Positions 1 to 51,265 of a DNA stretch of 51,265 nucleotides are shown one piece after another. The translations under genes and the position numbers were made by a program. The stretch spans positions 1 to 51,265 of the forward strand of contig NW_021834206.1 of NCBI RefSeq assembly GCF_006345805.1. The letters run 5' to 3'. The notes beneath the pieces are model-generated. The model worked only from the letters and a program-made list of their open reading frames with translations. It made no database searches and had not been told where the DNA came from. Positions within the stretch are counted from its first letter, which is position 1, and every line of letters begins with the position of its first letter. Source of the stretch: Octopus sinensis. Taxonomy: Eukaryota.

Positions 1-59
1 TATATAATATAATATAGATATGTATTTATATATATATATATCTATGTATGCAAATTACA

Positions 60-330
60 GGAAATACGTAAACAAACGAAGGGGAAACTAGTGAAGTACG
101 TAACAACAATTAAAAGACTCTTCATCAGTTGTGGGTTGCTTATCTACTCCTCATTTCGAGCATTGAATGACAATATGAGTCCTGAAAGAAATGTAGGATT
201 TATGGGAACAAAAATGACAGTGGAGAAATACAAGGAAACCGAACAAAAACAAACAAGGAAAGTCGTTAGACCAGAACGGGAGGAAAATAGTGAAAGTATT
301 TTTTTGAAAAGAGAATATGAGAATATGAGA
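60..330 (-). repeat. Interspersed repeat family A copy
   Basis: Reverse complement matches 2590-2830 (ttgtttgtttt.gttcggtttccttgtat...cactgtc; gaaatga.gagtagat...acaac) and 11720-11830. Confidence 0.7.
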
Positions 331-365
<35 letters not shown>

Positions 366-555
366 ACGGGAAGCTTTATGAAAATAAACAAAAACGAAGG
401 CAGGTGGAAAACAAACGAACATTGTATTAGTTTGCGCTCAGGAAATATAAATAAAACAAGTCTTTAACGTTTCGAGCCTACGCTCTTCAACAGAAAGATA
501 CACAGAGAGAGAAAAACACAGAAAGAAGAGAGAAAAAAAAATGCGTGCAGTAGCT

Positions 556-558
<3 letters not shown>
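366..558 (-). mobile_element. TA-embedded mini-element (family B) with minimal hammerhead-like motif
   Basis: Flanked by (TA)n. Minus 461-498 reads tcttt-CTGTTGA-a-gag cgtagg ctc-GAAA-cg-TT-aaaga. Homologous to 8490-8645 and 21660-21880. Confidence 0.6.
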
Positions 559-596
<38 letters not shown>

Positions 597-806
597 AACA
601 ATCGCAATAGAGGACATTAAAACATTCGGACAGATGACGATAAAAAGGCGGACAGCAGGCTAAAAAGGCACGGTCATTCGTGGCTTTCTTTCCTTACTCA
701 AGTTCTAGAATCACGACTATTTCGGGCAGTTGCACTTAAGATGGTTCGATCTGGTTATATTATATATATATACCTACATATATATATATATATATTATAT
801 ATATAT

Positions 807-860
<54 letters not shown>

Positions 861-862
<2 letters not shown>

Positions 863-945
863 TTTATTAATAAAGCTGCAAATACCTCACATAAACTATT
901 AATCAACTTTCGTGTTCCTGTTCGTTGGACAACTTTGGTTGAGTA
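861..945 (-). repeat. Degenerate copy of family C (hammerhead-like element seen at 27284)
   Basis: Minus reads tgtccaacgaacaggaacacgaaa...gcagctttattaataaagg, similar to 27284-27378; flanked by (TA)n. Confidence 0.5.
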
Positions 946-1429
946 TATAAATATATATGTATGTCCACATTAGTATATATTTATATATCTGTGTATACAT
1001 GTATGTATAGTTATGTATATGCATTATCTCTCACTGACTCTGTCACTCAATATACACATATATGTGTGCGTGCATGTGTGTGTGTGTGTGTATCTGTTTA
1101 TGTATACACCTATTTTCATCGAAGTTACAGTTAGCGTTGGCATTGTTTACGAAGCTGAATATCAAGATCCTAAACTCTATTTTCGTTCTGCATTGGCATG
1201 TGTGTACGTGCTTAAATATACATTCAGACGTATCCATCACTTCACTCTTTCATTTTCTTCCCCATTTCTTGTCTCCTTCTCTGTATAAACACTCACGCAC
1301 AAACATACACATGCTCACAAATATAAACAAGCTGATATACATACTCATATATACATACATACATGTATATATATTATATATATATATATCTATATATATG
1401 AGCGTGGGGCGTATTTGTTCCCTGTATAC

Positions 1430-1491
1430 TTTAATTATTAATATTATTATTATTATCATTATTATTATTTTTATTATACTATATTATATTA

Positions 1492-1534
<43 letters not shown>

Positions 1535-1610
1535 GTTTATTGTTATTGTTATTATTATTGATGTTGATGCCGTTGCTGTTGTTGTTTTTGTTGTTGATTT
1601 TGTTGCTATT
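1430..1610. repeat. (TTA)n/(TTG)n microsatellite
   Basis: Direct reading. Confidence 0.95.
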
Positions 1611-2354
1611 ATCATCTTTCATTCTCCTTATTTTATTGCAAGAAGATGTCTAATCTTGCTTGTTTTAAGCCTACTCGACAATTACATTAATACAATCTTA
1701 ACACCACAAAACTTAGCCCGAGAGGAAATAAGCAATCTTTATCAAGATTTTCGTCACTAAAAATTAATTTTCTCTCCAAAACAATGGCAAAGGCTTGTAA
1801 AAATTTGATGTTCGTTTTCAACAAAATCGAAATTACCTAACCAAATTTATCTTTCTGTTAATGTTAGGTATTTTATTTTCCTTATTTTCTTTTTTACCTG
1901 TCATTTTTCTTTGTTTTTTCTTTCATTTTATATTCTCAGGTTCGTAAATTTTTTACTGTTATGTCGGTGTACGTGTGTGAGCGTGTGCTAAGACAAATAT
2001 ATCTTGTAATGTTAATTTAAAATTTCTCTGCTTGTTTAGCTGTATATATAACACTGTATTTACATAACATTTTGTTTTTCTCTATGGATTTACTGGTTTC
2101 TCCATCAATCTGTCTGTCCGTCTTTGACTGTAGTACCTGTCTTTCACCTTTCTTCTCTATATTTGTATATGTATACATAGATAGATGTTCATTTGTGTGC
2201 GCGCGTCATTTGTATATATAGCATATTATAACACATATGTGTGTTTGTGTGTGTGTGTGTGCAGTAGTGTTCGGGGATGTGATGTACCTATATATGGGCA
2301 TATATCTATGCATGTGTTAGTATGTGTGTATATTATATATATATATATATGGTA

Positions 2355-2398
<44 letters not shown>

Positions 2399-2479
2399 AC
2401 ATGTATATATGTATTTATATGAATATATATATGTGTATATATATATACATATATACGTAAATATATATGTATATGCGTG

Positions 2480-2870
2480 ACCATCGTCCATCTTTCTTTC
2501 CTTCACGTGATCAATTTTGTTTCCCTTCAGAGCTGTCGTACGTGGAGACTGCACTTATCCTATATGCCTTTTTCTCTCGTCAAAGAAAGTATTTCTTGTT
2601 TGTTTTCGTTCGGTTTCCTTGTATGTCTTCACTGTCCTGTTTTTGTTACCAGCTTTGACCCTCCGCAAATTTCAGTTCAGCTTTTGAGGGAGGAACTGCC
2701 TTCGAAGACTCGTTTTGTCAATGAATGTTCGAAATGAAGAGTAGATGAACAGCCGACAACAAATGAATGGTTGTTCTTTATGTTATTTGTCATATTTTTC
2801 ATTTGTTTCTCTCGGTTTTCGCGTATCAACTCATTTCCTTTTGCATTTCGTGTTGTTTACGGTTAATGAT
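2480..2870 (+). repeat. Interspersed repeat family A copy
   Basis: Homologous to the reverse complement of 60-330 and to 11720-11830. Confidence 0.65.
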
Positions 2871-2889
2871 GTTCTGTACCCATATATGC

Positions 2890-2920
<31 letters not shown>

Positions 2921-2954
2921 TGTATGTATGTATGTATGTATGTATGTATGTATG

Positions 2955-2988
<34 letters not shown>

Positions 2989-3699
2989 ATTCAGGGTGAA
3001 TACTTTCAAGGTGAATACTTGATAATTGTAGGCACCTGTATATGCCAGTTAGTGGTGAAAAGTTGGTGAAAAGCCAGAAACATGTTTACCGCTTAATCCT
3101 TTGCATCATGTTTTTCTTTTGATAAATTATATATATATATATATATACAGAGAGAGAGAGAGAGAGAGAGAGAAGAGAGATATATAGAATATATATATAT
3201 ATAATATATATATTATATAGATATATATTATATAGATACATACATACATACATATACATAATAATACATACATACATACATACATACATACATACATACA
3301 TACATACATACATACATACATACATACATACGTCCTGAAGCAGAAAGCCCCTTCACCAGTACCACCACCTAAAACATGTATATTTATGGAGAGAGAGAAA
3401 CTGGAATAGTGGAAGTGATTTACTATTGAAACTCCAAGAAGAACTAGTAGTATTTATAATCCCATATATATTCTGGAACATCTGAAAGCAAGCCGTCAAT
3501 AATAATCTAATGTACTCAATGTAATACCACGGATTCTATGACATGCAGAAAACAAAGTTTAACACCGGAGATTGTTTATAAAATATCTAGTTACACCATC
3601 CTACGCATGATGATATAATTTACATAACATAACAGCTAATAATTCTTTGTCAATGGAAGGTGTGTAAGATAGTGTAACTAAATGGTTTGGAAAGAATCA

Positions 3700-3848
3700 C
3701 TGCATGGTGTTTCTTTTACTTTCTTTCTCAAGAAAGTCTAGCGTCTGAAACGTCAACATATTCTTTTATTTAAGCATGAAACTGATACAACTGCTGCTAA
3801 AATATTCCGCTCCTATCTCGTCCGCTTTTTGTGCTCACTGTCAACTAC
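3700..3848 (+). repeat. Highly degenerate family B copy
   Basis: ctttCTCAAGA...GAAAcgTC at 3723-3754, followed by an aaactgataca...tctcgtc tail resembling 8580-8630. Confidence 0.4.
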
Positions 3849-3957
3849 ATATATATATATATATACACGGTGGCTAGAATGCAGGTTTACGGTTATTCAA
3901 CTAGCTCTTTCTCATTCATATATTAAGAGTTTAGATCTTAATTATAGAAAAGAAAAA

Positions 3958-4625
3958 CTAGCAGCTAAGCCCAGTATCACCTGGTCTGTTTGGATGATGT
4001 GGCTGTAAAACCTGAGCTGTGTAAGCATTCGACTTGTTGGGCACGATTACGTTAAAAACAATTACAGAATTACTTTTCTCTGTCAAAATGCTAAACATAA
4101 CTGACCAACAGAAAACACCAACCAAGATTCAACCAAATCAAAAACTAAACCCAAATACTAAGCGAACAAAGATGAATCATCCCACTTCCATTGCACGTGG
4201 ACATGCACACACACACAAACACACACATGCACACACACACACACACACGCGCATACACACACACACACGCACACACAGTCACATACCCCCTTTTTATATA
4301 GACACAAATATATTCACACAGAGTTGAAACGCTGTTTGATTTATTTTTTCAGCGTACAAATTTAATTATCCCTTCTACCAAGAATGACATCACCCCTTCT
4401 TTCCTCATTCATCTATCATCCTTTCCTATCTCATTCATTTAACACAAGAGTATTATTATAGTAGATTATCTCGGTACCATGCGAGCTATGACAAAAAAAG
4501 GAAGCCAAGCATCAACTCCGGATCATTCTACACACGTGTGTAAGTTTTCGCGCAATTCCACCCAGTTTTTGACCGTGAATCCTAAGAGAAGAAAGAATCA
4601 CCTATGTCAATTTTATATGTATAGA
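3958..4625 (-). mobile_element. Non-autonomous Helitron
   Basis: Minus strand starts A|TCTATACATATAAAA and ends with hairpin ccaggtgatactggg then ...CTAG|T, giving TC...CTRR termini inserted at AT. Confidence 0.65.
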
Positions 4626-4946
4626 TATAAAACCATTATTCTATGCTAATTTATTTAATTTTGGCAAGCTAACTTTTCAGTTAAGATAAATATAATGTTT
4701 TAAAAGAAAGTTAAAGTGCCTCGTGATAACTGTAAACATGGTTTTGGGAGACGCTGTATATATATATATATATTATATGTGCAAGAAATTAAAATGGCAA
4801 GGGAATAAGATATTGTCATGAGCTTCATTAGCTTTCTGCTATTAAATGGAAAGTACCCATGACTCTATGCTTGTGCATCATCCTATAACTTCACCGGAGC
4901 TATCTTCCAAAAACTAAAGTAGAAATTATTTTGGAAAGCATTTATC

Positions 4947-5025
<79 letters not shown>

Positions 5026-5380
5026 CAGAAAGCTTTACCAACGAAAGAAGCATAAATTTACACAAACACACGCATGTAAACACTCGCACACGCACGCGCA
5101 CGCAAATATAGACCAACGAATTTCTCTAAATTAAAAATTATAAAACTTGAACATAGCCGTTATGTATCTATCTGCCTGTGTGAATGTTAATGTATTCGTG
5201 AGTGTCTTTGTGTATATACATGTGTGGTTGCCTGTCTCTGCATGAATATCTCAAAGTATGCTTTGCACCATCACCATAGCGGTTTCAGGAATGAATCCCC
5301 TCCCAAAAATACAGTGGATGTCGAAGCCTCTTCGGTCCAAGACAACTTTTCATTGTGGTGTAAATTTTGCATTTTAAAAT

Positions 5381-5510
5381 TCATTTCCATTCCTCCTTAA
5401 TCAGATCCAGTTTGAACTCTTCATAGTTCTGGCTCTTTTTAAACCTGAAATTGAGATACGTTGCCAAAAGCCGCAGGCGGAATTGTCCACATCGACCGTC
5501 GTCCTCAGTT
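5381..5510 (-). other. Candidate terminal coding exon, unrecognised (TEDDGRCGQFRLRLLATYLNFRFKKSQNYEEFKLDLIKEEWK*)
   Basis: Non-repetitive island preceded by a pyrimidine tract + AG (ttccctctctatag); 43-codon open frame. No homology recognised. Confidence 0.2.
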
Positions 5511-5859
5511 CTATAGAGAGGGAATATTTAGAAAATTATAAATGAAATATCTACCTAAATACGCTATCAGTAATTCCAACAGTAATTCTCTTACACATCA
5601 TCAAAGAGTTAAAAGAAAATCTATTGCTATATGAAGTAATTCGCATAGACACATATTTCCTATATCTTTATTCGGCAAATTCTGAACACCATCTTAATAT
5701 GACAAACAGCAAATAGAAAGTATTTTATTGCTAAAAAAATTATAAAATGTCATTTATCATTTCCCCTAATGTCGTTTACCGAAAACTTTCGTTCAAATAT
5801 CTCAGCATTATTTATTTCACACACACACATTCATTCATACACACGCATACACAAAGGCA

Positions 5860-5904
5860 TATATATATATATATGTATATATTTGTAATGTATATATTTG
5901 TATA

Positions 5905-5973
<69 letters not shown>

Positions 5974-6140
5974 GTTTATATATAATATATATGTTAGTAT
6001 ATGCATATATATGTATATATATATATATATGTATATAATATATGTATATATATATATGTATATACATATATATGTTTATATATATGTGTATATATATATA
6101 TATGTTTATATATATATATATATATGTGTGTGTATATATA

Positions 6141-6175
<35 letters not shown>

Positions 6176-6341
6176 GTGTATATATATATATATGTGTGTG
6201 TGTATATATAGATATGTGTATATATATGTGTGCGTTATATATAATATGTGTATATATATGTATAGATATATATATGTATATGTATATATATATGTATAGG
6301 TATACATATATATGTATTTATATGTATGTGTGTGTGTTTGC

Positions 6342-6373
<32 letters not shown>

Positions 6374-6455
6374 TATATATAATATATATATATAATATAT
6401 ATATATTATATATTATATATTATTATATATTAAATATATATATATATATATATAA
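5860..6455. repeat. Compound (TA)n/(TG)n microsatellite
   Basis: Direct reading. Confidence 0.95.
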
Positions 6456-6469
6456 TTGTTCTACTTCAA

Positions 6470-6570
6470 CTGATCAACGTTGAAATAAACTTGCAGGGGT
6501 TGAGCTCTCCACAAACATGCCTACCTTTAACGTAGTTCTCAGGGAGATTCAGCGTGACACATAATGCCAA
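6470..6570 (-). mobile_element. SINE family 2 tail fragment
   Basis: ctttaacgtagttctcagggagattcagcgtgacaca is the reverse complement of 40195-40232. Confidence 0.6.
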
Positions 6571-6620
6571 CACGTTACTCATCTCCCTATGCGACGGAGT
6601 GTTGCTTGTAAAACAATGTA

Positions 6621-7562
6621 TTGTGTTATCCCATAGATTATTTAGTTATTTTTATATTTCTTTTATTTTGCAAAATGAAGATACGAATAGTTCTTTTTTA
6701 ATCTAAAATATAATCTCCATTTTCTACAATGTTCTTTCATCTATCTGGTAGACTTGCAAGGCTCCTCTTTCTAAATTTGTTTGCGACGAAAAAGACTCCA
6801 CAAGTTCTGTTCTGACCTCGTCTTCAGAATGCATATTTTTCTGTCCAAATGATTTTGATGGCTACGGAATAAATGATAATCAGATGGAGCAATGTACAGA
6901 AAATATGGTGTGTAGGGCATTGTTTTGCATTCAAACTACTCCAGTCATTATTCAGTTCAAAAAAGGTTCACACAGTAAAGAAGAGCCCACGTTCACACTC
7001 TGCACGCGATTCGACTCGGCATATTTTTGAGGAACATTTTGACCCAATTTGCTGACCTTTCCGATGGCCCTCAGTTATTGATGTATGGCTGAATGACCAA
7101 ATGCAAGCTTCTCTGCTAGTTCCTTAACGGTTACGATAGGATTTTGTTCCACCAGGGATTGCGAGATGTCCTAGTTGAGTTCTAAAGATCTTTCATGACA
7201 AGGCTCGTCTACTATGCTGTAGTATCCGGCACAGAATTTCTGGAAACACCGTTGACACTAGCTTATTCTTATTGTTTGATCTGCATTAATATTACTCGCA
7301 CTTTCCGTTGCCTTGTTGCCTATATTGAACTCATAAAGCAAAATATGCCGAATATGCTCCCCTTTCACTTTCATCGTAGCTTGGAAAAAATAAGTGCTAA
7401 AATCGAACTCACTCTTCATAACTTGCATTAAGATTATGTTGAAGGTAAAAATTAATAACTACTTTAATAGCAGGTTGATGCCGGAGGTTTATCCTGTCCC
7501 CCTCCGAGTTTTAGTTCATGCAATTGAAAAAAAAAAACTGTATTATTTATGTGATGACCCAA
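6621..7562 (-). mobile_element. Mariner transposon, internally deleted and decayed
   Basis: Imperfect TIRs (ttgtgttatcccatagatta / tatttatgtgatgacccaa) with TA on both sides. Minus remnants MKVKGEHIRHILLYEFN (ATG 7374) and IAPSDYHLFRS...SLPDR. Confidence 0.85.
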
Positions 7563-7675
7563 TACAATGCTATCCAAAAACAAACAGTTATTGAGTTCAT
7601 ACATAGACATCTGCCTAAGGAATAAACATATACACTGTCACAGACCGGCCCTGCTGGTCCGTGACAGTCTGAATA

Positions 7676-8012
7676 TTTTTACCTCCGCCTTAGCGAAGGC
7701 CGAGATATTGTCTTCGGTCGTGTTTGTTTGTCCGTGGACAAGTTATCTCAAAAACAGCTGTGGATGGATTCGCATGAAACCTTTAGGGATGTTTGACCTT
7801 GTGACTGGCACGAACTGATTAGATTTTGGGGATCGATCGGGTACTGGACAAGGATTCTGGATTATTTTTCCTGTTTTTTTTACTTACTTTTGGAGAGCGG
7901 TCGGGTTCAATTTTAGTATTCTCGTTTGTGAGAGTAGTCGAGTTTATTTCAGATATTCTTACTTTCAAAATCATTTCCTGCTAATCATTGAGAGGACGTT
8001 GGTGTTGCCTTG
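7676..8012 (+). mobile_element. Helentron-associated (HINE/DINE-like) non-autonomous element
   Basis: Starts ttttacctccgcc, then gtttgtttgtccgt microsatellite and ggatggattcgcatgaaac, the typical HINE layout. Confidence 0.5.
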
Positions 8013-8484
8013 TTAGAAGACTCTACTATATGAATTCTTTTGTTACTATTAAATCAAAGTAAAACAGAATAAATTACGAACAATCGTTTCGGAACTTACA
8101 CATTCTATATGCAGATTATAAATTTGTTTTATACCGATAATTTGTGCATTTGGATTTGTGAGTGAATGTTTGAGCGACTAACTGGACACGCTGGTGCTTT
8201 CAGGAAATAAAATTAACGCATATTACAATTGCACACATTACAAATACAATCTCTCAACCGAACAGAAACAATATGTAAGAATTTCCTTAAGTTCAATATA
8301 TGATATTCTTTTTGTTTACTGAAATTTCAACAATGAAATTGGTATCATTGTTAGAAACCAGCTTTAACCTTACAGGAAGAATTTCAAATACAAATGGAGG
8401 TGACCATACACATATACGCAAATACATCCACCTAACCACACACACACACACACGTGTTATATATGTACGTATGTTTATATGATA

Positions 8485-8645
8485 GATCGCTAGCCACTAC
8501 ACATTTTTTATTTTCCCTCCCTGTTTCTTTCTGTGGAAGAGCATAAGCTCGAAATGTTAAATACATTTTCGCTTCTCGAGAGTTAAACTAATACATCTGT
8601 TTGTTGTCTACACCACCTGTATTCGTCTTTTTTTTCGGTGAACTT
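8485..8645 (+). mobile_element. Family B mini-element with hammerhead-like motif
   Basis: 8527-8562: cttt-CTGTGGA-a-gagc ataa gctc-GAAA-tg-TT-aaat; homologous to the reverse complement of 366-558. Confidence 0.55.
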
Positions 8646-9688
8646 ATTATATATATATATATATATATAAATTAAATATACATACATAAATATACACACA
8701 TAATGCACACAGTCACAGATTCACACACACAGAGACACGTATATATACACACTCACAAACATATATATATTATAAATAATATGATATACACTAGTCTGAA
8801 TATTTTGGATAGGCAATGGTGCCACATTTGACCATGTCTCTAGCTTATGTTAGCAAAAACATATCTACGTGTGTCGGCGTGTGTATGCGTGCGTACGTAT
8901 GTGTGTGTATGTCTGTTTGTACGTGTGTTTGTGCGTGCGTGTGTGTGTGTATGTGGCGGGGGGTGGGTGGTGAATGTCAAACTGGCATCATGAAACCAGA
9001 CAAGTGTAGAACCATTGTCTGCCGCTGACTACATTACCAGCACTAACATCATCAAAAGACAAATTTAAAGTTTGAACGCACACAATACCCCATGATTGTC
9101 ATACCAATTATAAAATTACTACAACATTCTCCGGACCGCAAACAAAAAAGTAAAAAAAAACATAACACGCAATCAGACAGCATGATGGGGATTCATTTCA
9201 AAGCTAGAGACCATTTACGTCACAAATGCGAAGAGTTTACGTGAAAGGATATATACACATAAAAGTTACGTCACAATTCATCAAAGTTGATGCATAGGAT
9301 TAAAAGAATCTTAATGCTTAGTTACAAAAGGAAAGAAGTAACATAATCTTGTTATTATTCTTACTTAGACAACATCTTTCAATGGCAGACATTATGTAAA
9401 GACAAGAAACCATTTCCGTTCAAAGCAGAGAAGCAGTTTTAGAGTGCCCCGCTCCTTATCTTCAGATCACATCATTTCTTCCAATCTTCCCATCTTTCTC
9501 CCGCTATTTCGTCCTCTGCCTTTCAACTTCCCCCATCTCATTCTGTTTATTTTTCGCTCCTTTACAGCTTTTCACACTTCCTATCTATTTATATTTCGTC
9601 GCCTATTAAATATGCCTATATATATATGTATGTGTGTATGAATGTATGTGTGTATGAATGTATGTATGTATGTATGTATAAACATATT

Positions 9689-10100
9689 TGTGTGGTAAGT
9701 AGCCTGATTACCAGCCACTGGTTCCGGGTTCAGTTCTACTGAGTAACACTTTGAGTAAATATCTTCTACTATTGCCTCGGGCCGACCAAAGCCTTGTGAG
9801 TGGATCTGGTAGAAGGAAACTGAAAGTAGCCCGTCGTATATATATATATGTGTGTGTATGTATGTATGCATGTATGTATGTATATAAGTATGTATATGGT
9901 CTTGTGTCTGTGTTTGTCCCCCAACATCGCTTGACAACCGATGTTGGTGTGTTTATACCCTCGTCATCTAGCGGTCCGGCAAGATAGACTGATAGAATAT
10001 ATACCAGGCTTACAAAGAATAAGTGCTCGGATCGATTTTCTCGAATAAAAGCGGTGCTCCAGCATGGCCGCTGTCAAATGCCTGAAACAAATACAAAATA
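9689..10100 (+). mobile_element. tRNA-derived SINE family 1 (5'-truncated)
   Basis: B-box-like gggttcagttc, internal (TA)/(TG) tract, tail ggtgctccagcatggccgc..tcaaatg.ctgaaac; matches 17644 and 44977. Confidence 0.85.
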
Positions 10101-10159
10101 TAAGATAAAAGATATAGATATATATGTATGTATATATATATATATATAATATATATATA

Positions 10160-10206
<47 letters not shown>

Positions 10207-10286
10207 GTGAAAATGAACACACGAGTTGATATATATGAAAAAACAAGTCAAAATAGAAAATGCTAAAATAATTTTATAAAGAACAT

Positions 10287-10328
10287 TTCAGTACGGTTTC
10301 GGTCATTTTGAGACCTTTTCAACTGTAA
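10287..10328 (-). ncRNA. Minimal hammerhead-like motif, U3:A8 variant
   Basis: cag-TTGAAAA-ggtc tcaaaat gacc-GAAA-ccg-TA-ctg within the TA-flanked element 10203-10460. Confidence 0.5.
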
Positions 10329-10455
10329 CGATTAATAATTAAATTTAGAAAATTAAAAGAAAAGTTTTTTAAAGGAATATTGTATAGTGTTCAAAATTAA
10401 GTGGCATTCTGCCTTTCTCTGTCTCCCTTGTTTGCACTTGTGTGTTCGAGGCCGT

Positions 10456-10500
<45 letters not shown>

Positions 10501-11578
10501 ATTTCAACATTGAGGTAAATTAATTAATTAAGCAATTTCACAAGTATTCAGTATGCAAAGGGACCATTTAAGGCGAATTCAAATTATTACATTATATAAA
10601 AGGGCTTAGTAAAATAAATTACTTTGCCGCAACTGAACTCATTAGAAATAGCAGCTAAAAAAAATTTTTTAAACTATTTCTAATACTTAAAGAAAACCTC
10701 TCTCATATAGTGTTTGCTCAATTCAACTCACGAAAGTATGGGGGTAGAGACATTAAAAAATCAAATGCAAAGGTTATTTGAGAACGTACGTTTCAAGATT
10801 AGTCAAAATCGACACTTCTATCCACAGCTCAGAACTCCCTGGTTTGGATTTGAAAACACTGAAAGTAGGAGCATACCCTTTCGGCTTCTTATCGCTTCTG
10901 AAGATCTGCTCGAAACTAACAGTGCCAACAAACTCAAATATGCAAGCGAAGAATTTCTGCTCTCCCCTTTCCACCAGCGTGGGTTAAAATCAGTAAACAC
11001 TATGTTTTCGGTAAAATCCGAGGCATTAAATAGAGAGAGATGAATTATAATTTCAACAATTGAGGGTAAAATTAATTAATTATTAATCAATTTCACCAAG
11101 TATTCAGTATGCAAAGGACCATTTAAGGCGAATCAAATTATTACATTATATAAAAGGGCTTAGTAAAATAAATTACTTTGCCGCATACTGAACTCATTAG
11201 AAATAGCAGCTAAAAAAACTTTTTTAAAACTATTTCTAATACTAAAGAAACCTCTCTCATATAGTGTTTGCTCAATTCAACTCACGAAAGTATGGGGGTA
11301 GAGACATTAAAAAATCAAATGCAAAGGTTATTTGAGAACGTACGTTTCAAGATTAGTCAAACTCGACACTTCTATCCACAGCTCAGAACTCCCTGGTTTG
11401 GATTTGAAAACACTGAAAGTAGGAGCATACCCTTTCGGCTTCTTATCGCTTCTGAAGATCTGCTCGAAACTAACAGTGCCATCAAACTCAAATATGCAAG
11501 CGAAGAATTTCTGCTCTCCCCTTTCCACCAGCGTGGGTTAAAATCAGTAAACACTATGCTTTTTTCGGTAAAATCCGA
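10501..11578. repeat. Direct tandem repeat, ~550-bp unit, ~1.95 copies
   Basis: Units start at 10501 and ~11050; duplicated ORFs 10714/11268 are 554 bp apart. Confidence 0.95.
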
Positions 11579-12195
11579 ATATATGCATATACACACATAT
11601 GCACACACACATATGCACACACACATATATGCACACACACATATATGCACACACACATATGCACACACACATATACAAATATATACATACGTATACATAA
11701 ATACATACATACAGACACACGAAATGAGTAGATAGACAGCGGACATTTGATGAAGGGTTCTTTCTCTGTACTCTCAATTTTATTCTCGCTGTTTAATTAC
11801 TTCACTCTTTTCCCTCGTTTGTTTTCGTATTTCATGTTACTTGCACCATTGGTGACGTCCTGTAACCATTTATGTATGTATGTATGTATGTATGTATGTA
11901 TGTATGTATGTATGTATGTATGTATGTATATGTGTGTGTATGTATGTATGTATGCATGTATAACTTTATGCATATACATACATGCATATAATTATGTATA
12001 TATATATACATATATATATATATAACAATTTAATAAATAAAACATATGCATACATACATACATACATACATACATACGTACATATATGTACATACCTACA
12101 TTTATATGTATATATACATGCATATGTATATATATATACATATATATGTGAGTACAAGACACCACAAATAAACGTAGAACACAACGAGAAACGAA

Positions 12196-12249
<54 letters not shown>

Positions 12250-12250
<1 letters not shown>

Positions 12251-12290
12251 CTAGCAGAAATACCCAGGGCTGCTCGAGGTTAAAGTAGCA
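12250..12290 (-). mobile_element. Helitron 3' end fragment
   Basis: actagcag...cccagggctgctcga resembles the reverse complement of the hairpin+CTAG end at 26818-26845. Confidence 0.4.
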
Positions 12291-12307
12291 TAGTCTGTTA
12301 TTGTTTT

Positions 12308-12490
12308 AATTGTTTCCGGCATGTGACTCGGCCATGCCGGAGAACCGATTTTAGTCGAAACAATTGACAACAAGAATTTATTCGTTGTAGACCTAGTACT
12401 TATTCTATCGGCGTGTTTTGCCAAATGGCTAAGTTACGGTCACGTAAACACGGCAACATCGGGTGTAGGCGATGGTGGGAGTACAGATTC
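12308..12490 (-). mobile_element. SINE family 1 tail fragment
   Basis: ctagtacttattctatcgg...tttgcc...gctaagttacgg matches 26110-26160. Confidence 0.75.
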
Positions 12491-12590
12491 ACACACACAC
12501 ACACACACAAACACGCACACACACACACATATATACATAAATACATACATACAAATATATATATATATATACATACACACACATATCAAC

Positions 12591-26872: not shown

Positions 26873-26975
26873 TAGCAGTATCGCCCGGCGTTGCTCGGGT
26901 TTGTAAGGGAAATAACTATAAAGCATTTTTAGAGAGTTATAGCCAAAAAATAGCAAAAAAATGGGAAAAAAATTA
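26873..26975 (-). mobile_element. Inverted copy of the Helitron 3' end
   Basis: Near-perfect reverse complement of 26741-26845. Confidence 0.85.
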
Positions 26976-27283
26976 CTTATTGTACTTGCAAATGGTTGCG
27001 TCGCGTTCAATTAAATAATAAACAATATATATGTGTGTGTGTGTGTGTATAAATTACGATATGGAATTAAACGCAGGTGTTATTCAAATCGTTATACCTA
27101 TGGCATATGTTTCGAAGAAAACATTGATATTATTCCGGAGGGAATAAAATGATGTAAAACAATACAATCATCTCGTCAGGGTAAAAAAAAAGAGAAACAA
27201 AATATATCAATATGCCATTTTAACTGAATGTGATTACCACGTATATGATGAAGGGGAACATAGGTAAGATATTTTTTAAAAAG

Positions 27284-27323
27284 CCTTTTACTCGGAGTTT
27301 CACGTTCCCGTTCGTCGGACAGG
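27284..27323 (-). ncRNA. Minimal type I hammerhead motif, U4C variant (family C)
   Basis: cctgt-CCGACGA-acg ggaa cgt-GAAA-ctc c gag-TA-aaagg. Confidence 0.6.
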
Positions 27324-27374
27324 AACCTGAAACTCCAAGTAACAGGTTTTGTTGAATTTCTGCTGCTTTTAAAT

Positions 27375-27427
<53 letters not shown>

Positions 27428-27672
27428 TCGCTATCATGTTAAAATGTCGTATGTCCAAATTTGGGCAAATGCGTTTTTTATCTTTCAATATATATTTTTG
27501 CTCGCTATAGGTGGTTCTTTTGATCAAACTAGCGTATCTCCATCTGGTTCAGATGCCAAGATATCAAAAACTGTCATAGAGTAATGCAACAGTTTTGGTA
27601 TGGAATGGTAAAACTCTTTTTTCGCTTCCTGAAAATACAACGTTTTGGACTCATGACACTTTTGCGTAAAAA

Positions 27673-27748
<76 letters not shown>

Positions 27749-28472
27749 TATATATATACATATATATATACATACATACATATGTATATCTTTACATATT
27801 CCAACATATATACATATATTCATACAAATTTTAATGTATGTGTGCATGTATGTATATATGTATATGTATACATATGTGTGTGTATTCTGATATACCTGTA
27901 TACACACATATGCACGTATAGTTCATACATTTTCTGATGTAGAAATTATTGATTAATTGGTACAATACCAATATAATTTATGTTTTCTTACGGCAGCCTA
28001 TTAAAGAAGATTTTAATTATATTTATCTTATTTAGTCTAAGCATAGATTAGATTTCAACTAGGTGAAATGGTTTCGAGGTAAATTCTCCATCAAAACGAA
28101 TTGAGTTAATTTATAACATTAGAAATTTAATGAAGAAGAGAACCTGTCAGCTGGCGATTAAAATGCGCAGGTGATTAAAATTGCCTAGATTCTTAACTGT
28201 TTATCATTTTAATATAGTTGAAAGACAATATTATTACGCAGTTCTACAATCGAAATAAGAAGTATTTTGAGCATTTTTATCATTGTGAATATCGGCAAAC
28301 GTTCTTGTTTATCGCATGTCAATATATCTATGTAATTATTCTACTTATTGTGGTTGCTGTTGCTTAGCCTCCAAGTGTATACTGATGGAGCATATTATGA
28401 ATCGCAGGTTTTAAATAAATGTAAATTTATTATATTAAATTATCGATAATATTTGACATTATTTATTTTTGA

Positions 28473-28867
28473 GTTGTGGGACAGTCCATTACATTGATCC
28501 CAGTACGTAACTGGTACTTAATTTATCGACCCCGAGAGGATGAAAGACAAAGTCGGCGTCGGCGGAGTTTGAACTCAGAACGTAAAGACAGACGAAACAC
28601 CGCTATGCATTTCGTGCGGCGTGCTAACGTTTCTTATTTCATATACTGCCTACAAGGGGCTACACATAGAGGGGACAAACAAGGACAGACAAACGGATTA
28701 AGTCGATTACGTCGACCCAGTGCGTAACTGGTGCGTATTTAATCGACCCCGAAAGGATGAAAGGCAAAGTAAACCTCGGCGGAATTTGAACTCAGAACGT
28801 AACGGTAGACGAAATATCGCTAAGCATTTCGCCCGGTGTGCTAACGTTTCTGCCAACTTGTCGCCTT
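28473..28867 (-). mobile_element. SINE family 3, two adjacent copies
   Basis: Repeated atcgacccc.a.aggatgaaag.caaagt...gaactcagaacgtaa; reverse complement of 39497-39685 and 50636-50780. Confidence 0.85.
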
Positions 28868-28971
28868 AAAATATGTACTAAGTTGCTTTCGGGGATATTC
28901 CTGCACACACACGTACATACACAAACACATAGTTATGTTGGCATATATATGAATGCATGTATATGAAGGGA

Positions 28972-29255
28972 GGGGCGTGACCTGGTATGTAGAACATTCA
29001 CGATCGTTAGAACGTGGCCCCGATCCCCGGATCGAGCGACGCTTTGTGTTCTTGAGCTAAACGCTTCATTTTAAATTGTCCTAGTCCACTCTGCTGTAAC
29101 TGGGTTAACCCTGCAACAGAATAGCCCTTCCGATCAGGGAGGGGGATTTGCCAGCTCGCTTACCTACCGGGGTGCTATCACTCGAAAGATGACACTATGC
29201 AAGGGCATTTTGACCAGCGATGTATAACAACATGTAATATTATCTGGTTAAACAC
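28972..29255 (+). mobile_element. Degenerate tRNA-derived SINE related to family 2
   Basis: ggggcgtgacctggt head; ttgtgttcttgagc...agtccactctgctgtaa core. Confidence 0.6.
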
Positions 29256-29684
29256 GTGACAGCGAGATTTGTATGCACATCGAATCTGTCAGCTCGTAGC
29301 CAAATATGGACATCGCTGACAATTTATTTCCTCCTAGCAGTGTCCGTGCTGAAATTTAAATTCGGTAACAGCGTGAAGAACACTGTTAAGACTCTCACCC
29401 AAATATCTAACAGAGACATTCTTTCACCTGAAAACGTAGGTTAAATTCTGTAGTATTTTAAACGATTTTTTCCATTTTTCATTAATGCAGACATGTAGGT
29501 AATTTATTTCTCATAAAATATAATAATATGAATTATTTACATGTTTTTAAGTTACGAAACAATTTATAGTGATATTTCAATTTTCTTATTGTTAAATGTT
29601 ATTTCACCAAACTACCTTGTCATTTATGATTATATATATATATGTGTGTGTGTGTGTGGTGTGTGTGTGTGTGTTTGTGTGTGT

Positions 29685-29716
<32 letters not shown>

Positions 29717-29720
<4 letters not shown>

Positions 29721-30027
29721 AATAAAGATAACAAGGCCAAGGCAATTTGATATTCCTAGACCATTTATAAATAGAAACTTTTATTTTCTATTTTTCTTTT
29801 ATAATTTCTGCATTATATCTAATTTCTTGTATATTTCTCCCTCTCCAGAATAAAAACTTCTATAAAAAATGAACTCTACTAATTCCTTCGAATAAATTTT
29901 CTTTAAACTGTCGCCGATGACGGGATATCATTTATTTCCCGGAAACAGCTGTAAGACAACATTTCTATTTATAAATGTTCAAGGAATATTAACTTGCCAT
30001 GGCCTTGTTATCATACTTTATTGAACA
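29717..30027 (+). mobile_element. Fold-back mini-element with ~55-bp inverted termini enclosing a hammerhead
   Basis: gataacaaggcca.ggcaa.tt.atattcct.ga.catttataaatagaaa is mirrored at 29962-30012. Confidence 0.8.
29909..29958 (+). ncRNA. Type I hammerhead motif, U4C variant
   Basis: tgtcg-CCGATGA-cggga tatcatttatt tcccg-GAAA-cagctg-TA-agaca; palindromic loopless stem III. Confidence 0.7.
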
Positions 30028-30103
30028 TATACACGCTCGTGTACGACATGCATTAGACTCTGCACAGCTGTACTTCCCTAGTACTTATTATTATTATTAT
30101 TAA

Positions 30104-30156
<53 letters not shown>

Positions 30157-30195
30157 GAAGTAGTAGTAGTATTTTTATGCGCCCTTTTCAATATG

Positions 30196-30360
30196 TATGA
30201 CGGGCTTTTTTCAGTATCCCTCTACGAAATCCACTCGCAATTCTTTGGTCGACCCGTGGCTATATTGGAAGACACTTACCGAAGGTGCCACGCAGTGGAA
30301 CTGGACCCGGAACCATGTGGCTGATAAGGAAGCTACTTACCACAAAGCCATCTCTATACC
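30196..30360 (-). mobile_element. SINE family 1 head fragment
   Basis: gacgggctt...aaggtgccacgcagtgg.actg.acccggaaccatgtgg. Confidence 0.8.
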
Positions 30361-30497
30361 AATAGCCACCGAGGGGTCATATGTCCAAATATTAGAATAT
30401 TTTCTTTAGTGATCGCTTCTAAACATTAGGCTTAATGATAGCCCCTTAGCTTCAGGCTTATAAAACAATATTATTATAATTATTATTGTTATTATTA

Positions 30498-30562
<65 letters not shown>

Positions 30563-33038
30563 TACAGAATTGTAAAAATTGTCACTGCTTAACACCATCG
30601 CATATGTATATATATACATATATGTCTGTGTGTGTAAGCATGTGTGTGTGAGTGTGTCTGTGTGTGTAAGCGTGTGTGTGCATGAAGCGAAAGAAAGAAA
30701 GATATACAGATTGATTGAATAGATAGTTAGATAGACAGGAACGGGGAGAAACGAACGGGAACAAAGAACGCTAACAGTTATTGAGAGATAGAGAACAGAA
30801 AGACTTGTAGCTCGATAGAGTAATAGATAAATCACTTGGGATATGTCTTTATTTGATTAGGATGGAAGATTTCAGCTCTATCTCCGCAATCAGTGGTTGG
30901 TGTAACACCCATTACAGGTGAATTTGGACTGGTGTATCAGAAGTAAAAATCGCTGATATCAACTATCATTTGGTGCCCAATTCTATGGAACATTTGCGTG
31001 AGGAGGGAAGATGACAGCAACGAAAACATCAGCATCAATAATGTATTTAACTGAGTCAACAATAACTACCGTTGCAATAACATTCTTAATATAATTGGAA
31101 AGAGCGAAATATGACGGCCACACACAGACACGCACACACACGAAGACCAAACACACACATACATACGCATGCGCAAAAACCATGTTTATGTATGTGTATG
31201 CGTGACCTTTTGGCATGATGTGATTATTTGTGACTGTATATATGTCATTCTGTAATTGTATGCGTCATTATGAAGAGAAATGAACAGACACATGTGCGTA
31301 TATATATGTATATATGAATATGTGTATATATATATATATATATATATGAATATGTATATATATATGTGTGTGTGAGTGTGTGTGTATGTATATATGTATA
31401 CATATATCTCTATCTATCTATATTCTATATATATATATATACATACATGCATACATATATATACACACACACATATATATATATGTAGGTATATGTGTGT
31501 ATGTATATATATATATATATACTCATATATATATATACATATATATATATAGATATTTATGTCAGAATCAAATTTGGCATATGTGCGTACGCAGACAAAA
31601 ATACACACGTGTGTACACACGTATATCGACTCATATGTGTATGTGTGCATGTATATATGTATGTTTGTACGTATCTCTGAATGTATGTTTGTACATATAT
31701 TTGTATAATTTTGGTCAAGAGTGTGTGTGTTTATTAAACATAACATACCAAGACGTCAGTATATATATATATATATATTATATAAACACTTACAACACAC
31801 ATATACATATACAGGCATATCATGTACATATACTTTTATATATTTGTATGCGTGTATATATATATGTATAAATATATATATATGTATATATATACATGTA
31901 TATATATATATATGTACATATACATAAATATGTCCATATACATACACACACACACATACACAAATATATATATATATATACATATATATATAAATGAGTG
32001 TATGTATGTATGTGTATATATGGATGTGTTTGTCGGTGTGGATGTACATGTATGTTCTGTGCGTTTTGGTGTGTGCGTGTTTGTCTTTGCCCATGTGTCT
32101 CTATTTGTGTCCGCGTACATGTGCTTGTATTTGTGTGTGTGTGAGTGTGTGCGTGTGTGTGTGTGCGTGCGTGTGTGTGTAAACAATGAAGCGAAGTTAA
32201 GCATACACCAGATTGTTCAGGTCGACCATTTCCCTCTAATGTAGACGAGTGGACAATTGTTTCATGACTGGACATATTATTAATAGTTTCTGATTACTGG
32301 AAAGCTATCAGTCGGACAAACGGTCTGGACACGTTTGGCTATAAGCATCCAATTTTGTCAGATATATCTGTCGATTTTATCGAAAGTTGTCTTCGAGCTA
32401 TCAATCAATCACTTATGCGTCTACACACAACTCACTTCATGTATAAATACGCTCTCACAATAACAGATATTGGCTTCGTCTATACAAACACAAGTACCCA
32501 TATACACTAACACACATACACATATACACACGCATACACATACACACACCAATACACAAACTCACACATTGAAATACATACACATATACACACATATATA
32601 TGCGTGTGTGTATATATATATATATATATATGATTGTCATTGTTTAATTGTATGTGTCATAATGAAGTAAGAGTTGGAGAGAAATGAATGTATGTGTGTG
32701 TCTGTGTATACACACCCTCATATATACACACATGTATATATATCTATATACATATATACATACATATAGATATGCGTGTATATATATATATACTTATATC
32801 GAGAGAGAGAGATGGTGAGAGAGGCAAGATATAGGGAGAGAGAGAGAGAAGGAGACCGATAGAGTGAATGACAGGGTCTCACAGAATTGGTATCAAATAA
32901 TACACACGTAATCGCAGGAATAAATTCACTACACTGCGCAATAACGGACACCTACATACCGAAGCAATACAACTTCAATTGATAAATTTATATGACAATA
33001 TAAGCATGTAAGTATGTTTATATATATATATATATATA

Positions 33039-34318
33039 TCAGGTCATCCCATAAGTTCTGTTCGAATTTTGAATAAAGATATCAAGTGACCAAATGTTAT
33101 ATTTAATTGAAATTTAATCATCAATATACTTTCCCTGATTATCTATGACTTCCTTCCATCTATATTCAAGCTTTTTTAATCCCATGTATGTAAAACTCTT
33201 TTGGTTTCAAAGCGAAGAACTCTGAAATATCAGTTTCGACCTCTTCCTTGCTTGCGAAAGTTACGTCCCCCAAATGACTCTCTATACTACGAAACAAATG
33301 GTAGTCTGATGGCGAAAGGTCGGAAGAATAAGGTGGATGAGGAATTTCTTCCCAACCAAGCTCTTCGATCTTCTGTGATATGATATTTGCAGCGTGGGGT
33401 CGCGCATTTTCCTGAGGAAACATCACTCCTTTTCGATTCACTAAAGCGGGTCTTTTTTCTTCAAAGCTTGGTTCAAACGCTCTAATTGCAGACAGTAGAC
33501 TTGAGCATTGATTGTTGCATTAGGTGGTAACAATTCAAAGTGAATTATTCCTTTGCAATCCCACCAGATAGAGAGAAGAACCCTTTCCTGATGAAGTTCC
33601 CTTCTCGGTTGTGGTTACGCTTTTCCCCTTTTCCCAAGCCACTGTTTACGACGTTTAACATTTCGATATAATATCCATGTTTCTTTACCAGTCACAAGTC
33701 TATCCAAAAAGGGTGAAATGTGTTCGCGAGAATGGAGAGAAGAGCAGATGTCAACTCGGGATTTGCGGTTGCTTTCGTACAATTCATGAGGCACCCATTT
33801 CCGAAGTTTAGGAACCTTTGCAAGTTGTTGAAGATGACGAAGAACAGTTGTATTGCCAATTCTTCAACTGATAATGCAGGATTTTTTTCAAGTAATGCCT
33901 CAAGGAGCTTATCTTCAAACTCAACGGAACGTCCTGTTCGATCTTCATTTTCAAGGCTGAAATCTCCACTTCTGAATTTTGCAAACCATCTTCTGCAAGT
34001 TCTTTCATTCAAGCATTGTTTCCCATAAGCTGAGTGTATGTTTCGAGTCGCTTCGGCTGCAGAGTTTCTGTTTTTTGTACTCATAAAGCATTATAAAGCA
34101 TTATGTGCCTCAAATGCTCTTTGGATACTTCCATGTTAGAAAGGGTTTTAATCAAAGAAAATTTAATTGTATTATTCTGTAAAATAATATTTAATTAGTT
34201 TAAATGTACACAAATGCATAAAAATAATTTGTAATTCCATTAGTCATTCTAAAATACTATTAAATTTCATTCAATTTTAAAAAAGTTAAAATCGGACAGA
34301 ACTTATGGGATGACCTGG
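33039..34318 (-). mobile_element. Near-full-length mariner transposon
   Basis: TIRs caggtcatcccataagttctg.tcga / tcggacagaacttatgggatgacctg; TA flanks; ~1.28 kb. Confidence 0.93.
33114..34134 (-). pseudogene. Mariner DD34D transposase, frameshifted
   Basis: MEVSKEHLRHIMLY; CRRWFAKFRSGDFSLE; ENARPH; PHPPYSSDLSPSDYHLFRS. Confidence 0.9.
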
Positions 34319-34478
34319 TATATATACATCTTTGTATGTAAGTCATTATTCAGTTTATTTCAAGATTTGTTGCCAATAGAGAAAGAACCGGTATCAAACC
34401 CAGATCCAAAACTCCTTCACTAGAATTTCAACATCAACAAGGTAGTTTTGTTTGTATTTACGTATGTATGTATGTATG

Positions 34479-34726
34479 TTTAAATGTACACAAATGCATA
34501 AAAATAATTTGAAATTCCATTAGTCATTCTAAAATACTATTAAATTTCATTCAATTTTAAAAAAGTTAAAATCGGACAGAACTTATGGGATGACCTGGTA
34601 TATATACATCTTTGTATGTAAGTCATTATTCAGTTTATTTCAAGATTTGTTGCCAATAGAGAAAGAACTCCTTCACTAGAATTTCAACATCAGCAAGGTA
34701 GTTTTCTTTGTATTTACGTATGTATG
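34479..34726. repeat. Tandem duplication of the mariner 5' end, TIR and flank
   Basis: Copy of ~34199-34470 at an offset of 280 bp, with a ~24-bp deletion. Confidence 0.9.
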
Positions 34727-35111
34727 TACGCAACCACTATGTTTTGGATTCACGTTTATGTATAAATATTCATAATCGAGTACTTCGTATATACACACTC
34801 AGTCATATGAGCATAAATAACCAGTCACACCGACACGCACTCACACACACATGTACACAGAAACACAAATATATTCACACGGGTTAGTTACAAGCACATA
34901 CTCGCACATAGATAAACACACATTAATTGTTGAAGGACAATTGACATGAATCTTCCTGTATAGGTAACATCGATTATAGAAAATAAGATACATAAATTTA
35001 TATACCCGGTCACAGGCATATACAAGACTACGTAGATTTATACATACGTACATAGATACATATATCCATATATAAAGAATATATATATATTTCATAGCAT
35101 TTTTTCCGATG

Positions 35112-35181
35112 GCCGGATAACTGAAGAGATGGCGGCGTGGATTTCCACCTCGGCATCCGAAACTCGGAGTTTTATCATGGC
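35112..35181 (+). ncRNA. Type I hammerhead ribozyme motif (family D)
   Basis: gccggataa-CTGAAGA(35121)-gatggcggcgtgg attt ccacctcggcatcc-GAAA(35159)-ctc g gag-TT-ttatcatggc. Confidence 0.75.
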
Positions 35182-35210
35182 TAGCGAATAATAGTCACAT
35201 CTTACATTAC

Positions 35211-35258
<48 letters not shown>

Positions 35259-35319
35259 AATATATAATATATATATTATATATATATCTGTAAATGTAAG
35301 ATGTGACTATTATTCGCTA

Positions 35320-35389
35320 GCCATGATAAAACTCCGAGTTTCGGATGCCGAGGTGGAAATCCACGCCGCCATCTCTTCAGTTATCCGGC
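35320..35389 (-). ncRNA. Type I hammerhead ribozyme motif, inverted copy
   Basis: Exact reverse complement of 35112-35181. Confidence 0.75.
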
Positions 35390-35409
35390 CATCGGAAAAA
35401 TGCTATGAT

Positions 35410-35474
<65 letters not shown>

Positions 35475-35608
35475 ATATATATATATATAACAATTTAGGA
35501 ATGGCCTTAACAGGCCATTCGTCCACTAGACAGAGCAGCCATAACTCCAACCGCCAAGTAATGTAATTCGGAAATAGGTGAAAAATTAAAAACGTTTACC
35601 CTAATTCA

Positions 35609-35706
35609 TCTTAGACGATGCATCGTTTCTGCGTTTTTAATGATAGACCAGCTTAATTAAATTAAATTAAGCTAATCTACCATAGGTCACGCTTCGTCAG
35701 TAAAGA
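35609..35706 (-). ncRNA. Type I hammerhead motif with long stem II (unit 1)
   Basis: tcttta-CTGACGA-agcgt..atggtagattagcttaat/attaagctggtctatcat..acgca-GAAA-cgatgcatcg-TC-taaga; GUC site. Confidence 0.7.
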
Positions 35707-36083
35707 AACCTTTGGTAGAGGCAAATATACACGAGGCTACTGCATCGAAGCCTCTGGAATATCTGTCTTAAAATTTTCGAAGACCAGCGCAATCGCGCCA
35801 ACCTTATCAGCCATAATATAAACTGCCGATTCAATCTCAGAATTAGTCAGAAAATAATCAATTAATCAATTAGGGTAGTAAAAAATTCGATAGAAATTTA
35901 TCACTACCAGCGGCCCAGTGGAAAAGAAAAATAGTCATGAGACTAAAATGTAAATATATAACAATTTAGGAATGGCCTTAACAGGCCATTCGTCCACTAG
36001 ACAGAGCAGCTATTACTCCAACCGCCAACCGAGTAATGTAATTCGGAAATAGGTGAAATATTAAAAACGTTTACCCTAATTCA

Positions 36084-36184
36084 TCTTTTAGGCGATGCAT
36101 CGTTTCTGCTGCGTTTAATGATAGACCAGCTTAATTAAATTAAATTAAGCTAATCTACCATAGGTCACGCTTCGTCAGTAAGAA
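36084..36184 (-). ncRNA. Hammerhead motif (unit 2), cleavage triplet reads GCC
   Basis: tctta-CTGACGA...GAAA-cgatgcatcg-CC-taaaa. Confidence 0.55.
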
Positions 36185-36574
36185 ACCTTTGGTAGAGGCA
36201 AATATACACGAGGCTACTGCATCGAAGCCTCTGGAATATCTGTCTTAAAATTTTCGAAGACCAGCGCAATCGCGCCAACCTTATCAGCAGCAAATATAAA
36301 CTGCCGATTCAATCTCAGAATTAGTCAGAAAATAATCAATTAATCAATTTAGGGTAGTAAAAAATTCGATAGAAATTTATCACTACCAGCGGCCCAGTGG
36401 AAAAGAAAAATAGTCATGAGACTAAAATGTAAATATATAACAATTTAGGAATGGCCTTAACAGGCCATTCGTCCACTAGACAGAGCAGCCATAACTCCAA
36501 CCGCCAAGTAATGTAATTCGGAAATAGGTGAAAGAATTAAAAACGTTTACCCTATACATATATATATATATATG

Positions 36575-36700
36575 AAGGGACGGGACATGAGCAACTGGTC
36601 AGAGTGTTGCACTTGCGATGTAGCGGTCGTGACTTCAAGTCCAAGACCGAGTAGTACCTTGTGGTCATCAAAACACCAGGTCTTGTTTGTTGTTTACCAA
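36575..36700 (+). mobile_element. Degenerate tRNA-like SINE head
   Basis: ctggtcagagtgttgcacttgcgat...ggtcgtgacttcaagtcc. Confidence 0.4.
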
Positions 36701-36821
36701 ATATTCTGCCATGTTTCTTCTTCCATTGCTGATGCACTCTCGAACGCTAATCAGCCCACGACCACATTTATTATTATTTTTATTGTTATTATTATATTAT
36801 ATTATTATTATTATTATTATT

Positions 36822-37377
36822 GAGTGAGAGAGCAGTTCATGCCATCAAAGTGACACTGGGGTAAAATATACGAAGCCCAATATACCCATCATGACTACCC
36901 GTCTGATAAGGGTACACCAGGCACATGCATCAGAACCATATGTGCGCGACATGGTGATCTCATATCAAGATAAACAGCACATGACCTTGCAGGTGGGGCC
37001 CAGTTAGAATTTTCTTCAGGTTGAGTAGCCCATCCTGCTCAAAAGGTCCCTGAATAAGGGTTGTTTAAGGATGTTGAAAGAACCACCCATGTTTCCAGAG
37101 GTGAATTATTCAAACCCCAAGAATCCCTCTCAACACATGGCTATGATGCTCCCCCACTACTTCTGCTCGTGATCAGAGATGCACATATCGTCAGCCACTA
37201 AGGGACATGCTCAACTGGTTAAGGTAAAACAACTGACAAGCAAATCTGTGGTATTGAGCAGAATATTTGCTGTAGCCCATCTTTTATACCAAGACAAAAC
37301 AATGTACATGATAACACTTCCAATCAGTTAAGATCAGAAGCCATGAGAGCCACTGCCTGGTACTGTATCAGGGCATT
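36822..37377. mobile_element. ~555-bp non-coding element inserted in (TTA)n
   Basis: Sharp boundaries, (TTA)n on both sides, higher GC than flanks, no ORF. Confidence 0.6.
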
Positions 37378-37390
37378 TATTATTATTATA

Positions 37391-37439
<49 letters not shown>

Positions 37440-37444
37440 TCACT

Positions 37445-38360
37445 TTTCAGAGCTCTTGATTTCACCTGCTCCCGTTAATTCTGTAAGAGCGGACAACAAA
37501 CTGTTTTCAAGAATCTTACGGAGTGTCATTCTAAGTATCACTATTGAAACCCTCACTGCTCCGAATAGAGGAGTTATCTGAGCGTCTACTACTCTAACGT
37601 GAATCCCAATTTCTTCAATATATCTCGCAAACCTCTTTACTAAATCTCCCAGTGCACCAACAACTACTGGTATTAAATCTACTTAATTGCTCACAATCGT
37701 GAGTTCTTATTCTTTAGTGTCTTGTGGTTTTCAACCCTTTCTATTCCATTGTCTTCCTCTCGTACAGACCCAGGTTTGACAATGTCTCCGAAAACGTTTT
37801 ACTTCATCAATAGTCTTCGACAGCAATGTCTGGTCTCCGAGCATCAATCACCGAATCACACTGGATTGTAAAGTCACTATTCTCGTTGACACCTATTTTA
37901 TCCTCATATTACTTCAACACACTTTCAAGACTACTTCTCTCACAGTCTCCAATGGACATACTTAACTATGTTATGATACCTTTTCTATATTCTTTTTGAG
38001 TAATATGCTACGCTCATTCACAATATATGAGATTTAAGCATTTTCTTCCACGCATCCTTCAAAGGAGTGATTCGTTACACTTATATATTTGGAACCTGAG
38101 CGCTGCATTTCAATACCTCTGTGCATCATTTCGGATCACTTTTCCGTAACCACTTCCAGGTGTGTGTCTTGTAGTTTTCTTCCATTGCTCTGAGATATTG
38201 CCTATGCATCACTTACATTTTCTAGTCGTTCAATCTTTGTTCTCCATAATGTTTCTTAAATGTTTTTGGCTGTGTCACATTTTAGCTAGGAATCGTATTG
38301 CTATTTCTAATAGTAACAATTAAATATTCAATCTGCTGTTTGGCGTACCATCCCAGACTA
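37445..38360 (-). pseudogene. R4/Dong-like (RLE-type) non-LTR retrotransposon 3' fragment
   Basis: Minus translations YRKRYHNIVKYVHWRLC, DFTIQCDSVIDARRPDIAV and IPVVVGALG (restriction-like endonuclease region); 3' end abuts (TAA)n. Confidence 0.75.
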
Positions 38361-38643
38361 TTATCGTTATTGACTGTTTTCCTTATTATGTGATACGTAT
38401 TCAATTTCTGGACTATGGACGATGAACGATACTGAGAAGACTGCGAGGGAGTGTGAGAAAATGATACAGAGAAAGAAATAGTGAGTGAAAGAGAGAATGA
38501 AGTAGGAATATATCAGATGAGACAAAGAGAGCGATCAATCCTTTACGACTGTAATAATTTCCCATAAAGATGTCAGGAAGGTGGCATTAACTTAAAACAT
38601 GTACATGTATATACATATGCCTATATATTTACATACAAATATA

Positions 38644-38687
<44 letters not shown>

Positions 38688-39348
38688 AGTGTGCATATAC
38701 ACATACTTAATATACATGTGCATTTGTGTATATATACACAGACATACAGACATAGCGGTGCACACGGTCATATATAAATACACCTGCGCACATACATTAA
38801 TTTTAAATAGCACCGTGTTTGCGCTCTTATTTAATTATTGCCGTCATTGACTTCATCAATCTTCGTGAATGCCTTCTACGATGTTTGCAACAAAAATATT
38901 TGTAAGTCCATTGACTTTTGAACCTCTACTTCACGCCATGCCTTGAGTGAAATGACGACAATGGAGTCTTATTGAAGCGTTTTAAATTACGCAGCAAACA
39001 AATGTACATGGGAAAGACATGGTCGCCGGAATTAAAATTCTCAGCAGTTAACACCTGTTTATTTTCATAATATATTTTACGCATGACGTGTCTTTTGAGC
39101 TTGATAAAATGTTCAACATATAGCGTATTTCATGGCGTTCTAATGATAATTTTAATATTATCAACTGAATATTCTTATATTTTGCACATTGTCTGTATTA
39201 TGTATTATAATGGCTCATTGTCAGGAATTCATGCCCAGCCAAGAGAAAGTATCATTTACTTTTGTTTGAAGTATCAGCATTATTCATAACGTCACATTTC
39301 AGTTAGTGTCTTTGTAAATATTTGTTATTATTATAGTGTTATTACACA

Positions 39349-39915
39349 AGGCGGCAAAATCGTCAGGGTCAAGTTTGCCTTTCTTCATGTTCATTTAGAT
39401 AAGTACCAGTTGAGCATTTGGGTCGATGTATTCGACTGACCTCCACCCAACAAATTTCAGGTCTTGTGCCTATAGCAGAAAGGATTATTATTATAAAGGA
39501 GACGAACTGGCAGAATCGTTAGCACACCGGGCTAACGTCTTTACATTCGGAGTTAAAATTCCGCCTAGGTCGACATTGGCATTCTTCCTTTCGGGGTCGA
39601 TTAAATAAATACTAGTTACGTACAAGGGTCAATGTAATCGACTAAACCCTACCCTAAAGTTTCGGGCCTTGTGCCTAAAGTAGAAATAAATATGCAAATA
39701 CTAATCAAGGCGGCGAGCTTGCAGAATCATTAGTGCACCGGGAATAATTCTTTGCGGTATTTAGTCCGTTTTCACCTACTGAGTTCAAATTCCGCCTAGG
39801 TTAATTTTATCTTTGATTCATTTGTGGTCGACAAAATAAGTACCAGTAAGCTCCTAGGGTTGACGTGATCGCCTACATCCATCCCCACAGTTCCAGACGT
39901 TGTACTATAGCAGAA
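39349..39915 (+). mobile_element. SINE family 3, three diverged head-to-tail copies
   Basis: Each ends taagtaccag...gtcgat..tcgact...gccttgtgcct..agcagaa; starts at ~39349, ~39497 and ~39708. Confidence 0.75.
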
Positions 39916-40020
39916 AGTATTATTATTGTGTTACTTTACGCTTATATACGACACATATTTATATCCAATGAAATGTTCATATTTTTGAAAACCAGGAGGT
40001 ATTCGGCTTATGTATGTGAA

Positions 40021-40340
40021 GGCGTGTGGCTTAGTGGTTAGGGGCATTCGGCCCATGATCGTAAGGTCGTGAGTTCAATTCCCGGCGGCGCGTTGTGTCA
40101 TTGAGCAAGACATTTTATTTCACGTTGCTCCTGTCCACTCAGTTGGCAAAAATGAGTAGTGCCTGTATTTCAAAGGGCCAGCCTTTTCACACACTGTGTC
40201 ACACTGAATCTCCTCGAGAACTACGTTAAGGGTACATGTGTTTGTGGAGTGCTCAACTACTTTCCCCTTTACTTTCACGAGCAAGCTGTTCCGTTGATCA
40301 TATCATCTGGGACCCTCGTCATCGCAACCGACGGAGTGTT
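40021..40340 (+). mobile_element. tRNA-derived SINE family 2, full length
   Basis: A-box tggcttagtggtt, B-box gagttcaattcc, conserved core and tail shared with 19770-20071. Confidence 0.85.
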
Positions 40341-40637
40341 CCTCCATTCGATTTATGTAGAAGAGTTTTACACTGGTCTGTGTATTTTTAGCCTGAGATT
40401 ATAAATGCCATATATATATATAATTGAGTGTGTTCTTAATTGTCAAATATTTCGGTCCTGCCTGTGTTCCAATAAACACTTTCTAATCATGTTCGCTGCT
40501 TGGCCTTGAATCCATAACTTACAGATTGTTAACAGATGTAAATTCATAGCTTCAGGTTCAGGTCCAAAAGGATATTATTCCACCTATTTCAGAAATTTGA
40601 GGAATCTTTCACTACAGTATATATGTATGTCTATAAT

Positions 40638-40648
40638 TTATCTATCTT

Positions 40649-40734
<86 letters not shown>

Positions 40735-40785
40735 ATCTATCTATCTATCTGTCTGTCTGTCTATCTGTCTATCTGTCTATCTATC

Positions 40786-40830
<45 letters not shown>

Positions 40831-40849
40831 AATCTATCTGTCTGTTCTG

Positions 40850-40901
<52 letters not shown>

Positions 40902-40919
40902 CTATCTATCTGTCTGTCT

Positions 40920-40950
<31 letters not shown>

Positions 40951-40974
40951 CTATCTATCTATCTATCTAATCTA

Positions 40975-41026
<52 letters not shown>

Positions 41027-41068
41027 CTATCTATCTATCTATCTATCTATCTGTCTGTCTATCTATCT

Positions 41069-41119
<51 letters not shown>

Positions 41120-41122
41120 CTA
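40638..41122. repeat. (CTAT)n/(CTGT)n microsatellite
   Basis: Direct reading. Confidence 0.95.
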
Positions 41123-42172
41123 TATATATATATATATATATTAGTCTATATATATATTATATATATAATATATATATATATACATATAAACTAGGTGAGC
41201 TGAACAGTTCATACGCTGAGTATGAACGTGTAATGCTTCAGCTGTGAAATCTTGCATCCAGTAAGTTCACTTTTCTTAAATAACTGCATCGTTTCTCTCC
41301 AAATAAACTGACTTCTGACTGCTCAAAGACGACCTCAATTGTAAATGGTAGCGTCGTCTCTTAAAAGTGGACAAAATGCGGTATTTTGATGTCATCAAGT
41401 ACCAGAAAAAAAGAGTTTAGCCCCATCTATATGGTTGCTATCTGAGATGATGACAGTTCAGCTTTATCAAGAGTGCAAAATGGGTAGCTGAATTTAGGAG
41501 AGGAATGGAGAATCTTGTAATAATTGAAACCATTAGTGTCAGAATGCAATTAGACACAAGAATCGTATCAGAATCATGAGAAAACATGGGAACAAATGGG
41601 TAAACCAAAATTACGTTGTCCAAATAAAATAGAGTATAGGGTTACGGGAAGAAAATTATATTTCACGGGCAAACTCGCTTGTGATATAAAGTATAAACTT
41701 GACTTAAAGCCACATTAAATGCTCATACAGCATCAGGAGAAAAGACAAAGAGACAAAAATAAACTAGCCAAAAAATTACTGGATAATTCCAGATCACAGA
41801 TTTCTCGCTTTGCATAAGAAATGTCTTTCCTTTCGGGATCTGGAATTATCCAAGTTTTAACTGCTATTTCCAGCATGGTGGTATTTCTTAGATACCTTAA
41901 ATTATAATTTTAAATAATTTTCAATAATTATTACGTATGAAATGTTTTTATTCCCATGCAGGCCACCTGATAAGGTCGGTATTTTAATATCGATGTTATA
42001 TATATATATATACATATGTCTTGCACTTAGCATTAGATCGGTATGATATCCGAGATAAATATCAATCTTCTATGAATACAATTTGATTTCTGCATTAACA
42101 GTTTATCTTCCAGGCCTGCATCTACGTTGAAAATATATGTACGCAAGCTCTTGATCATAGTTGCAGTTTTTT

Positions 42173-42203
<31 letters not shown>

Positions 42204-43359
42204 CGTAAATACACACAAGCTGACACATACACACACACAGCACATGTCTTTTATACGTATTCTGTAGAAAATGCTAAGTTTTGCAAGAATATCTCTGGCT
42301 AGCTTTTCACGCATTCTTTTCTTAAATCCTTCCGTTGTATACTTATTTTCCCATGTTATATTTCGTATTACTCTCTCTCTTTCTCAATATTTTTTCCTAT
42401 TTCTTTACACATATTTTATTTATGTATTAATGTTTATGTATTTCATTGTATAAATGTAAAATATGAATACGCATGTTTATGTCTGTATATATGTGTTTCC
42501 ATGTAAGTATATGTATATTATATATACCCATAGGCAAAAAAGTAACAAAAATGTATAAACAAAAGTTCATACATATATCTGTATATGTCCAGATATGTAT
42601 GTACTCATCCATACTACACAGACGCACACACATGAACACATATGTGTGTTTGTTCCTTTAGCCTTATGTGTCTGCTGCATATATATTTACCTATCTCCCT
42701 ATCTATTCACCTTCCTACACATCTACCTATGTAGTAGACTACTGCTTTATCAAAACATCTACTCAAAACTCAGACAGGCACCTATATTTGTCTTTCTATC
42801 TAAATCGCTATGTATCACTTTCACTTTCACATTTACTATCTCTTTCACCGCTCTGTCTCACACCACACTCACTGCCATTACACCCTTCATTGTCCATCTG
42901 TATCTGTTCTTTTATCAAACAAGCTCTACTCATCTAATTATGACACCATCACAGAGCGATTGCAGTCAAGCATCCAACAGAGACAACCATCAGTGGTGAT
43001 GATTAGAAGGCAAGCATTAATATGTGTTGGAGTCAGGCATAATATAATGCCTTTTCAATGACCGTTACGCAAGATCGCGTCACTGTGACGGATAAGATTC
43101 GCTGATACTTGGTCAATGGATGTCCGATATTGCTGACGAAATGAAAAATACATTTGTGTTATTATACTATCCCTCGTGTGTATTTATATGCATGTGTCAA
43201 CATCATTGTATATATGCACACACATATATAGGTATACACACACATATATGTATACATGTATGCATATATGTATGCATCCATATATTCATGTATGTATTTG
43301 ATGTACAGAAACATAAACAAACATACAAACACTCGTGTATATATATATATATATATTAT

Positions 43360-43417
<58 letters not shown>

Positions 43418-44148
43418 ATATAATTTGTGTGCATATATAGATATATTTATATATCTTATATGTCTCAATCTCTGTGTGTCTCTCTCTAATATATAATAAT
43501 CACATAATACATATATACATGTACATATATATATATTTATATATATATATATATATATATACTTGTATATATATAAATCAGAGAGAGAGAGAAAGAGGCA
43601 GAGAGGCAGAGTGACACACACACACATACATATATATATATATTATATATATATATATATATAGGGAGCTGTGTGTATTTGTGTCTATGTGTATATTTGT
43701 AAACACACATGTAGGTGTGGGTGTAAATGTAGGAATATATGCATCTGTGATTCTATGTTGAAGATTATGTATAAATAATTTCGTATTCCCCCGACACCGT
43801 TTTCATATGTTTGTCATTTATCATCTGTGCCGGTACCTGTGAAGATACATTCATGCACGTGTGAAAAGCAAGTCACACACAAAGACACGCGTACGTGCAC
43901 ACTCGTAAACTGCTCTCTCTCTCATACACTAATACACAATTGCTTCTCTCTACAGACACATCCATACGTACACGGATACACGTAAACGCACAAACATGCA
44001 TCGACAGTAGCAGTGACATCCATGCAATTTTCAGCGAAGATAAAAAAAAATACAACAATCTTTATTGCATTTCGCTTAGAATTAAACCACTGTTTCCAGT
44101 ACGATTCCTTGTGTGTATGCACGCGCGTCTGTGCATCACTGTGTGTGC

Positions 44149-44183
<35 letters not shown>

Positions 44184-44232
44184 ATTTGTGTGTGCATATG
44201 CACATACATATATTTAATGAAAGACAAATATG

Positions 44233-44288
<56 letters not shown>

Positions 44289-44508
44289 ATATATATATTA
44301 TCACACATACATATATGTACACGTACAAATATATGCATGTATACATGTATATATTTACATATGTATAGGTTATATATATATATACATACATTTATATGTG
44401 TATGCATACACGTATATATATATATAATATATAAACACATTCCTATATATATATACATACAAACAGATACGTACATATATGTATATATATGCACAAAGAT
44501 ACATTTGC

Positions 44509-44545
<37 letters not shown>

Positions 44546-44647
44546 ATATACCTATACATATATATATATATATACATATATACATTTATATATATGTGCA
44601 TACACACACACACGCACACACACACACACACACCACACACACACACA

Positions 44648-44679
<32 letters not shown>

Positions 44680-44976
44680 TAGTTTCTCAGCATCGATGGA
44701 GCGGACCTGGTCAAAAGCATTCCAACCATGGCTATCCCCTAATTTTTTTTTATATATTAATACTCCAAGTTCCTACTTGCCTTTTTCGTTGTCCTTCCAT
44801 TATTTTTCACATATTTAGCTGGGTGCTTTTCGTCGAGCTTTTTTTTTTCAAACAGTTTTGCCAACTGCTTAGTTATCTCGCTCAGAGTCCATTTTTCATG
44901 TCGTATGTCTTACCTACAGTCTTATTTATAAGAAATATTGATATGTAACACGAATCAAATATATTCCAAGCAGATA

Positions 44977-45138
44977 GGCGCAGGAGTGGCTGTATGGTAA
45001 GTAGCCTGCTAACCAACAACATGGTTCCGGGTTCAGTCTCACTGCGTGGAATCTTGGGCAGGTGTCTTCTGCTATAGCCCCGGGCCGACCAATACCTTGT
45101 GAGTGGATATGGTAGACGGAAACTGAAAGAAGACTGTC

Positions 45139-45220
<82 letters not shown>

Positions 45221-45470
45221 TGTGTGTGTATGTGTGTGTGTTTGTGTGTCTGTGTTTGTTCCCCTAACATTGCTTGACAACCGATGCTGGTGTGTTTACG
45301 TCCCCGTCACTTAGCGGTTCGGCAAAAGAGACCGATAGAATAAGTACTGTGCTTACAAAGAATAAGTTCCGGGGTCGATTTGCTCGACTAAAGGCGGTGC
45401 TCCAGCATGGCCGCAGTCAAATGGCTGAAACAAGTAAAAGAGTAAAAGAGTAAAAGAGAGTAAAAGAGAG
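44977..45470 (+). mobile_element. tRNA-derived SINE family 1, full length
   Basis: ggcgcaggagtggctg head through (gtaaaaga)n tail; an older head fragment follows at 45475-45630. Confidence 0.9.
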
Positions 45471-45889
45471 AGATATGGCTATATAGTGAAGAACCATCCT
45501 TTGTATCCTCAATGTTTCGGGTTCTGTCCTGCATTGCATCTCGGTTAAGTGTTCTCTAATATAACCCCGTGCCGATTCCTACCCTGTGAGCGAATTGGTA
45601 GACGGAAAGTGTGAGAATGCACATCGTTGTATATAGTCTGTATATACTAAATATACATTCTTTATCCCAGTCCCTACCACCATGCTTTTGTAATTCGTTT
45701 GCTATTCCATATGATAAAAATAAAATTCATTGTGCTGATATCTAACCGCAGGATCCTATGTCCGACGCAAAAAAATATTTTTATGTATTTATTTATTTTA
45801 CTAACATCATCATCATCGATGTTGAAGTTCATCATCGTGCTTCTCCTTCCCCTCATCTACATCATCGTCGGTCACAACTCAGCATTTAC

Positions 45890-46095
45890 ACGGCCCTCAA
45901 GCACGTATTGCAAAATGCCAAGCAGCACTTCGCCCGTTTATAAATTCTGAGATCAAAATCCGCAGATGTAATATTTTTATTTTCATCCATTCGGTGGTCG
46001 AATGAAATAAGTACAAGCCAAGCACTGGGGTAGATGTATTCAACTAGGCCCCTCCTCTCCGCAAAAGCTTCGGGCCTTGTGTCAATAGTAGAAGA
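45890..46095 (+). mobile_element. SINE family 3, degenerate
   Basis: ttctgagatcaaaatccgc...tttcatcc.ttcggtggtcga..taagtac..cactgggg. Confidence 0.6.
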
Positions 46096-46654
46096 GTACA
46101 GGATTAATATCTATCATCGTCCTTTGTCATCGACGTCTTTGTAGATTCCTTTTCGTCACCACGGCTGTCATTTTCACCATCGTCGTCCTCGTCATTATCA
46201 TTCGTTGTATTTGTCGTCACCATCATGACTACCACCGCAGCCGACATGGCCACCACCGCTGCTACTATAAGCACGGCAGTTTTCAGCATCGTCAACGTTG
46301 TTGCCATCAGTGAGTCAGTACCATTGAATATACATTCATTTAAATTGCTCGTCAGTTTTTTTTTCTTTCATTTTAGATTTGGTTCTAACATATAAATCAG
46401 AAAGTGACTTAAGTGTATTAGGGATTTATAGAATCGCTGTATTTTTCACTCTTGGAGGATTATCTGCATGGCTTTGATAAGACAATGAAATATATACTTA
46501 TGTGTAAGCTGATTAAAATATACAGTTTTTGTTTAATCACGGACTACACGCACGACAGAACTTTCGAAAAGTTTTCAGGAAATAAGAATTCCCCAATGTG
46601 CTAAAAACACCAGTCAAATCTATCTCAAATTACATCGTTACTGTTTTTATTTAT

Positions 46655-46812
46655 GACTGAAAGACATTTCGATATTTCGTCCGTTTTTATGATCTAAGTT
46701 GAAATTCCGCTGAGGTCAGCTTTAGTTTTCAGCCTTCGGAGTCGATAATATAAATACCAGTGTAAGTGTAATTGACTTACCCCTCTCCCCGAATACCTGG
46801 CCTTGTATCAAA
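46655..46812 (+). mobile_element. SINE family 3, degenerate
   Basis: aattccgctgaggtc...ccttcggagtcgataa...taccag. Confidence 0.55.
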
Positions 46813-47495
46813 TTTATGAAATCAATGATGATAGTGACAATAACTTTGCTTTACTCATTAATGTTTGACGATTCGTGCAAATTATTCTTCTAATCGTTTG
46901 AGCTTTTGTAATCAAATGGGGTATAATAATGGTGTTGTTAGACTGGACCACTGGCGAAAATTTAAAGTCTCGATGGAATTTGAACTCGGAATGTAAATAG
47001 ATGGGATACATATTACTATGAATCTTACTCGATGTGTCTAACCATTCTTTCTTTCTGTCAGTACATCACTCTGGGCATTATTTATCAATTTCGAATGAAT
47101 GAAATGTAAAATTAAATTCAGCGCGATTTGAAATCCGATAGTGTAGATGCTGGTGAAATTGATGATAAAATATATTAAATACTATTTCGAGTCCCGGGGA
47201 CTAAACAGGCAGGTTACTCAGTTTCTCTAACGTATAAAAGACCGTGATCGAACGGGATGCTGGTCTGTTGTGGGTTATGCAATAACAGTTTCTGAGTGGA
47301 CAGGAGCAACACGAAAGATGTGGTTTACTCGGTCCTGGAATAGAAACTTTATGATCGCTTTTATCGTTATTGCAAAACGCTAACCAGTGGTTTCCACACA
47401 TTCACTAATTATTATGAGCATCAGAAAATAATATATTTGCTGAAATCTGTAAACAAAAGCTGCTAGTACTGTTTTGTTCAGATGTCCGGGGGTAT

Positions 47496-47871
47496 ACTCT
47501 TTAACTTGTTTCAGTTATTTGACTGCGACCGTGCTGGAGCTCCACTTTGGTCGAGCAAATCGACCCCAGGACTTATTCTTTGGAAGCGTAGTACTTATTC
47601 TATCAGTCTCTTTTGCCGAACCGGTAAGTTACGGGGAGGTAAAAACACCAGCATCTGTTGTCAAGCGATGTTGGAGGGACAAACACAGACACACAAACAT
47701 ACATATATATATATACATACATACACATATATGACGGGCTTCTTTCAGTTTCCGTCTACCAAATCTACACACAAGGCTTTGGTCGGCCCGAGGCTATAGT
47801 AGAAGGCACTTGCCCCAGAAGCCACGCAGTGGGAATGAAGCCGGAACCATATGGTTGGTAAGCAAGCTACT
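47496..47871 (-). mobile_element. tRNA-derived SINE family 1 lacking the first ~23 nt
   Basis: Reverse complement of 44977-45430. Confidence 0.88.
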
Positions 47872-49610
47872 TTATTTCATTAAGATTTGCCATAAACGCA
47901 TTATAAAGAGTAGCTTGTGGAATGAACACATACATTGATGAGGTGAATGATGAGAAGAAAAGAAAAAGAAAAAGGAATGATATAGATGGGAGAAGACAAA
48001 AAACGCATGCCGATTTTTGCTTCTCTAACAAATTCCTTTTTTTTCCAACAGTAAAAAATAAAACGAGGTATTGAACATCCCACTACAGTTTTTGCAATTA
48101 TTGGACTTAAAAGTCCATTACAAATAATAACATACAATAAAATATTCAATATATAATCAACACTAGTCCATTTACAAATGAGGCGCTGAGTCTCTTACAT
48201 ATTATAGCAGTGAGGCTTTTCAATCTCTTGTCAATTTTCCACCTCATCATCGCTTGTACCCATCTACTCCACCATCACCCATGCTTGATTAAAATCAAGG
48301 CGTGCTCCGAGTCGGCGTCACCCGGCCACGAGCGATATTCCTCTTTTAGCCCCTTCAGCCTTTGTAACATGCGCAACATTATGATCGCTACAGCTATCTG
48401 CGGAGGCCATTCGGGTTCCCGTATGAAGGCTAAAGGTACTCTCTTGTAGTGTTCTTTCAGCACCTTTTTCCATCTCTCCACCTCTACAAAAGAAGACCAG
48501 CAGTTCTTCCTCCTCCTCCAGATCCAAGGTAGTCAATTCTACCATTGGCGGTACAATTACCGCCAATAGCATCCCCCCACGCCGGTGGTACAAGCCCCAG
48601 CGACGAGGCTCCGGGACATTCCTGCACCATGTCTCCGACTGCCGGCATTATCCCGTTTCTCCTCCTCCTCCTCCTCTTCCCGACTGGGGGAGTGTGCGTC
48701 TCCTTCGTGACCGAGAGATTCGCCTCTTCCCTCACCCATTGTTGCTCACCTTCTTCCTTTTGCGGCTCTTCTTTGACGAGTCCTCCGTCTCCGCAGCCGC
48801 TTTCATTCCTTCAACCGCTCCAAGACTTTGCTTTGTCCTTGAGTATAGTTCTTTTTTATATGGCCTGGCTCCAAGCACCGGTGACATTTGGAGGGAGGCG
48901 TTCCTCGAGCATCACCGGATACCTAGACGGGTTAGTCTCAAAAATCTGGAAATACCAGACTTTCGGCTGACTAGGTCCATAGAGTCAAAACTGCTTGTGA
49001 CCCCTCCCAGTCAGCTGCAGGCAGAATATTTACGTTGAGGAGCTTGGTGCTACTACCACCCTAGTATCGCCTTTCCACTCGGGTCCAACTCCGGGTGGCC
49101 AGCCCGGATGGCCAAGCCCTCGTCAACTTCCCAGAATAAGTGGGAAGAATCAAAATTTCATTGCCCTCCAGGGGCTGGATCGCATTTTCACAAGCCACTT
49201 CTGGGGAGTCAAGCAGCACTTTGACCCCCGAGTGATAAAATTAATTGCTGGCTTAAATCCTGCCAGCTGCCTTTCGATTATGTATTTTTTGAAAACGGCA
49301 ATGGCGTCGAGGGTCCTAGGGTATGTCCTCAAAACCACCGTCTTACCTTCAAGTTTTTTTAGCCATCTTTTGGGTGGTGCAATTTCCCACTCTAGCAACT
49401 TTCCATTGTTCTTTGCCATGTTTTTTTTAAAGTCCAAAAGTACAGTTCTTAAAACAGAAAATAATTAAGGAAAAAGAAGGAAGCGAAAAAAGTCCAAAGA
49501 AATAGGAGGAAAAAAATTAACAGTTCAATAAAGAGTTTGTTTTTAAATAGAAGATATATGAAGAGAGAGAGCAACAGTTCAAAACAAAGCAAGGGCCACT
49601 TGGTACTCCA
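47872..49610 (-). mobile_element. Tx1/L1-like retrotransposon remnant (ORF1/gag-like with zinc knuckle)
   Basis: GC-richer island. PVMLEER.P / KCHRCLEPGHIKKNY at 48845-48886 is a CCHC knuckle with the last C>Y. N-terminal ORF 49150-49437, basic low-complexity tract, pyrimidine-rich 5' region, AATAAA at the 3' end. Confidence 0.6.
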
Positions 49611-49706
49611 TATATATACATAAATATCTGACTTCTATTTCTAGCAATGCTTGTTTTGATTAGCGCCCCTAGTCACATTTGTGACGTATGTATTACTGCC
49701 TTTTGG

Positions 49707-49765
<59 letters not shown>

Positions 49766-50635
49766 CAAAGACACCACGCAAGCACGAGTATTTACTCACA
49801 CATATACATATATACACAAACGTAAACTCAATATTTCATGTGCATGTATGTATACAATAAATATTTTTGCGCCTGTGTATGTATGTTTGTATGCGTTTGT
49901 TAAGTTCGGTCGTTGTTTGTGTAAGTTTTAATATATTTCAATGGAAGAATAAACAGGAAATTATTATGTGTTTCCGTTACTGAACATTTTATAGAGACAC
50001 ATTGCATGTGATTCGCACACGCACGCACGCACTCAGACACACACATCTACGCATGTGCACCCTCACTACGTATGCATACATACACGTAAACATGCGTACA
50101 TACATACATAAAAATCTACATAGATACATATATAAATACAAAAATGCATACACAAACACATACATACATACAATCAAACAGACGTAAGAAACAGCTTAGC
50201 ATGTACACACACCACAATTTATTGTACATGTTGTAAGAGTGTATTATTTGTATGATGGATATCACTCTTAGATATTGACCGGATGTTCTGACACGGATAT
50301 CATTTTACCAGAGCATCTGACTGTGTGTGGTCCTCGTAGTCATTACTGATAGACATGTCTTTCACTCATTCCGCTACCGAAAGCAATGGGGGACTCGTTG
50401 TAAATGAGTTGATGTTTGTATAGCACAAAGGTATGACGAATTAAAGAGTAAAACAATATAGAATGTTGTTCAAAATGAAGATAAAATATATATTAAAATA
50501 TATAATCAAAACAAATATCAGCCGCCATTATCATCAAAGTACCGAGATTTGTAAAATTCTAGGGTGGCTTGACCTAACTGTATTAGCAATATTATATACA
50601 TTCTTGCTATTTTCAATATCAGTAGTGTCTTATAA

Positions 50636-50812
50636 GCCAGCAGCTGGCAGAATCGTTAGCACACCGGGCAAAATTTTCAGTGGCATTTCATCTGTCTTTT
50701 AAGTTCTGAGTTCAAATTCCACCAAGGTCGAACTTAACTTTCACACTTTAGGGATCGATAAAGTAAGTACCAGTTGTATTCGACGAAACATTGCTGGCCT
50801 TGTGCCAAGATT
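50636..50812 (+). mobile_element. SINE family 3
   Basis: gctggcagaatcgttagcacaccgggc...ttctgagttcaaattcc; another degenerate copy at 51012-51130. Confidence 0.8.
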
Positions 50813-50827
50813 GTTTTAGCTTCAAAC

Positions 50828-50962
50828 GACGCCACCCCGCTGGCTAAGCGAGCAGGCCAACAGAAGAAAGAATGAGAAAAAGTTGCGACGAAAAAGAGTA
50901 CAGCAGGAATCACCACCATCCTCTGCAGGAGCAACGTGCAGCTTTAGATATTTTCGCTCAAT
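50828..50962 (-). mobile_element. SINE family 4-related fragment
   Basis: Minus ctctttttcgtcgcaactttttctcattctttcttc is similar to 15312-15348. Confidence 0.55.
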
Positions 50963-51265
50963 ATTGCTTGCCTTGTAACAAAATTTGAAACCAATATTAA
51001 AACTGTCTTAAAAGGCAGCGAGCTCGCCGGACAAGGTGCTTGGTCCATCAATACGATCTGAAGTTCAAATGCCACCGCAGTCAACCTGATATTCATCCTG
51101 ACGGGGTCCCTAGAGTAAATAACAGTTCGACAATTGCGTTTCTTTCGCATGATAGTTTCTATATAAATATTATTATTGGCACGCTATCGTTGAGATGGTA
51201 TGTCAAGGTGTTTTTGTCACCCATGGGTTGTGAATGTCTGTAAACGTGTCACAATATGAACGATT

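Follow-up and report, generated by a model that had tools for sequence, protein, structure and literature searches.

The window analysed here, that is the whole stretch of 51,265 nucleotides from contig NW_021834206.1 of Octopus sinensis, contains in the assembly a palindrome in which two 120-bp arms stand in mirror orientation around 75 nt of (TA)n. On the left, the sequence begins with a short (TA)5 tract at 35080-35089, which marks the 5' stub junction. The left arm (35090-35212, plus strand, palindromic from 35093) was assigned by family comparison to a Penelope-like element (PLE) of the Hydra clade, here called family A, of which it is the 3' end, untailed and truncated on the 5' side; it carries a type I hammerhead at 35110-35183 (plus strand) with a predicted cut after 35171. 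The central spacer (35213-35287) is self-complementary, consists of A and T letters only with few interruptions of the (TA)n, and is the putative point of fold-back. The right arm (35288-35408, minus strand, palindromic to 35407) mirrors the left one and, on comparison of the arms, has the same three rare changes; its hammerhead lies at 35318-35391 (minus strand), with the core starting at 35380 and, by mirror arithmetic, a predicted cut between 35330 and 35329. The structure is closed by a right (TA)n tract at 35409-35489, which was also the target of a neighbouring array.

The 108-nt core of the arms is 100% complementary, and over their full length there are no substitutions (0 of 117 columns) and two 1-nt homopolymer indels. 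The 5' breaks of both arms lie at most 2 nt apart; the left junction reads TTT instead of the single T expected if it mirrored the right one perfectly, a mismatch of 2 nt. The original prediction of an arm of about 120 bp and its near-perfect reverse complement around about 70 bp of (TA)n was borne out at the level of the assembly (35093-35212, 75 nt and 35288-35407), and the complete hammerhead core claimed for each arm was also found, all the named motifs being located and the sites being returned by a descriptor scan.

Hammerhead motifs and predicted folding

In the left arm, stem I is formed by 35116-35120 and 35172-35176, CUGAAGA lies at 35121-35127 and GAAA at 35159-35162, followed by CUC-G-GAG at 35163-35169 and then by GUU before the predicted cut. 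Both arms have the type I core (CUGANGA, GAAA, NUH and three helices), and a type I descriptor scan over both strands of the whole window returned only the two sites of the palindrome, and none in the reversed control. Rfam gave no hammerhead match at the gathering threshold or at E<=5, and below threshold only hairpin-shaped miRNA models appeared; the long helix II may exceed the Rfam models. Stem I has an internal loop, helix II is long with one C that has to be bulged, and a near-palindromic 9-mer forms stem III, with a 1-nt loop (loop III 1-3 nt) and a self-duplex energy of -9.7 kcal/mol. The core is canonical and the helices are of the PLE dimer type. The PLE hammerheads described by Cervera and De la Pena (2014, PMC4209133) are alike in their long bulged helix II, their palindromic helix III and the low activity expected of the monomer. 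By this analogy, the design of stem III suggests a dimer-requiring ribozyme, which would probably need a same-strand partner to cut well, and the partner at this locus sits on the opposite strand. In family A the core is intact in 74 of the 98 arms that cover it, a sample picked by an exact 22-mer overlapping half of the core. Helix II of the family has subfamily variants at several positions, mostly pairing-preserving swaps of G-U/G-C or U-A/U-G.

For the whole strand of 341 nt, the predicted folding energy is -267 kcal/mol (z = -42.8). In the nearest-neighbour model the active fold lies 8 kcal/mol above the single-arm ensemble, the energy gap between ribozyme fold and hairpin is about 100 kcal/mol, and the modelled probability of the ribozyme fold, in which tertiary contacts are omitted, falls from about 2e-6 for the single arm to about 5e-74 for the full palindrome.

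Hammerheads on both strands have been described for Penelope-13_HM, where they result from an inverted 5' copy (PMC8557442); the published Hydra inversion is head-to-head, whereas the palindrome is tail-to-tail with two untailed arms. Dual hammerhead motifs 100-700 bp apart on opposite strands occur in Schistosoma (PMC4209133), and the passages of that paper on these motifs describe neither their relative orientation nor a microsatellite spacer; the motif of the palindrome keeps an extended stem I. The non-LTR retrozymes (PMC7229834; bioRxiv 10.64898/2026.07.22.740005) have a type I hammerhead in a short non-coding PLE-related repeat, a description that fits the neighbouring array. The arms differ from these in being inverted rather than tandem and in coming from an ORF-bearing element, and no monomer would be released from one strand. 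A non-LTR retrozyme identity of the arms was rejected, as it calls for at least two tandem, complete hammerheads on the same strand and the arms are on opposite strands.

The element family

Family A has 2,043 first-look candidate copies in the 2.7-Gb genome, and one 22-mer of the arm has 1,619 exact matches in the assembly, with none for the control. In three of four longer loci (L152, L154 and L155), an RT/GIY-YIG ORF ends about 790 bp upstream of the arm; the fourth (L153) is truncated, with the DKT motif (frame at 4925) present and the arm absent. The ORF fragments contain RT motifs including the RT thumb, a CxCX5C linker and a GIY-YIG-type segment (IIYEAT...KYVG), CCHH being absent, and the change from DKG to DKT, a Hydra-clade feature, was seen in L153. 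Around the catalytic E and N, CxxC is present and the second motif reads CxY in L128, L130 and L145, where the Hydra definition has CxH. Pfam and PDB searches with the ORF matched nothing relevant; a lead comes from the Atlas neighbours, in which PF26215 is found in 17-69% of members and PF01541 in 23%.

The Hydra clade is defined by DKT, a CxCX5C linker and GIY-YIG without CCHH (PMC8557442), and the presence of these features upstream of the arm places family A in this clade, as do its insertion at (TA)n and its 3' hammerhead. On the motifs of the ORF fragments, the arm was assigned to the 3' end of a Hydra-clade PLE that targets (TA)n. Of the Penelope link proposed in the original prediction, the Penelope-like origin was thus upheld by the Hydra-clade motifs, but the likeness to known inverted partial copies was not, those being head-to-head and the palindrome tail-to-tail and untailed. 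Hydra-1_Obim and related elements (Craig et al. 2021, PMC8557442) have the same DKT, CxCX5C, GIY-YIG without CCHH, (TA)n target and 3' hammerhead, and the (TA)n preference is listed for nearly all Hydra families. The stem III of the arm, actc-g-gagt, is listed there also for Hydra-2_aMil and Penelope-16_HM. Hydra-1_Obim is an octopus member of the clade; it has the ctgaagag core of the arm, and in a comparison by eye its RT closely resembles the ORF of L152 and L153 (PMC8557442). Its hammerhead helices, however, are unlike those of the arm, so that family A is a separate and new family of a known clade.

Some further features of the copies were noted. A different PLE ORF, with RT and a CCHH-type GIY-YIG, lies at 1163-2911 of L155, a few kb from the Hydra copy. 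A longer alternative tail, with about 90 nt more, was seen 3' of the long arm of L003 and in the left flank of L025; the family may have a third 3' end, or these copies may belong to a recombinant subfamily. Several 5' junctions (L004, L008, L012, L022 and L026-L028) start at one T-rich point about 15 nt before the hammerhead and are preceded by a G at a place where the element has no G; this G could, on our assumption, mark the capped 5' end of an RNA at what is presumably an initiator-like motif.

Insertion pattern of the family

The survey of insertions covered all 87 sites behind the first 100 exact 22-mer matches on contig C1, plus L013; pairing was called by BLAST with a gap limit of 150 nt, the orientation classes overlap, and the sample is biased to copies with an intact 22-mer. 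Head-to-head pairs, with the 3' ends outward, were found at 52 of the 87 C1 sites, a tail-to-tail pair at 2 and direct pairs at 4, and 32 sites were partnerless; among the first 100 exact C1 matches the opposite-strand pairs were head-to-head in 11 of 11 cases. About 60% of the sampled family A sites are hairpins, and the family probably holds hundreds of them (several hundred head-to-head sites were estimated). A tailed (long) arm was joined to an untailed (short) one at 42 of 54 head-to-head junctions, and these long and short 3' ends match the published tail (PMC11167929). The partner arms of head-to-head pairs are 1.9-15% apart, with a median of 9% (from the 41 pairs that share 50 columns or more, the other 13, which are shorter, being left out), and the 5' breaks cluster at reference positions 245-280. 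As the sequences of these copies show, insertion is at (TA)n, and what remains is often a stub that is truncated on the 5' side and stops at the short untailed 3' end. The canonical PLE 5' inversion, which is head-to-head with one tailed arm, was rejected for the palindrome, whose tail-to-tail arms are both untailed.

A junction query for other short/short tail-to-tail pairs returned copies that were either single or in head-to-head pairs and, at L072, a direct duplicate. The pattern search for tail-to-tail pairs covered short spacers of 2-14 nt and gave one site, with a non-TA spacer, against three control matches. No second unit of the form TA-arm-TA-mirror-TA was found in the 87 sites, in the junction query or with the 2-14-nt spacers, and a MITE or foldback DNA transposon was therefore rejected. 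The second tail-to-tail site of the 87, L201 (C1:151507700-151509500), contains at 857-1482 a double palindrome with short/short and then long/long ends and identical tails; it lacks a clean mirror and needs more than one rearrangement.

Support for the palindrome in sequencing data

A short-read contig of run X1 (depth 6.84) matching 34700-35170 passes from the unique flank into the left arm by 78 nt and confirms the left junction and its orientation; run X1 may, however, come from the very sample that was assembled. Over 34700-35170 this contig has 8 letters unlike the assembly, none of them listed where X1 is the only record. A contig of low depth cannot cross high-copy sequence without private letters, so some of the 8 probably lie in the arm, and the short-read allele probably differs from the assembled left arm. 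In a second short-read comparison (34640-35116, likeness 96) the X1 bridging contig was not recovered. The right arm is bridged by no contig among those listed and has the assembly as its sole support, and the TA tracts are covered by no sequencing run. The assembled arm has no rare changes in its first 88 nt and three in its last 28, a pattern found in none of 59 family arms (post hoc test, p about 0.01-0.02). The assembled arms may thus have been partly polished toward the family majority, or X1 may hold another allele. The assembly has no second copy of the unique left flank, that is no allele or haplotig without the palindrome.

It is unlikely, though of some weight, that only one arm is real and that the mirror came from a double template switch at TA hairpins during sequencing or amplification, or that polishing made the two arms alike. 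Uncorrected long reads give just such a pattern of two homopolymer indels and no substitution, and the window starts at the first base of a contig that has a high number and is not one of chromosome scale, with a flank that has no second copy in the assembly; the unbridged right arm, the letters of the X1 contig and the skewed distribution of changes along the arm point the same way. Fold-back chimeric reads, however, run the mirror into unique flank, whereas here the mirror ends at TA tracts, and a comparable mirror with substitutions between its arms lies on a chromosome-scale contig (L118, below). The TA tracts of more than 31 nt on both sides would in any case break short-read contigs.

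Origin of the mirror

The three changes from the family majority are common to both arms, and the 22-mer that holds two of them occurs only in these two arms in the 2.7-Gb assembly. This unique variant, the absence of substitutions and the matching 5' breaks argue that one arm was copied from the other. At L118 (C1, 68.27 Mb), a 225-bp mirror of the same tail-to-tail geometry stands around a TA/GA tract with 4 substitutions between its arms, and it includes the locus-specific insertion junction, so that the copy there postdates the insertion. We consider that the palindrome consists of two copies of a PLE 3' end and that the second probably came from the stub being copied back on itself at the TA tract. 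The element, as the family comparison shows, inserts at (TA)n and leaves a 5'-truncated, short-ended stub, and the stub at this locus would then have gained its three point changes near the 3' end. A growing strand with its end in the TA tract could, in the course of replication or repair, have folded back and copied the stub in reverse, and by rejoining the template at the neighbouring TA tract it would have given the order TA-arm-TA-mirror arm-TA. A read-through RNA of the product is modelled to form a duplex of about 120 bp that buries the ribozyme, and the hammerhead is most likely silent at this locus.

In yeast, breaks are known to give rise to templated inversions by fold-back (PMC11724301). 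The fold-back inverted duplications reported (PMC11724301, PMC3907307 and PMC7467729) are alike in being local inverted copies primed by self-annealing; in yeast those described measure about 5-34 bp and in human they are large, whereas here the copies are about 120-225 bp and the putative primer is (TA)n. Tail-to-tail pairs centred on TA were also seen in an unrelated repeat family, at 26745-26972 of the window and at L205 (2 of 25 loci fetched), and these could also be independent insertions. TA-centred mirrors were found at 2 of 95 tracts in the window and at none of 417 tracts in 122 fetched loci, a survey that missed L118 on account of its mixed TA/GA spacer. In 400 kb placed arbitrarily, no TA-centred mirror of clearly non-repeat sequence was found, with 1 of 308 tracts giving an old, unclassified pair beside 20 other short-range inverted repeats; the sensitivity of this survey is incomplete, since the palindrome of the window itself escaped it. 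The literature searched, which left most subscription papers aside, gave no account of PLE mirrors standing tail-to-tail around (TA)n, and the tail-to-tail passage in PMC9977147 concerns Replitrons.

The mirror could instead have been made at insertion, if a dimeric Hydra RT-endonuclease nicked both strands about 75 bp apart and used the still-paired central TA to prime two outward cDNAs, each begun at the short start site of one and the same RNA. Purified PLE protein does cleave and extend both strands, with two RT start sites (PMC11167929), both arms finish at the short 3' end of the family, the clustering of 5' breaks at 245-280 agrees with such a process, and rare letters are common to the partner arms in some head-to-head pairs. 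We nevertheless regard this as distinctly improbable: the variant 22-mer is in no source or sister copy, the L118 mirror copies a junction that existed only after insertion, and paired insertions mostly combine a long end with a short one rather than two that are short. Two independent insertions of opposite orientation into one TA tract, made identical later by gene conversion in a cruciform, are very improbable. Several families do pile into the same TA tracts (family B and the repeat pair at 26745-26972), but this course would need the same type of 3' end, 5' breaks at most 2 nt apart and complete conversion, and head-to-head pairs should convert as easily, yet their arms differ by the median given above. 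The copying of the stub on itself remains our preferred reading. More broadly, the TA-centred tail-to-tail pairs might be a second, undescribed insertion geometry of the Hydra clade, in which the element's own nickase and RT prime outward or fold back at (TA)n and add near-perfect hairpins (about 2% of sites, tens per family) to the numerous head-to-head ones, which may feed the unusually high load of dsRNA and A-to-I editing in octopus; this is quite unlikely, and if the element itself did make the tail-to-tail form, this would constrain the still unsettled insertion mechanism of PLEs.

The palindrome is a real-looking but ordinary transposon relic, the uncommon orientation of which is best explained by local mirror duplication. 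As transposon debris the single locus has little weight, and it serves as a worked case in which (TA)n-targeting PLEs and self-complementary microsatellites jointly make near-perfect palindromes. The hairpin share of sites in this one family would be a concrete and testable source of the high dsRNA content reported for octopus genomes.

Possible function of the hairpin

Read-through transcription would yield the sense hammerhead before its antisense, which begins about 135 nt further on. The hairpin, if transcribed, would suppress the ribozyme fold according to the energy model, and it could serve as a substrate of ADAR or Dicer. Cleavage at the palindrome is unlikely, since the ribozyme is probably dimer-dependent and its sole partner is on the other strand. 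The competition between ribozyme fold and dsRNA hairpin put forward in the original prediction is therefore supported thermodynamically, and it is not supported as a special regulatory competition, given the share of family sites that are hairpins, the lack of a host gene in the window and the dimer-type stem III. No RNA runs were among the sequencing runs listed for the locus. The genomic copies have no excess of A>G on the RNA strand (71 against 110 T>C, p = 0.50), that is no retro-copied ADAR footprint, a test that concerns genomic copies and not the editing of transcripts.

It is extremely unlikely that the structure is a selected regulatory device, in which ribozyme folding competes with the long hairpin and so controls the transcript or feeds ADAR or siRNA pathways. 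Such a device would be in keeping with the great stability of the hairpin, with the uncommonly large number of near-perfect dsRNA loci and the heavy editing in octopus, and with the heavy editing of Penelope in a lizard (PMC5625713). Against it, no host gene was found in the window, the modelled energy gap would leave no switch, most of the sampled family sites are already hairpins, and the copies have no A>G excess. The hairpin is a by-product without sign of selection.

Neighbouring array and other features of the window

Outside the palindrome, at 35490-36554 (minus strand), lies an unrelated neighbour, a non-coding tandem array of family B with a unit of about 475-479 bp in 2.3 copies. Family B has 1,906 first-look candidates genome-wide. 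Hammerhead-like cores are found in the array at 35700 and 36178, the second copy having a broken cleavage triplet; in the hammerhead, on the minus strand, helix III is palindromic and helix II is AT-rich and very long. The adjacency of palindrome and retrozyme-like array that had been pointed out is correct, with the array starting at about 35490, but no link beyond the common (TA)n target was found, the family and the hammerhead being different, and a functional link was rejected on these grounds. Across the genome, head-to-head inversions are seen in family B as well, and its 3' end has two alternative positions, separated by about 100 nt.

The second TA-centred palindrome of the window (26745-26972) has 100-nt arms that are 95% complementary around a 28-nt spacer. 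Its arms are the 3' end (hairpin and CTAG) of a family with 2,676 first-look candidates, which we take to be Helitron-like, and L205 has a similar pair. A GC-rich ORF-like stretch at 48200-49470 (minus strand), without a Pfam match, is possibly the 5' part of a LINE. Fragments of a Mariner/Mos1-type transposase lie at 33166-34090 (minus strand) and 20727-21131 (plus strand), PF17906 being matched at 33695-34090 and the rest read by eye. Young local direct duplications were seen at 34198-34728 (191 nt at 99% and 63 nt at 97%) and at 10711-11735, where an ORF-like block is repeated 554 bp apart.
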